Positions 1 through 64,000 of a DNA stretch of 64,000 bases are shown one piece after another. The stretch is from Campylobacter concisus. Lineage in GTDB: Bacteria; Campylobacterota; Campylobacteria; Campylobacterales; Campylobacteraceae. Below the pieces are notes generated by a model. That model was not told where the DNA came from. It made no database searches and was given only the letters and a program-made list of their open reading frames with translations. A program made the position numbers and the translations under genes. Location: contig JAHAKU010000007.1 in assembly GCA_018371535.1 (NCBI GenBank), positions 19,796-83,795 on the forward strand, written 5' to 3'. Numbering within the stretch: the stretch's first letter is position 1; each line of letters starts with the position of its first letter.

Positions 1-43
1 TAAAGCCGCAATGGTAAATGACAAAAAATAATAAGGAGCAAAG

Positions 44-685
44 ATGAAGCTTATAAAAATGCTAATTTTAAGTGCGTTTTTTGCACTAAATTTATCAGCA
101 CTGACTGAAGGGGTGGAGTATCAAACTCTAGCAAAACCGCTTAACGTGCCTAAAAACTCAGTCGTCAAGGTCTTTAGCTACGACTGCCCTCACTGCTATA
201 AATTTGACCGAACGATCACAAAAAAGCTGATGTCAAAGCTTGACGGGGTTAAATTTATCCCATATCACCTAAGCACCAAAGGCAAGCTTGGCGAGACAAC
301 AAGTAAAATTTTCGCCGCTCTTATATCGATAGATGAGGCAAATGGGACTGATCTGCTAAGCGATGAGTCTAAATTTAAGCAAGCTAAATTTGCGATCTAT
401 AAAGCAAGACACGATGAAAAAGATGACTTTAATGACGGCAAAGATAAGCAAAGATTTATAGATCTAGCGCTAAATGCGGCTCACGTGAGCAAAGACGAAT
501 ACGAAAAAGCGCTAAGCTCAGATCGTGCAAAAGAGCTTTTAAACGAGTGGTTTGCCTCTTATGATGTGGCAAGTATCAGTGGTGTGCCAGCCTTTGTGGT
601 AAGCGGCAAATATCTGATAAATTTAAACGCAGCTTCGTCGATCGATGAGATGGCAAAGACAATAAAAGAGCTTTTAGATAAGTAA
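44..685 (+). CDS. DsbA-family periplasmic thiol:disulfide oxidoreductase
   Basis: N-terminal signal peptide; thioredoxin-fold CPHC active-site motif (SYDCPHCYKFD); length 213 aa typical of DsbA. Confidence 0.75.
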   Translation: MKLIKMLILSAFFALNLSALTEGVEYQTLAKPLNVPKNSVVKVFSYDCPHCYKFDRTITKKLMSKLDGVKFIPYHLSTKGKLGETTSKIFAALISIDEANGTDLLSDESKFKQAKFAIYKARHDEKDDFNDGKDKQRFIDLALNAAHVSKDEYEKALSSDRAKELLNEWFASYDVASISGVPAFVVSGKYLINLNAASSIDEMAKTIKELLDK

Positions 686-785
686 CTTTAGCCTAAATTT
701 TACGGACATTTTGGGCATAGAAATGTAAATTTAAAGCAATTTTAGATAAACTCGGATCAAATTTCTAAAAAAGAAAGGTTTAATT

Positions 786-1700
786 ATGAACGCTTCAGAA
801 TTCATCTGGATGGATGGAAAACTAGTAAAATGGGACGATGCGAAAGTACACGTTCTAACTCACTCTTTGCACTACGCTAACGCCGTATTTGAGGGTACAA
901 GAGCTTATAAAACAAAAAAAGGTCTAGCTATTTTTAGACTCAAAGACCACACAAAAAGACTTTTAAGATCAGCAAAAATGACCGTTTTAAACGTGCCTTA
1001 CACTGAAGAAGAGCTTGAAAAAGCACAGATCGAGCTACTTCGCGCAAATAAATATAACAGCAACGTCTATATCCGCCCTCTTATCTTTTTAGGATACGGC
1101 GTAATGGGCGTAGCGCACACAAAAGCACCAGTACAAACTGCTATCGCTTCATGGGAGTGGGGCGCATATCTTGGCGATGAAGGCCTAGAAAAAGGCATCA
1201 GAGTTAAAATTTCTAGCTTTGCTAAACTTGCCCCTGCTGCTCAAATGAACAGAGCAAAGGCTAGCTCAAACTACCTAAGCTCACAAATGGCAAACTACGA
1301 AGCAAAAGAGGCTGGATACGACGAGGCGCTGCTTCTTGATAGCGAGGGCTTTGTGGCTGAAGGTCCAGGCGAGTGCTTTTTTATCGTTGAAAATGGCGCA
1401 TTGATCACTCCACCAAACGACAACAGCCTACTTAGCATCACTCAAGATACAGTCATAAGACTAGCTCACGACCTTGACATCGAAGTAAGAAGAGAGCGCA
1501 TCACAAGGGATCAAGCATACACAGCTGACGAAGCATTTTTCACTGGCACTGCAGCTGAAGTAACGCCTATAAACAGCATAGATAACCGCATCATCGGCAA
1601 CGGCGCTAGAGGCGAAGTGACAAAGAGACTACAAAAAGCTTACTTTGACGTAGTTTATGGTCTAAACAAAAAATACGAATCATTTTTAACATATATTTAA
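786..1700 (+). CDS. ilvE: branched-chain amino acid aminotransferase
   Basis: 304 aa; class IV aminotransferase fold motifs (FEGTRAY, ...FFTGTAAEVTPI...). Confidence 0.85.
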   Translation: MNASEFIWMDGKLVKWDDAKVHVLTHSLHYANAVFEGTRAYKTKKGLAIFRLKDHTKRLLRSAKMTVLNVPYTEEELEKAQIELLRANKYNSNVYIRPLIFLGYGVMGVAHTKAPVQTAIASWEWGAYLGDEGLEKGIRVKISSFAKLAPAAQMNRAKASSNYLSSQMANYEAKEAGYDEALLLDSEGFVAEGPGECFFIVENGALITPPNDNSLLSITQDTVIRLAHDLDIEVRRERITRDQAYTADEAFFTGTAAEVTPINSIDNRIIGNGARGEVTKRLQKAYFDVVYGLNKKYESFLTYI

Positions 1701-1716
1701 GATTTAAAGGAACGAA

Positions 1717-2829
1717 ATGCCCGCTGATTTAAATGATTATTTCAACAAAAAAAAGCCAGGTAATGACAACAGGGGCTCGGGTCAAAATAACGACAAAGAG
1801 CCACCTTTTAAAAAGGATTTTAAAATGCCAAATATACCAAGCGGCTTTGGCAAATTTGGTGCGCTAGCCTACATAATAATCGCCATTATCGCGATCCTTG
1901 CTATCACTCAGCCATTTAAAGTGATACACTCAGGCGAGGTCGGCATCAAAGCCACAGCGGGTAAATATGAGCCAAATCCTTTGCAGCCAGGATTTCACTT
2001 CTTTTTGCCATTTATCCAAAATATCATCGTAGTTGATACTAGAGTTAGGATCATAAACTACACTTCAGGCGAAGATATGGGCGAGAGCTTGCAAAAGTCT
2101 TATCAAGGAGCTGGAATTTTACGCAAAAACTCTATCTCAGTTTTAGACGCTAGAAATTTACCAGTTAGCATCGATATCACCGTGCAGTACCGTCTAAATC
2201 CAGAAAATGCACCACAAACTATCGCATCTTGGGGTCTTAGCTGGGAGAGCAAGATCGTTGATCCTGTCGTGCGCGACGTTGTTCGCAGCATCGCTGGTAA
2301 ATACACAGCCGAAGAGCTACCAACTAAGAGAAATGACCTAGCAAGGCAGATCGATGAGGGCATAAGAAAAGACATCGACTCTCAGCCAAACAAGCCAGTC
2401 GAGCTTCTAACAGTGCAGCTTCGTGAGATCATCTTGCCTTCAAAGGTAAAAGAGCAGATCGAGCGTGTCCAGATCGCTAAACAAGAGGCCGAGAGGACAA
2501 AATATGAGGTCGAGCGTGCAAATCAAGAGGCTCTAAAACAAGCTGCCCTTGCAGAAGGTAGCGCAAAAGCTGCGATCATCGAAGCAAAAGGCAAGGCTGA
2601 TGCTATCAAGATCGAGGCTGACGCGACTGCGTATGCAAACAAAGAGATCGCAAAAAGTGTCGATCAAAATTTATTAAATTTAAAGCAGATCGAGACGCAA
2701 AATAGATTTAACGACGCTCTTAAAGAGAACAAAGATGCCAAAATTTTCTTAACACCTGGCGGAGCTGTGCCAAATATCTGGCTAGATGCAAAAGATAGGG
2801 CAAAAGCTAGCTCGGTTAGCGAAAGGTAA
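1717..2829 (+). CDS. SPFH/band-7 (HflC/prohibitin-like) membrane protein
   Basis: N-terminal TM helix followed by band-7 domain and a long C-terminal coiled-coil Ala/Glu/Lys-rich segment. Confidence 0.7.
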
Positions 2830-2831
2830 AA

Positions 2832-3566
2832 ATGAATAGCGTAGCAAAAAGTATAGACTGGCAAAAGGTTGGTGGATTGCTCCCAGTGGTGGTTTGCGAT
2901 CACGCTACAAACGAGGTTTTGATGCTTGCTTATATGAACGAAGAAGCACTAAATTTAAGTCTATCTAGCCGCTACGCTCACTACTTTTCACGCACAAAAA
3001 ATAGAATTTGGAAAAAAGGTGAAGAGAGTGGCAACACACAAGAGATCAAAGCTGCGTTTTTAGACTGTGACAACGACACTTTGCTCTTAAAAGTCGTTCA
3101 AAATGGAGGCGCTGCTTGTCACACTGGGGCAAGGTCTTGCTTTTTTAACGAGATAAATTTAGAAAATTTAGAAATTTCTGATCAAAAATGCGAGGTTAAA
3201 AAGCCAAGTTACGGCGTCATTGACGAGCTTTATCACGTTATAGAAGATAGAAAACTAAATGCTGACCCGCAAACTTCATACGTGGCAAGTCTTTTTAAAA
3301 AGGGTGAAAATCAAATTCTAAAAAAAGTTGGCGAAGAGGCTACAGAGCTTGTCATGGCAGCAAAAGAGCTTAGTTTTGCCAAGCAGATAAAACAAGATGA
3401 GCAAAAAGCAAAAAATGACCTCATCTATGAAGCAGCTGATCTTTGCTTTCACGCGCTTGTGGCACTTTCAGCCCACAACATACATCCAGATGCCGTCAAA
3501 AACGAGCTTGCAAGGCGTTTTGGCATGAGTGGCATCGAAGAAAAAAGATCGCGAGATGTTAAATAG
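2832..3566 (+). CDS. hisIE: bifunctional phosphoribosyl-AMP cyclohydrolase / phosphoribosyl-ATP pyrophosphatase
   Basis: N-terminal HisI motifs (…[18 protein letters not shown]…[10 protein letters not shown]…[13 protein letters not shown]) fused to a HisE-like C-terminal half. Confidence 0.8.
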
Positions 3567-4086
3567 CATCAAGCATAACATACTTTTCATACTTCAAAAC
3601 GCCAAACTTATCGACTTTCTAGCCTATGGTTGGGTGTTTTTAGCATTTATATTTATCGTGCTTTTAGGAATTTTCGTCGCGATAAAATCATGGTGGCAGA
3701 TAGGATTTTTATTTATCCTAGCTGGTTTTTTAGGACTTTTCGCAGGTAACTACTACGCAAACAAATATATAAATGAAAATCTAAGACCAGTTAGCATAAG
3801 CAAAATAAACACAAAACAGCTTCAATATGTCGATGCGTTGATGGTTGATTTTAACATCACAAATAACTCAAACTACACATTAAACGTTTGCAAAATCGAG
3901 CTTGGCTTCTACCTTGGCTCAAAGCAAAGCGCGAGAAATTTTCTAAATTCACTAAACCCTTTTGCTAAAAAAAGGATCATTTTAAATGAATCTCTTTTGC
4001 CAAAGCAGAGCAAGCAGATAAGAGAATTTGTCAATGACTTTGCCTTCATTGACTACAATATCACCAAAAAAGCGGAGTGTTTTTGA
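3529..4086 (+). CDS. membrane protein of unknown function (two TM helices plus soluble domain); true start possibly the Met at 3556
   Basis: hydrophobic N-terminal helices; no recognisable catalytic motif; tandem paralog follows. Confidence 0.4.
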
Positions 4087-4637
4087 TGAGTTCAAACTAC
4101 TTTACCATCGTTCATATCATCGTGCTTTTCGCGATCGCACTACTTTCTATTTTATTTCTTGTGCTCTCGCTTAGAGCCGAGAGAAAACTATTTTTATCAC
4201 TACTTTTTACAAACATTTTGGTCTCAACCACGCTTGCCATTTTTTTGATGCTAGTTCTTGATAAATACACCAAAAAAGGCATAGTCGAAGGCGTAAAAAG
4301 CGAGCGAGTGTTAAGAAATGAAAGCATTGTATTTCGTGGTCAAGTAAGAAATGTCGGTAAATTTACCATTAGCAAATGCACCCTTACAATTAAGCTCATA
4401 AATCAGCCGCTAAATAAAAACGATCTTGGCGGCGAGGCGCTATTTAAACCAAGCGGGATCTCATTTTTCTCATGGGTTTTTGGAGGCGATGAGGACGAGA
4501 GACCAAACACTGTGGCATATAAATTTGACGTAGCTCAAAATTTACCAAAGCAAAAAGCGGTGCCATTTACAGTGACTATGCCCTATCCGCCATATTTTAA
4601 AAATGGTATGAATATCACAAAACTTAGTTGCTACTAA
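4077..4637 (+). CDS. membrane protein of unknown function, paralogous architecture to the preceding gene
   Basis: same length (186 vs 185 aa) and same 2-TM plus C-terminal beta-rich domain layout; 4-nt overlap suggests co-translation. Confidence 0.4.
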   Translation: MFLMSSNYFTIVHIIVLFAIALLSILFLVLSLRAERKLFLSLLFTNILVSTTLAIFLMLVLDKYTKKGIVEGVKSERVLRNESIVFRGQVRNVGKFTISKCTLTIKLINQPLNKNDLGGEALFKPSGISFFSWVFGGDEDERPNTVAYKFDVAQNLPKQKAVPFTVTMPYPPYFKNGMNITKLSCY

Positions 4638-4792
4638 TAAATTTAGATAAATTTTTAGTATTTATTACGTTTTGCAAATAATTATAAACTGGTTAAATTT
4701 CTCTTAAATCTAAATAAAATTTGGCTTATATAAAATAAATTTAAATATGAATTTTAAACCAAAGCCAAAGGGCAATGGTTTAAAATTTAGTT

Positions 4793-6124
4793 TTAATGTC
4801 TTGAAAGATAGTTTGTATCGTAGTTGTTGCTTAAAAAGTCTTTGTTTTCCATCATGGCGATGTGAAAGTCTTTTGTTGTTTTGATGCCGCTTATTATGAG
4901 CTGATCAAGAGCTACTTTCATCTTATGGATCGCTCTGTTTCTATCAGTGTCCCAAACAACGAGCTTTCCGATCATGCTGTCATAATACGGCGGTATAGAG
5001 TAGTCTTGGTAGATGTGGCTATCCATTCTCACGTTGCGGCCGCCTGGGCAGACATATTTTGTGATCTTGCCAGGGCACGGAGTGAAGGTGTTTGGATCCT
5101 CAGCTGTGATCCTGCACTCGATCGCATGGCCTTTTAGCTCGATGCTCTTTTGTGACGGTAGCTTTTCGCCCTCAGCCACTTTTATCATAAGCTCGATGAT
5201 ATCAAGTCCGCTCACCATTTCGCTTACTGTGTGCTCGACTTGAAGCCTTGTGTTCATCTCGATGAAGTAAAAGTCTAAATTTTTATCAACCAAAAACTCA
5301 AACGTACCTGCTCCCTCGTAGCCGATCGCTTTTGCCGCTTTTATGGCAGTTTCGTGCAACCTCTCTCTTGTTTTTTCATCAAGCAAGATAGCTGGGCTCT
5401 CTTCGATCAGCTTTTGATGACGGCGCTGCATAGAGCAGTCACGCTCGCCTATGTGAAGCACGTTGCCGTGGCTATCGCCGATGATTTGAACCTCAATGTG
5501 GCGTGGATTTAGGATATATTTTTCCATATACATCGTGCCATCGCCAAATGCACTCATCGCCTCGCTCTCAGCAGACCAAAATGCTTTTTCTAAATCAGCC
5601 TCTTTTTCAACCACGCGCATACCGCGTCCGCCGCCGCCTGCCGCAGCTTTTAAGATGACAGGGTAGCCGATCTTTTTGGCTAGCTCTTTTGCAGCTTTTG
5701 TATCAGCCACAGCGCCGTCTGAGCCAGGGATGACTGGCACGCCAGCTCTTTGCATGACCTGTTTTGCCTTGCTCTTATCGCTCATCAAAGCCATCGCAGC
5801 AACGCTTGGTCCAATGAATTTGATCTTGTGGTGTGAGCAAATTTCAACAAAATTTTGATTTTCACTTAAAAAGCCATAACCTGGGAAGATAGCGTCTGCT
5901 TCGCTGATCTCAGCTGCGCTTATGATAGCTGGGATGTTTAGGTAGCTGTCGCTTGAGCGCTCTTTACCGATGCAAATAGCCACGTCGGCGTATTTTACGT
6001 AAAGCGCGTCTTTGTCAGCGGTTGAATAAACTACAACGGCTTCTTTACCCATCTCCTTTATCGTTCGCAAAGCACGAAGAGCGATCTCACCGCGGTTTGC
6101 GATTAAAATTCTTTTTAATTCCAT
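4793..6124 (-). CDS. accC: acetyl-CoA carboxylase biotin carboxylase subunit
   Basis: 443 aa ATP-grasp biotin carboxylase; motifs MKVALDQ…, GGGGRGMRVV, EMNTRLQVEH. Confidence 0.9.
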   Translation of the reverse strand: MELKRILIANRGEIALRALRTIKEMGKEAVVVYSTADKDALYVKYADVAICIGKERSSDSYLNIPAIISAAEISEADAIFPGYGFLSENQNFVEICSHHKIKFIGPSVAAMALMSDKSKAKQVMQRAGVPVIPGSDGAVADTKAAKELAKKIGYPVILKAAAGGGGRGMRVVEKEADLEKAFWSAESEAMSAFGDGTMYMEKYILNPRHIEVQIIGDSHGNVLHIGERDCSMQRRHQKLIEESPAILLDEKTRERLHETAIKAAKAIGYEGAGTFEFLVDKNLDFYFIEMNTRLQVEHTVSEMVSGLDIIELMIKVAEGEKLPSQKSIELKGHAIECRITAEDPNTFTPCPGKITKYVCPGGRNVRMDSHIYQDYSIPPYYDSMIGKLVVWDTDRNRAIHKMKVALDQLIISGIKTTKDFHIAMMENKDFLSNNYDTNYLSRH

Positions 6125-6576
6125 TAATTTTTCTCCACGCCAAATAACGGCAATCCAAACTCAACTGGCTGTCCGTCAGAGACTAGCATCTCAGTGATCT
6201 GGCAGTCAAATTCAGCCTCGATCTCGTTCATGATCTTCATAGCTTCGATGATGCCCACTACATCGCCTTTTCTCACTCTTTGACCTACTTTTACAAATGG
6301 TGCAGCGCCTGGGCTTGGAGCAGCGTAGAAAGTACCTACCATAGGAGATTTTATGCTATCTTTTGGCGAATTTGCAGCTGGTTTTACCTCTGAGCTAACG
6401 ACAACATTTACAGGTGTTGGCGCTGGAGCTGCTGCTTGTGCCGCTGGCTTTGCAGGCGCGCAATAATCAGCAAATTTCTCTACCTCGACCTCAAAATCAC
6501 CACTTTTTATCTTGATATGATTCATCTCCATACCATTAAAAAATTCGATAAGCTCTTTTATATCTTCTTTTTTCAT
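6124..6576 (-). CDS. accB: acetyl-CoA carboxylase biotin carboxyl carrier protein
   Basis: 150 aa; Ala/Pro linker and biotinyl-lysine motif [10 protein letters not shown]; overlaps accC start. Confidence 0.85.
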
Positions 6577-6661
6577 AGAAAATTCTCCTAAATTTTTATA
6601 TAAGCCCCTAATTGTAGCGAAATTTAAATAAATTTAATTTTTAGCTGGCATAAATTTTGTG

Positions 6662-7321
6662 CTAAATCCTACTTTTTTCTAGCAAATTTATAGTAAAAAA
6701 TAAGATAAAACTAAGAACAACTAAAACAAGGCTTAAAGCGAGTGCCTGATCGCTTCTGCCGTCATAGACTGCGTTGTAGATAGCAAGTGAGATGGTGTCT
6801 GTTTTGCCTATGATATTGCCACCTAAAATGAGCGTTATGCCAACCTCGCCAAGACCTCGTGAGAGCGCTAGGATAAAGGCTGCTGCCACGCTTTTTGCAA
6901 TGCTTGGGAAAAGCACTAAAATGGCTGTTTGAAATTTATTTTTACCAAGGCTATATGCTGCTTCACTTAGGCTTTTTGAAAGTGAGCTAAGCGCTGAGGC
7001 TACGGGCTTTACAAAAAGTGGCAGCGAGGCTATGAAAGCAGCTATCACAAGGGCTTTAAAGCTAAAGACGATCTCTAAATTTAAGGCCTTGCCGATGATG
7101 CCATTTTTGCCAAGTAGATAAAGTAGCAAAAATCCAGTCGCAATGGGCGGAAATATGAGCGGAAAGGTGACTATCATCTCGGCAACTGCTTTAAATTTAG
7201 AGTTGCTAAAAGCTAGAAAATAAGCTAGAGCTAGCCCAAAAATAGCAAGCAAAAGCCCCTGGCACAAAACGACCTTTATGCTTAAAAATAGCGGATCAAA
7301 AAGCCAAGCAAGCTCTTGCAA
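6662..7321 (-). CDS. molybdate/tungstate ABC transporter permease (ModB/TupB-like)
   Basis: 219 aa, multi-TM; ABC permease EAA-type motif (SEAAYSLGKNKFQTAILVLFPS); similar to the modB at 40835. Confidence 0.7.
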   Translation of the reverse strand: MQELAWLFDPLFLSIKVVLCQGLLLAIFGLALAYFLAFSNSKFKAVAEMIVTFPLIFPPIATGFLLLYLLGKNGIIGKALNLEIVFSFKALVIAAFIASLPLFVKPVASALSSLSKSLSEAAYSLGKNKFQTAILVLFPSIAKSVAAAFILALSRGLGEVGITLILGGNIIGKTDTISLAIYNAVYDGRSDQALALSLVLVVLSFILFFTINLLEKSRI

Positions 7322-7329
7322 ATTTCGCC

Positions 7330-8028
7330 CTATCTTATGCCAAATTTAGCGTAAATTTCTTTTGATCTCTCGCTTTTTAGCTCGTCTATAAATTTCTCGC
7401 AATCAGCCTTTTTCTCGCATCCTTCAAGCTTTGCAGCTACGATGTTTGCAGGGGCATAAAGCGCCTTATCTATCAAGATAAAACTACCAAATTCTTCCTT
7501 ATGTGCGTTTAGCTCAGTTTGGTTGATAAAGCCAGCATCAACTTCGCCGTTTAATATATAGGTAACGACCTATGGCACGCCTGCAACTGCTAAAATTTTA
7601 TCCTTTAGCTCGCCCTCTAAATTTGCTTTTTGCATAAACTCACTAGCCCTCTTGCCATAAACTGTCTTTGCCGCGTCTGGCATAGCGATTTTTGAAAGCG
7701 TTTTTAGCTCATCAACTTTTTCTATTTTTACGCCCTTTTTGGTAGCTAGCACCAAGGTGCCAGAGCCTAAATTTACAAATTCTGAAATTTTTAGATCAGA
7801 CTTCTTTAAAAAGTCCTCATCGCCCACTATCACGTCAGTTTTGCCCTCTTTTGCCTGCGCCATGATCGCTTTGATGTTTGCAAAAGAGGTGTCAATATTT
7901 ACGCCATCTTTTTTGAGATTTTGCGCGACTGCCTCGACTATCTTTTTATATCCACCGCCTGCACTAACTAGCAAATTTTCATTGCCAAATGCAAAAACTG
8001 CTGCCATTAAAAGCAAAAATTTTTTCAT
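7330..8028 (-). pseudogene. molybdate/tungstate ABC transporter periplasmic binding protein interrupted by one in-frame TAG at 7570-7572
   Basis: ORF 7570..8028 (signal peptide plus N-terminal SBP domain) continues in the same frame after the TAG for 79 more codons (VVTYILNGEVDAGFINQTELNAH…AKFGIR) to a stop immediately before the permease start. Confidence 0.55.
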
Positions 8029-8161
8029 ATTTTTTCCTTTAAAAATAAAATTTCACGATTTTATAAAATATACTCTTATATATTCTTAAAATATATTTTT
8101 ACAATTTTACTCTTTCGCCTTCGCCAAAATGGTATAATCTCGCAAAAACAAAAGGACAGAC

Positions 8162-9250
8162 ATGAACGAACTTGAGCTAAAGATGCAAGGCAAGATAGAT
8201 AGGCTAACAGACAGGACTTTTAGGCTAGATCCTAGGATCGGCGAGGGCTATTTTACGGCGAAATACTTTCTAAAAGTAAATGAGATAATTAAGCAAAACC
8301 TGCCTGATCAGCACGTGACGATGCAGTTTTTCCAAAGGCGCGATGATATCGTGCTTTGTGGCATCGACGAGGTTTTGGCTATCATCAATAAATTTGCCAA
8401 AAACCCAAGCGAGCTTGAAATTTACGCACTTGATGATGGCGATATCATAAATGCAAACGAGCCAGTTTTAAAGATAAGCGGCAAGTATGAGGATTTTGGC
8501 TTTTTAGAAAACGTCATCGATGCGACGCTTACTAGAAGAAGCTGCGTAGCGACAAACTCCAGAGACGTGATAAAAGCAGCAAATGGCAAGGACGTCTTTA
8601 GCATGGCTGATAGACAAGATGATATCTGCACGCAGCCAGGCGACGGATATGCTTCATTTATCGGTGGTATAAAAAAGGTCGCCACAGACGCTCAGGGCGA
8701 GCTTACAGGGCTAAAAGGTGGTGGCACCATGCCTCACGCGCTCATTCAAATGTGTGGCGGAGACGTGGTGAAGGCTTGTCAAATTTATGCTAAAACCTTT
8801 GAAAACGAGCAGATCACAGCCTTAGTGGACTACAACAACGACGTGATAACAGACGCTTTAAAAGCTGCAAATGCCCTAAAAGAGAGGCTTGGCGCGGTTA
8901 GAGTTGATACTAGTAAAAATTTGATAGATAAGTATTTTGAAGACAAAGATACCAGTAAATTTGACCCGCATGGCGTTTGCAAGGAGCTTATATTTGCCCT
9001 AAGAGAGGCGCTTGATAAAGCTGGCTTTAAGCACGTTAAAATCGTCGTTAGCTCAGGCTTTAACCCACAAAAAATGAGTGAATTTGAGAAATTTAAAACC
9101 CCAGTTGATATTTACGGCGTGGGAAGCTATCTTGTTAAAAATGATATTTGTGGCTTTACAGGCGATCTAGTCGAGCTAAACGGCAAAAGCGAGGCTAAAT
9201 TTGGCAGAAAAAATTTCGCTTCATATAGGCTAAAGAGAGTTAAATTTTAG
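8162..9250 (+). CDS. nicotinate phosphoribosyltransferase-family protein
   Basis: 362 aa; overall resemblance to type-II PRTase (NAPRTase/QPRTase fold) by eye; the family assignment is tentative. Confidence 0.5.
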   Translation: MNELELKMQGKIDRLTDRTFRLDPRIGEGYFTAKYFLKVNEIIKQNLPDQHVTMQFFQRRDDIVLCGIDEVLAIINKFAKNPSELEIYALDDGDIINANEPVLKISGKYEDFGFLENVIDATLTRRSCVATNSRDVIKAANGKDVFSMADRQDDICTQPGDGYASFIGGIKKVATDAQGELTGLKGGGTMPHALIQMCGGDVVKACQIYAKTFENEQITALVDYNNDVITDALKAANALKERLGAVRVDTSKNLIDKYFEDKDTSKFDPHGVCKELIFALREALDKAGFKHVKIVVSSGFNPQKMSEFEKFKTPVDIYGVGSYLVKNDICGFTGDLVELNGKSEAKFGRKNFASYRLKRVKF

Positions 9251-9258
9251 GAGAGAGG

Positions 9259-9756
9259 ATGAAATTTATAAAAATTTTAACAATTCTGTCACTTTTACTG
9301 ACTGCATGCACCGCCGCAAACTACGCTAACGCCTTTGAAAAAGTTGGCATCCTTGAAGACGGCGTTTATCGCTTTAGTCAAAATGGCATCGGGGTCAAAA
9401 AAGACCTGCTTGTAAAGGTGATCTCTGTGCAAAACGCGGACAGCTCTCGCAAAAAGATCATCTCCATGCTAAATATCCCTAAAAAGTCTAAAATAAATGA
9501 CTTTAAAACAAGCGATGCTGGCGTGATTGTCTGGCCATTTTACGAGTTTGAGGGCAAATTTATAACGACAATAATCGTTGAAAATATAAAAAAAGAAGAT
9601 AGCGATCAAAAACTGATTAAGATGCTTGAGCTTAAGCATCCATTTTACTCGACGCTCCAAGCTCGAAGAAAAGGTGCTAAAGACGCCATAGACGTGAAAT
9701 ACGTGCTAAATTTCAAAGAGGCAAAGCTGGTAAAATCGTTTCAAAACCACCCTTAA
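9259..9756 (+). CDS. lipoprotein of unknown function
   Basis: signal peptide with lipobox (LLLTACTA); no recognisable domain. Confidence 0.4.
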   Translation: MKFIKILTILSLLLTACTAANYANAFEKVGILEDGVYRFSQNGIGVKKDLLVKVISVQNADSSRKKIISMLNIPKKSKINDFKTSDAGVIVWPFYEFEGKFITTIIVENIKKEDSDQKLIKMLELKHPFYSTLQARRKGAKDAIDVKYVLNFKEAKLVKSFQNHP

Positions 9757-9811
9757 AACTTTATTTTAAATAAATTTCATTAAAATGGCGTAATCAAAAA
9801 AAGGATCATCT

Positions 9812-10684
9812 TTGCATAATCTAAAAACCATAAACGTCGCTCACTCGCCTGATGCTGACGATATTTTCATGTATGCCGCGGTCAAATTTGGCTGGGTTAG
9901 CAGTAAAAATTTAGCCTTCACATCAAAGGCGCTTGATATAGAGACACTAAACGAAGAGGCGCTAAAAGGCACTTATGAGGCAACAGCGATCAGCTTTGCA
10001 CTCTATCCTAAAATTTGCGATGAATTTGCACTTTTACGCTGCGCCGTGAGCTTTGGCAAAGGATACGGCCCAAAGCTTATCAAGCTAAAAGATAAGCAGC
10101 TAAAGCGAAATTTCAAGGTTGCGCTATCTGGCAAAAACACGACAAATGCCCTACTCTTTCGCATAGCCTACCCAGAGGTAAGGATCGTTTATAAAAACTT
10201 CTTAGAGATCGAAAATGCCGTGCTTAGCGGCGAAGTCGATGCTGGCGTGCTAATACATGAAAGCATCTTAAATTTCTCAGATCAGCTCTGCGTAGAGCGT
10301 GAAATTTGGGACATCTGGAGCGAGCTAAACGGCGAAAATTTACCGCTTCCACTTGGTGGCATGGCGCTTAGACGAAGTCTGCCCATAACCGACGCGATCG
10401 AGTGCGAGAGAGTGCTTAGCGAGGCCGTTAGGATCGCCACTTCACACAAGCCATTTTTATCTCACATGCTAATGGAGCGAAACCTCATCAGAGTTGGCAA
10501 AGAGGAGCTTAAAACGTATCTAAATTTATACGCAAATAACGAGTCTATAAGCATGAACGAAACGCAGCTAAAAGCGCTAAATAAGCTCTATCAAATAGGC
10601 TACGACAAAGGCTTTTTTGAAAAGCCAATCGACGTAAATGACTACTTAATCCCAACTGAATACAACGAAGTAAGGTTTAGCTGA
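9812..10684 (+). CDS. menaquinone biosynthesis (futalosine pathway) MqnA/MqnD-family protein
   Basis: 290 aa periplasmic-binding-protein-like fold; N-terminal motif INVAHSPDADDIFMYAA resembles the MqnA/MqnD family. Confidence 0.55.
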   Translation: MHNLKTINVAHSPDADDIFMYAAVKFGWVSSKNLAFTSKALDIETLNEEALKGTYEATAISFALYPKICDEFALLRCAVSFGKGYGPKLIKLKDKQLKRNFKVALSGKNTTNALLFRIAYPEVRIVYKNFLEIENAVLSGEVDAGVLIHESILNFSDQLCVEREIWDIWSELNGENLPLPLGGMALRRSLPITDAIECERVLSEAVRIATSHKPFLSHMLMERNLIRVGKEELKTYLNLYANNESISMNETQLKALNKLYQIGYDKGFFEKPIDVNDYLIPTEYNEVRFS

Positions 10685-23199: not shown

Positions 23200-23322
23200 A
23201 ATTTGCTTATATTTTTTCTAATATTTTTAAGTTTTTCTATTAGTTAAATTTTTTTCGTTATTTATCTAAAATTTACTTCATCTGCCCAAATTTAGCCACT
23301 TTATAAGATTAAATTTTTAAGG

Positions 23323-24318
23323 CTATTTTAAAATAATAAAACCAAGACCAACCTTGTCAGTGTGCCTATCATAGTCAATCAAGCTCTCGCCGTATCCTGT
23401 AAAATACTGCAAATAGCCATAAACGCCGCTTGAAAATATCGGAAACATATATGAAAGCTCGGCCGCACCTTTATTTGTTTTATCAAAATGTAAGTTATTT
23501 CTTAGCATTAGGCTAAAAATTTGATCATTTAGCTTGTAACTAAGCCTTAGGTCTCCGTGTCCGATGTAGTTTAAAATTTCTTTATTGTCGTTCTTTTCGC
23601 CGATTACGCTCCAAACTCTTGGCGAGATGGTTAAATCTCCATAGACGAAATCGCCTTGCACGTAGGCTCTGTTCCAGCTCCTTGAGTTGGTGCCATCTCG
23701 TCCGTTTGACTCATGCAAAAGTCCAAATTTTAGGTTTTTCACGCCTATTTGCTCTAGGTATTTTGGAGAGGCGAAATTTAAGAAAATTTCAGGCTGATAG
23801 TTTGTCTCACGAAACGGAGCTGAAGTTTTTGTTATCTGCCACCAAGAAGTTTGCGTATATGCCGCCACGAGGCTCTCTCTAAGACCAAAAACGTCGTAAA
23901 AAAGCGGCTTTGCAAGGCTTATTTGAAACTTCGTCTCAACGCTCTTTCGCCCATCATCTGGGACAGTTTTAGCGTAAGTTACTGGCAAAAGGTAGTTAAA
24001 TTTATAAAGCTCGATGCCAAGTGCGTTTTGCAGATGATGATCAGCCTTGTTTTCTTGTGTGATCTTAGCCTGCTTTACCTTTGCTTCTGGCGTAGCTGGC
24101 TCGGCATTTAGGCTAGCCTGAGAAGCCATGCTTTGCGCGTTTATAGAGTTTGCGGCGATGCTTTTATAAATTTGCATAGCGCCCTTTATATCGCCACTTT
24201 GCTCGAGTGCCTGCGCCCTTTGAAACTCGCTAAGCTCGCTTGCTGCTAGAAGGCTAAAGGCAAGAGCCAAAAATAGTATAAACTTACGCATCCTTTTGCT
24301 CCTTTTTTTGAATTTCAT
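23323..24318 (-). CDS. pldA: outer-membrane phospholipase A
   Basis: 331 aa; signal peptide; OMPLA-type beta-barrel with catalytic-region motifs (…YTQTSWWQ…, HESNGRDG). Confidence 0.8.
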   Translation of the reverse strand: MKFKKRSKRMRKFILFLALAFSLLAASELSEFQRAQALEQSGDIKGAMQIYKSIAANSINAQSMASQASLNAEPATPEAKVKQAKITQENKADHHLQNALGIELYKFNYLLPVTYAKTVPDDGRKSVETKFQISLAKPLFYDVFGLRESLVAAYTQTSWWQITKTSAPFRETNYQPEIFLNFASPKYLEQIGVKNLKFGLLHESNGRDGTNSRSWNRAYVQGDFVYGDLTISPRVWSVIGEKNDNKEILNYIGHGDLRLSYKLNDQIFSLMLRNNLHFDKTNKGAAELSYMFPIFSSGVYGYLQYFTGYGESLIDYDRHTDKVGLGFIILK

Positions 24319-24859
24319 TTGCTATTTTGTACTCTTCTGGGAAATTTACGTTAAAAAACTGCTCTTTATCCTCAAAATTTACTATCTTGCACTTGCAGTT
24401 TTTTCGTAAAAGTCCGATTTTATGCTCATTTTTTTGGTAAAGCTCTTGTGCAAGTGGGGCTAAGCTTGGACTAAAAAAGCCACAAAGCGAGTGGATATGC
24501 TCATCATCACCAGCCACGACCATCTCAAATTCATCTTTAAATTTAGCCAGCTCGCCAAGACTTTTTGGGTCAAAAAATGGCATATCAGCTGGGATGATAA
24601 AGACGCTATGATCAAAGCTTTTTAGCACGCAGTAGAGCGCTAACATCGGCGAATAATCCTCACTGTTCTCATCTTTTATAAGCTTTAGTGGCGGGTTAAA
24701 TTTCTCAAATTTAGAGCTTACAAAAACCTCATCAAAGACTTTGCTAAATTTAGCAACCTGATAGTGTGTGAGCGTTTCAAATCCCCCAAACGGCAGCAAG
24801 GTCTTATCCTGACCCATGCGCGAGCTCTTGCCACCTGCTAAAATGACGCAAGTTTGCAT
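24284..24859 (-). CDS. mobA: molybdenum cofactor guanylyltransferase
   Basis: 191 aa; N-terminal ILAGGKSSRMGQDK motif. Confidence 0.75.
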   Translation of the reverse strand: MQTCVILAGGKSSRMGQDKTLLPFGGFETLTHYQVAKFSKVFDEVFVSSKFEKFNPPLKLIKDENSEDYSPMLALYCVLKSFDHSVFIIPADMPFFDPKSLGELAKFKDEFEMVVAGDDEHIHSLCGFFSPSLAPLAQELYQKNEHKIGLLRKNCKCKIVNFEDKEQFFNVNFPEEYKIANEIQKKEQKDA

Positions 24860-25084
24860 CTTTTATCCTTTTAAATTTCAAAAAATTACAAAAGTATAAC
24901 CAAATTTTCTAACTCATCTTGTTTTAAATTTATTATCACTTAGCAAAGCTTTGCCATTAAATTTGCAAAAAAGAGCGCTTTTGCCAAAATAATGGGCTGC
25001 TTTTTAGCAGTTAAAATTAATTTTTTTACCACGCTAATCATAAAGCTAAGAATAATATAATGGCTTACTTTTAAAGGAGATCAC

Positions 25085-25342
25085 ATGAGTGAAAGAAATT
25101 TACAAATTTTAGGTTGGATAGGTACGTGCTTATCGGTTGTTATGTACTTTTCATACATCCCACAAATAATGGGCAACCTTGATGGCAACAAAACGCCTTA
25201 TATACAGCCACTAGCGGCTGCGCTAAACTGCACAATCTGGACAAGTTACGGCCTACTAAAAGCTAAAAAAGACTATCCACTTTCTGCTGCAAACTTCCCA
25301 GGCATAATCTTTGGACTTTTGGCAACTATAACAGCGTTTTAA
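25085..25342 (+). CDS. SemiSWEET/PQ-loop small sugar transporter
   Basis: 85 aa, three TM helices, PQ motif (YFSYIPQIMGN). Confidence 0.55.
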   Translation: MSERNLQILGWIGTCLSVVMYFSYIPQIMGNLDGNKTPYIQPLAAALNCTIWTSYGLLKAKKDYPLSAANFPGIIFGLLATITAF

Positions 25343-25678
25343 TGCGCTAGCTTCAAGCTTTTTATACTAAAAATAGCCGGTAAATTTGTAAATTTATCGG
25401 CTAAATTTAATTTATACAAAATACTTTCGAATTTCTTTAATTTTTACAGATAAAACCAGATATTGCAACGAAAATTTCACAAGAAAAACATTTCATCAAA
25501 ATTTATCAAAAACGTAAGGCAAAGTATCGTGAGATGAGTTTAATGGCTTTGCTCCCCTTGCGGTCGCAACTACAAGCAGAAGCAACGTAAAAAATTAGCA
25601 AAGATAAGACATTTTAGTCTATCGAGCTAAATTTTTACTAGCTCCATTAAAAATGCTCACGAGACGAGCCGCTAATTT

Positions 25679-26944
25679 CTAAAGATCACGCGGATCAGCG
25701 ATTTTACCAGCTATCGCACTCGCCGCTACAACTGCCGAGTTAGCCAGATAAATTTCACTCGTTCTATCGCCCATACGACCGACGAAATTTCTATTTGTAG
25801 TCGATATGCAGCGCTCGTTTGCGCCCAAAATGCCCATATATCCGCCAAGGCAAGCACCACATGTTGGGTTGCTCACAACTGCGCCAGCTTCTATGAAAAT
25901 GTCGATAAGCCCCTCTTTTTCGGCAGCTCTTGCGATCTTTTGCGTCGCTGGAGTGATGATGAGCCTTGTTTTGCGGGCTACTTTTTTACCTTTTAGTATT
26001 TGCGCTGCGATGCGAAGGTCGCTTAGACGGCCATTTGTGCATGAGCCGATAAATGCTTGATCGATAGCTAGATCGTCGCGAACCGCCTGTCTTACGCTCT
26101 TGCCGTTGCTTGGCAAAAATGGATATGCGATGACTGGATCAAGGTTTGTGACATCGATCTCTAAAATTTTGTCGTATTTTGCACCCTCGTCTGAGTAGAA
26201 AAATTTTGGTTTATCGCGTAAATTTTTATCTTTTAAAAACTCTTTTGTTATCTCATCAACCGCGATGATACCGCTCTTTGCGCCAGCTTCGATCGCCATG
26301 TTACACATTGAAAATCTATCATCCATGCTAAGAGCGTCTATCACCTCACCGCTAAACTCAAGCGCCTTGTAAAGTGCGCCATCGACGCCTATTTGGCGGA
26401 TGATCTCAAGGATGAGGTCCTTGCCATAGACGTGCTTATCAAGCTTACCTTTAAAGACGACCTTGATGCTCTCAGGCACTTTAAACCAGTTTTTGCCAGT
26501 GATCATCGCATAAGCTAGGTCGGTGCTGCCCATGCCAGTGCTAAACGCTCCAAGGGCGCCGTGCGTACAGGTGTGGCTGTCTGCGCCGATGATGACGTCG
26601 CCTGGGATGACTAGCCCTTTTTCAGGTAAAATCGCGTGCTCGATGCCCATATCTTTTTCGTCAAAATAGTTTTTAAGGTCGTGTTTGTAGGCAAATTCGC
26701 GTGAAATTTTGGCTTGATTTGCGCTTAGGATGTCCTTTGTCGGGATGTAGTGGTCCATCACGATGGCAAAGCCGTCTGGGTTAGCTAGCTTTTTAGCGCC
26801 ACTTCGCTCAAACTGCTTGATCGAGATAGGTGTCGTGATGTCGTTGCCTATGATCATATCGATCTTGCTCTCGATGATCTCTCCTGCGCTTACCTCTTTG
26901 CCAACGTGATCTGAAAATATTTTTTCTGTGATGGTTTGTTTCAT
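25679..26944 (-). CDS. leuC: 3-isopropylmalate dehydratase large subunit, short (archaeal-type, ~420 aa) form
   Basis: 421 aa aconitase-family catalytic domain with Fe-S ligand Cys motifs (GSCTNGR, NPTCGACLG); no leuD adjacent. Confidence 0.7.
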   Translation of the reverse strand: MKQTITEKIFSDHVGKEVSAGEIIESKIDMIIGNDITTPISIKQFERSGAKKLANPDGFAIVMDHYIPTKDILSANQAKISREFAYKHDLKNYFDEKDMGIEHAILPEKGLVIPGDVIIGADSHTCTHGALGAFSTGMGSTDLAYAMITGKNWFKVPESIKVVFKGKLDKHVYGKDLILEIIRQIGVDGALYKALEFSGEVIDALSMDDRFSMCNMAIEAGAKSGIIAVDEITKEFLKDKNLRDKPKFFYSDEGAKYDKILEIDVTNLDPVIAYPFLPSNGKSVRQAVRDDLAIDQAFIGSCTNGRLSDLRIAAQILKGKKVARKTRLIITPATQKIARAAEKEGLIDIFIEAGAVVSNPTCGACLGGYMGILGANERCISTTNRNFVGRMGDRTSEIYLANSAVVAASAIAGKIADPRDL

Positions 26945-27028
26945 AAAATTTCCTTTAAATTTTGGGGCGATTTTAACAAAAATAGCTAAATTTAAAGAAA
27001 ATTCACCAAGCCAAAAGGCTTAGTGAAG

Positions 27029-29275
27029 TTAAAATTTAACCGATGCGGTGAGCATGAACTGCCTAGCATAGCCTGGCTGTATCGGTATGATATTTGCCTG
27101 CGTGCCAGTCGATGAAGATGTGTAGTAGAGCTTATCGGTTATGTTTTTGACATTAAATGAGAAATTTGTCTCATAGCCTGCGATCTTTGTATCATAGCTG
27201 ATAAAAGCGTCATAAACAACCGCACTATTTATCTTAAATGCCGTTCCTGCTGGCACCGCAGGTAAATTTGTCCTCATATAGTATGTATACCACGAGCCAA
27301 AATACCTAGCTCCACCGCCGATCCTTAGCCCTTTTGCGCCAAGATGGCTAAAGTCGTAGTTAGCAAAGAGGCTTGCTTGATGCTTTGGCGTGGCTTCAAG
27401 CGGTTTGCCAACGAGTACTGCAAAGGCACCACTATCTTTTCGCACATCAGTTTTAGTGTATGCGTAGCTAGCGCCAAGACTTAGCCCCTGCGTTACACGA
27501 CCATTAAAATCAAACTCAAATCCTCTAGAGCGCGCCTCGCCAACTGGCGTACTCACGCCATCTACAGTGCGCATGATGTTTTTCTTGTTGATGTTAAAAA
27601 CCGCTGCACTTGCTGTTATGCTATCGTTTTGAAATTTAGATCCAAACTCTATACTCTTGCCCTCTTCTGGCTTTATATCGCCTATGTCAGCGCCGCTGAT
27701 CGCCATTTGTGGGTTGAAGCTTTGCGCGTAGTTGGTATAGACCGACCACTCGGGTGTTAGCAGGTACAAAAGCCCAGTTTGCCACGTAAATTTGCCATCT
27801 TGCTGATCTGTGCTATTTAGTCCGCTAGTTGTACCGCGAGCTACTTGGTCGTAGTATTCGTATCTAGCTCCTAAAGAGTAGATCAAATTTTGGGTCAAAT
27901 TTATGCTATCTTGCGCGTAAAATCCGATCGTTTTTAGCTTTTGGTACTGGATACCTGAGGCTCTATCAGACGGATAGGCTACCGTGCCATAGACTGGGTT
28001 ATAGATATTTATAGGGAAGTTTTTGTGCACGATGCCAGTGCTATAGCTGTTTAGTGCGCCAGGCCTATAGCGGTAGTACTCCTTTGCGTCGATGCCAAAG
28101 AGCAAGTTGTGCTCCAGCTCGCCTGTTTTAACATAGCCATTTAAATTTAATGAACCTGCGTGCGTGCGGTGGATAAAGCCGTCATACGCCTCGTTTCGCC
28201 TAGATGCAACGCCAGTGTTTAAATTTACATTCATTAGCCTGATGTGACCGTACTCATGACGAGACCTAGAAAAGGCATAAGCGCCCTTTAACATCCAGTT
28301 TTCGCCAAGATTTTTCTCAAAATTTATATCAGCAGTGTCAAGCTTTGTTTTAAGCTTATTAAATGGCTCGTCAAGTCGTCTTTTCTTATCTATAGGCAGT
28401 AGTTCGCCGGTGCTTGGGATGAGATACATGCCGCGGTCGATCGGATCGGTTGAGCGAGTATGGGTGTAGGCGAAATTTATGCGGTAGTCATCGCCTTTAT
28501 ATGACAGTGATGGCGCAAAAAGGACGTTTTTATACTCGCCAAACTCTCTCCAATAGTCCTTTTTCATCGTATCAAATATAAATCTATACGCAAAGCCGCT
28601 CTCTGCGATCGGCCCTGTGGTGTCAAAGCCCGTGTTCCAGTAGTTGCGGTTGCCAAAACCAGTCCAAATTTCATTTGCAAAGTCATATTTTGGCTTTTTA
28701 GTTACCATGTTTATTATGCCGCCTGGCTCTTGCGCGCCGTAAAGCAAGCTAGCTGGTCCTTTTAGCACCTCGACGCTTTCTACAGTTTTGTTAAAGCTAT
28801 GCATGACGCTAGCTGGTACGCCATTTCGCATTATAGAGCCATCACGTCCGCCACCAAAGCCTCGCTTGATGATCGAGTCAAAAATGCCGCCTGTTGTGTT
28901 GCCATAGCTTATGCCGCTCACGTTTTGAAGGCTCTCTGCTAGTGTCTCTGGCTTTTTGTCTTTTAGTTGTTGAGCTGTCACGACATTTACGGTTTGTGGT
29001 ATCTCAAGGATAGGTGTATTTGTCTTGCCAACTTCGCTCGTTGTCGCTCTATAACCATCATCCGCGCTATCTTCTACGCTCACGCCTTCTAAATTTACAT
29101 CAGCGCCATTTAGAGCCGAGATAGCAGCGCAAAGTGCTATGCTAATAGTGCATTTTTTCAAACTAGATACTTTAAAATTTAATGTATTAAAAATCGTTAT
29201 CATTATATAAAAGTGAAATTTAAAATTTGATGAAAAATTTACAAAGAATTTATGATAAAAATTTAGAGCAGGCAA
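27029..29275 (-). CDS. TonB-dependent outer-membrane receptor (siderophore type)
   Basis: 748 aa; signal peptide; plug domain and C-terminal beta-barrel ending in aromatic residue (…LTASVKF). Confidence 0.8.
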   Translation of the reverse strand: MPALNFYHKFFVNFSSNFKFHFYIMITIFNTLNFKVSSLKKCTISIALCAAISALNGADVNLEGVSVEDSADDGYRATTSEVGKTNTPILEIPQTVNVVTAQQLKDKKPETLAESLQNVSGISYGNTTGGIFDSIIKRGFGGGRDGSIMRNGVPASVMHSFNKTVESVEVLKGPASLLYGAQEPGGIINMVTKKPKYDFANEIWTGFGNRNYWNTGFDTTGPIAESGFAYRFIFDTMKKDYWREFGEYKNVLFAPSLSYKGDDYRINFAYTHTRSTDPIDRGMYLIPSTGELLPIDKKRRLDEPFNKLKTKLDTADINFEKNLGENWMLKGAYAFSRSRHEYGHIRLMNVNLNTGVASRRNEAYDGFIHRTHAGSLNLNGYVKTGELEHNLLFGIDAKEYYRYRPGALNSYSTGIVHKNFPINIYNPVYGTVAYPSDRASGIQYQKLKTIGFYAQDSINLTQNLIYSLGARYEYYDQVARGTTSGLNSTDQQDGKFTWQTGLLYLLTPEWSVYTNYAQSFNPQMAISGADIGDIKPEEGKSIEFGSKFQNDSITASAAVFNINKKNIMRTVDGVSTPVGEARSRGFEFDFNGRVTQGLSLGASYAYTKTDVRKDSGAFAVLVGKPLEATPKHQASLFANYDFSHLGAKGLRIGGGARYFGSWYTYYMRTNLPAVPAGTAFKINSAVVYDAFISYDTKIAGYETNFSFNVKNITDKLYYTSSSTGTQANIIPIQPGYARQFMLTASVKF

Positions 29276-29552
29276 AAAGCCTAAAATTCCACCTTCCTTG
29301 CTACTAAATTTTAAAATTATAATTTAAGTAATAAAAATAATTTTTATGTAAATTTTGTCTTTGAAAAGTGGTTAAAAGCTCGAAAAATAGGCTTTATAAT
29401 ATTTTTTGTAAGTTTTTTAATAAAAAGTCTAAATTTCATCTCAAATGGGCTTTTACCAAGCAAATGTGATCATTTTTGCTTAAATATGAAAATTAATAAA
29501 CATTATTTAACTTTTATTATAAAATACGCCGAAAATTTTAAAAGGATTTAAG

Positions 29553-31529
29553 ATGAAAAAACTCTTTTCTAGCTTGTCTAACAAGATAGCCTTTTTGCTG
29601 ACAGCTTGGATGCTAATAGGCATAGGCATATTTTTTAGCATAAACTACTCAAATTCCAAGTCGGAAAAAATTCAGTCGTACAACAACGTGCGAAAAACTG
29701 GGCTAAAATCGACAATGTACTTTGTCGATGAGTTTTTAAAGTCAAGACTTCACATGGTGCAAAACTTTGCAAAAGAGCTTGAGGATAAAAAGCTCTATAC
29801 CAGCAGGGACGACATAGCTGAGGCACTAAAGGGTGCGCTTATCATTTCGCCATTTGACGCGCTATTTGTGGGCTACGCAGACAATGGCAACGTCATAAAG
29901 ACTGATCTTTTGAAAAACAACGAGCCATTTTTGATACCAAATTTTGACGGTCGCACGAGGGCTTGGTTTCAGGGTGCGAGCAGCAGCGGCAAGCCTGGAT
30001 TTTCAGAGCCATACATAGATGTCACAACAAAGAATTTAACCATCACAGCCTACGCTCCTATTTTTAATGACAAACACCAGCTAGTAGCGGTAATCGGCGC
30101 AAATATCTTCTTAAACAGCTTTAGTCAGGAGCTTTTAGAGATAAAAACGACTAAGACTTCAAGTATCATGATCGCCGATGACAACGGCAAAGCGATAGTT
30201 CATCCTGATATAAATTTGATCACAAAAGAAGATGAAACCTATAAAAACCTCATCAAAGAAAATATGAAAAAGAGCATAGAGGGCGACAAGGTTTCGCTAT
30301 TTTTCCATAACGGTATGAGAAACGTCATCTACTGCCAAAACCAAAAGCTAACAGGCTGGAACGTCTGTATAGTGGCTGATGCTGATGAGTTTGTGGCTGA
30401 AATTCAAAGTGCTTCAAACAAGCAAATTTTGATGTTTGGCCTATTTTTGATCTCAGTCATCATCGCTATTATGGTGGTCGTTAGGTACTTCTTAAGGCCG
30501 GTTTTAACGATACAAAATGGGCTAATCGAAGTCTTTAAATTTATAAACAACAAAACTTCAAACGTCGAGCCTATCAAGCTAAAAACCAGCGACGAGCTAG
30601 GCGTTATGGCTGCTATTATAAACGAAAATATAGAGAGCACAAAAGAAAATTTAAATAACGAGCGTGAGTTTTTAGCCAAAACGCAAGAATTTGTAAGCAA
30701 GATAAAAGGTGGCGACTTTAGAGCAACGCTTGAAGCGACGACAAATAGCCAAGCTCTGCTAAAACTAAAAGAGGCATTTGGCGAGCTAAGAGACGCACTA
30801 AAGACAAATATCGCTTCAAACGAGCACGACATCTTAAAAGCGCTAGAAATTTACTTTAAAAACGACTTTACCGCTAGGATAAACGACGAGGGCGTCATCG
30901 CAAAAGGTATCGACGCACTTGGTGACAAGATCGCGCAGATGCTAAAAAATAATGAAGATGTCGCAAAACTGCTAGAAGACCGTGCTAAAGCGCTAAAAGG
31001 CTATATGCAGGAGCTTACCACTAAGGCAAACAAGAGTGCGACTTCGCTTTCTGAGGGTGCGGCTGCGGTTGAGCAGATGAGTGCGTCTATGAGGCAGGTA
31101 AATGCAAGATCTGATGATGTCAAAAGGCAGTCTGAGGAGATAAAAAATATCATCACCATCATCCACGACATCGCCGATCAGACAAATTTACTAGCTCTTA
31201 ACGCTGCAATAGAAGCAGCACGTGCGGGCGAGCATGGCAGGGGCTTTGCGGTTGTGGCTGATGAGGTTAGAAATTTAGCCGAGCGCACTCAAAAAAGCCT
31301 TGGTGAGATCGAGGCAAATGCAAATATCCTAACGCAAAACATCGATGATATGAGTGCAGCCATAAATGAGCAAACCATAGCGATCGCTCAGATAAACACG
31401 CTAGTTGCCGATATCGACAACCTAACAAAAGAAAATCTTGAAGTGGCAAACCAAACAAACAAAGCCACAAACAAGGTTGATGAGATAGCTGATCAGATCG
31501 TAAAAGAGGTCGCTAAAAACAAATTTTAA
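29553..31529 (+). CDS. methyl-accepting chemotaxis protein with periplasmic Cache-type sensor
   Basis: 658 aa; TM–periplasmic domain–TM–HAMP–MCP signalling domain (…[34 protein letters not shown]…). Confidence 0.85.
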
Positions 31530-31534
31530 CTTTT

Positions 31535-31564
31535 GTCCTAGCAAACCAGCTAGGACTCTTTGTT
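31535..31564 (+). terminator. Rho-independent terminator downstream of the MCP gene
   Basis: perfect 8-bp stem GTCCTAGC/GCTAGGAC with 6-nt loop followed by TCTTTGTT. Confidence 0.5.
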
Positions 31565-31600
31565 AAAACATTTTTGCAACATTTCTGATATAATCCCCGC

Positions 31601-32923
31601 ATGAAGTACGCACATTTAGTTCAAATAGCAAGTTATCTATCAAAATTTAAAAAGATAAGCCAAGCAAAGCGCGTAAGCGACATGGCTATACTTATCGAAT
31701 TTAGCGGCGAAAAGATCATCTTTGATCTAAATAAGTCAAACTCAGCGATCTATAAAGATGACGAGCTAAAAGAGGCGAAAATTTATCAAGCACCCTTTGA
31801 TAATGTCCTAAAAAAACGCTTTAACGCCTCACATATAAAAAGCGTCGAGTGCCTAAAAAACAATAGAATTTTAAAATTTACCTGCACACAAAGTGGCTCA
31901 TATAAAAGCGAAAATTTCATCCTTTATCTTGAATTTACTGGCCGCTTTACAAACGCTGTGATAACTGATGAAAATAGCGTTATCATTGAGGCGCTAAGGC
32001 ACATCGACAATAGCTACCGCAAGATAGAAACTGGCGAGGTTTTAAAAGAGCTGCCAACCATCGCCATCAAAGAAAAGCCGTGCGAGCCTATAACTGACTT
32101 TGAGGCATTTTTTAAAAGTGAAGCAGCTAGGATAAATGAGGCTAGGATAGCTAGCTTGAAAGAGGCAAAGCTTACTAGTGTTCAAAAAAAGATAGATAGC
32201 ATGAGTGAAATTTTAAACTCGCTTGAAGATAAAGATGAGCTAATGAAAAAGAGCGAGGAGTTTGCAAACTACGGCACGCTCTTGCTTGCAAATTTGGCAA
32301 ATTTTAAGGGCTATGAGAGAGAAATTTGCCTGAAAGATTTTAACGACAACGAGATAAAACTAACTCTTAGCGATACGCCAAAAAATAGTGCAAATGAATT
32401 TTACTCAAGATCAAAAAAACTTCGTGCAAAAGCCCTTGGTGTGGAGATAGAAAAGAGAAATTTAAGTGAAAAGATCGAGTTTTTAGAAGGGCTAAAGTCG
32501 CTTTTAAAAGAGGCAAAAAGCGCTTACGAGCTTGAAATTTTAAGCCCAAAAAACAAGGCAAAACAAAGAGAGAGACACATAAAAGATGTAAGCGAAAATG
32601 CTGAAATTTTCTATGTTAGAGAGTTTAAAATTTTAGTTGGCAGAAACGAAAAAGGTAATATAAATTTGCTCGATCTTGCTAAAAAAGACGACATCTGGCT
32701 TCATCTAAAAGACGCCCCAAGCGCTCACGTCATCATAAAAACAAACAAGAGCAAAGTGCCAGAAGACGTGCTAGAAATGGCTGCTAAATTTTGCGTGGAA
32801 TTTAGCGTAAAAGGGGCTGGCAGATACGAGGTGGATTACACCAAACGCGAAAATTTAAGGCGTGAAAATGGCGCAAACGTCACTTACACAAACTACAAAA
32901 CGATCATCATAAATAAAGGCTAA
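31601..32923 (+). CDS. NFACT-family RNA-binding protein (RqcH/FbpA-like; annotated as fibronectin-binding protein in Campylobacter)
   Basis: 440 aa; N-terminal NFACT-N-like region, coiled coil, C-terminal NFACT-R/DUF814-like segment (…LHLKDAPSAHVIIK…). Confidence 0.6.
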   Translation: MKYAHLVQIASYLSKFKKISQAKRVSDMAILIEFSGEKIIFDLNKSNSAIYKDDELKEAKIYQAPFDNVLKKRFNASHIKSVECLKNNRILKFTCTQSGSYKSENFILYLEFTGRFTNAVITDENSVIIEALRHIDNSYRKIETGEVLKELPTIAIKEKPCEPITDFEAFFKSEAARINEARIASLKEAKLTSVQKKIDSMSEILNSLEDKDELMKKSEEFANYGTLLLANLANFKGYEREICLKDFNDNEIKLTLSDTPKNSANEFYSRSKKLRAKALGVEIEKRNLSEKIEFLEGLKSLLKEAKSAYELEILSPKNKAKQRERHIKDVSENAEIFYVREFKILVGRNEKGNINLLDLAKKDDIWLHLKDAPSAHVIIKTNKSKVPEDVLEMAAKFCVEFSVKGAGRYEVDYTKRENLRRENGANVTYTNYKTIIINKG

Positions 32924-32925
32924 AA

Positions 32926-33267
32926 ATGGCGGTAACACCTTTAGGAAATAGCAACTTCATCAACCAAAACGCCCCAGTCGTCTCGCAGGTGCATGCAAAC
33001 CAGCAAGCACGCTTTGACATGCAAGCGCTAATGGCATCTGAGCTAGCCACCCAGCAAAACGAGGAGATCAAAGAGGTGCGTCCGATGGAGGAGTCATATA
33101 AAATAGACCCTGAAAAAGAGCACGAGCGTCAAAAGAGCGAAGAAGAGGCGAGCGAGTTTGAGAACGAAGAGCAAAACGCAAAAGCCAAAGATGAAGAGGT
33201 CTTAGAAGACGAGCTTGACAGCGAAGAAGAGAGCGAAGAACCGCACGTTTTGGATATAAAAATTTAA
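32926..33267 (+). CDS. small highly acidic hypothetical protein
   Basis: 113 aa; Glu/Asp-rich C-terminal half; 3-nt spacing from preceding gene. Confidence 0.35.
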   Translation: MAVTPLGNSNFINQNAPVVSQVHANQQARFDMQALMASELATQQNEEIKEVRPMEESYKIDPEKEHERQKSEEEASEFENEEQNAKAKDEEVLEDELDSEEESEEPHVLDIKI

Positions 33268-33382
33268 ACTTTAAATTTAAAGATGGTTGTTTAAATCACA
33301 CCATTATTTTTAAAATTTACTAGCTAACTGCACCTAAAATCAAAAACAAATCATTAAAAAGTAGAAATTAAAGAAGTAAAAG

Positions 33383-33480
33383 TGGCGAGAGGATGAGAGA
33401 ATCGAACTCCCCACCAGACGGTCAACCGCCCAGTCATCGGGTTTGAAGCCCGTGAGCATCACCAGATTACTTTATCCTCC
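33383..33480 (-). tRNA. selC: selenocysteine-type tRNA (anticodon UCA), ~98 nt with long variable arm
   Basis: reverse complement reads GGAGGAUA…CGGG-CUUCAAA-CCCG…long extra arm…GGGAG-UUCGAUU-CUCUC-AUCCUCUC-GCCA; anticodon loop CUUCAAA is identical to E. coli selC; canonical T-loop; 3' GCCA. Confidence 0.6.
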
Positions 33481-33555
33481 GTGTGCGTTATTTTAGCAGA
33501 TTTAGATAAATTTTAGCCCATTTTCTATAAACTTTTTGAAATTACAAAAGGATTT

Positions 33556-34131
33556 ATGATTTCTAAATTTAGCGTTTTTGCATTTTTGGTCTTATTTTTT
33601 TGCTCTTGCTCATCAGTCCTCACCCCAGCAACAGCGCCGCTAAATGTATATGACGCATACTCCATTTCTCGCGATAAACGCGGCATCTACTCGATCTCTC
33701 GCGATAAATTTATCCAAAGCAAGCTACAAAGCAAAATTTTATTTTCTAAAGGGCTCAGCAACATCGACATCGAGATAGAGGTCTTTTATGGCGATGCCTA
33801 TCTCATAGGGCTTGTTGATAGCAAAGAGCTAGGAGATAAGCTAGTTGAGCTTGCCAAAAGCACGGATGGAGTGCGAAAAATTTACACCTATCTTAGGGTA
33901 AAAAAGAGCGAGTATCCGTGCGATAGCCTAAGCATACTTGCAAATTTAAAGCAAAATCTCTTCAAAGATAGCGTCGTTGAGGGCACAAATGTGCGTGTTA
34001 GCATCGTTGGCTGTGACGTTGTTTTTAGCGGTGTGGTAGATAGTATCGAGCAAGAAAAGCACGCCATTTGGTATGCTAAGCACATTAACGGCGTGGCTGA
34101 TGTCTATTCGTTTATCAAAGTTATCAAATAA
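33556..34131 (+). CDS. BON-domain (OsmY-like) lipoprotein
   Basis: lipobox (FFCSCSS); two BON-like repeats; contains a short internal tandem duplication (YSISRDK ×2). Confidence 0.55.
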   Translation: MISKFSVFAFLVLFFCSCSSVLTPATAPLNVYDAYSISRDKRGIYSISRDKFIQSKLQSKILFSKGLSNIDIEIEVFYGDAYLIGLVDSKELGDKLVELAKSTDGVRKIYTYLRVKKSEYPCDSLSILANLKQNLFKDSVVEGTNVRVSIVGCDVVFSGVVDSIEQEKHAIWYAKHINGVADVYSFIKVIK

Positions 34132-34133
34132 AT

Positions 34134-36584
34134 TTATACCTCGCGCTTTTTCATAAAACTTGCTATCAAACTTGGCAAGATGATGAGCGCGCCAAGCAGC
34201 ATAAATACCATAACAAGATCAGTTAGCAAGCCAAAATAAATTGTCGGTATAAAGTTGCTAGTTATCATCACACTAAAGCCAAGGAAAATGGTAAATGAGG
34301 TGTAATACATCGCGTATCCGATGCTAGCATGCGCAGCCTTGATGCTTTCAAAAACGTCCTTTGTAAGCAGCTCCTCTTTGAAGCGGTGGATGTAGTGGAT
34401 AATATCATCAACGCCGATGCCTATACTAATAGCAGCAATCGTAATGCTCATCACATCAAGCGGAATGCCAAAAAATCCCATCACGCCAAAAAGGGTGCAA
34501 AGCGGGATCAAATTTGAAACTATGGCGATGGTCGCCAGCTTGATACTTCTAAAAACAAAGCAAAATATAACAAAAAGTATCGCAACTGTTAGTCCAAATG
34601 TATCAACCTGCGAGCTAAGCAAATTTTGAAGCATGTTGTTATAAAGCACCATCATACCGACAACTTCGATGCTTACGTTATCGTTTTTAGTAAGCTTGGC
34701 AAGCCCTTCTCTAAGCTCTTTTAGAAATAAATTTCGTCTAAGCTTTGGATCGCTATCGATGATCCTTAGGCTAAATCTAAGCTCGTCGTTTTCAACGCTC
34801 ACGTAAGGACTTAGCAAGATCTTTTTATACTCAAGTGGTAGCTTTTCATACATCGCAGCTAGCAAAAAATCATCACTAACGCCGTTATTTAGCTCTTTTA
34901 TCGCCTTTATAAGCGTTGCAAGAGAGCTTACGTTGCCTACAAAATTTTGCTCTTTTAGATAGTCGTGGATTTTCTCTGCAACTCTTGTGTGGTAGCTGTT
35001 AAACCAGTATTTTGCACTCTTTGCGTCGTTTTCAAACTCACTTTCAAAGTCATCTTTCTCATCATTTTTTTCTTGTTTTGGCTCGCTCTCTTTAAATTTC
35101 ACTATCACATCAACTGGGATCGTGCCACCAAGCTTTGTGTCAATAATCTGCATGCCCTGGCGGATCTGCGTGCTCTCTTTAAAGTAGCCAATGAAGCTGT
35201 TTTCAACCTTTATCTTGCTTATGCCATAAACGCCAAAACAGACAACAAGCACGCAAACTGCGTAGATGATCTTTCTTGAGTTTAGGGCTAAATTTGCGCA
35301 GTATTTTGTAAATTTAAAGCTATTTTCAAATGTCCTAACAGGAGCAAGCTTCTTTAAATTTACATTTACCGAGCCAAATAGCAAAAATGCAAGCACAAGT
35401 GAAACGCTGATACCTGCACTCATCATAATGCCAAGCATGATAACTGGCTTTATATCGGCACTCATGAGTGAGCTAAAGCCAATAACAGTTGTAAATATCG
35501 CCCAAAAAGATGGAGAAAATTTGTCACGAAGTGTTAGATAGATGAGCTGGTTTTGGCTGTATTTTGGATGTCTTGCGTAAAATTCTCTGTAGCTAACGAC
35601 TAGGTGGATGACTGTTGAGATGGTGATAATTAGCTGAAGTGCGATGTAGTTTGAGCTAATGACCGTCACTTCCCAACCAAACATACCAAAAATTCCAGTC
35701 GTAAAAATGGCACTTACCGCACAGATAAACATCGGCAAAACGATCCATCTAATCTGCCTAAAAAATAGCCACAAACTAAAGCTAAGAAGCGCTAAAACAC
35801 TTAGCCCATAAACCAAAAGATCACTCTTTATAAAGCCTATCATATCATCAGCGATCATGTTTGCGCCACCCAAAAAGAGCTCGTCATTTGCGTTAAATTT
35901 AGCGATGGCTGTCTTTATGGCTTCAAGGTTTTTGTGATCGCTCTTTCTAAGCTCATCTCGGTAGGCTTTAAACTCAGCCACGAGCGCTTGAAATTTAAGC
36001 TTTTCTGCCTGCGTGATAGTGCCATTTGACTCTTTTTGGCTAAGTAAATTTCTCTCATTTAAAAGCTCGTTAAATTTCTCATCTTGCTTTAAATTTAGCG
36101 CGATCGCTGTGGTTTTTAGATCTTTGCTTATCAAATTTCCACTATAAATGGGACTTTTTGCAAACTCAAGCTTTGCTTTTGAGATATTTATATCTTTATC
36201 GCTTAGCGTTGGCGTATGCTCTAAGATGCCTGTTACGCCGCCTTTTACGCTATTTAGAAGTGGCACATTTAAGATAGAGATGACGCTGCTAACCATATCG
36301 TTTTTGGCTAGCTCGCCACTCAAATTTTTAATAAGCTCTAAATTTTTAGGTAAAAAAAGATCATCTTTTGGGGTGAAAGCAACCACCAAAAGCCCTGGCG
36401 AGTCGTAGCGCTTTGCGATCTGCCTATAAGCTTTTAGATCAGGGTCATGCTCAAGCAGCAAGGTCTCAGCCGAAGCATCGATGCTAAGCTTTGTGCTAAG
36501 GCAGCCAAAAACTACGCTTAAAACTAGCACAAGCGAGATAACAAGCTTGTTTTTGGCAATGATAAATTTAAAAATTTGTCGCAT
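34134..36584 (-). CDS. MMPL/RND-superfamily inner-membrane transporter (HpnN-like)
   Basis: 816 aa; two 6-TM bundles each preceded by a large periplasmic domain; overlaps mlaC-like gene by 1 nt. Confidence 0.7.
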   Translation of the reverse strand: MRQIFKFIIAKNKLVISLVLVLSVVFGCLSTKLSIDASAETLLLEHDPDLKAYRQIAKRYDSPGLLVVAFTPKDDLFLPKNLELIKNLSGELAKNDMVSSVISILNVPLLNSVKGGVTGILEHTPTLSDKDINISKAKLEFAKSPIYSGNLISKDLKTTAIALNLKQDEKFNELLNERNLLSQKESNGTITQAEKLKFQALVAEFKAYRDELRKSDHKNLEAIKTAIAKFNANDELFLGGANMIADDMIGFIKSDLLVYGLSVLALLSFSLWLFFRQIRWIVLPMFICAVSAIFTTGIFGMFGWEVTVISSNYIALQLIITISTVIHLVVSYREFYARHPKYSQNQLIYLTLRDKFSPSFWAIFTTVIGFSSLMSADIKPVIMLGIMMSAGISVSLVLAFLLFGSVNVNLKKLAPVRTFENSFKFTKYCANLALNSRKIIYAVCVLVVCFGVYGISKIKVENSFIGYFKESTQIRQGMQIIDTKLGGTIPVDVIVKFKESEPKQEKNDEKDDFESEFENDAKSAKYWFNSYHTRVAEKIHDYLKEQNFVGNVSSLATLIKAIKELNNGVSDDFLLAAMYEKLPLEYKKILLSPYVSVENDELRFSLRIIDSDPKLRRNLFLKELREGLAKLTKNDNVSIEVVGMMVLYNNMLQNLLSSQVDTFGLTVAILFVIFCFVFRSIKLATIAIVSNLIPLCTLFGVMGFFGIPLDVMSITIAAISIGIGVDDIIHYIHRFKEELLTKDVFESIKAAHASIGYAMYYTSFTIFLGFSVMITSNFIPTIYFGLLTDLVMVFMLLGALIILPSLIASFMKKREV

Positions 36585-37186
36585 TAAGGATTAGTTTTGT
36601 TTTGATCAGGCAAAACCGCTTCGTTGAGTTTTTGTAAAAGCGTATTAAAATCGCCATTGTTTAGCACGTCGCCAAACTGGCTTCTATAAGTTTGAATGAT
36701 GCTCACACCAACGATATCAAGGTCGTAAATGAGCCAGCCACGCTCTTTTGCATCGTAAAATTTATAGACAAATTCATAGTTTTTGCCGTCATTTAGAAGC
36801 TCTGATGTAAGCCAGTATCTATTTTTTTGAGGCTCACTCTCTCCAGTGATGTGGATCTGTTGGTCTTTGTAGCCTAAGAGCTTGTCGATATATGAGCTTT
36901 TTAGCTTTTGCTCAAATGCTGCGTCAAATTTAGCTTGCTCGTCAGCACTTAGGCTGTTGTAGCGTTTGCCAAGGCTGATCTTTGCCATTTGTTTGTAGTC
37001 AAATAGTGGATCAAGCAGAGCAAAAATCTCTTTTGTCTTTGCATTGTTGTCTAAATTTGTATTTTTTAAAATTTCAATCACCTTTGTTGTCTTTGCCTCT
37101 ATCTCAGGCTTTATCTGCTCTTTTGAGAGGGCAAAAAGGCTAGTTGCAAAAAGTAAAACCGCTGCAAGAATTTTTAAAATTTTCAT
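36584..37186 (-). CDS. MlaC/Ttg2D-family periplasmic phospholipid-binding protein
   Basis: 200 aa; signal peptide; toluene-tolerance Ttg2D/MlaC family features. Confidence 0.65.
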   Translation of the reverse strand: MKILKILAAVLLFATSLFALSKEQIKPEIEAKTTKVIEILKNTNLDNNAKTKEIFALLDPLFDYKQMAKISLGKRYNSLSADEQAKFDAAFEQKLKSSYIDKLLGYKDQQIHITGESEPQKNRYWLTSELLNDGKNYEFVYKFYDAKERGWLIYDLDIVGVSIIQTYRSQFGDVLNNGDFNTLLQKLNEAVLPDQNKTNP

Positions 37187-37188
37187 AC

Positions 37189-37902
37189 TTACTCCTTGAT
37201 AAGTTTATCGCGTCTTTGCTCGTAAGCATCGCGTAAAAATGGATATAGATCGATCGCGTCTTTGCGTAGTTTTTCATATGCTGTTGGGTCTTGTGCAAAG
37301 CTGTTAAACGTCCTATAAGACATGATACCAAGCGATAAAAGCATAGGGTCTACGTAGCTGATAGGATCGGCAAAATAGTCGCCAACTAGGCCTCCAGTAT
37401 CTCTTAAATTTGATGGTCCGATAAGTGGCCAAACGATGTGAAAGCCGCTTCCAAGCCCCCAGTAGCCAAGTGTTTGTCCAAAGTCCTCGTTGTGAGCCTT
37501 TAGATCATAGTATTTTGCCCCGTCTGTTAGCCCTCCAAAGCCAATTATCGTATTTGCCAAAAAGCGCAAAGTCTCTTCACCAGCGTTTTGAAATTTAAAC
37601 TGAAGCAAGTTATTTACAAAACGCACTGGAAAAAGGAGGTTGTCAAAGAAATTTGCAACCATCGTTCTAGCCGTAGCTGGCACGACATAAGCGTAGCCTT
37701 TTGCAACTGGAGTTAGCATATTTATGTAGATAAAGTCATTTACATTTGTCATCACTCTGTTGTAGCCACTAAGCGGGTCAAACACATCTTTTTTTGCTTC
37801 AAACTCAACATCAAAATCATCTTTTTCACTGTTTGCGTTCAAATCAGCGCTGGCACAGGCTAAAAGCAGGCTACAAAAGATAGCAAGCAAAAATTTCATC
37901 AT
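37189..37902 (-). CDS. MlaA/VacJ-family outer-membrane lipoprotein
   Basis: 237 aa; lipobox LLACAS; VacJ motif (FDPLSGYNRVMTNVND). Confidence 0.7.
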   Translation of the reverse strand: MMKFLLAIFCSLLLACASADLNANSEKDDFDVEFEAKKDVFDPLSGYNRVMTNVNDFIYINMLTPVAKGYAYVVPATARTMVANFFDNLLFPVRFVNNLLQFKFQNAGEETLRFLANTIIGFGGLTDGAKYYDLKAHNEDFGQTLGYWGLGSGFHIVWPLIGPSNLRDTGGLVGDYFADPISYVDPMLLSLGIMSYRTFNSFAQDPTAYEKLRKDAIDLYPFLRDAYEQRRDKLIKE

Positions 37903-38017
37903 AAAACCTTAAAATTTATTTACAAAATACAGCTTGATTTTATCCTCTTGAAACTTTACAAGAAATTAAAGAAAATTTGTAATTTTAAGCTTTTGTATTA
38001 ATATAATTAGATATACT

Positions 38018-38836
38018 TTGCAAGTTATTATTATATATTTAGAGGTTAAAAATTTGAAAGCAGATATAAATTTAGAGCTATTTCTGGGCGAAGATACGCA
38101 GGTTTTAGCAAAGCATATAGCGCTACTTAAAGCGATAAAAGAGACAAAAAGTATCACAAAAGCGGCTGAGGTTGTCGGCATATCATATAAAAACGCTTGG
38201 GACTGCTTAGATACGATAAATAACAAAAGCAGCAAGCCTCTCATCATAAGAGCTGATGGCAACAAGAAAAATAGCGGTTCAGAGCTTAGCCCATACGCCA
38301 AAAAACTGATAAAAATTTACGACGCTATCCTCGAGACACAAAAGGATTTTTTGCAAAAAATTTGCCAAAAGGTTGATTTTGAAGATGTCGATATCATAAA
38401 TTTACAAAGGATGAATATGAATTTAAGTGCGAGAAATCAGCTCTCATGTGAGATCGTCAGTATAAATAGAGGTGCTGTAAATTCTGAAATCATCGCAAAG
38501 CTAAGCAATGGCAACACGCTTGAAGCCACCATAACAGTTGAAAGCGAGAAAAATTTAGGCCTAAAAGTGGGTCAAAAGGTAGTTTTCATCTTTAAAGCGC
38601 CATCTGTCATCCTTGCAAAAGATCTTGATCTAAAAATAAGCACTAAAAATCAGCTAAAAGGTGAGGTCATCGAGGCAAAAATAGGCGCTGTAAATGCCGA
38701 GGTCACGCTAAAACTAAGCGACGAGCAGACCTTAACTGCCATCATCACAAAAGATAGCGCAATGGATATGCAAATAGGCGTTGGTGACACGCTTTTAGCA
38801 ATAGTAAAATCATCTCAAATCATAATAGGAGTATAA
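38018..38836 (+). CDS. ModE-like molybdenum-responsive transcriptional regulator (HTH plus two TOBE/Mop domains)
   Basis: 272 aa; N-terminal HTH (…SITKAAEVVGISYKNAWDCLDTIN…) and two C-terminal Mop repeats (NQLSCEIVSI…, NQLKGEVIEA…). Confidence 0.7.
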   Translation: MQVIIIYLEVKNLKADINLELFLGEDTQVLAKHIALLKAIKETKSITKAAEVVGISYKNAWDCLDTINNKSSKPLIIRADGNKKNSGSELSPYAKKLIKIYDAILETQKDFLQKICQKVDFEDVDIINLQRMNMNLSARNQLSCEIVSINRGAVNSEIIAKLSNGNTLEATITVESEKNLGLKVGQKVVFIFKAPSVILAKDLDLKISTKNQLKGEVIEAKIGAVNAEVTLKLSDEQTLTAIITKDSAMDMQIGVGDTLLAIVKSSQIIIGV

Positions 38837-39592
38837 ATGAAAAAGGTTTTTAAATTTCTATGTGTGGCGGCGTTGCTAGCTATAAACACCTTTGGCGCAG
38901 AGGTAAATGTCTATGCCGCAGCAAACACGACTTACGCGTTTCCAGAGCTTATAAAAGAGTTTAACAAGCTTCACCCAGACGCTAAGATCAACCTAACTCT
39001 TGGCGCAAGCGGTGGTCTTGTCACTCAGATACAAAACTCAGCTCCAGCTGATATCTTCATGGCTGCTGATATGGGATTTGCGCAAAAGGCCTACGACACA
39101 GGCTTTGCAGTGGCTGCTCCAAAAGTTTATGCTCAAGGAGCTTTGGCGATCTTTTCTATAAGAGATGTGGATTTTAAAAAGGGCATCGAAGTGGTTCGTG
39201 GCCTAAAAGCGATCTCAATAGCAAATCCAGAGACCGCACCTTATGGCAAGGCTAGTATCGAGGCTCTTAAAAATGCAAAACTTTATGACGAAGTAGAGAA
39301 AAACATCGTCTATGCTCAAAAAATTTCTGAGACACTTTCTCAGGCACTAAGTGCTTCAGACGTTGGATTTATCGCTGCTAGCGCGCTTTTTAGCGATAAA
39401 ATGGAAAAATACAAAGAGGGCACCAACTACATCTTCGTGCCTCAAGAGCTCTACACTCCGATCGATCAAGGCATAGTGCTCTTAAAACATGCTGATGGTA
39501 ACGCTGATGCGAAGGCATTTTATGAGTTTATCTTGGGCGAAAAGGCAAGAGAAATTTTCAAGAAATTTGGCTACAACGTCCCAGCTAAATGA
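38837..39592 (+). CDS. modA: molybdate ABC transporter substrate-binding protein
   Basis: 251 aa; signal peptide; ModA family. Confidence 0.8.
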   Translation: MKKVFKFLCVAALLAINTFGAEVNVYAAANTTYAFPELIKEFNKLHPDAKINLTLGASGGLVTQIQNSAPADIFMAADMGFAQKAYDTGFAVAAPKVYAQGALAIFSIRDVDFKKGIEVVRGLKAISIANPETAPYGKASIEALKNAKLYDEVEKNIVYAQKISETLSQALSASDVGFIAASALFSDKMEKYKEGTNYIFVPQELYTPIDQGIVLLKHADGNADAKAFYEFILGEKAREIFKKFGYNVPAK

Positions 39593-39978
39593 TAAGAGCA
39601 AAGATCGTTCAAATTTCATCCAAAGATGGCGTCAGTTTTTTTGAGCTTGAGTGCCTAAATTTAGGGATAAATTTATATATGCTAGCCTTAAATGAGGCTA
39701 GCAAATTTGCTCTAAATGATGAGGTGAGCTTAAATTTCAAAAGCTCAGACGTCGTCCTATCAAAGCTTAGACTTGAGGCTAGTTCGCTTGAAAATGAGCT
39801 AAAATGCGAGGTCGCTGGCATAACTCGCGGCGAAATTTTAAGCATAGTTAGCCTAAAGTGTGAGCAGATTTGCTTTGAGGCTATCATCTCAGATCACGCT
39901 CTAAAAGGGCTAAATTTAGCGGTAGGCGAGCAGGTTTTTGCCTACGTTAAATCAACAAGTATCCACGTAAGCGCTTAA
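39589..39978 (+). CDS. TOBE/Mop-domain molybdopterin/molybdate-binding protein
   Basis: 129 aa; two short Mop-like repeats; embedded between modA and modC. Confidence 0.55.
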   Translation: MIRAKIVQISSKDGVSFFELECLNLGINLYMLALNEASKFALNDEVSLNFKSSDVVLSKLRLEASSLENELKCEVAGITRGEILSIVSLKCEQICFEAIISDHALKGLNLAVGEQVFAYVKSTSIHVSA

Positions 39979-39980
39979 AA

Positions 39981-40838
39981 ATGATAGAAATTTCTTGCAA
40001 AAAAGAGCTAAATGGCGGTGGCGGTAAATTTATGCTTGAGGCTGAGCTTGCCTTTGAAAGTGGCGAGTTTGTCGCACTTTATGGAGCAAGTGGCGGAGGT
40101 AAAACGACGATTTTAAGGCTCATCGCTGGCTTTGAAGCCCCACAAAGTGGCGTGATAAAGGTTGGAGATAAGATATTTTTTGACGAAAAGACAAATTTAG
40201 CCCCGCAAAAGCGAAATATCGGCTTTTTGTTTCAAGACTACGCCCTTTTTGAAAATATGAATGTCTTTAAAAATTTGCTTTTTGCAAATAATGATGAAAA
40301 TTTAGCAAACAAACTACTTGAAATTTGCGAGCTTGGCTCTTTAAAAAACGCGAAAATTAGCACCCTTTCAGGCGGTCAAAAGCAGCGTGTGGCACTCGCT
40401 CGTGCGGTGATGAGAAAGCCAGAAATTTTACTGCTTGATGAGCCACTAAGCGCCCTAGATAACGCCATGCGCGAGAAGCTGCAAGACTATTTGCTAGCAC
40501 TTCACGATGAGTTTAAGATGAGTGTTATTTTAGTAAGTCACGACATAGCTGAAATTTACAAGCTTTGCAGCAAGGTTTTCGTCCTTGAAAATGGCAAAAT
40601 TTCAAGGTCTGGCAGTGCTAGTGAGATATTTTTAAAAAGTGCAGGATCGCAAAAATTTGCATTTAACGCTAAAGTTTTAGAGATCAAAAAGCGTGACGCT
40701 ATTTTTGTAGCAAGCGTGCTAATAAACCGCCAAATTTGCGAGGTCGTGCTAAGTAGCGCAGAAGCTAGTGGGCTAAGAGCTGGTGATACGGTGGTGGTTA
40801 GTACAAAAGCCTTTGGCGTAAATTTGGTAAAAGCATGA
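39981..40838 (+). CDS. modC: molybdate ABC transporter ATP-binding protein
   Basis: 285 aa; Walker A GASGGGKTT, ABC signature LSGGQKQRVALAR, Walker B LLLDEP; C-terminal TOBE-like extension. Confidence 0.8.
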   Translation: MIEISCKKELNGGGGKFMLEAELAFESGEFVALYGASGGGKTTILRLIAGFEAPQSGVIKVGDKIFFDEKTNLAPQKRNIGFLFQDYALFENMNVFKNLLFANNDENLANKLLEICELGSLKNAKISTLSGGQKQRVALARAVMRKPEILLLDEPLSALDNAMREKLQDYLLALHDEFKMSVILVSHDIAEIYKLCSKVFVLENGKISRSGSASEIFLKSAGSQKFAFNAKVLEIKKRDAIFVASVLINRQICEVVLSSAEASGLRAGDTVVVSTKAFGVNLVKA

Positions 40839-41512
40839 TGAACGAGCTAGCAAATATTGATTACGAGCCGTTTTGGCTCTCGCTAAAGCTCTCTTTTATC
40901 ACGACCTTTATACTATTTTTCTTCTGCGTGGGGCTTGCTTATTTTATGTCGCAAAAGAAATTCTTTGGCAAGGCGTTTTTAGAGTCCATCATCTCGCTGC
41001 CTTTGGTGCTGCCACCAAGCGTTCTTGGCTTTTATCTGCTTATTTTTCTCTCGCCATACTCGGCCTTTGGTAAATTTATCGAAGAGCTCTTTGGCGTGAG
41101 GCTAGTTTTTAACTTCACAGGCCTTGTTGTGGCAAGCTGTATCTACTCGCTGCCATTTATGTTTGGACCCATTTACGCTGGGCTAAATAGTCTAAAAAAG
41201 AGCCTTTTTGAGGCGAGCTACAGCCTTGGCAAAAGTAGGCTCACGACCATTTTTAGGGTCATCTTGCCAAGTATCAGATCAAACTTACTAACCGCGATCG
41301 TCGTTAGTTTTGCTCATACGATGGGCGAATTTGGCGTGGTTTTGATGATAGGCGGTAGCGTGGCTGGCGAGAGCAAGGTCGCTAGTATCGCGATATTTGA
41401 AGCGGTTGAGATGCTTGACTATACCAAAGCTCACATCTATGCACTTTTGATGCTCATAATTAGCTTTTTCGTTCTTTTTGTCGTCTATCTCTTAAATTCT
41501 AAAAAAGCTTAA
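40835..41512 (+). CDS. modB: molybdate ABC transporter permease
   Basis: 225 aa; 5-6 TM; EAA-type motif FEASYSLGKSRLTTIFRVILPS. Confidence 0.8.
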   Translation: MMNELANIDYEPFWLSLKLSFITTFILFFFCVGLAYFMSQKKFFGKAFLESIISLPLVLPPSVLGFYLLIFLSPYSAFGKFIEELFGVRLVFNFTGLVVASCIYSLPFMFGPIYAGLNSLKKSLFEASYSLGKSRLTTIFRVILPSIRSNLLTAIVVSFAHTMGEFGVVLMIGGSVAGESKVASIAIFEAVEMLDYTKAHIYALLMLIISFFVLFVVYLLNSKKA

Positions 41513-41548
41513 AGATATATAATAGATAAAATTTTTAAAGGACAAAAT

Positions 41549-42046
41549 ATGATAAAAGTGCCTACAAGCATCTATCTAAGGACTTTAGACGGTAAAGAAT
41601 TTGACTTTTCAGCCTTTGCAAGGACTCATGACTGCGTGATTTTTATCTACCCAAAGATAGGCGATGACTTCGAGCTTTTAAGCGAGCAGCTGCAAAAGAC
41701 TGCGGGCATGAAAGGCTGCACCAAGCAAGCGATAAACTACAAAAAACTTCTTAAAGAATTTAACAATCTTGGCTTTATGGTAGTAGCTATTGGCTCCCAA
41801 GATATCGCTGCTCAGAAGAAATTTGAAGAAGAGACCGCAACTGGCGTGATGTTTTTAAACGATAGTGAGTTTATGCTAGAGCGAGCGCTTGAACTACCAG
41901 TGTTTGCCGCTTCAAATGGGCATAAATTTTACTTTCGTCAAACACTTATCATAAAAGGTGGCAATATAAGACGCGCATATATCGTAGATGAGCCTGAAAA
42001 CGACGCTAAAAATATGCTGGAGAAGATAAAAAACGAAGACTACTAA
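41549..42046 (+). CDS. thioredoxin-fold (peroxiredoxin/redoxin-like) protein with non-canonical active-site region
   Basis: 165 aa; AhpC/TSA-like layout (…FIYPK…, …VVAIGSQD…) but the peroxidatic T/S-x-x-C motif is replaced by KGCTKQA. Confidence 0.35.
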   Translation: MIKVPTSIYLRTLDGKEFDFSAFARTHDCVIFIYPKIGDDFELLSEQLQKTAGMKGCTKQAINYKKLLKEFNNLGFMVVAIGSQDIAAQKKFEEETATGVMFLNDSEFMLERALELPVFAASNGHKFYFRQTLIIKGGNIRRAYIVDEPENDAKNMLEKIKNEDY

Positions 42047-42055
42047 GGATAGAAA

Positions 42056-43612
42056 ATGGACAAAAGTAGCAAGATCGAAAAGTCTTATGACGAGCTAACA
42101 TATAAATCAGCAGCATTTGCGCAGTCATCGCCCTATAAACTAGAGGCTTGCGCCACACTTCTTGGCATCAACCCGCCGCCTTGCAAAAACGCAAAAGTGC
42201 TTGAGATAGGATGCAGTTTTGGTGGAAATTTAATCCCATTTGCAGTAAATAACGAGAACGCAAGAGTAGTTGGCATCGATCTTAGCGGCGAGCAGATAAG
42301 ACGCGGTAAAGAGATCGTAAAAGAGATAGGTCTAAGCAATTTAGAGCTAATCCACGGCGATATCTGCGAGTTTAAAAGTGATGAGAAATTTGACTACATC
42401 ATAGCTCACGGCGTCTTTAGCTGGGTGCCTGACTTTGTAAAAGATGCTATTTTAAGGGTCGTAAGAGAAAATTTAAGCCAAAACGGCGTGGCATTTATAT
42501 CTTACAACACATATCCAGGCTGGAAAGTAAAAGATGTAGTGCGTGATCTTATGTTGCTTGCTGCAAAGGATAAGGATAGCACAGAAGAGAGGCTAAAGGC
42601 TGCCAAAGAGGCACTTTTAGTATATAAAGAGGTATTGCTAACGAAGCTTGGTGAAAATTATGAAGATAAAATACCTGCTAAATTGCTACTTCACTGGATA
42701 GATAGCGTGCTTGAAAAGGATGATTTTTACGTAGCTCATGAGTTTTTAGAAGAGATAAACGATCCATTTTACTTTAAAGACTTTAACGCCATGCTTGTTA
42801 AAAACGAGCTTGCCTATCTTTGCGAATACGGACTTGAAGATCTTTTTGTACCAGATATTGGCATAGAGCATGTAGATAACTATAAAGATAGCAAATTTAA
42901 AGATAGGATCGATCTAGAACAGTTTATGGATATAGTTAGCAACAAGGTCTTTAGGCAAAGTCTCATCGTGCATGCTAAGGCTTATGAGAGCGTGGCAAAC
43001 AAACAAATAGGTCCAAGCGATGTTAATAAAATTCACGTAGTGGCTGACTTTGTAAAAAAAGATGATGGCTGGTATGATAAATTTGCTCTTATGCCCAAAG
43101 ATATATCTTGGCTTTGCGAGGTCTTTTATAAGATGTATCCAGCAAGCATAAATCTCTCTCAAATTTTAGAGATTTTACCAGAAGATAAGCTCGCAGTTTA
43201 TAGCGCTTTTGTAAGACTTTTAACAAACTCAGCAAGCGCAATGATCGTAAAAGATGAGCTAAAAGATATAGAGTACGCTCCAAATTACTCAAGGCTAAAG
43301 ACAAATTTAGCTGGCTACATAAAGTACTTTTTAAATCATAAAGATAACGCAGACATTACCTTTGCAAACAAATTTGGTCTTACAGAACGGCTTGACAGGC
43401 TTGATTACTATATATTTTTACTACTTGATGGCAAAAATAATTTAGAAGAAATAGCTGCTAAGAGTTTGAAATTTATAAAAGAAAACAGCATAAAAATATC
43501 TGATAAAAATGGCAAAGAGCTTAAAAACGAAAAACTAGTCACTCACTTAAAGGGCTACATCGTAGGCACAGCAAAGATAGCTAGCATGCTCTATTTACTT
43601 GAGGAAATTTAA
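42056..43612 (+). CDS. class I SAM-dependent methyltransferase with long C-terminal regulatory-type domain
   Basis: 518 aa; motif I VLEIGCSFGGN; post-I acidic residue; ~300-aa C-terminal extension resembling methyltransferase-regulatory domains. Confidence 0.6.
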   Translation: MDKSSKIEKSYDELTYKSAAFAQSSPYKLEACATLLGINPPPCKNAKVLEIGCSFGGNLIPFAVNNENARVVGIDLSGEQIRRGKEIVKEIGLSNLELIHGDICEFKSDEKFDYIIAHGVFSWVPDFVKDAILRVVRENLSQNGVAFISYNTYPGWKVKDVVRDLMLLAAKDKDSTEERLKAAKEALLVYKEVLLTKLGENYEDKIPAKLLLHWIDSVLEKDDFYVAHEFLEEINDPFYFKDFNAMLVKNELAYLCEYGLEDLFVPDIGIEHVDNYKDSKFKDRIDLEQFMDIVSNKVFRQSLIVHAKAYESVANKQIGPSDVNKIHVVADFVKKDDGWYDKFALMPKDISWLCEVFYKMYPASINLSQILEILPEDKLAVYSAFVRLLTNSASAMIVKDELKDIEYAPNYSRLKTNLAGYIKYFLNHKDNADITFANKFGLTERLDRLDYYIFLLLDGKNNLEEIAAKSLKFIKENSIKISDKNGKELKNEKLVTHLKGYIVGTAKIASMLYLLEEI

Positions 43613-44078
43613 AATGAAAAAAATTCTTGCTCTTATATTTTGTATATTTCTAGCAGGTTGTGCTAGCAAGCCAAGCGTGAAAAATCTAAATATTAAAAGC
43701 AGTCTAAACTATGGCGGCGAAGAGCTTGCAAAGATACTTGAACAAGATGATGCAGTGGCATTTAGTAGCAACTTGCGTGAGGGAGTTTTCATCTACATAA
43801 GTAATGCTAAAGTCGCAAACTATCTTGGCGTAGTAAGAGCTGAGAGACACGCTAAATTTAGCGTAAAAGAGCTAGGCAAAAACGATCTTTTGATAAAAAG
43901 CGTAAATGATCTAACGCAAAACTTTGATGCTAGTTTGGAGCGAGCTAGAGAGCTAAAATGTGGCACTTTGGTGATCAGACTAAAAGATAAATTTCAGGAT
44001 TTAGAAGCGGCAAATAAATTTTTAGAGCAAAACGAAAGCGCATTTTTAAAGATGAGTGGTGAGATAAGGTGCAAGTAG
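43599..44078 (+). CDS. lipoprotein of unknown function
   Basis: lipobox FLAGCAS; 159 aa; overlaps the methyltransferase gene by 14 nt. Confidence 0.4.
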   Translation: MRKFKMKKILALIFCIFLAGCASKPSVKNLNIKSSLNYGGEELAKILEQDDAVAFSSNLREGVFIYISNAKVANYLGVVRAERHAKFSVKELGKNDLLIKSVNDLTQNFDASLERARELKCGTLVIRLKDKFQDLEAANKFLEQNESAFLKMSGEIRCK

Positions 44079-44080
44079 CT

Positions 44081-44884
44081 TTATCTGCCCTGCTCTATCA
44101 GCCTAAAAACTTCATCCTCTAAGCTCAAAGCATTTTTGCCAAAAGCTACGTAAAATGGGCTTTTTAGATCAGCTAGCTTGTAGCTTGGCTCGCATCTGTC
44201 GCTAGCGTTTAAGACCTTGCCACCGCTAAATTTCACTACCGCCTCGCCTGCAGCATTGTCCCAAAGATAGCTTGGGCTAAATCTCACATATATCCCGCCA
44301 AGCTCGGCTAAACGGCAAAATTTTATGGCAGATCCGATGCATTTTTGCTCTAAATTTAAACTATCTCTTATAAGCGTGGCCCTATTCGTCTCGCCTCTTC
44401 TGCTTGAAAAGATGAAGTTATTTAAACTTTTGGCTTTTTCATTTAGATCATGCTTTGCTACGACCTCATCATTAGCGCCTAAAATTTCTTTAAAAGCGCC
44501 GTTTTCATCAGCGTAAAAAAGCTCTTTGCTAACTGGGATAAAAATGACACCAAGCACCGGTCTAGCCTCTTTTATAAGCGCTATGCAAACGCAAAATTCA
44601 CCGTTTTTAGCTAGAAATTCTTTCGTGCCATCAAGGGGATCAACTAGCCAAAACTCGTCTTTGTCACTCTCTTGCAAGATGCTCTCTTCAGAGCAAATTT
44701 TTATCCCACTTTTGCTTAGCTCTTTTAGTATCACCTCATTTGCCGCTAGATCAGCGCTAGTTAGCGGCGAGCTGTCATCTTTTAGGCAGACTTTAAGCGC
44801 CTGGCTATTAGATGAGTAAAATTTCATTATCTCACCCCCAGCGCTGATGGCTGCCTTGATGGCTAAATTTAAAAGCTCGCTCAT
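44081..44884 (-). CDS. inositol monophosphatase-family protein (CysQ-like 3'(2'),5'-bisphosphate nucleotidase)
   Basis: IMPase motifs (WLVDPLDGT…, …DAAG…); start chosen at the Met following the gltA stop (the ORF track extends further to 44968). Confidence 0.65.
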   Translation of the reverse strand: MSELLNLAIKAAISAGGEIMKFYSSNSQALKVCLKDDSSPLTSADLAANEVILKELSKSGIKICSEESILQESDKDEFWLVDPLDGTKEFLAKNGEFCVCIALIKEARPVLGVIFIPVSKELFYADENGAFKEILGANDEVVAKHDLNEKAKSLNNFIFSSRRGETNRATLIRDSLNLEQKCIGSAIKFCRLAELGGIYVRFSPSYLWDNAAGEAVVKFSGGKVLNASDRCEPSYKLADLKSPFYVAFGKNALSLEDEVFRLIEQGR

Positions 44885-46158
44885 TTTGGTGTTCTGTTTG
44901 TCTCTCCGACGTAGAGCTGTCTTGGACGGACGATCTTTATACTCTCTTGCTCTTTTAGCTCGATCCACTGGCTGATCCAGCCTGGCGTCCTACCGATGAC
45001 AAAAATGACGGCAAACATATTATTTGGTATGCCAAGCGCTTTTAGAATGAGTCCTGAGTGAAAATCAACATTTGGATATAAATTTCTACTTACAAAGTAG
45101 TCGTCATTTAGCGCGATCTCTTCGATGCGGTTGGCGATCTTTATGAGCTCTGAGCTAATGCCGATCTCATCCATCAGCTGATCTCTCATCTTTTTAAGCA
45201 CCTTTGCGCGAGGGTCAAAGTTTTTATAGACCCTGTGGCCAAAGCCCATTAGTCTAAATGGATCGTTCTTATCCTTTGCTCTAGCGATGTATTTATCGAC
45301 GTTTGCGACCGAGCCGATCTCTTCAAGCTGACGGATGACGCCCTCGTTTGCCCCACCATGAGCCCAGCCCCAAAGTGCGCCGATACCTGCACTTATACAT
45401 GCGTATGGGTGCGCGTGCGTAGAGCCAACAGTCCTAACAGTAGTCGTTGAGGCGTTTTGCTCGTGGTCAGCGTGCAGCATAAAAACGGTGTCAAGCGCCT
45501 TTATCTCGATAGGCTTAAGATCGACGTGCTCGTATGGATAGCCCCTCATCATGTAGAGGAAATTTTCAGTAAAGCCACGATCTAAATTTGGATATATGAT
45601 AGGAAGCCCACGTGAGTATCGGTAGCTAAAGGCCGCTATCGTCGGGATCTTGGCGATTATCCTCATAGCCATCTCATGATACTCTTCAGGTTTATCCATA
45701 TTTAGGTGGTCTGAGTAAAAGGCACTTAGCGCTGAGACTGCTGCCTGCAATATCGCCATAGGGTGCGCCTTGTCTGGAAATGCGTCAAAGAGCTTCATCA
45801 TGCCCTCGTGTATGAAGCTTCTTTTTTTGAGCTCATCTTTAAAGCTTGCGTATTGCTCGCTAGTTGGTAACTCTTTGTTTAAAAGCAGGTAGGCAACATC
45901 TAAAAATGTCTTATTTTCAGCCAAATATGCGATATCGTAGCCTCTATACATGAGCTCGCCCTTTAGTCCATCGATGTAGGTTATGGCTGAACGGCACATC
46001 GCAGTTGAAGTGTAGCCCCGATCAAAGGTAAACATCCCAGTGTCGCCAAAAAAGGTCGATATGTCGATGACATCTGGCCCCATCGTGCCTTTTAGGATAG
46101 GAAATTCATAGCTCTTGCCAGTTCGGTTGTCGATTAGTGTGGCTGTATTTGATGACAT
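44881..46158 (-). CDS. gltA: citrate synthase
   Basis: 425 aa; citrate synthase signature (…GFGHRVYK…, …MGFGHRV…). Confidence 0.9.
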   Translation of the reverse strand: MSSNTATLIDNRTGKSYEFPILKGTMGPDVIDISTFFGDTGMFTFDRGYTSTAMCRSAITYIDGLKGELMYRGYDIAYLAENKTFLDVAYLLLNKELPTSEQYASFKDELKKRSFIHEGMMKLFDAFPDKAHPMAILQAAVSALSAFYSDHLNMDKPEEYHEMAMRIIAKIPTIAAFSYRYSRGLPIIYPNLDRGFTENFLYMMRGYPYEHVDLKPIEIKALDTVFMLHADHEQNASTTTVRTVGSTHAHPYACISAGIGALWGWAHGGANEGVIRQLEEIGSVANVDKYIARAKDKNDPFRLMGFGHRVYKNFDPRAKVLKKMRDQLMDEIGISSELIKIANRIEEIALNDDYFVSRNLYPNVDFHSGLILKALGIPNNMFAVIFVIGRTPGWISQWIELKEQESIKIVRPRQLYVGETNRTPK

Positions 46159-46160
46159 TT

Positions 46161-47324
46161 TTACTCCTTGCTTTTTGATTGCATTAAAATTTTGATGATT
46201 ATAGCTCCTATTATAGCTTGTGCGAGGCTTGCTAGGATGAAAGATGAGTAAGAATAGTCACTTATCTCGCCTGATTTGTGTGCGATAGTAGCAACTGCGA
46301 TCAAAAGAGTGAGCGGCATAGACTGCGAAACGGAAAATAAACATATCCCTCTAAAGCCAAGCTTGCCCAAAAAGAGCAAACTAGATACAACTCTCGTGCC
46401 AAGCATCGCTAAAAATATAAAAATAGCATCCTTTATCACTTCGCTAGATCCTAGGCTTGAAAGCTTGAAAGTCGAGCCTATGTGGATGAAAAATATCGGC
46501 ACTAAAAAGCCAAATCCAAAGCTTGAAAGCTTGTGTGGCAAGTCCTTTTTGTGATCAAAAAATGTCGTGATAAACATACCTGCGATAAACGCACCAAAGG
46601 CGACTTCTAAATTTAGATAGAGCATCAAAGCTATCATCGTAAAAAATACCGCGATGCAAAGCCTGATGTCCTTCTCGTCCTTGTCGTAGTGTGGCATGAG
46701 CACCACTTTAAGCCCCGGATACCACCAAAAAAGCACGTCCAAAATTTTAAAACTAAGCACGCTGATAGCCAAAAATAGGATCAAATAGCCAATCGTTAGC
46801 CATAAATTTATGCTCGCTCCAAACTGCAAGTAAGCAGCGGTAAATGTTAGAAGCGTGATGCTTAAAAGCTCGCCGATAGTTGCTATTAGCATGCTTAAAT
46901 TTAGCCACTCTTGCTGCTTGCCATACTCTTTAAATAGCGTAAATACCATACCAACGGCCATTATCGGGATGATGATGATGTAAAGCAGGCTAAGCTCAAG
47001 TCCTAGCGTCAAAGCTGTGGCTAGAGCGTAGATGAGCGCAAGGTAGATGAGCCCAAGGCGCAAAATTTTACGGTCGATGTTTATGAGCATCCTAAGATCG
47101 ATCTCCATGCCAGCTAGAAACATCAAAAAGAAAAAGCCAACTTCGCTAATGAGCTTAAACATCTCGTTTTCGCCGACAACTCCGATGTAGCCAGCAACCG
47201 CTCCAAGTAGTATCTCAGCAGGCGCGACTGGGATGCGTAAAATTTTAGAAATATAAGGCGAAGCAAAGACGATAAATGCCAAAACGACAAGGATGCTAAG
47301 CTCGCTTGCTTGGTGTAACTGCAA
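46161..47324 (-). CDS. cation:proton antiporter (CPA-family Na+/H+ exchanger-like)
   Basis: 387 aa; ~11 TM helices; Na_H_Exchanger-like profile. Confidence 0.55.
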   Translation of the reverse strand: MQLHQASELSILVVLAFIVFASPYISKILRIPVAPAEILLGAVAGYIGVVGENEMFKLISEVGFFFLMFLAGMEIDLRMLINIDRKILRLGLIYLALIYALATALTLGLELSLLYIIIIPIMAVGMVFTLFKEYGKQQEWLNLSMLIATIGELLSITLLTFTAAYLQFGASINLWLTIGYLILFLAISVLSFKILDVLFWWYPGLKVVLMPHYDKDEKDIRLCIAVFFTMIALMLYLNLEVAFGAFIAGMFITTFFDHKKDLPHKLSSFGFGFLVPIFFIHIGSTFKLSSLGSSEVIKDAIFIFLAMLGTRVVSSLLFLGKLGFRGICLFSVSQSMPLTLLIAVATIAHKSGEISDYSYSSFILASLAQAIIGAIIIKILMQSKSKE

Positions 47325-47440
47325 AAAGATCCTTAAAATAAAAATGCCTGATTGTATAAAAAGCTTTGTTATTTTTTGATTAAGCTAAGCGAAATTTGGG
47401 CAAAATGGTGGCTATTTTTAGAAATTTGGAGTGAAATTTT

Positions 47441-47923
47441 ATGCGTAAATTTAGCCTTTTTGTTTTGATGTTTTTTGGTGTCATTTCTTTGGCAGGCGAG
47501 CTAAGCTTAGTTGAGAGTTTTAGGTTTGATGGCAGCACTTTTTATAAGAAGCAAGTGGTTAAAAATGAGAGCTTTTACTTTTTAAAAAATGAAAATATGG
47601 ACGAGCACTTTGCCGCTTTTAAGGTAAAGTTTGACAAAGATGTCAAGACAAAAAGCGAGCTAGAAGAGTTAAAAAGGGCTCTTAAGCAAGATAAAAACGT
47701 GCTTTTTAGCGAAGAAAATGATCAAATTTTAGCTCTTATAAAAGATGAAACTAAGAGCAAAAATATAGAAATAATCCACTTTTTGCTTAAAAAAGATGGA
47801 GTTTTGATGCTTTCATATGTGAGAATTTACGACCGACAAATATCAGCGGATGCGCTCAAACCAGTGCTTTTAAGCGAAGCTAGAAATTTTATGCTACAGA
47901 TGCCAAAGGTAGAAGCTAAGTAG
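47441..47923 (+). CDS. secreted hypothetical protein
   Basis: signal peptide; 160 aa; no recognisable domain. Confidence 0.35.
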   Translation: MRKFSLFVLMFFGVISLAGELSLVESFRFDGSTFYKKQVVKNESFYFLKNENMDEHFAAFKVKFDKDVKTKSELEELKRALKQDKNVLFSEENDQILALIKDETKSKNIEIIHFLLKKDGVLMLSYVRIYDRQISADALKPVLLSEARNFMLQMPKVEAK

Positions 47924-47991
47924 AGAGGTGTATGCGACGGCGCTACATATTGCATGGGGTTTGTATATCGATGAGCGTCAAGCAAATTTTG

Positions 47992-48275
47992 AAATTTCAT
48001 GAGCGAGTAATTTCGACTCTAAAATTTGAGCTAAGCAGTAAGCGAAGCCAAATTTTAGTAGTCAATTCTTAGGAGTGAGTGGAATTTTAAAATTTGCGCG
48101 ATAGTAAATTTCTATTTTTAAAAATACAGACTTTCTTTATTTTTAAAAAGGGAGACAAGGGGACTCGAGTTACGAGGCCGTCCCCTTATCCCCCTTTTTA
48201 AATCCCCTAAACCCCTCGCACGTTAGAAGTGCATGCGATAGCACTATCGTGCCGCATGTGTTAAAAACTCTGGCA
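47992..48275. repeat. intergenic repeat, copy A: ~107-nt unit (aaatttcatgagcgagtaatttcg…aaatttgcg) followed by terminator-like hairpin GGGAGACAAGGGGAC/GTCCCCTTATCCCCC and a GCATGC-bounded palindrome
   Basis: near-identical to copy C at 49836..50178 in the same orientation; contains a ~48-nt subunit (aaattttagtagtcaattcttaggagtgagtggaattttaaaatttgc). Confidence 0.75.
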
Positions 48276-48310
48276 AATTTTATTTATTAAGTCAGACAAG
48301 CTTAGGATAA

Positions 48311-48512
48311 ATTTTAAAATTTTATGAGCGAGCATATCACGGCTCTAAATTTAGTGCTAAACGTAGTGCAGCCTAAATTTAGTAGTCTGCTAAGGCGAGT
48401 GAGTAAAGATTTAAAAATTTGCCTAAAGATGCAAATTTGAGCTAAGCGGTAAGCGAAGCCAAATTTTAGTAGTCAATTCTTATGGGTGAATGAAAATTTA
48501 AAATTTGCAAAA
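48311..48512. repeat. degenerate copy B of the unit, containing two diverged ~48-nt subunits
   Basis: aaattttatgagcgagcatatcacggctctaaattt… and …gagctaagcggtaagcgaagccaaattttagtagtcaattcttatgggtgaatgaaaatttaaaatttgc. Confidence 0.6.
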
Positions 48513-48552
48513 TGGCATAAATAAAGCTATTTTTATTACACACCTTAAAGCC

Positions 48553-48906
48553 TCATAAATTTTTACCAAGTAAAATGCCAAGATAGCTTGCAAGCAGGCA
48601 AAGGCTAAGGTTTAAAAATATATTTAAACAGCCTTTTACGAGTTCGCCTTCTAGTAAAAATTTCACGCTATCAAGGCTAAAGCTTGAAAACGTGGTAAAG
48701 CCGCCAAGTATGCCAACGACTAAGAAAACCCTCACGCTTTGGCTTAAATTTAAGCAAAATAAAATGCCGATAATGAAGCTGCCAAGCACATTTACGCCAA
48801 GCGTGGCTAGCGGAAAGTGGCTAAATTTTAGTAGCTCGCCAGCTAAAAACCTGCATCCAGCTCCGATAAAGCCCCCAAGCCCAGCAAAAAGTAAATTTAC
48901 AAGCAT
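48553..48906 (-). CDS. crcB: fluoride ion channel CrcB/Fluc
   Basis: 117 aa, four TM helices, Fluc family motifs (GxxTTFSxF). Confidence 0.75.
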   Translation of the reverse strand: MLVNLLFAGLGGFIGAGCRFLAGELLKFSHFPLATLGVNVLGSFIIGILFCLNLSQSVRVFLVVGILGGFTTFSSFSLDSVKFLLEGELVKGCLNIFLNLSLCLLASYLGILLGKNL

Positions 48907-49745
48907 TAGTGGCAGATACTTGCAAAGCTAAAACCGCGCTTTGTAAGCTCCTCGATGTCCTTGCTCGCCTTCTCACCCTTTGCGGTGAGGTAGTCGCCTA
49001 TCACGATCGCATCGGCGCCATTTTCAAAGATCTCGTACTGCCTCTCGCCCAATATCTTCTCCCTGCCGCCAGCTATCATGACCCTAGTTTCTGGCAGTGC
49101 ACTTTTAGTCTCACGCACGATTTTTAGGGCTTCATTCGCACTAAGAGGCGGCTGATCAAGCCTTAGTGCGTCACTTTTTATGAAAAAATTTATAGGCGAC
49201 GAAAATGGCTCAAGCTCCTTTAGGCTAGCTCTAAAGCTCACCCTGTCGGCCTCGCTCTCGCCAACGCCGTAAATGCCGCCAGTGCAAAGCATGAGCCCAG
49301 CCCTTTTTGCGTCTAAATTTGTCTGATATCTCTCGTCCCAAGAGTGCGTTGTGCAGATTTTTGGGAAATATTCGCGGCTTGTTTCAAGGTTGTGGTTGTA
49401 GCTAAAAACGCCAGCATTTTTAAGCTCACAAAGCTGCTCGTAAGTTGCCATACCGTTACATGCGATGAGCATCAAATTTGGCACTTCTTTACTCACAGCT
49501 CTTGCTAAAGAAGCGATATAGTCGGTCTTTTTGTCATTTAGCCTAGCGCCACTTGTGACTAAGCAAAAGCCAAGAGCGTGGTTTTTATAAGCCATTTTGG
49601 CCTCGTCCACCACCTGCTGCACGCTTTTTTCTTTAAATTTCGTGATATCAGCGCCAGTTTTGGCACTTTGCGTGCAATAAGCGCAGTCTTCAGCGCAGTT
49701 TCCCTGTGTGACGGAGCATATCGCACAAAGCATGATTGTTTTCAT
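48906..49745 (-). CDS. bioB: biotin synthase
   Basis: 279 aa radical-SAM enzyme; CxxxCxxC (CAEDCAYC); BioB family. Confidence 0.85.
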   Translation of the reverse strand: MKTIMLCAICSVTQGNCAEDCAYCTQSAKTGADITKFKEKSVQQVVDEAKMAYKNHALGFCLVTSGARLNDKKTDYIASLARAVSKEVPNLMLIACNGMATYEQLCELKNAGVFSYNHNLETSREYFPKICTTHSWDERYQTNLDAKRAGLMLCTGGIYGVGESEADRVSFRASLKELEPFSSPINFFIKSDALRLDQPPLSANEALKIVRETKSALPETRVMIAGGREKILGERQYEIFENGADAIVIGDYLTAKGEKASKDIEELTKRGFSFASICH

Positions 49746-49835
49746 TTTTGATCCTTTTTTGGGGTGTATTATAGCTTTGGTAGGTTTAAAATTTAAGTAT
49801 GATCGTCTTTAATTTACGAAAAATAGGCAAATTTT

Positions 49836-50178
49836 AAAATTTCATGAACGAGTAATTTCGGCTCTAAAATTTGAGCTAAGCGATGAGTGAAGCCAAATTT
49901 TAGTAGCCAATTCTTGCGAGTGAATGGAATTTTAAAATTTGCAAAAATATTTTTAGAAATTTAAAGTTTTGCTTTTATTTAAAGGGGAGACAAGGGGACT
50001 TGAATTTTGTTTTGCAAGCTCGCAACTGCAGGGCAAACACGAAGTCCGTCCCCTTATCCCCTTTTAAAATCCCCTGTCTGCTTGCAGTTACGAGTCGAAG
50101 TCGAAGTAAAGCCCGACGACGTTAGAAGTGGCATGCAATAGCACTATCGTGCAGCATGCGTTTTAAAACTCTATCAAA
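49836..50178. repeat. intergenic repeat, copy C (unit plus hairpin module, with insertions in the hairpin loop)
   Basis: see 47992..48275. Confidence 0.75.
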
Positions 50179-50215
50179 TTTACTGCAAGTCTGGCAAAAA
50201 CTTAAATTTACAGGA

Positions 50216-50935
50216 TCATCTTTTCTTATAAATTTCCACCCTCTCTTTTAAAAGCCCTGTTTTTAAATTTGGCAAAGCACTAAGCTCGTCAAAAAGTCCA
50301 AAAAGTGCGTGCTGTGGTGGCAGACTGAGGTGGGTGAGGGATTTTAGAGATAAGATAGGCGAGTAGTCCTTGCTTTTTAGCCTAGCCACCAAGATCACAA
50401 GGCTGGTTAGTCCGGGCATCTGGCGTAAAAACTCTAGGCTATCTATGTGGATAAATTTAGGCGAAAGTCCGTCGCCACTGATCTCTAGGCTCTTTAAATT
50501 TTGCAAATTTGAAAGCGCAGAGTAGTCGCTTATCTTTTGAAAATTCTCCACCGCAAGGCTTTCAAGCCCAGTAAGCGTCGCGATCGGCGCGATGCTTTTT
50601 ACGTTAGCTCCAGAGCCTACAAAAAGGCTCTTTAGACTAGAAAGATTTGCTAGCGCATCAAGGCTCTCATACGAGCCCCATTTGATGTGAAGGCTCTTTA
50701 TATTTCTTTGGCAGCACACCGCGTCAAAGAGCTCTTGAGGTATTTTGGTGCAAAAGCTAAGCTCATCAAATGCGTCTTGTTCGCTTCTTAAAAAGTCGCA
50801 CCACTCATCAAGCACCGCTCTTTTTTGTTTGGCGGTTTTATACTGCGGCGTGAAGCTGTCCCCTAGCTGCGTGCAGTTTATCACAAGGCTCTTTTGCCCT
50901 TTATACTGGCTAACTTCTATGATGGTTTCAGGCAT
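50216..50935 (-). CDS. cytoplasmic leucine-rich-repeat (LRR) protein
   Basis: 239 aa; ~8 tandem LxxLxxLxL-type repeats (…LSNLQNLKSLEISG…, …LTSLVIL…, …LKSLTHLSL…); no signal peptide. Confidence 0.5.
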   Translation of the reverse strand: MPETIIEVSQYKGQKSLVINCTQLGDSFTPQYKTAKQKRAVLDEWCDFLRSEQDAFDELSFCTKIPQELFDAVCCQRNIKSLHIKWGSYESLDALANLSSLKSLFVGSGANVKSIAPIATLTGLESLAVENFQKISDYSALSNLQNLKSLEISGDGLSPKFIHIDSLEFLRQMPGLTSLVILVARLKSKDYSPILSLKSLTHLSLPPQHALFGLFDELSALPNLKTGLLKERVEIYKKR

Positions 50936-50994
50936 TTAAAGTCCAAATTTGTAAGCCAAATTTAGGCTATTGAGCTCAAATTTGGCTAGAAGTT

Positions 50995-53109
50995 TTAGTT
51001 TTCAGAGATAAGTGTCTTTTTCTTGCACTTTGTGCACTCTATAAATGTGCCTTTTTTTAGCTCTTTTTTGATCATATCGCCGCCACACTCATCGCATTTT
51101 TGTGCGACTGGCTCGTAGTTTGAGATGAAGTCGCATTTTGGATAGTTGGCACATCCATAAAATTTACCGCGCCTGCTAAATCTCTCGACGATCTCGCCGC
51201 CACATTTTGGACATGGCACGTCAAGCTTTTTAAGCTCGCGTTTTGGCTTAGCTGCCGTTGTAGAGCCAGTTTCTGCGCTCTTTTCATTATCTTTTGCGAT
51301 GTTTCTTGAGTATTTGCATTTTGGGAAATTTGAACAAGCTATAAACTCGCCGTATCTGCCCTTTCTAAGCACTAGCTCGCTTCCGCACTCTGGGCACTTC
51401 TCTCCGATAGGAGTAGCTGTTTTTAGGCTTTTTATGCCGGTTTTGCCAGCACTGATTTTTTCCATAAATGGATAGTAAAAGTCGCTTAGCACCTTTTGCC
51501 AGTCAGCCTTGTCAAGTGCGATCTCATCGAGCTTTTCTTCAAGATGTGAGGTAAATTCGCTATCAACTATGTTGCTAAAGTGCTCCTCCAAAACGCCTAT
51601 CATGCTAAATGCGATCTCGTTTGGTATGAGCTGCTTTTTCTCGATCCTTACGTAGTCTCTTGAGGTTAGCAGCGAGATGGTCGGTGCGTAGGTGCTCGGG
51701 CGGCCGATGCCTAGGCTTTCTAGCTTTTTAACAAGGCCAGCTTCAGAGTATCTGGCTGGTGGCTCGGTGAAGTTTTGCGTGCTTTTTATGCTTTGCAAGC
51801 TCATCTCGTCGCCCTTTTTTAAATTTGGCAAAATTTTATCCTTATCAAGCTCGCCATAAACCTTGTAAAAGCCGTCAAATAGCACCTTTCTGCCGCTTAT
51901 CTTAAACTCGCCTTTTTCACTTGCGACATAGACATTTTGCGTTTGGCTCACACATGCGCTCATTTGGCAGGCTAAAAATCTATTGTAGATGAGCGTGTAG
52001 AGTTTGAGCGCATCTTTTTCTAAAAATTTAGCGGCGATTTGCGGTGTGAAGTTTAAATTTGTAGGGCGGATCGCTTCGTGGGCTTCTTGTGCGGCCTTTG
52101 AGCTTGTTGTGTAGCTGATCGCTTTAGCTGGCAAGTACTCTTTGCCGTAGTTTTGTAAGATGTGCTCTCTAGCGGCAGCGACGGCCTCTTTGGCTAAATT
52201 TAAGCTGTCCGTTCTCATATAAGTGATCGCACCCATGAAGCCCTCGTTTGTTTGCACGCCCTCATAGAGGCTTTGCGCGATCATCATCGTTTTTTTGGGG
52301 CTAAAACCAAGGCGGTTGCTCGCACTTTGTTGAAGGGTTGAAGTCATAAATGGCGGACTTGGCTGGATCTTTCTATCCTTGCTCTCGATCTCACGGACGC
52401 TAAATTTCTCATTTTGTAAATTTTCAATGATGTATTTTGCGCGGTCTGGATTTTGGATGGTTAGCTTTTCGATCTTTTGGTTTTCAAATTTAACTAGCTC
52501 GGCGTCTAGATCTTTTTTAAAAACGGTGTCGATAGTGTAGTATTCAACTGGTTTAAATGCCTGAATTTCACGCTCACGGTCGACTATTATCTTTAGGGCT
52601 GCACTTTGCACACGGCCAGCGCTTAAGCCTTTTTGTATCTTTAAATTTAAAAGTGGGCTTAGCTTGTAGCCAACGATGCGGTCAAGCAGGCGCCTTGTTT
52701 GCTGGGCATTGACGCTATTCATATCGACGTGTCTTGGGCTTTTTAGAGCGTTTTGTATGGCGCTTTTGGTGATCTCGTGAAAGACGATGCGAGGCAGACT
52801 GGTTGGCTCCTTGCCGATGGCATTTGCGATGTGAAACGCGATCGCCTCGCCCTCTCTATCCTCATCGGTCGCGAGGTAAATTTCATCTGCACCCTTAGCT
52901 AGTTCTTTTATCTCTTTTACGATGGCGGAGTGATCGCTGCTGATGCGATACTCTGGGGTAAATTTATCATCCTCTATCTTGATACCAAAGCTCGTTTTTG
53001 GCAGGTCTCTGATGTGACCTTTTGAGGCGATGACGTTGTAGCTTTTATCTAGGAAATTTTTGATAGTCTTTGCTTTTGCGGGAGATTCCACGATGATTAA
53101 GCTTTTCAT
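50995..53109 (-). CDS. topA: DNA topoisomerase I
   Basis: 704 aa; TOPRIM domain, catalytic tyrosine region, three C-terminal Cys4 zinc-ribbon motifs. Confidence 0.9.
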   Translation of the reverse strand: MKSLIIVESPAKAKTIKNFLDKSYNVIASKGHIRDLPKTSFGIKIEDDKFTPEYRISSDHSAIVKEIKELAKGADEIYLATDEDREGEAIAFHIANAIGKEPTSLPRIVFHEITKSAIQNALKSPRHVDMNSVNAQQTRRLLDRIVGYKLSPLLNLKIQKGLSAGRVQSAALKIIVDREREIQAFKPVEYYTIDTVFKKDLDAELVKFENQKIEKLTIQNPDRAKYIIENLQNEKFSVREIESKDRKIQPSPPFMTSTLQQSASNRLGFSPKKTMMIAQSLYEGVQTNEGFMGAITYMRTDSLNLAKEAVAAAREHILQNYGKEYLPAKAISYTTSSKAAQEAHEAIRPTNLNFTPQIAAKFLEKDALKLYTLIYNRFLACQMSACVSQTQNVYVASEKGEFKISGRKVLFDGFYKVYGELDKDKILPNLKKGDEMSLQSIKSTQNFTEPPARYSEAGLVKKLESLGIGRPSTYAPTISLLTSRDYVRIEKKQLIPNEIAFSMIGVLEEHFSNIVDSEFTSHLEEKLDEIALDKADWQKVLSDFYYPFMEKISAGKTGIKSLKTATPIGEKCPECGSELVLRKGRYGEFIACSNFPKCKYSRNIAKDNEKSAETGSTTAAKPKRELKKLDVPCPKCGGEIVERFSRRGKFYGCANYPKCDFISNYEPVAQKCDECGGDMIKKELKKGTFIECTKCKKKTLISEN

Positions 53110-53234
53110 TATATATAGCCTTTATATTTTTTGGCGTAATTGTAGCAGAAATAATTTTTTAGAGTGTAACGTGTAAAAATTTTTTAGGTGGAGCGCGATT
53201 TTTGTTTTTTATAAAAAATTTTTATGCATAACTC

Positions 53235-53261
53235 TAAACTTTTTTAAAAACCGATCGATAT
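53235..53261 (+). promoter_or_regulatory. sigma-28 (FliA)-type promoter upstream of flagellin
   Basis: TAAA-N15-atCGATAT matching the epsilonproteobacterial sigma-28 consensus TAAA-N15-GCCGATAT; ~50 nt upstream of the flagellin start. Confidence 0.45.
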
Positions 53262-53310
53262 AGTTTTCGTGCGACATGAAGTCGTAACTTAAAACATAAA
53301 AGGATTTACA

Positions 53311-54810
53311 ATGAGTTTTCGTATTAACACAAACGTAAACGCACTTAACACACACGCTAACGCAGTTAGCAACAACGTTGACCTATCTAAGTCACTTAAC
53401 AAACTTAGTTCTGGTCTTAGAATTCAAACAGCTGCAGATGACGCTTCAGGTCTATCTATCGCAGATAGCTTAAGAAGCCAAGCTTCAGCTCTAGGTCAAG
53501 CTATTGCAAATGGTAATGATGCTATTGGTATCATTCAAGTTGCCGACAAAGCTATGGACGAGCAGTTAAAAGTTCTTGACACTATCAAGACTAAAGCTAC
53601 TCAATCAGCTCAAGACGGCCAAACAACTCAATCACGCCAAGCATTGCAAGCTGATATCGTTCGTCTAATGGAGGAGCTTGACAATATCGGTAACACTACT
53701 TCATTTAACGGTCAGCAACTACTAAACGGAACATTCTCTAATAAAGAGTTCCAAATAGGTGCTTATTCAAACCAAACTGTTAAAGCAAGTATTGGTGCGA
53801 CTACATCTGACAAGATCGGTCTTACACGTTTTGAGAGTTCAAAACTACTAACTGGTACAGATAAAGTTACCCTTAAATTCTTAAGCGTTGATGGTGTAAA
53901 TGATGTTAGTATAGCTTCTACTAAGATATCAACTGGTCTTGGAACTGGTGTTGGTAAATTAGCTGAAAATATCAACAAAACATCTGATAAGACAGGCATT
54001 AGAGCTACATTTGATGTAACTAGAACTATGTCAACTTCTATAGTAAGCGTATCTATCAAAAGCTTTAAAATCAACGGCGTTAAAATCGGCGACCTTGATG
54101 TAAAAGAAAACGATAGCAACGGCGCGTTGGTAAATGCGATCAACGCTGTTAAAGATCAAACAGGTGTTGAAGCTTCTATCAATACAGAAGGCAAAATGGT
54201 TCTAACAAGCCGTGACGGTCGTGCGTTTAGTGTTTCAGGTGATAATATCTCAAAAGCAATCGGTATGAAAAAAGACCAAGTTTTCGTTGGTCGTATCAAC
54301 CTTGTTCGCCTTGATGGTAGAGATATCAAACTATCTGCAAAAGGCGCAGCTGCCGGTGATGCTCTAAAACTAGAGTCAGAAGCTTTCTCAGCAAAAGGTG
54401 GTGCTCAAGCTTCAGTTGCTTTAAGAGATGTAAGAGGTCAAATAGACGGCAAACTAGCTAGTGCTATGGGCTTCCAAAGAATGACTAAAGTGCTTACAGT
54501 AGCTCAATCAGCTGGTGTAATGACACTAAAAGGCGCAATGGCTGTTATGGACATCGCTGAGTCAGCTCAAAAAACACTTGATCAAGTTCGTTCAGACCTT
54601 GGTTCAGTTCAAAACCAACTTCAAGCTACAGTTAACAACATAACTGTAACTCAAGTTAACGTAAAATCAGCAGAATCACAAATCAGGGACGTAGATTTTG
54701 CTAGCGAGTCTGCTAACTTCTCAAAACATAACATCCTAGCTCAATCAGGTGCTTATGCTATGAGTCAAGCAAACAGCGTACAGCAAAACGTAATGAAACT
54801 TCTACAATAA
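53311..54810 (+). CDS. flagellin
   Basis: 499 aa; conserved N-terminal ([13 protein letters not shown]…) and C-terminal (…QQNVMKLLQ) flagellin domains. Confidence 0.9.
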
Positions 54811-54902
54811 CGTAGCTAGTTAAATTAAGTTTTCAATAGAGGCTTTGTTGCAGTAGCGAAGCCTCAAATGTGTTAATGCTTTTACAATACGCAAACCCCC
54901 AG

Positions 54903-54927
54903 CCCCAAAGCTAGTCTTTGGGGTTTT
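54903..54927 (+). terminator. Rho-independent terminator of the flagellin gene
   Basis: CCCCAAAG-ctagt-CTTTGGGG stem-loop followed by TTTT. Confidence 0.6.
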
Positions 54928-55086
54928 AGATATTTTTCCATATTAAGTTAAATTGTAAAAATAGAAAAATTATAGATAGCAAGCTCTTGCTTGGTAAAAT
55001 TTAGTATGAAAAAAGTGCGTATTAAAAGCGATATATAAATTTATCTAGCTTAGACTAGATAAATTTATACTATTTTATTTAGATTT

Positions 55087-55857
55087 TTATATACTAAAAC
55101 CATCATCAACTACGATATTTTGTCCATTTACATATTTTGAAGAATCGCTTAGCAGATACACCAAAGCCCCGCATATATCATTTGCATCAAGCATGCCTTT
55201 TGTACCACATCTCTTTTTATATTGGCTTAAAAATGGCTCAGGCTGTCCATCTAAGATACCTCCAGGACTTATGGCATTTACGCGGATATTATCTTTTTTA
55301 AACATCTTTGCCATATATTTTGTCATACCAAGAAGGCCATGTTTTACAACTGTATATTCAACTGGAGAGTGCATATTTGTCCCCTCATATGTCTCAAAAG
55401 CAGGGGCTCCGATACCTTGAATGGATGAGATGTTTATGATATTACCATAACCTTGTTCCAAGAAGTACTTGATGAAATTTTGCGAGATATTAAAGTATCC
55501 GCCAAGATGTAAATTTAAAAAATCATTAAAATCATCCATGTCGATCTCAAAAAATTTCTTACCGTAATTTTTACTTTTTGGATAGGCGTTATTCACTAGT
55601 GCATCTATGTGACCATATTTTGAGTGCAAGAAATTTATAGCCTCATTAATAGAATTTGCATCACCGATATCAATTTGCAAAACCTCGATCCTTGCATCTT
55701 TTTGCGAGCTTGTAATCTCATCTTTTAATAAATTTGCTCTTTTTGTATCGACCTCTGCTATCACACCAACTCCGTTTTGGCCAGCAATCGCTCTTATAAA
55801 AGCGCTTCCTATCCTACCAGCTCCCCCTGTAACTACTACAACCTTATCTGTTAGCAT
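55087..55857 (-). CDS. SDR-family oxidoreductase (PtmA-like) of the nonulosonic-acid cluster
   Basis: 256 aa; TGGAGRIG Rossmann motif and catalytic YxxxK. Confidence 0.7.
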   Translation of the reverse strand: MLTDKVVVVTGGAGRIGSAFIRAIAGQNGVGVIAEVDTKRANLLKDEITSSQKDARIEVLQIDIGDANSINEAINFLHSKYGHIDALVNNAYPKSKNYGKKFFEIDMDDFNDFLNLHLGGYFNISQNFIKYFLEQGYGNIINISSIQGIGAPAFETYEGTNMHSPVEYTVVKHGLLGMTKYMAKMFKKDNIRVNAISPGGILDGQPEPFLSQYKKRCGTKGMLDANDICGALVYLLSDSSKYVNGQNIVVDDGFSI

Positions 55858-56551
55858 TTTTTTCCTTCATTAAAAACTCTACAAATTTAAAATCAAGCTC
55901 ACAATCTATATCGATCGATCTATCTTCATCCATCACATAAAGTCCGGTTTTTGATAAAAATAAAGTGTCATTATTTAGCAAAACTTCACGCTTCCAGATG
56001 TAAATAGAAGCGTTCATATCATAAGTCTTTGGTGCATCTTGACGGCATAAAATAGCATTTGGTAAAGTTTTTGCTAGCGCTACATGTCCATCTGGATAAA
56101 TTTCAACTAAATTAAAATATGGACTTCTTCTGCTTGGCATAGCGGTTATTAAGTTGTCATTATCATCACGCAAAAACTGCTCAAAAGAATTTGTTATATC
56201 GCTTACATCACGAAGTGGAGATGTAGCATCAAGGTCGATTTCGTAGTCAAATTTACGTCCATAATGTTCCTCACTCTTTAAAAAAACATCTTTTATAACA
56301 TCAAGCTTTCCTGCTGTATCACTAGCCATAGTAGCATCTCTTTTAAAAAAGACCTCCGCACCGTACTTTACAGCTGCTTCTGCTATCAGGTCGCTATCTG
56401 TGCTAATAACTATATGTTCAAACAAATTTGATGCTATTGCCTGCTCTATGGTGTGAGCTATAAGTGGCTTGCCGCAAAGCTCGCGCACATTTTTGCCCTT
56501 TACTCCCTTACTACCGCCTCTTGCGCATATCGTACATAAAACATTACTCAT
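55844..56551 (-). CDS. acylneuraminate (CMP-nonulosonic acid) cytidylyltransferase
   Basis: 235 aa; N-terminal motif CTICARGGSKGVKGKN. Confidence 0.75.
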   Translation of the reverse strand: MSNVLCTICARGGSKGVKGKNVRELCGKPLIAHTIEQAIASNLFEHIVISTDSDLIAEAAVKYGAEVFFKRDATMASDTAGKLDVIKDVFLKSEEHYGRKFDYEIDLDATSPLRDVSDITNSFEQFLRDDNDNLITAMPSRRSPYFNLVEIYPDGHVALAKTLPNAILCRQDAPKTYDMNASIYIWKREVLLNNDTLFLSKTGLYVMDEDRSIDIDCELDFKFVEFLMKEKNANR

Positions 56552-57446
56552 TGTTTTGCCTTTGAATTTGATCTATCGCGTCCATCACATCTAGCCCCTC
56601 ATCAAAGCTACAAATATATTTTTGCTCACCCAAAACATCTTTATGCATAGCTAAAAACATCTCGTTTCTTGCCAAATTTGGCATATTTAAAATTTGCTTA
56701 CTACTATCTTGCTTAGTAAGTGTGCCTGCCATAAAGTCAAGCTCATATGTAGAGCCTTCGCACTCCACACGCAAGCTTCTATGTGTGATATGGCTTAGAT
56801 AGTCAATGCTTACATTTACTATGGCATCCATTTTTGTCTTACCAAAAATCATACATAGATCATCGCTTGTTATCTCTAAATTTGAAATTTTACCTTGAAA
56901 GCTCATTAGGTTTTCAAATTTGCCACATAACCACATAGCATAGTCTAGCTCATGGCTAAGATCTAGCAAGACGCCACCACCTTTTTCTTTGCTAGCACTA
57001 TAGCATCTTCTATAATCGCCACTTCGCCAGCCTGGTAGATATTGACCACAATTAGCATTTAGATATAAAATTTTCTCGTTTTCTAAAAACTCTTTTAGCT
57101 GTTGCAACAATGGATGAAACCTCAGTACATAACCTAGAAAAATTTTATTATTTTTGGGCGTGAATTTATATTTTTTTTCAAATAATGGCTTTTCACAAAG
57201 TATGATCTTGCCGCTCACTCTTTCATCTATAAATTTCAAATTTTCTAGATGTAAAAATGTGGGAGTTGCTATGACGAAGTAGTCAAACTTGTCTAAATTT
57301 GAGACCTCTTCTAAGTTTTTATAGCACACTTTACCAGCCATATCCTGGCTAGTAACTAGGCAAATTTCATCTATCTGTACTAAAGTCTCTAAGACCTCGC
57401 AGTGTCTTTTGCCGATTGAACCGTAGCCTATAACAAGAGCTTTCAT
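56544..57446 (-). CDS. Gfo/Idh/MocA-family oxidoreductase
   Basis: 300 aa; N-terminal NAD-binding GYGSIGKRH. Confidence 0.65.
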   Translation of the reverse strand: MKALVIGYGSIGKRHCEVLETLVQIDEICLVTSQDMAGKVCYKNLEEVSNLDKFDYFVIATPTFLHLENLKFIDERVSGKIILCEKPLFEKKYKFTPKNNKIFLGYVLRFHPLLQQLKEFLENEKILYLNANCGQYLPGWRSGDYRRCYSASKEKGGGVLLDLSHELDYAMWLCGKFENLMSFQGKISNLEITSDDLCMIFGKTKMDAIVNVSIDYLSHITHRSLRVECEGSTYELDFMAGTLTKQDSSKQILNMPNLARNEMFLAMHKDVLGEQKYICSFDEGLDVMDAIDQIQRQNNE

Positions 57447-57459
57447 CTAAAATAGCTCA

Positions 57460-58506
57460 CTAAAATATCTTTGCATATTCTTCATTTGCCTTTTGATACT
57501 CTTCAAGACGTCCTATGTCTATCCAATACTCATGTATCGGAAAGGAGATTACATTTTTGTCTTGAGCTATCGCCTTTTCAAAGAGTGTAGGCATATCATA
57601 AAACTCATCTTGTGGAATAAGATCTAAAATTTCAGGTGAGAGCATATATATCCCAGCACTTACAAAAAATTTCTGCACTGGTTTTTCTGCAATAGCAGTT
57701 ATTTTATTATCATTCATCTTTACCACGCCGTAAGGTACCTCATAGTCGTACTCTCTGACGCACATTGTAGCTGTGGCTTTATGTAGCGTGTGATAGTTAA
57801 AAATGTGCTCGAAATTTACATTTGTAAGAAGATCGCCGTTCATAACAAAAAATGGCTCACTTGGACGCTCTTTTAGCAAGCTTAACGCCCCTGCTGTACC
57901 CATCCTTTTTTGCTCTAAAACATAGTCGATATTTACGCCAAATTCTTTTCCGTCGCCAAAATAGTCCCTAATGATACTTGCATTAAAATTTACACACATC
58001 GTGATATTTACAAAGCCATACTCTGCAAATTTCTCGACTATCGTCTGAAGGATCGGCTTGTTTCCAACCTTTAGCATCGGCTTTGGCGTATCTTGCGTGA
58101 GTGGTCTAAGTCTAGTGCCAAGGCCTCCTACCATTAGGATAACTCTATTTGTCTTGCCAACTGGCTTAATAATATCTTCTATGTCTTCTATACCTACAAG
58201 CTTGCCAAGCTCGTCAACCAATGGAATTTTATGAAGTTTTTTAGCAAGTGCTATCTTTAAAATAGACTCTTTAGTATCACCGACACTTGCTATACTTGGG
58301 CTCTTATGTACTACGAGGCTGACGCTACTGTTTAGGTCTAGGCCATTTAGCAAACCACGTCTTATGTCGCCATCTGTTACCGTACCTACTAGAGCGTCGT
58401 TTTCATCAACAACGATGGCGATTTGAAGCCCTCCGTTGTTGATAGTCTGCAAGGCATCTTTAATGGTTGAATTTATACTTAGTTTTATATCATTTACTAT
58501 TCTCAT
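57460..58506 (-). CDS. CBS-domain sugar-phosphate nucleotidyltransferase (PtmE-like)
   Basis: 348 aa; N-terminal CBS pair followed by nucleotidyltransferase G-loop (MVGGLGTRLRPLT). Confidence 0.7.
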   Translation of the reverse strand: MRIVNDIKLSINSTIKDALQTINNGGLQIAIVVDENDALVGTVTDGDIRRGLLNGLDLNSSVSLVVHKSPSIASVGDTKESILKIALAKKLHKIPLVDELGKLVGIEDIEDIIKPVGKTNRVILMVGGLGTRLRPLTQDTPKPMLKVGNKPILQTIVEKFAEYGFVNITMCVNFNASIIRDYFGDGKEFGVNIDYVLEQKRMGTAGALSLLKERPSEPFFVMNGDLLTNVNFEHIFNYHTLHKATATMCVREYDYEVPYGVVKMNDNKITAIAEKPVQKFFVSAGIYMLSPEILDLIPQDEFYDMPTLFEKAIAQDKNVISFPIHEYWIDIGRLEEYQKANEEYAKIF

Positions 58507-59663
58507 TTTAAACCTATATCATAAAATTTCTTTTTCAAAATACCATCAAGCTTGATCTCTTTTAAAATTTTAACCATTTTTTTGCTTGGATTGCCACCAT
58601 CATAAGGGTTGATCGTATCTTTTAAAGTTTGTTCAAATTCTTTTGAATACGCTCTTTTGATAGCAGCTAAAATTTCTTCTTTAACAGGCATAACGTCTAT
58701 CACGCTGCTAGCTCGAGCACGTCCTTTTTGGCGATCACCTATATTTATGGTGGCCTTTTTAAAGCTTGGAACTTCCAAAAGGCCACTTGAGCTATTTCCT
58801 AAAACAATATCAACAAATTTTATCGCGCTTAGGTATCTTAGCTGTCCAAGCGATGCAAAAGCCACTGCTTTTTGTGAGTTTTCGCTCACATACTCATCTA
58901 TCATTTTATTTATCACATCGCCATCTGTATCGCTATTTGCTTTTGTGAAGATAAAATTTGTTTCCTCTAGTTCATCAAGTGCTTTTAAGATCTCACCAAA
59001 CTGCTCTCTTGCACTACTATTTTCAAGTGTCACCGGATGAAAAGTGATGAGGATATTTTTTTTAGCAAGCTTAAATTTTATAGACTTTTCAAACTCATCT
59101 TTGTTTAATAAATTTAGCTTTTTTATATTTTCTATGCCAGGGCCGCCGACATTAAATACTCTACTGGGCTCTTCGCCAAGCTGGATTATGCGGTTTGCAT
59201 ACTCATTTGTGGCTGCAAAATGTATATGGCTCATCTTTGTTATACTGTGCCTAAAAGCCTCGTCAAATGCTCCTTGTGTGGTCTCGCCGCCATGGATATG
59301 CGCTATTGGTATCTGCATGATACTAGCGACACCTGCTACACCAAATATCTCATATCTATCACCAAGAAGCACTAGTATATCAGGCTTAAGCTCAGCTAAT
59401 GCTGGAGCAAATTTTTCATAAACTATTGCCATCTCAGCGCAAATATCAAGACTTGTATGAGAACTACTTAAAATTTCTATCTTTTTATCTATCTTAAATT
59501 CTTTTTCTATCTCTTTGTATGTTAGTCCAAACTCAGGACTTAGGTGCATGCCAGTAACAATAAACTGAAGCTTAAGCTCACTATCTGCCTCGATCTCTTT
59601 TAAGAGCCAGTAAAGCAGGCCATATTCAGCTCTGGTGCTTGTCACTACACAAATTTTTCTCAT
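58503..59663 (-). CDS. UDP-N-acetylglucosamine 2-epimerase (hydrolysing), NeuC/LegG-like
   Basis: 386 aa; NeuC family (MRKICVVTSTRAEYG…). Confidence 0.8.
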   Translation of the reverse strand: MRKICVVTSTRAEYGLLYWLLKEIEADSELKLQFIVTGMHLSPEFGLTYKEIEKEFKIDKKIEILSSSHTSLDICAEMAIVYEKFAPALAELKPDILVLLGDRYEIFGVAGVASIMQIPIAHIHGGETTQGAFDEAFRHSITKMSHIHFAATNEYANRIIQLGEEPSRVFNVGGPGIENIKKLNLLNKDEFEKSIKFKLAKKNILITFHPVTLENSSAREQFGEILKALDELEETNFIFTKANSDTDGDVINKMIDEYVSENSQKAVAFASLGQLRYLSAIKFVDIVLGNSSSGLLEVPSFKKATINIGDRQKGRARASSVIDVMPVKEEILAAIKRAYSKEFEQTLKDTINPYDGGNPSKKMVKILKEIKLDGILKKKFYDIGLK

Positions 59664-60664
59664 ATCAGTTCATCTTGTTTATAGTCTTTTTGTGAAATTT
59701 GCCCGATTACCTCATCCCACCTCATAGGATTTATGCCGTCTCCTGGACGTTTTACGCAGATATTTTGCTCGCTAAAAATTTCACCCTTTTTTATATCTCG
59801 TTTTGCCACGATAGACTTTCTAGCTATTTTGATATTTTCACTTTCGCTTTTGCTAAAGTGTTTTAGTCCGTCTCCAAGCGCTAGTTCGATATTTCTAATG
59901 CCCCTAATCATAGCCGTTAGCTCGTCTGGCTCAAGACTAGCCTTGTGATCAGGTCCAGGCAGGCTCTTATCAAGCGTAAAGTGCTTTTCTATGATCTTTG
60001 CGCCCATGGCAACCGCTGCGATATCAACCTCGATACCAAGCGTATGATCGCTATATCCGACCTCAAGCCCAAAGGCATTTTTAAGAGTTATCATCGCCTT
60101 TAAATTTACATCCTTCATCGGCGTTGGGTACTGCGTATTTGCATGTAGAAGGCTTATGTTTTCACGTTTCGTGCCACTTTTTACAAGCGCTTCTATCGCA
60201 GCTTCCACCTCGCCTAAATTTGTCATGCCAGTTGAGAGAATGATCTTTTTATTAAGCCCACCTATCTGCCTAAGATAAGGTAAATTTGTTATCTCGCCAC
60301 TTGGGATCTTAAATGTGCTAAGCCCCAACTCATCAAGAAGCTTTATGCTGTCGCTATCAAAAGGAGTTGAGAGAAAAGTGATATTTTTTTGCTTGCAGTA
60401 GGCTATAAGCTCTTTATGCGTGTTCTCATCTAGCTCAAGCTTTTTTATCATCTCAAACTGGCTTTCATTTTTATCGGTAGTTTCTTTTTGATAGCTAGCC
60501 TTTTGCGCGTTTTTTGAAACAAGATTTTGAGCCTTAAAAGTCTGAAATTTCACCGCATCAGCGCCAGCTTTGGCTGCCACATCGATCAGTTTTTTAGCTA
60601 AATTTATATCGCCATTGTGATTTACCCCAGCCTCAGCTATGATAAAAACTCTATTTGACATCAA
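59660..60664 (-). CDS. nonulosonic acid (N-acetylneuraminate/legionaminate) synthase, NeuB-like
   Basis: 334 aa; NeuB TIM-barrel plus C-terminal antifreeze-like (SAF) domain. Confidence 0.85.
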   Translation of the reverse strand: MMSNRVFIIAEAGVNHNGDINLAKKLIDVAAKAGADAVKFQTFKAQNLVSKNAQKASYQKETTDKNESQFEMIKKLELDENTHKELIAYCKQKNITFLSTPFDSDSIKLLDELGLSTFKIPSGEITNLPYLRQIGGLNKKIILSTGMTNLGEVEAAIEALVKSGTKRENISLLHANTQYPTPMKDVNLKAMITLKNAFGLEVGYSDHTLGIEVDIAAVAMGAKIIEKHFTLDKSLPGPDHKASLEPDELTAMIRGIRNIELALGDGLKHFSKSESENIKIARKSIVAKRDIKKGEIFSEQNICVKRPGDGINPMRWDEVIGQISQKDYKQDELI

Positions 60665-60685
60665 ATTTCCTTTAAAATGCTAGTT

Positions 60686-61297
60686 TTACGCCTTTATAAA
60701 AGCGTTTTTCTCCAAGCTTCTCATCACCCTAGTTCCGCCACCTATGATAGAATTTTCGCCTATCACGATATACTCTTTGCTGGTTGCATTGCTACCAAAA
60801 AATGTCCCATCCTGCACGACAACGCCACCATTTACCACACTTACTGTTGAGATATGGCAGTGATCGCCGATAGTTGCGTCATGCTCCACAAGCGCCTTTG
60901 TGTTTATGATACAGTTTTTACCGACACATGCGCCAGCGTTGATCAAGGCATGATGCATCACGACCGTTCCCTCACCTACACTTGCATGCTTCGAGATATA
61001 CGCAAGCGGAGAGATGATGGCTGGAAGGTAAAAACCTATCTCTTTTAGTAGTGCAAACAGCCTTTTTCTAGGCTCACTACTTTTTATCTGCCCAACCGTC
61101 ACCACAGCATTTTTGCATGATATAAAAACCTCAGCCAGATCATCATCGCTACCGATGATCTCATAGCCAAGCACCTTTTTGCCAATATTTTCTGCTGTAT
61201 CTATGATACCAATTATATTAAATTTAGCTTCGCTCTCGATGACATCTATCACACTTTTGCAGTGCCCGCCACCACCTACTAAAACTATATCTTGCAC
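60686..61297 (-). CDS. hexapeptide-repeat sugar N-acetyltransferase (NeuD/PglD/LegH-like)
   Basis: 203 aa; left-handed beta-helix hexapeptide repeats. Confidence 0.7.
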   Translation of the reverse strand: MQDIVLVGGGGHCKSVIDVIESEAKFNIIGIIDTAENIGKKVLGYEIIGSDDDLAEVFISCKNAVVTVGQIKSSEPRKRLFALLKEIGFYLPAIISPLAYISKHASVGEGTVVMHHALINAGACVGKNCIINTKALVEHDATIGDHCHISTVSVVNGGVVVQDGTFFGSNATSKEYIVIGENSIIGGGTRVMRSLEKNAFIKA

Positions 61298-61299
61298 GG

Positions 61300-62451
61300 C
61301 TAAACTCTTGCACTACTTGGGATATTTACTATCCTATCGCTTAGAAATTTAGCGTTTTTTAGCTCATCTCTTTGGCAGTCTTTAAACATATCAAGCTCGT
61401 TCATAAGCTGCCAGATAGGACGCGTAAAAACGCCATTTTCATTGCTAAATTTCAAAAACTCATCTCTCTTTTCACGGCTTTCAAAGAGCACCGCATTTAG
61501 CCAAAAATTTGACCTAGCTTCCGCTGGCTCATCTATAAATTTCACATCATCAAATTTAGAAAAATACTCTTTATAGATCATCGCAAGCTCGCGTTTGCTC
61601 TTTAAAAATAGCTCCAAATTTTCAAGCTGTGCCACAAGCAGAGCTGCATTTAAATTTGGCAAGCGGTAGTTGTAGCCGATCTCGCTATGACGATACTCAA
61701 AAGGATGTGGCACCTTGGCCGTTGTGGTGATAAATTTGGCGTGCTTTGCTATCTCCTCGTCGTTTGTGATGATAGCTCCGCCTCCTCCGCTTGTGACGAT
61801 CTTATTGCCATTAAAGCTCATCGCTGCAAGCTTGCCAAAATTCCCCGTATGAGTGCCTTTATAGTAGCTACCAAGGCTCTCGGCGCAGTCTTCTACTAAA
61901 GCGATGTTCCAACGCTTGCAGATTTCAGCTATCTCAACTATCTTGCAAGGCAGTCCAAAAGTGTGCATAGGCACGCAGGCTCGCACTATCCTGCCGCTAG
62001 TTTTATTTACACATTTGCCGCCTTTTAGCTCGCAGTTTTTCTCCAAAAATGTACTAAGTGACGCTGGCGACATACCAAGTGTATCAAGATCAACATCCAC
62101 GAAAACCGGCTTTGCAAAAAGGTAACTAATGGCGTTGCAAGTGGCTATAAAAGTAACTGGCTGGGTGATCACTTCGTCATTTTGCTCTACACCAGCTAGT
62201 TTTAGGCAGGTGTGAAGCGCAGAGGTGCCATTTGTCGTGGCAACTGCAAATTTAGCACCGACCATTTGAGCTAGCTTACTCTCAAACTCATCGACAAATT
62301 TGCCGACACTTGAGACAAAGCTAGAGTCGATACACTCAAGTAGATATTTTTTCTCATTGCCTATAAATTTAGGCTCGTGAAGCGGGACTTTGTCCTTACC
62401 AAAGGTGCTTTTTATAAATTTCAAAACCTCGTCAAAATCACATTTTTTCAT
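61300..62451 (-). CDS. DegT/DnrJ/EryC1/StrS-family PLP-dependent sugar aminotransferase (LegC/PglE-like)
   Basis: aminotransferase fold with PLP-lysine region; start more likely the internal Met (MKKCDF…) just downstream of the preceding gene rather than the extended ORF to 62517. Confidence 0.75.
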   Translation of the reverse strand: MKKCDFDEVLKFIKSTFGKDKVPLHEPKFIGNEKKYLLECIDSSFVSSVGKFVDEFESKLAQMVGAKFAVATTNGTSALHTCLKLAGVEQNDEVITQPVTFIATCNAISYLFAKPVFVDVDLDTLGMSPASLSTFLEKNCELKGGKCVNKTSGRIVRACVPMHTFGLPCKIVEIAEICKRWNIALVEDCAESLGSYYKGTHTGNFGKLAAMSFNGNKIVTSGGGGAIITNDEEIAKHAKFITTTAKVPHPFEYRHSEIGYNYRLPNLNAALLVAQLENLELFLKSKRELAMIYKEYFSKFDDVKFIDEPAEARSNFWLNAVLFESREKRDEFLKFSNENGVFTRPIWQLMNELDMFKDCQRDELKNAKFLSDRIVNIPSSARV

Positions 62452-63625
62452 CGAGATATTTTCCTGTTTCTTTATGCATAAAATTTGGTATGAGCTCGAA
62501 GACCTCGCGCAAAACATCCTCTTTGCTCCATGCTAAGCTTGATTTTAAATTTAAGATATTGTTTTTGAAAATTTCTAACTTTTTGCTGTCAAAATTTGCA
62601 TCATTTTTAACTATGCCGATATTTTGAAGCCTTTGCATATCAAGCCTCTCGCCATCAACGAAAAACTCCTCGTAGTCCTTCTCTCCAGTCGTGTCGCTAG
62701 GCGCAAAAAGACAAGGGTAAAAGCCATCTTTTGGAAGCACTTTGGCTAGCTTTCTAGCCTCCTCCTCATTTTCACACAAAAATGGCTCATAGCCTAAATT
62801 TGCTAAGTATCGCTTGGCTATCTCACTAAATGTTATGAGGTCTAAATTTTCATCTAATTTTGGGAAAAATATATCTCTATTTTCGCCAAAAATGGTGCTT
62901 AAAAGGCAGAGTTCACCGCTCTCTTTTGGCGTTAAAAAATAGCGTCTGACGTCGTTTGGAGCGACTATGGGCTGAGACTTTTCTATGCGCTTTTGAAAGC
63001 CAAAAAGAAGCGAGCCATCGCTAAATGCCACGTTTGCAAACCTGGCCATCGAGACGTCAATATTTAAAGAGTGCCTAAACGCAAACATCTCCATGATGCG
63101 CTTGCTAGCTCCCATTAAATTTACAGGGTTTGCGGCCTTGTCGGTGCTAACGCAGAAATATTTTTTTGACTTCATATCCGAAGCTTGAGCCAGCGTTTTA
63201 TCAGTGTTAAAGATGTTTGTTTCAAGCATCCTCATGAGTGTAAATGGGTCTTTTTCGCTTCTAACGTGCTTTAGCGCTGATAAATTTAAGACGTAGTCAA
63301 ATCCACCACTTTGCACCAAAAGTGCGTCAAATTCGGCACTTGCAACATCTATGGCAAAAGTTTTAAAGTCGCCACTTATATATCCAAACTCGCTTCTTAT
63401 GTCGCGCACTAGCTCAACAAGGTTGTTTTCAGAGATATCAACGACGTATAGTTTTTTGGGGTCTCTTATAAAGATCTCTTTTGTCACAGCAGAGCCTATA
63501 GATCCTGCCCCACCGATAACTAAAAAGCTTGAACTTGAAACTATCTCTTTTAGGTCTTTATCAAGTGCATTTATGTCATCTTCAAAGAGATTCTTCGTGC
63601 GTCCTATTAAGCTTAAGATATCCAT
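62438..63625 (-). CDS. nucleotide-sugar 4,6-dehydratase (CapD/PglF/LegB-like polysaccharide biosynthesis protein)
   Basis: 395 aa; Rossmann GGAGSIGS motif; CapD-like. Confidence 0.75.
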   Translation of the reverse strand: MDILSLIGRTKNLFEDDINALDKDLKEIVSSSSFLVIGGAGSIGSAVTKEIFIRDPKKLYVVDISENNLVELVRDIRSEFGYISGDFKTFAIDVASAEFDALLVQSGGFDYVLNLSALKHVRSEKDPFTLMRMLETNIFNTDKTLAQASDMKSKKYFCVSTDKAANPVNLMGASKRIMEMFAFRHSLNIDVSMARFANVAFSDGSLLFGFQKRIEKSQPIVAPNDVRRYFLTPKESGELCLLSTIFGENRDIFFPKLDENLDLITFSEIAKRYLANLGYEPFLCENEEEARKLAKVLPKDGFYPCLFAPSDTTGEKDYEEFFVDGERLDMQRLQNIGIVKNDANFDSKKLEIFKNNILNLKSSLAWSKEDVLREVFELIPNFMHKETGKYLDEKM

Positions 63626-63627
63626 TT

Positions 63628-64000: not shown

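Follow-up and report, generated by a model that had tools for sequence, protein, structure and literature searches.

An mlaA-mlaC-RND permease operon of Campylobacter concisus and a possible proton-driven lipid shuttle across the periplasm

In Gram-negative bacteria it is still debated how phospholipids move from one membrane to the other and which way each system works, and MlaC and MlaA wired to a proton-driven rather than an ATP-driven pump would offer a clean test of both direction and energy coupling. A locus of Campylobacter concisus raises this question. The original prediction, made on the 64-kb stretch of C. concisus DNA analysed here (the window), read it as MlaA and MlaC coupled in one operon to an MMPL (HpnN-like) RND transporter instead of MlaFEDB, and as an uncharacterised lipid route driven by the proton-motive force. 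We therefore asked which inner-membrane partner MlaA and MlaC have at this locus, whether it replaces MlaFED, and in which direction lipid would move.

The 237-aa ORF matched the Pfam MlaA family (PF04333; 1.1e-67, 227.9 bits, cutoff 25) over model positions 2-194 of 195 and the NCBIfam MlaA model PRK15091 at 1.2e-28, under the equivalog cutoff; a lipobox-like Cys (LLLAC motif) closes its N-terminal stretch MMKFLLAIFCSLLLAC. The 200-aa ORF, with a signal-peptide-like N-terminus, matched the Pfam MlaC family (PF05494; 1.9e-38, 132.3 bits, cutoff 26) over model positions 3-166 of 166, and by PDB sequence search it resembled 2qgu (9e-11), Ttg2D (6hsy, 3e-08) and MlaC (8oj4, 1.6e-05), which points to an MlaC fold. 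Among the NCBIfam models it scored best against HpnM (TIGR03481), with 71.6 bits against a cutoff of 160.1, and reached 32.5 bits with the E. coli-type MlaC model, likewise under cutoff. The full-length Pfam matches uphold the identities first proposed for MlaA and MlaC.

All three genes lie on the minus strand, at the ORF coordinates of the original prediction (Table 1). Reading of the junctions indicated that the TAA stop of mlaA (37191-37189) is separated by a 2-nt spacer from the mlaC ATG at 37186, and that the mlaC TAA stop and the permease ATG overlap by 1 nt at 36584 (TAATG). Ribosome-binding sites were found 5′ of the ATG of mlaA (AAGG) and 5′ of mlaC (AAGGAG), and none in the junction sequence preceding the permease ATG, a pattern that fits translational coupling. 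The best consensus match of a promoter scan fell between the operon and the divergent modE-like gene, ~128 nt before the mlaA ATG; since the region holds 11 promoter-like sites against 11.9 in shuffled sequence, with no excess, this site is listed as a candidate. A terminator scan found no terminator 3′ of the permease gene, and neither promoter nor terminator counts exceeded those of shuffled sequence. The locus is flanked by a BON-domain gene in convergent and a mod-like operon in divergent orientation, with tRNA-Sec among the immediate neighbours. The tightly coupled genes form one genuine three-gene operon of C. concisus.

Table 1. Features of the mlaA-mlaC-RND locus, in window coordinates
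Feature	Position	Strand	Description	Evidence
mlaA (vacJ)	37189..37902	-	MlaA-family outer-membrane lipoprotein, 237 aa; operon gene 1	ORF + Pfam PF04333
mlaC	36584..37186	-	periplasmic MlaC/Ttg2D/HpnM-family lipid-binding protein, 200 aa	ORF + Pfam PF05494
RND permease, MMPL/HAE3/HpnN lipid-transporter class	34134..36584	-	816 aa, predicted 12 TM helices and two periplasmic domains; positional orthologue of C. jejuni Cj1373	Pfam MMPL + AF2
candidate operon promoter TTCAAA-17-TATAAT	38030..38058	-	10/12 consensus positions; weak evidence	

The class of the permease was assessed by profile and by predicted fold. Pfam MMPL matched the 816-aa ORF in two stretches (4.9e-16, 59 bits against a gathering cutoff of 20.5), and the NCBIfam models HAE3 (TIGR00921), HpnN and MMPL matched it at 3.8e-35, 5.8e-20 and 8.8e-17, respectively. 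All of these NCBIfam matches lie under the curated cutoffs (121.1 against 351.9 bits for TIGR00921, 60.7 against 874.7 for the MMPL model TIGR00833, and 52.4 against 1100 and 70.9 against 751.85 for the HpnN models NF052374 and TIGR03480), so that function cannot be transferred from any named orthologue. The ranking of the models was the same in 18/18 relatives of the permease; two of the 18 touched the HAE1 model TIGR00915, at 1e-4, and five weakly matched the BstA model. A PDB sequence search returned weak partial matches to AcrB-type (HAE1) and CusA-type pumps (E ~1e-3) and no MmpL3 match at E≤0.01. Judged by these profiles, the permease is an unnamed subfamily within the MMPL/HAE3-type class.

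The AF2 model of the permease (pLDDT 82.9, pTM 0.75) predicted a 12-TM fold with two periplasmic domains, the first of which carries a helical hairpin insertion at residues 169-228. In a Foldseek search of the PDB its top matches were MmpL5/MmpL4 (TM 0.71), PfNCR1 (0.69), MmpL3 (0.67) and HpnN (0.65), with E-values of 1e-23 to 1e-18 to MmpL5/4/3 and HpnN; the best matches were lipid or sterol exporters throughout (MmpL3/4/5, HpnN, NCR1/NPC1), and AcrB and SecDF, like CusA-type pumps, were absent among the top 50. Profiles and AlphaFold model together assign the permease to the MMPL/HAE3/HpnN/NPC1 class of lipid transporters, so the class first assigned to it was right, and the profile ranking and fold matches rule out that it is SecDF or an HAE1 pump. 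Identity with HpnN itself is likewise ruled out, by the scores far under cutoff and by the lack of hopanoid synthesis in the phylum: squalene-hopene cyclase is missing from Campylobacterota (PMC12324291), which excludes hopanoids as cargo. Across 75 family representatives, the conserved polar TM residues are H327 in TM4 (73/75) and, in TM10, D726 (73/75), H730 (72/75) and Y731 (71/75); the Asp that TM4 contributes to the Asp-Tyr pairs of the MmpL3 type is missing in this alignment, which would make the proton path non-canonical.

Whether this permease takes the place of MlaFEDB has to be answered separately for the operon and for the genome. The window contains no match to E. coli MlaE, MlaD or MlaB, its sole ABC ATPase with Walker-A and LSGGQ motifs belongs to the mod-like operon, and an MlaE or MlaD homologue is absent from all 80 related RND loci. 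A literature search for mlaE in Campylobacter concisus found nothing. C. jejuni, however, keeps a separate mlaEFD operon, Cj1646-1648 (PMC6549495; bioRxiv 10.64898/2026.08.28.747810), and by analogy the permease most likely acts beside MlaFED as an additional partner in the inner membrane rather than as its replacement. The phrase "instead of MlaFEDB" thus describes the operon correctly but probably not the genome.

To follow the association beyond Campylobacter, contigs were scanned for the RND family with a profile of an 18-sequence alignment, and neighbourhoods were compared over 80 species from at least eight phyla; a homologue search had given C. concisus proteins of 97-99% identity. An MlaC-like gene is present in 63 of the 80 RND loci, directly upstream and on the same strand in 60; for 43 of these 60 species the junction overlaps or spans ≤30 nt. 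An MlaA-like gene adjoins the permease in 55 loci, and no neighbours beyond these two families are conserved. The three-gene module is conserved across many phyla, in the order A-C-RND in Campylobacterota (including Campylobacter novaezeelandiae, a C. lari-group relative whose permease shares 47% identity), SAR324, Nitrospirota and Elusimicrobia, and in the order C-RND-A in Desulfobacterota and Planctomycetota. Such adjacency is not chance, and with synteny conserved to this degree a functional link of the permease with MlaC and MlaA is strongly supported. Among the 80 family members, about 15 whose flanking DNA was long enough, roughly a fifth, have no Mla neighbour; when an alternative carrier gene was sought beside them, the neighbours proved unrelated (PIN, prepilin peptidase, SbmA/BacA, TMEM43-like and OmpA-like genes).

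These Mla-less members would also suit a different explanation, namely that the permease simply expels toxic hydrophobic compounds, among them bile salts, fatty acids and solvents, as other efflux pumps do, and that it is merely co-regulated with mlaA and mlaC in an envelope-stress regulon and hands no lipid over. The NCBI product name, "efflux RND transporter permease subunit", points the same way, as does the historical name of MlaC relatives, "toluene-tolerance proteins". We nevertheless consider this explanation very unlikely: the membrane-fusion and outer-membrane-factor genes of a tripartite HAE1 pump are neither adjacent in the window nor conserved in the 80 loci, the predicted fold is that of lipid transporters and not of AcrB or MexB, and co-regulation would call for nothing nearly as tight as the stop-start overlap and the co-inheritance, in two gene orders, across at least eight phyla.

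Two gammaproteobacterial metagenome-assembled genomes carry the permease in a different setting. Their gene orders are RND>mlaC>bolA>murA (L064) and rpoN<lptB<lptA<lptC<kdsD / RND>mlaC>bolA>grx>murA (L068), such that the permease occupies the mlaFED(B) slot of an E. coli-type mlaFEDCB-ibaG-murA locus, an arrangement that supports its link to MlaC and MlaA. Generalising from these loci and from the three-gene module in at least eight phyla, we tentatively suggest, while thinking it somewhat doubtful, that the RND family is a general proton-driven partner of MlaC/MlaA, a second widespread Mla class that is able to replace MlaFED in situ and could export bulk phospholipid in the anterograde direction. 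The searchable papers cover the C. jejuni operon and hopanoid-linked HpnN, and none describes the multi-phylum breadth or the in-situ replacement of MlaFED; this comparative picture, of a broadly distributed module and of MlaFED replaced at its own locus, is what the present analysis adds.

The same slot, beside an E. coli-type mlaC, is also what a non-orthologous replacement working in the direction of MlaFED would be expected to occupy, and the three proteins might then run retrograde, as a functional equivalent of MlaFED powered by the proton-motive force. MlaA and MlaC carry precisely this assignment in E. coli (summarised in bioRxiv 10.64898/2026.08.28.747810), so that their presence does not reveal the direction. 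In C. jejuni, however, MlaEFD already fills the retrograde role and a second such system would be redundant. Moreover, all characterised members of the structural classes closest to the permease (MmpL3/4/5, HpnN) to our knowledge move their substrate outward from the inner membrane, and we regard a retrograde shuttle as unlikely.

We infer a physical hand-off between the three proteins, its cargo, its direction and its coupling to the proton-motive force, and we give an even chance to the reading that the operon encodes one periplasm-crossing lipid shuttle running anterograde from the permease through MlaC to MlaA. In such a shuttle, the inner-membrane permease would use the proton gradient via a network of Asp726, His730 and Tyr731 in TM10 and His327 in TM4, lift a glycerophospholipid or lysophospholipid from the periplasmic leaflet of the inner membrane and load it onto soluble MlaC; loaded MlaC would diffuse to the MlaA lipoprotein, which would pass the lipid into the outer membrane. 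Probably the single MlaA/MlaC pair would also serve return traffic, through an MlaFED ABC system encoded elsewhere. Campylobacter has unusually abundant lysophospholipids, with links to motility and to colonisation of the gut, and the route could explain how they get to the outer membrane.

Neither the arrangement nor this hypothesis is new. A 2026 preprint (bioRxiv 10.64898/2026.08.28.747810) describes the C. jejuni operon Cj1371 (mlaA)-Cj1372 (mlaC)-Cj1373 (RND), with a UAAUG overlap, and proposes that the H+-driven permease loads MlaC and that (lyso)phospholipid is moved toward the outer membrane; no functional tests of Cj1373 or of the C. concisus permease were found in the searchable literature that mentions Cj1373. 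An analogous hopanoid route with the RND protein as inner-membrane component, HpnS/HpnM/HpnN, was proposed in a 2025 preprint (PMC12324291). The latter route bears on the cargo, in that a shuttle of the same three proteins might carry some other lineage-specific hydrophobic envelope molecule rather than bulk glycerophospholipid; in Campylobacter this could be a quinone, some lipid-linked intermediate or one subclass of lysophospholipids, and in Planctomycetota or Desulfobacterota hopanoids or other specialised lipids. Such a cargo would accord with the sister RND systems, which carry hopanoids (HpnN/HpnM/HpnS) and sterols (BstA/B/C), with the match of all 62 RND-linked MlaC-like proteins to the HpnM model, which the window MlaC also prefers to the E. 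coli-type model, and with the enhanced lyso-PG binding of C. jejuni MlaC. Against it, mostly ordinary PE and PG co-purify with C. jejuni MlaC (bioRxiv 10.64898/2026.08.28.747810), the phyla that carry the module differ strongly in their special lipids, which argues for a universal cargo, and Campylobacterota make no hopanoids, so we judge a special cargo quite unlikely.

The locus can be set beside five known systems. Methylococcus BstA-BstB-BstC (PMC11713862) likewise combines an MmpL/HpnN-like RND protein with periplasmic and outer-membrane-associated lipid-binding partners, but its cargo is sterol and the partner folds are unrelated (PhnD-like and TRAP-T-like, not MlaC and MlaA). The mycobacterial MmpL3/4/5 proteins are the best structural matches of the predicted permease (TM 0.67-0.72; 12 TM and two periplasmic domains), whose modelled hairpin insertion is reminiscent of the MmpL4/5 coiled coil; they differ in that the C. 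concisus operon offers no MmpS or AcpM partners, in that TM4 of the permease carries His327 with no Asp-Tyr pair, and in that identity is ~13% in structural alignments, so that the C. concisus protein does not show the "high sequence identity with MmpL3" stated for Cj1373 in the preprint. HpnN-HpnM-HpnS shares the broad RND class and a jointly encoded MlaC-like periplasmic protein and MlaA-like lipoprotein, but the C. concisus proteins score far under the cutoffs (52-71 against 752-1100 bits for the permease, 71.6 against 160 for MlaC). E. coli Mla shares the MlaA and MlaC families and the general plan, in which a soluble carrier stands between a lipoprotein of the outer membrane and a machine in the inner one, whereas the operon partner here is a presumably proton-driven RND protein rather than the ABC/MCE complex, and the direction is possibly opposite. 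Cj1371-Cj1373 of C. jejuni belongs to the same genus and has the same gene order and the same mlaC-RND stop-start overlap (TAATG at 36584, the UAAUG of Cj1372/Cj1373); it differs in species and in its flanks, which are Cj1374c in C. jejuni and the BON-domain gene and mod-like operon in C. concisus. Orthology of the permease to Cj1373 rests on position, with C. novaezeelandiae (47% identity) as the sequence proxy, and the C. concisus locus is a further copy of an operon known from C. jejuni, for which the same hypothesis has been put forward.

The three open reading frames of the operon were found on the minus strand exactly where the original prediction had placed them, and Pfam profile matches identified their products as MlaA, MlaC and an MMPL-type inner-membrane permease, hereafter RND (see the table). 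In a homologue search, near-identical proteins carried the Campylobacter concisus name. The gene junctions proved as tight as predicted: two nucleotides lie between the TAA stop of mlaA and the ATG of mlaC, which has AAGGAG on its 5′ side, and the stop codon of mlaC overlaps the RND start codon by one base (TAATG), RND having no ribosome-binding site of its own. In C. jejuni, mlaA (Cj1371), mlaC (Cj1372) and the RND gene (Cj1373) are co-transcribed, and the mlaC/RND overlap reads UAAUG (bioRxiv 10.64898/2026.08.28.747810, 28 August 2026).

Features of the operon, its surroundings and two gammaproteobacterial RND loci
Feature	Position	Strand	Description
mlaA	37189-37902	minus	237 aa; Pfam MlaA 1.1e-67
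mlaC	36584-37186	minus	200 aa; Pfam MlaC 1.9e-38, whole model covered
RND permease	34134-36584	minus	816 aa; Pfam MMPL 4.9e-16, above gathering score
Two-BON-domain gene	33556-34131	plus	191 aa; downstream, convergent on RND gene
tRNA-Sec	33387-33481	minus	ARAGORN; Rfam RF01852, 50.4 bits
Divergent operon upstream	38018-41512	plus	ModE-like regulator, periplasmic binding protein, TOBE protein, ABC ATPase, permease
TonB-dependent receptor	27029-29275	minus
dCache methyl-accepting chemotaxis protein	29553-31529
NFACT-family protein	31601-32923
RND-mlaC-bolA/ibaG-murA locus	L068:100-12700
RND-mlaC-bolA/ibaG-murA locus	L064:5900-11900

The association of RND with MlaC and MlaA extends well beyond Campylobacter. 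The RND family comprised 2638 cluster representatives (50% identity) at E<=1e-30, and a genome scan with one genome per species yielded 80 RND loci spanning Campylobacterota, Desulfobacterota, SAR324, Nitrospirota, Planctomycetota (anammox lineages included), Gammaproteobacteria, Elusimicrobia and Nitrospinaceae. In profile searches seeded by the MlaA and MlaC of the window, 60 of the 80 loci had an MlaC-like gene immediately 5′ of RND and co-directional with it, and the junction was overlapping or no longer than 30 nt in 43 of these 60. MlaA was encoded upstream in 33 loci (order A-C-RND) and immediately downstream in 22 (order C-RND-A). All-against-all clustering of neighbouring ORFs returned MlaC-like and MlaA-like proteins as the only conserved neighbours, the remaining clusters covering at most 18 loci each or consisting of antisense shadow ORFs; an E. 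coli-like MlaE or MlaD was encoded near RND in 0/80 loci. The synteny thus supports well the original functional reading, and MlaA, MlaC and RND are probably linked in one pathway. That RND is instead an independent efflux pump, merely co-regulated with mlaA and mlaC, appears very unlikely.

The class of RND was assessed by profiles, structure and conserved residues. NCBIfam models ranked HAE3 (3.8e-35) first, HpnN second and MMPL third, every score lying below its curated cutoff. A PDB sequence search gave weak matches only, including a Plasmodium NPC1-related protein (2e-12) and HpnN (1e-4). The AlphaFold2 model, built from an 88-sequence alignment, was confident (pLDDT 82.9, pTM 0.75) and showed 12 TM helices with two periplasmic domains; a long helical hairpin (residues 169-228), recalling the MmpL4/5 coiled coil, is inserted in the first of these domains and a disordered acidic insert (residues 501-521) in the second, and on this model either element could be the docking site for MlaC. 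Foldseek against the PDB placed MmpL5/MmpL4 on top (TM 0.71), followed by MmpL3 (0.67), PfNCR1 (0.69) and HpnN (0.65), all aligned at ~13% identity, and AcrB-type pumps and SecDF were not among the top matches. Among 75 diverse representatives, D726 (73/75), H730 (72/75) and Y731 (71/75) in TM10 and H327 and N312 (73/75 each) in TM4 were conserved, and TM4 was without Asp; a proton relay is plausible, yet not a canonical one. Taken together, the fold matches, profile ranking and conserved residues argue that RND belongs to an unnamed subfamily of lipid-transporter-type RND proteins, in agreement with the predicted MMPL/HpnN-like class as against SecDF or AcrB-type proteins. Cj1373 is said in the C. 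jejuni preprint to have high sequence identity with MmpL3; for the C. concisus RND, MmpL3 was absent from the PDB sequence matches at E<=0.01 and the structural alignments reached ~13% identity, the resemblance being one of fold and class only.

The original prediction also had RND acting instead of MlaFEDB. This held for the operon, since E. coli MlaE, MlaD and MlaB queries (MG1655) had zero matches in the 64-kb window, but probably does not hold for the genome: in C. jejuni, mlaEFD sit in a separate operon (same preprint), Cj1646-1648, and mlaB is missing (Davies et al. 2019, PMC6549495). In the most likely version of the pathway, to which we give about an even chance, RND would draw out a glycerophospholipid or lysophospholipid, powered by the proton-motive force, and pass it to MlaC, from which the MlaA route would deliver it to the outer membrane; the same MlaA and MlaC would additionally serve MlaFED for return traffic. 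The same three proteins working in the retrograde direction seems unlikely. The C. jejuni preprint, whose experiments characterise MlaC only, proposes that RND loads MlaC for anterograde phospholipid/lysophospholipid transport. Both the operon arrangement and the hypothesis of lipid transport by RND are therefore already published for C. jejuni, the sister species; a functional study of Cj1373 was not found in our literature search.

Around the operon, the stop codons of the BON-domain gene and the RND gene are 2 nt apart, leaving no room for a terminator, so that their transcripts probably overlap, comparable to the antisense 3′UTR over Cj1373 in C. jejuni. Among the 80 loci, conservation of this neighbour was limited to the nearest Campylobacter relatives, namely C. 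concisus and Campylobacter MAGs (L001-L004, L007). The RND gene itself also contains antisense ORFs, 80-110 aa long, which fell into three clusters present in 54-64 of the loci L001-L080; these are most simply shadow ORFs from the conserved sense frame, and one validated antisense small ORF lies opposite Cj1373 in C. jejuni. A 115-bp intergenic region is common to mlaA and the divergent operon, which presumably serves the uptake of molybdate or tungstate. The regulator of this operon has an HTH and two TOBE domains, and the ATPase it encodes is the only one with Walker-A and LSGGQ motifs in the window. The tRNA-Sec is the sole tRNA and sole Rfam match in the window. Neighbour clustering across the 80 loci gave no operon linkage in other species for the TonB-dependent receptor, chemotaxis or NFACT-family genes, and promoter and terminator scans around the operon were uninformative.

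Two gammaproteobacterial loci bear directly on the partnership of RND with MlaC. In E. coli MG1655, mlaFEDCB-ibaG-murA is divergent from yrbG-kdsD, which continues into lptCAB-rpoN. In L068 (an Acidiferrobacteraceae MAG), rpoN<lptB<lptA<lptC<kdsD is divergent from ORF>RND>mlaC>bolA>grx>murA>hisD, and L064 (Gammaproteobacteria RBG_16_51_14) reads RND>mlaC>88-aa ORF>bolA>murA>hisG. Both follow the E. coli-type layout with RND at the mlaFED(B) position, and their mlaC genes are the most E. coli-like among the loci (3e-21 and 9e-19, respectively); this gene context argues that RND can serve MlaC as its inner-membrane partner. Literature searches for MlaA, MlaC and MMPL, or hpnM, hpnN and VacJ, in combination found no broader account, and the breadth of the module, its two gene orders and the in-locus replacement of mlaFED by RND were not found described.

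A cargo other than phospholipid seems quite unlikely. Among NCBIfam models, the MlaC of the window scored higher with HpnM (71.6 bits) than with the E. coli-type MlaC model (32.5 bits), both below the curated cutoffs, and all 62 RND-linked MlaC-like proteins matched HpnM, 60 matching the E. coli-type model too. An Mla-like hopanoid route has been proposed with HpnN (RND), HpnM (MlaC-like) and HpnS (MlaA-like), and squalene-hopene cyclase is missing from Campylobacterota (Lawrence et al. 2025, PMC12324291). BstA/B/C likewise combine an RND with carrier proteins, but for sterol transport.

Follow-up and report, generated by a model that had tools for sequence, protein, structure and literature searches.

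A previously undescribed three-hairpin intergenic repeat family flanks crcB-bioB in Campylobacter concisus

In the window, by which we mean the whole 64-kb stretch of Campylobacter concisus DNA that was analysed, crcB and bioB are flanked by two non-coding gaps of 629 nt (47924-48552) and 470 nt (49746-50215). An earlier note, made from the letters of the window, had put these gaps at about 630 and 470 bp and had described the same composite element in each, and this was confirmed; no further copies of the repeat were present elsewhere in the window. The element combines a long hairpin unit (U), a G/C-rich hairpin bordered by A and T runs (HP) and a hairpin bounded by GCATGC (PAL), and HP and PAL were located in both copies, as the note had reported (Table 1). 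Its four subunits of ~48 nt turned out to be real and to correspond to the 3' arms of four U copies, but the unit that contains them is 116 nt long, not 107 nt. U1 and U4, from opposite sides of crcB-bioB, share 90.5% identity across their 116 nt (E = 4e-42).

Table 1. Repeat modules and bracketed genes at the crcB-bioB locus (window coordinates)
Feature	Position	Strand	Remarks
Degenerate PAL hairpin (GTATGCGACGGCGCTACATATTGCATGG)	47930..47957	+	6 nt past stop of 160-aa secreted hypothetical gene
Linker, related to the ~33-nt L33 that precedes U units	47958..47981	+	consensus linker TAAATTTGCTTTGTCAAATCAGATAAGTGTCAAG
U1, 116-nt long-hairpin unit, major subfamily a	47982..48097	+	-43.3 kcal/mol, z = -6.8
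AT-rich leader, U to HP	48098..48141	+	several leader types recurrent across copies
HP-A, G/C-rich hairpin type 1	48142..48202	+	arms 48142-48164 and 48180-48202; 15-nt loop; A and T runs either side
C-rich connector (AAATCCCCTAAACCCCTCGCACGTTAGAAGT)	48203..48230	+	conserved, HP to PAL
PAL-A, GCATGC-bounded hairpin	48231..48259	+	7-bp lower stem, 3-nt 5' bulge, 4-bp upper stem, 4-nt loop
PAL tail and L33 linker	48260..48306	+	L33 match 48272-48307, overlaps first base of U2
U2, full U unit, divergent subfamily b	48307..48422	+	inner stem re-written with compensating changes
U3, 5'-truncated U	48433..48508	+	keeps model positions 41-116 only
crcB and bioB (context, not repeat)	48553..49745	-	bracketed by both arrays; crcB 48553-48906, bioB 48906-49745, 1-nt overlap
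U4, 116-nt unit, subfamily a	49827..49942	+	-47.2 kcal/mol, z = -7.9
AT-rich leader	49943..49977	+	follows U4
HP-C, G/C-rich hairpin type 1	49978..50068	+	arms 49978-49999 and 50048-50068; 48-nt loop
Y segment (TGTCTGCTTGCAGTTACGAGTCGAAGTCGAAGTAAAG)	50075..50111	+	optional insert, HP to PAL; recurs in copies elsewhere
PAL-C hairpin	50131..50159	+	56 nt before LRR gene stop codon (gene end 50216)

Array A in fact starts, at its 5' end, with the degenerate PAL next to the secreted hypothetical gene; at the orthologous position of another locus (L073) this PAL is better preserved (GCATGTGGCGGCGCTTCGCACTGCATGG). U3, with its truncation, also adjoins crcB in other strains (L024, L044 and L052). U4 begins 81 nt ahead of the bioB start codon, in antisense orientation to this gene. 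The two HP loops had been given as 15 nt and ~47 nt, the longer one with shuffled sequence blocks; the lengths are 15 and 48 nt, and the blocks are extra segments, X and Y, which recur elsewhere. X lies inside the HP-C loop (50007-50038, in the 'X2' orientation), and the two segments have the core CTGCTTGCAGTTRCGAG in common.

One period of the repeat spans ~300 nt and consists of PAL (28-29 nt), a linker of ~30 nt, U (116 nt), an AT-rich leader and HP, in constant order and orientation. Arrays contain one to five U units and usually have a U as both first and last module, with a bimodal U-to-U spacing of either ~33 nt or 137-270 nt. Only one of 147 arrays contained U units of mixed orientation, inverted HP-PAL modules were rare, and almost no truly solitary U insertions were found. 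The stretch immediately before U (27-33 nt) belongs to one of several unrelated types.

The full U is a single long imperfect hairpin whose 19-nt terminal inverted arms (GCAAATTTTRAAATTTCAT) are 89-95% complementary and whose ends read GCAAATTTTAAAATTT ... AAATTTTAAAATTTGC. Full units in the window gave folding energies of -43 to -47 kcal/mol, with z = -6.8 to -7.9 relative to shuffles. RNAalifold returned no structure for an alignment of 150 U copies, probably on account of gappy columns, and explicit pair counting was used for covariation in its place. By this count, 95% of 6418 cells were paired compared to 25-53% in slid controls, and compensatory changes occurred at 17 pairs. The inner stem has been re-written among three U subfamilies while the outer arms are conserved. 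The constraint acts on one strand: G.T cells outnumbered A.C cells 474 to 48, and the plus strand was the more stable one in all 150 copies (mean -38.6 vs -28.2 kcal/mol).

PAL is a bulged hairpin with 95% of its cells paired, compensatory changes at all four pairs of the upper stem and a 3-nt bulge that is always on the same side. It is preceded by ...ACGTTAGARGTG or ...ACGTTCAAGGNG, and no GTAG was found adjacent to it. The pairings of U and PAL are maintained by compensatory substitutions. The earlier note had argued for a structured RNA or a protein-bound DNA element over drift from an HP stem that stayed the same while the loop differed; the compensatory changes in the hairpins do argue against drift, but the HP argument is weak as evidence of covariation because HP stems exist as two haplotypes only, plus a few chimeras.

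HP occurs in two types. Type 1 has a 15-19-bp stem with T4-5 on both strands. Its minus strand was the more stable in 44 of 50 copies, the window copy having a perfect stem and T5 on that strand; for HP-A the energies are -38.2 (minus) and -29.5 kcal/mol (plus). HP-A resembles a bidirectional intrinsic terminator. A scan of the region called no terminator, since HP loops exceed the 8-nt loop limit of the scanner. Type 2, which makes up 28 of 81 unique modules, is without a T run on either strand, which means that some periods cannot be canonical terminators.

That HP with its T run lies downstream of U on the same strand, and that U covaries and carries many G.U pairs on that strand, would fit a reading in which each period encodes a small RNA, or regulates its neighbours in cis as RNA, with U as the structured RNA and HP as its terminator. 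We regard this as very unlikely. In the unrelated stretches before U no conserved promoter or -10 box was seen, judged by eye and not by a formal scan, which speaks against a dedicated small-RNA gene; the sole TAAAAT sits within the U left arm, where its use would cut off the outer stem. The copies also adjoin unrelated genes in any relative orientation. Rfam models searched over 47850-50300 gave nothing at the gathering score, nor at E <= 10 beyond chance hits, which removes the fluoride (crcB-motif) and other riboswitches along with other Rfam RNAs and agrees with the earlier failure to see a fluoride riboswitch upstream of crcB/bioB. The region contained no tRNA or tmRNA remnant. No in-ORF peptide 8-mer was common to more than 19 of 73 periods, and indels shift the reading frames; type I toxin-antitoxin repeat loci (LDR/SIB-like) were rejected for want of a conserved small ORF. 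The repeat is neither a riboswitch nor a gene.

Confinement of the copies to two gaps within the 64-kb window is what a local segmental duplication around crcB-bioB, of no wider meaning, would produce. This explanation is refuted, and we give it practically no weight, as hundreds of copies occur in C. concisus genomes, at ~32 other sites. A 21-mer from U matched more than 116 stretches, all of them C. concisus or Campylobacter MAGs. Among the matches listed there were at least 290 U copies, at least 242 of them full length, in at least 37 assemblies, one of which holds at least 19 copies, and the distinct intergenic sites number at least about 32; the site census required the exact 21-mer, so that these counts are lower bounds. 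The earlier proposal of a genuine multi-copy family, not restricted to a single locus, is thereby borne out. Many of the matches lie at contig ends. PLSDB plasmids and phage records gave no match, and matches in IMG/VR were limited to two contigs. Literature searches on repeats, MITEs or sRNAs of C. concisus turned up no relevant work. The repeat is a previously undescribed, non-coding three-hairpin family of a familiar bacterial repeat kind.

At orthologous sites the number of periods varies between strains, and arrays are found where synteny breaks and gene content differs. crcB-bioB was found in three alternative contexts, with arrays on both sides every time: orf160/crcB-bioB/LRR, orf160/crcB-bioB/cytc and fam18/crcB-bioB/cytc. 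Array junctions without crcB-bioB join orf160 to cytc and fam18 to cytc. Reciprocal recombination between arrays can yield all of these contexts. The cassette proposed in the earlier note thus holds insofar as crcB-bioB behaves as a relocatable bracketed block, but the repeat is not particular to it, as it also lies at ~32 sites between unrelated genes. In Campylobacter sp. RM13119, a nearby species, the order is topA-metallophos-bioB-nhaP with gaps of 43 and 15 nt, and the bioB locus has no repeat, crcB, orf160 or LRR. A search for clean empty sites came up with none: it yielded a one-unit array of minimal size (L073) and an imprecise replacement (L096 vs L053), neither of which shows an insertion junction. 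In L023, the 7 kb that separate two arrays were considered as an island and rejected, as they contain ordinary genes, partly frameshifted. At L046 a toxin-immunity insert lies inside a U.

Mobility of another kind would follow if U were a MITE that a trans-acting DDE transposase moves in double-stranded form, with pairs of U mobilising HP-PAL or crcB-bioB as a composite transposon. U does have the terminal inverted repeats of a MITE, in 19-nt arms, together with a 116-nt size, AT-rich ends and many copies; since arrays are mostly bounded by U, any U...U block has inverted termini, and crcB-bioB changes context but always stays between U copies. We nevertheless find this reading improbable; the earlier note had spoken of a MITE-like or recombination-site-like element. 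No target-site duplication was present at 12 distinct solitary units, and the units are co-oriented and spaced by fixed linkers of ~33 nt or by the HP-PAL module instead of being scattered. Opposite T, a change of A to G is tolerated ~10-fold more often than a change creating A.C, which indicates that pairing is constrained on one strand and not a sequence bound by transposase. Neither the ~0.95 Mb of C. concisus DNA that was sampled nor plasmid and phage records contained a partner IS with U ends (GCAAATTTTAAAATTTCATG), and reciprocal recombination between arrays can account for the alternative contexts without it.

The arrays are strongly enriched between convergent genes, which flank 17 of 32 sites compared to a background of 13% (p = 1e-7), and none of the 32 lies between divergent genes; at sites between tandem genes, 12 of 15 are antisense. 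The median distance from an array to the flanking stop codons is 64-84 nt. The neighbouring gene families have housekeeping functions (leuA, dnaE, pyk, dnaJ, htpX, cytochrome c).

With moderate confidence, we take the repeat to be a C. concisus-specific mosaic of the BIME, NIME or BOX kind, a source of terminator hairpins and of DNA on which homologous recombination can act. HP type 1, judged by its sequence, would work as an intrinsic terminator in both directions, tuned to the gene whose transcription enters the array along the minus strand. U would function as a hairpin formed by one particular single strand, most simply an RNA hairpin in the 3' UTR of the gene upstream, or alternatively a single-stranded-DNA structure needed while the element is copied. 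RecA-type homologous recombination, through unequal crossing-over, gene conversion and inter-array exchange and probably assisted by natural transformation, would let arrays grow, shrink, homogenise and swap flanks, and would in this way render the bracketed crcB-bioB block relocatable. Homologous recombination covers variation at occupied sites, not the first colonisation of ~32 unrelated sites. Selection at the RNA level on every U is also hard to justify, because at 12 of 32 sites both neighbouring genes are antisense to the U-sense strand and the inner units of multi-period arrays lie behind a putative terminator (HP).

A constraint on one strand in all U copies would also be expected if U, PAL or both were single-stranded-DNA hairpin sites for a strand-specific enzyme that seeds sites and shuffles cassettes, such as a Y1 HUH transposase (REP-associated or of the IS200/IS605 type) or a tyrosine recombinase like those of integrons. 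The fixed-side 3-nt bulge of PAL is like that of protein-recognised REP, attC or IS608 hairpins, and target duplications are absent. U further shares with integron attC sites an imperfect palindrome of ~60-140 nt, strand-specific folding, bracketed gene cassettes and a variable but compensated centre between conserved outer arms. Array orientation flips between chromosome halves in four single-contig genomes, but this is equally explained by gene orientation, and by the gene-orientation proxy U-sense is on the template of the leading strand, which is less exposed in single-stranded form. GC skew in the window tracks gene orientation, and per-locus GC3 skew was too noisy to give replication direction. 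An approximate IS608 TnpA query (tblastn) found no Y1 transposase-like or RAYT (Y1 HUH) sequence in the window and 123 loci (~0.95 Mb). The flanking gene families include no recombinase, and there is no adjacent integrase or attI; neither GTAG beside PAL nor the attC core sites R'' and R' (RYYYAAC ... GTTRRRY) at the U ends were found; and most periods carry no gene, the intervals between U units being mostly 33 nt or non-coding HP-PAL. We therefore regard such an enzyme as unlikely, and the more specific proposal, in which an as yet unrecognised Campylobacter recombinase uses the U hairpin, with or without PAL, as a strand-specific recombination site in single-stranded form, as quite improbable. 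If it were true, the arrays would be sites of docking and excision and blocks such as crcB-bioB and the L046 insert true mobile cassettes, in a system akin to integrons or to REP/RAYT but lacking the known enzymes.

The favoured mosaic repeat has several known counterparts. BOX elements of Streptococcus pneumoniae (boxA-(boxB)n-boxC) are modular, non-coding, intergenic and species-restricted, with variable internal modules and stable predicted hairpins (PMC3049150). The present repeat has the same modular, intergenic and species-restricted character, variable module number and predicted stable hairpins, but whole periods reiterate instead of one internal box, and sizes and sequences differ. 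BIMEs (bacterial interspersed mosaic elements, made up of REP sequences) of E. coli and other Enterobacteria serve as transcript-end hairpins and recombination substrates. Like them, the repeat is an extragenic mosaic of short motifs in fixed order with small imperfect palindromes, placed after gene ends, with a variable number of tandem periods and no target-site duplication. PAL also falls within the 20-40 nt of REP palindromes, whereas the dominant unit, U, does not; the main hairpin is 116 nt long instead of ~35 nt, the palindromic units are co-oriented where those of BIMEs alternate, the GTAG tetranucleotide is missing, copy number is in the tens and not the hundreds, and the sequences are unrelated. 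Neisseria has NIMEs (neisserial intergenic mosaic elements), which consist of RS units between dRS3 repeats, and 'minimal mobile elements'; these are thought to act via homologous recombination after transformation. The likeness extends to intergenic arrays of 50-150-nt units with short conserved separators, species restriction and location at gene-content differences between strains, but here the units are themselves long hairpins of unrelated sequence, with no 20-nt dRS3-like inverted repeat and no link to filamentous-phage integration seen. Correia elements of Neisseria and ERIC/IRU of Enterobacteria, which fold as RNA hairpins and affect mRNA processing when co-transcribed, are likewise long imperfect palindromes of ~100-150 nt with terminal inverted arms. 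Correia elements insert one at a time, in either orientation, with duplication of TA, and ERIC is single-copy per site, whereas U is without duplication, co-oriented in arrays and tied to HP and PAL. A CRISPR array was rejected, as the repeats, at 116 nt, exceed the 23-50 nt of CRISPR repeats and what would be the 'spacers' consists of repeated modules too.

C. concisus, a pathobiont of the mouth and gut, is genetically very heterogeneous, and a dispersed repeat of this kind offers a concrete substrate for its plasticity. The repeat marks synteny breakpoints and junctions of gene gain and loss, explains short-read assembly breaks at these loci and, through array length, provides a ready strain-typing marker. 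The arrays are liable to be mis-annotated as long 'empty' intergenic regions or as regulatory RNAs of bioB or crcB. Inside one array, U and HP have opposite strand preferences (U plus, HP mostly minus), an unusual feature that is relevant to repeat-derived terminators and 3'-UTR hairpins.

Repeat finding and BLAST recovered a composite repeat in both gaps around crcB-bioB in the window (629 nt, 47924–48552, copy A; 470 nt, 49746–50215, copy C), as the earlier note had described. The four copies counted there were real, although the unit (U) is 116 nt rather than 107 nt long and the supposed ~48-nt subunits are its right arms. U1 and U4 were 90.5% identical, and each full U in the window folds into a single extended, imperfect hairpin whose terminal inverted arms are 19 nt long (–43 to –47 kcal/mol; z ~ –7 to –8). 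The same gaps carry a G/C-rich hairpin (HP) and a bulged GCATGC hairpin (PAL). Copy C does contain extra sequence, which consists of two optional segments, X and Y, instead of shuffled blocks. An Rfam search of the region matched zero families, no tRNA remnant was found there, and no riboswitch was detected at crcB-bioB, in agreement with the earlier failure to see a fluoride riboswitch. A one-base overlap joins crcB to the end of bioB, so co-transcription of the fluoride channel and biotin synthase genes is probable. The G+C content of the window (40.8%) and its gene order (flagellin-topA-LRR-bioB-crcB-(hypothetical)-nhaP-gltA, LRR being a leucine-rich-repeat-type "LRR protein" gene) are C. 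concisus-like, and contigs identical or near-identical to it came from human metagenomes; homologues of its BioB carry the name C. concisus.

Features located in the window
Feature	Position	Strand	Remark
U1	47982–48097		116-nt unit
U2	48307–48422		U copy
U3	48433–48508		5'-truncated U
U4	49827–49942		U copy
HP	48142–48202; 49978–50068		
PAL	48231–48259; 50131–50159		
Degenerate PAL	47930–47957		6 nt beyond the stop codon of the 160-aa gene upstream
X	50007–50038		inside the HP loop of copy C
Y	50075–50111		between HP and PAL of copy C
crcB-bioB	48553–49745	–	
Degenerate X/Y core	25563–25580	–	TCTGCTTGTAGTTGCGAC, 2 mismatches; intergenic 25343–25678, away from the arrays
Selenocysteine tRNA gene	33387–33481	–	anticodon TCA; Rfam tRNA-Sec 50.4 bits and ARAGORN

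In a scan of bacterial genomes, one from each species, a 21-mer of the U left arm matched more than 116 stretches among the matches listed, all in C. concisus or Campylobacter MAGs; the plasmid and phage collections held no copy. A profile search of the sampled loci yielded 290 U copies (242 full length), at least 19 of them in the best-sampled assembly, so the repeat is not confined to a single locus. A purely local duplication is correspondingly less likely. HP and PAL accompany U at other loci, and the modules followed one order at every locus: PAL, a ~30-nt linker, U, an AT-rich leader, HP, a C-rich connector, then PAL, linker and U again. Within an array the modules are strictly co-oriented; arrays are intergenic throughout, contain 1–5 U units and usually end with U on both sides. 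Spacing between U units is bimodal, at ~33 nt (the conserved linker) or 137–270 nt (an HP-PAL module). Literature on C. concisus repeats, MITEs and sRNAs yielded no published description. The best-supported reading is that these are interspersed mosaic repeats of a new family restricted to the species; real and previously unreported, the family is of a known kind, with analogues in the BIMEs of enterobacteria, the NIMEs of Neisseria and the BOX elements of pneumococci. The earlier observation was confirmed and its interpretation was right in part.

The repeat is multi-copy and modular, with conserved hairpin pairing, and lies at gene ends and synteny breakpoints in arrays of variable length. 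Pairing in U was scored in 150 distinct copies using the U1 hairpin. Paired bases occupied 95% of 6418 cells, with compensatory double changes at 17 pairs, compared to only 25–53% when the 3' partner was slid by 1–3 columns. The inner stems of the three U subfamilies are completely rewritten yet still complementary, reflecting few independent events. A/G polymorphisms opposite T were many and scattered, G.T cells far outnumbered A.C cells (474 vs 48), and the array plus strand folded more stably in 150/150 copies (mean –38.6 vs –28.2 kcal/mol). This indicates that pairing is constrained on one strand only, which speaks for a single-stranded form, RNA or DNA, and against a transposase-binding site in double-stranded DNA. 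A classical MITE is less likely; solitary U units showed no target-site duplication, and no clean empty site was recovered. In PAL, a 3-nt bulge, invariably on the 5' side, separates the GCATGC(R) lower stem from an upper stem of 4 bp, and the loop measures 3–4 nt; its pairing was 95%, with covariation at 4/4 upper-stem pairs.

HP occurs as two stem haplotypes, type 1 (GGGAGACAAGGGGAC / GTCCCCTTATCCCCC) and type 2 (GGGGGAAGAGGC / GCTCCCTTCCCCC). Arms were matched in 77 unique modules and chimeric in 4, which is weak evidence of covariation because the arms lie only 15–50 nt apart. The minus strand of type 1 was more stable in 44/50 copies, an unexpected direction; each of the two A.C mismatches of the plus strand is a G.U pair there. 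Read on that strand, the HP stem in the window is perfect and runs into T5, giving a predicted textbook intrinsic terminator. Type 1 may terminate transcription from both sides and would suit the gene that converges on the array better. Type 2 has no T runs. In two intergenic arrays its G5 or C5 runs had grown into homopolymer tracts (A10G9, L018:2846–3084; C10, L070:1312–1547); such tracts are a phase-variation device in Campylobacter.

Clustering of flanking proteins gave ~32 distinct site types, with neighbours including leuA, dnaE, pyk, dnaJ, htpX and a cytochrome c gene. With the array taken as plus, the upstream and downstream genes were convergent (+,–) at 17 sites, (–,–) at 12, (+,+) at 3 and divergent (–,+) at 0. 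Convergent sites were ~4-fold above background (p = 1e-7), tandem sites were mostly antisense (12/15, p = 0.035), and the absence of divergent sites was only suggestive (p = 0.06). The median distance from array start or end to a stop codon was 64–84 nt. Array orientation flipped between chromosome halves in four single-contig genomes, where replication direction and gene orientation are confounded. No small ORF was conserved across periods. Judged by eye, no conserved promoter preceded U, the linker being of several unrelated types; a small-RNA gene array is less likely. We favour U acting as a strand-specific hairpin, either as part of the upstream gene's 3'-UTR RNA or as single-stranded DNA during copying. 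The weak point is that the one-strand constraint holds in all U copies, even those for which no neighbouring gene could supply a transcript of that sense. This, together with the seeding of new sites, which the favoured reading leaves unexplained, keeps alive the alternative that U or PAL is recognised as a single-stranded hairpin by an HUH-type or tyrosine recombinase; no transposase or recombinase was found among array neighbours.

Between strains, one to five U units lay downstream of crcB, and the arrays were rearrangement junctions. Five arrangements around crcB-bioB were seen: orf160 (the 160-aa secreted hypothetical gene)/crcB-bioB/LRR-topA in the window and most strains; orf160/crcB-bioB/cytochrome c (L017); fam18 (a flanking protein family)/crcB-bioB/cytochrome c (L076); and, without crcB-bioB, orf160/cytochrome c (L019) and fam18/cytochrome c (L028, L009, L087, L046). 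Reciprocal recombination from one array to another can account for all five; an alternative is circle excision and re-integration through the direct repeats. Homologous recombination would also expand, contract and homogenise arrays and exchange their flanks, making crcB-bioB a relocatable block with no need of a dedicated enzyme. One MAG lacks the LRR gene and has a three-unit array directly between topA and bioB (L016:2872–3633), so LRR is itself presence/absence-polymorphic at an array. An HP-PAL module inverted between two co-oriented U units (L122:2758–2925) is consistent with adjacent units having recombined through their self-complementary arms. At L046:1748–3290, a ~1.5-kb insert splits a U unit in its 3' inner arm. 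One of its ORFs (131 aa) matches the Ntox50 toxin domain weakly (E = 7.6e-4, below Pfam's cut-off), and it also carries a downstream 101-aa ORF without family and further coding-looking sequence. The insert may represent an orphan polymorphic-toxin/immunity cassette that integrated into a repeat copy.

Two nearby species were compared. In Campylobacter sp. RM13119 the order is topA-metallophos-bioB-nhaP-gltA with gaps of 43 and 15 nt, and the bioB locus lacks crcB, orf160, LRR and the repeat. C. curvus has the same order, also without crcB, and its gaps of 510 and 250 nt (L126:2991–3500 and 4341–4590) are filled with its own, different repeat family, in which three inverted pairs (23–40 nt, 87–89% complementary) bracket bioB. 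The positions of gene gain thus coincide exactly with the C. concisus arrays, and the crcB-bioB pairing is a C. concisus novelty. The C. curvus gaps contain three copies, in both orientations, of a core (CTGCTTGCAGTTGCGA) common to X and Y. These two segments have the look of a smaller and older element embedded within the mosaic. The chance expectation for the degenerate core elsewhere in the window was 0.08 per window. In the complete genome CP147775 (L023:4519–6092), a Na+/H+ exchanger gene was broken into several overlapping ORFs, through pseudogene formation or through indel errors in the long reads.
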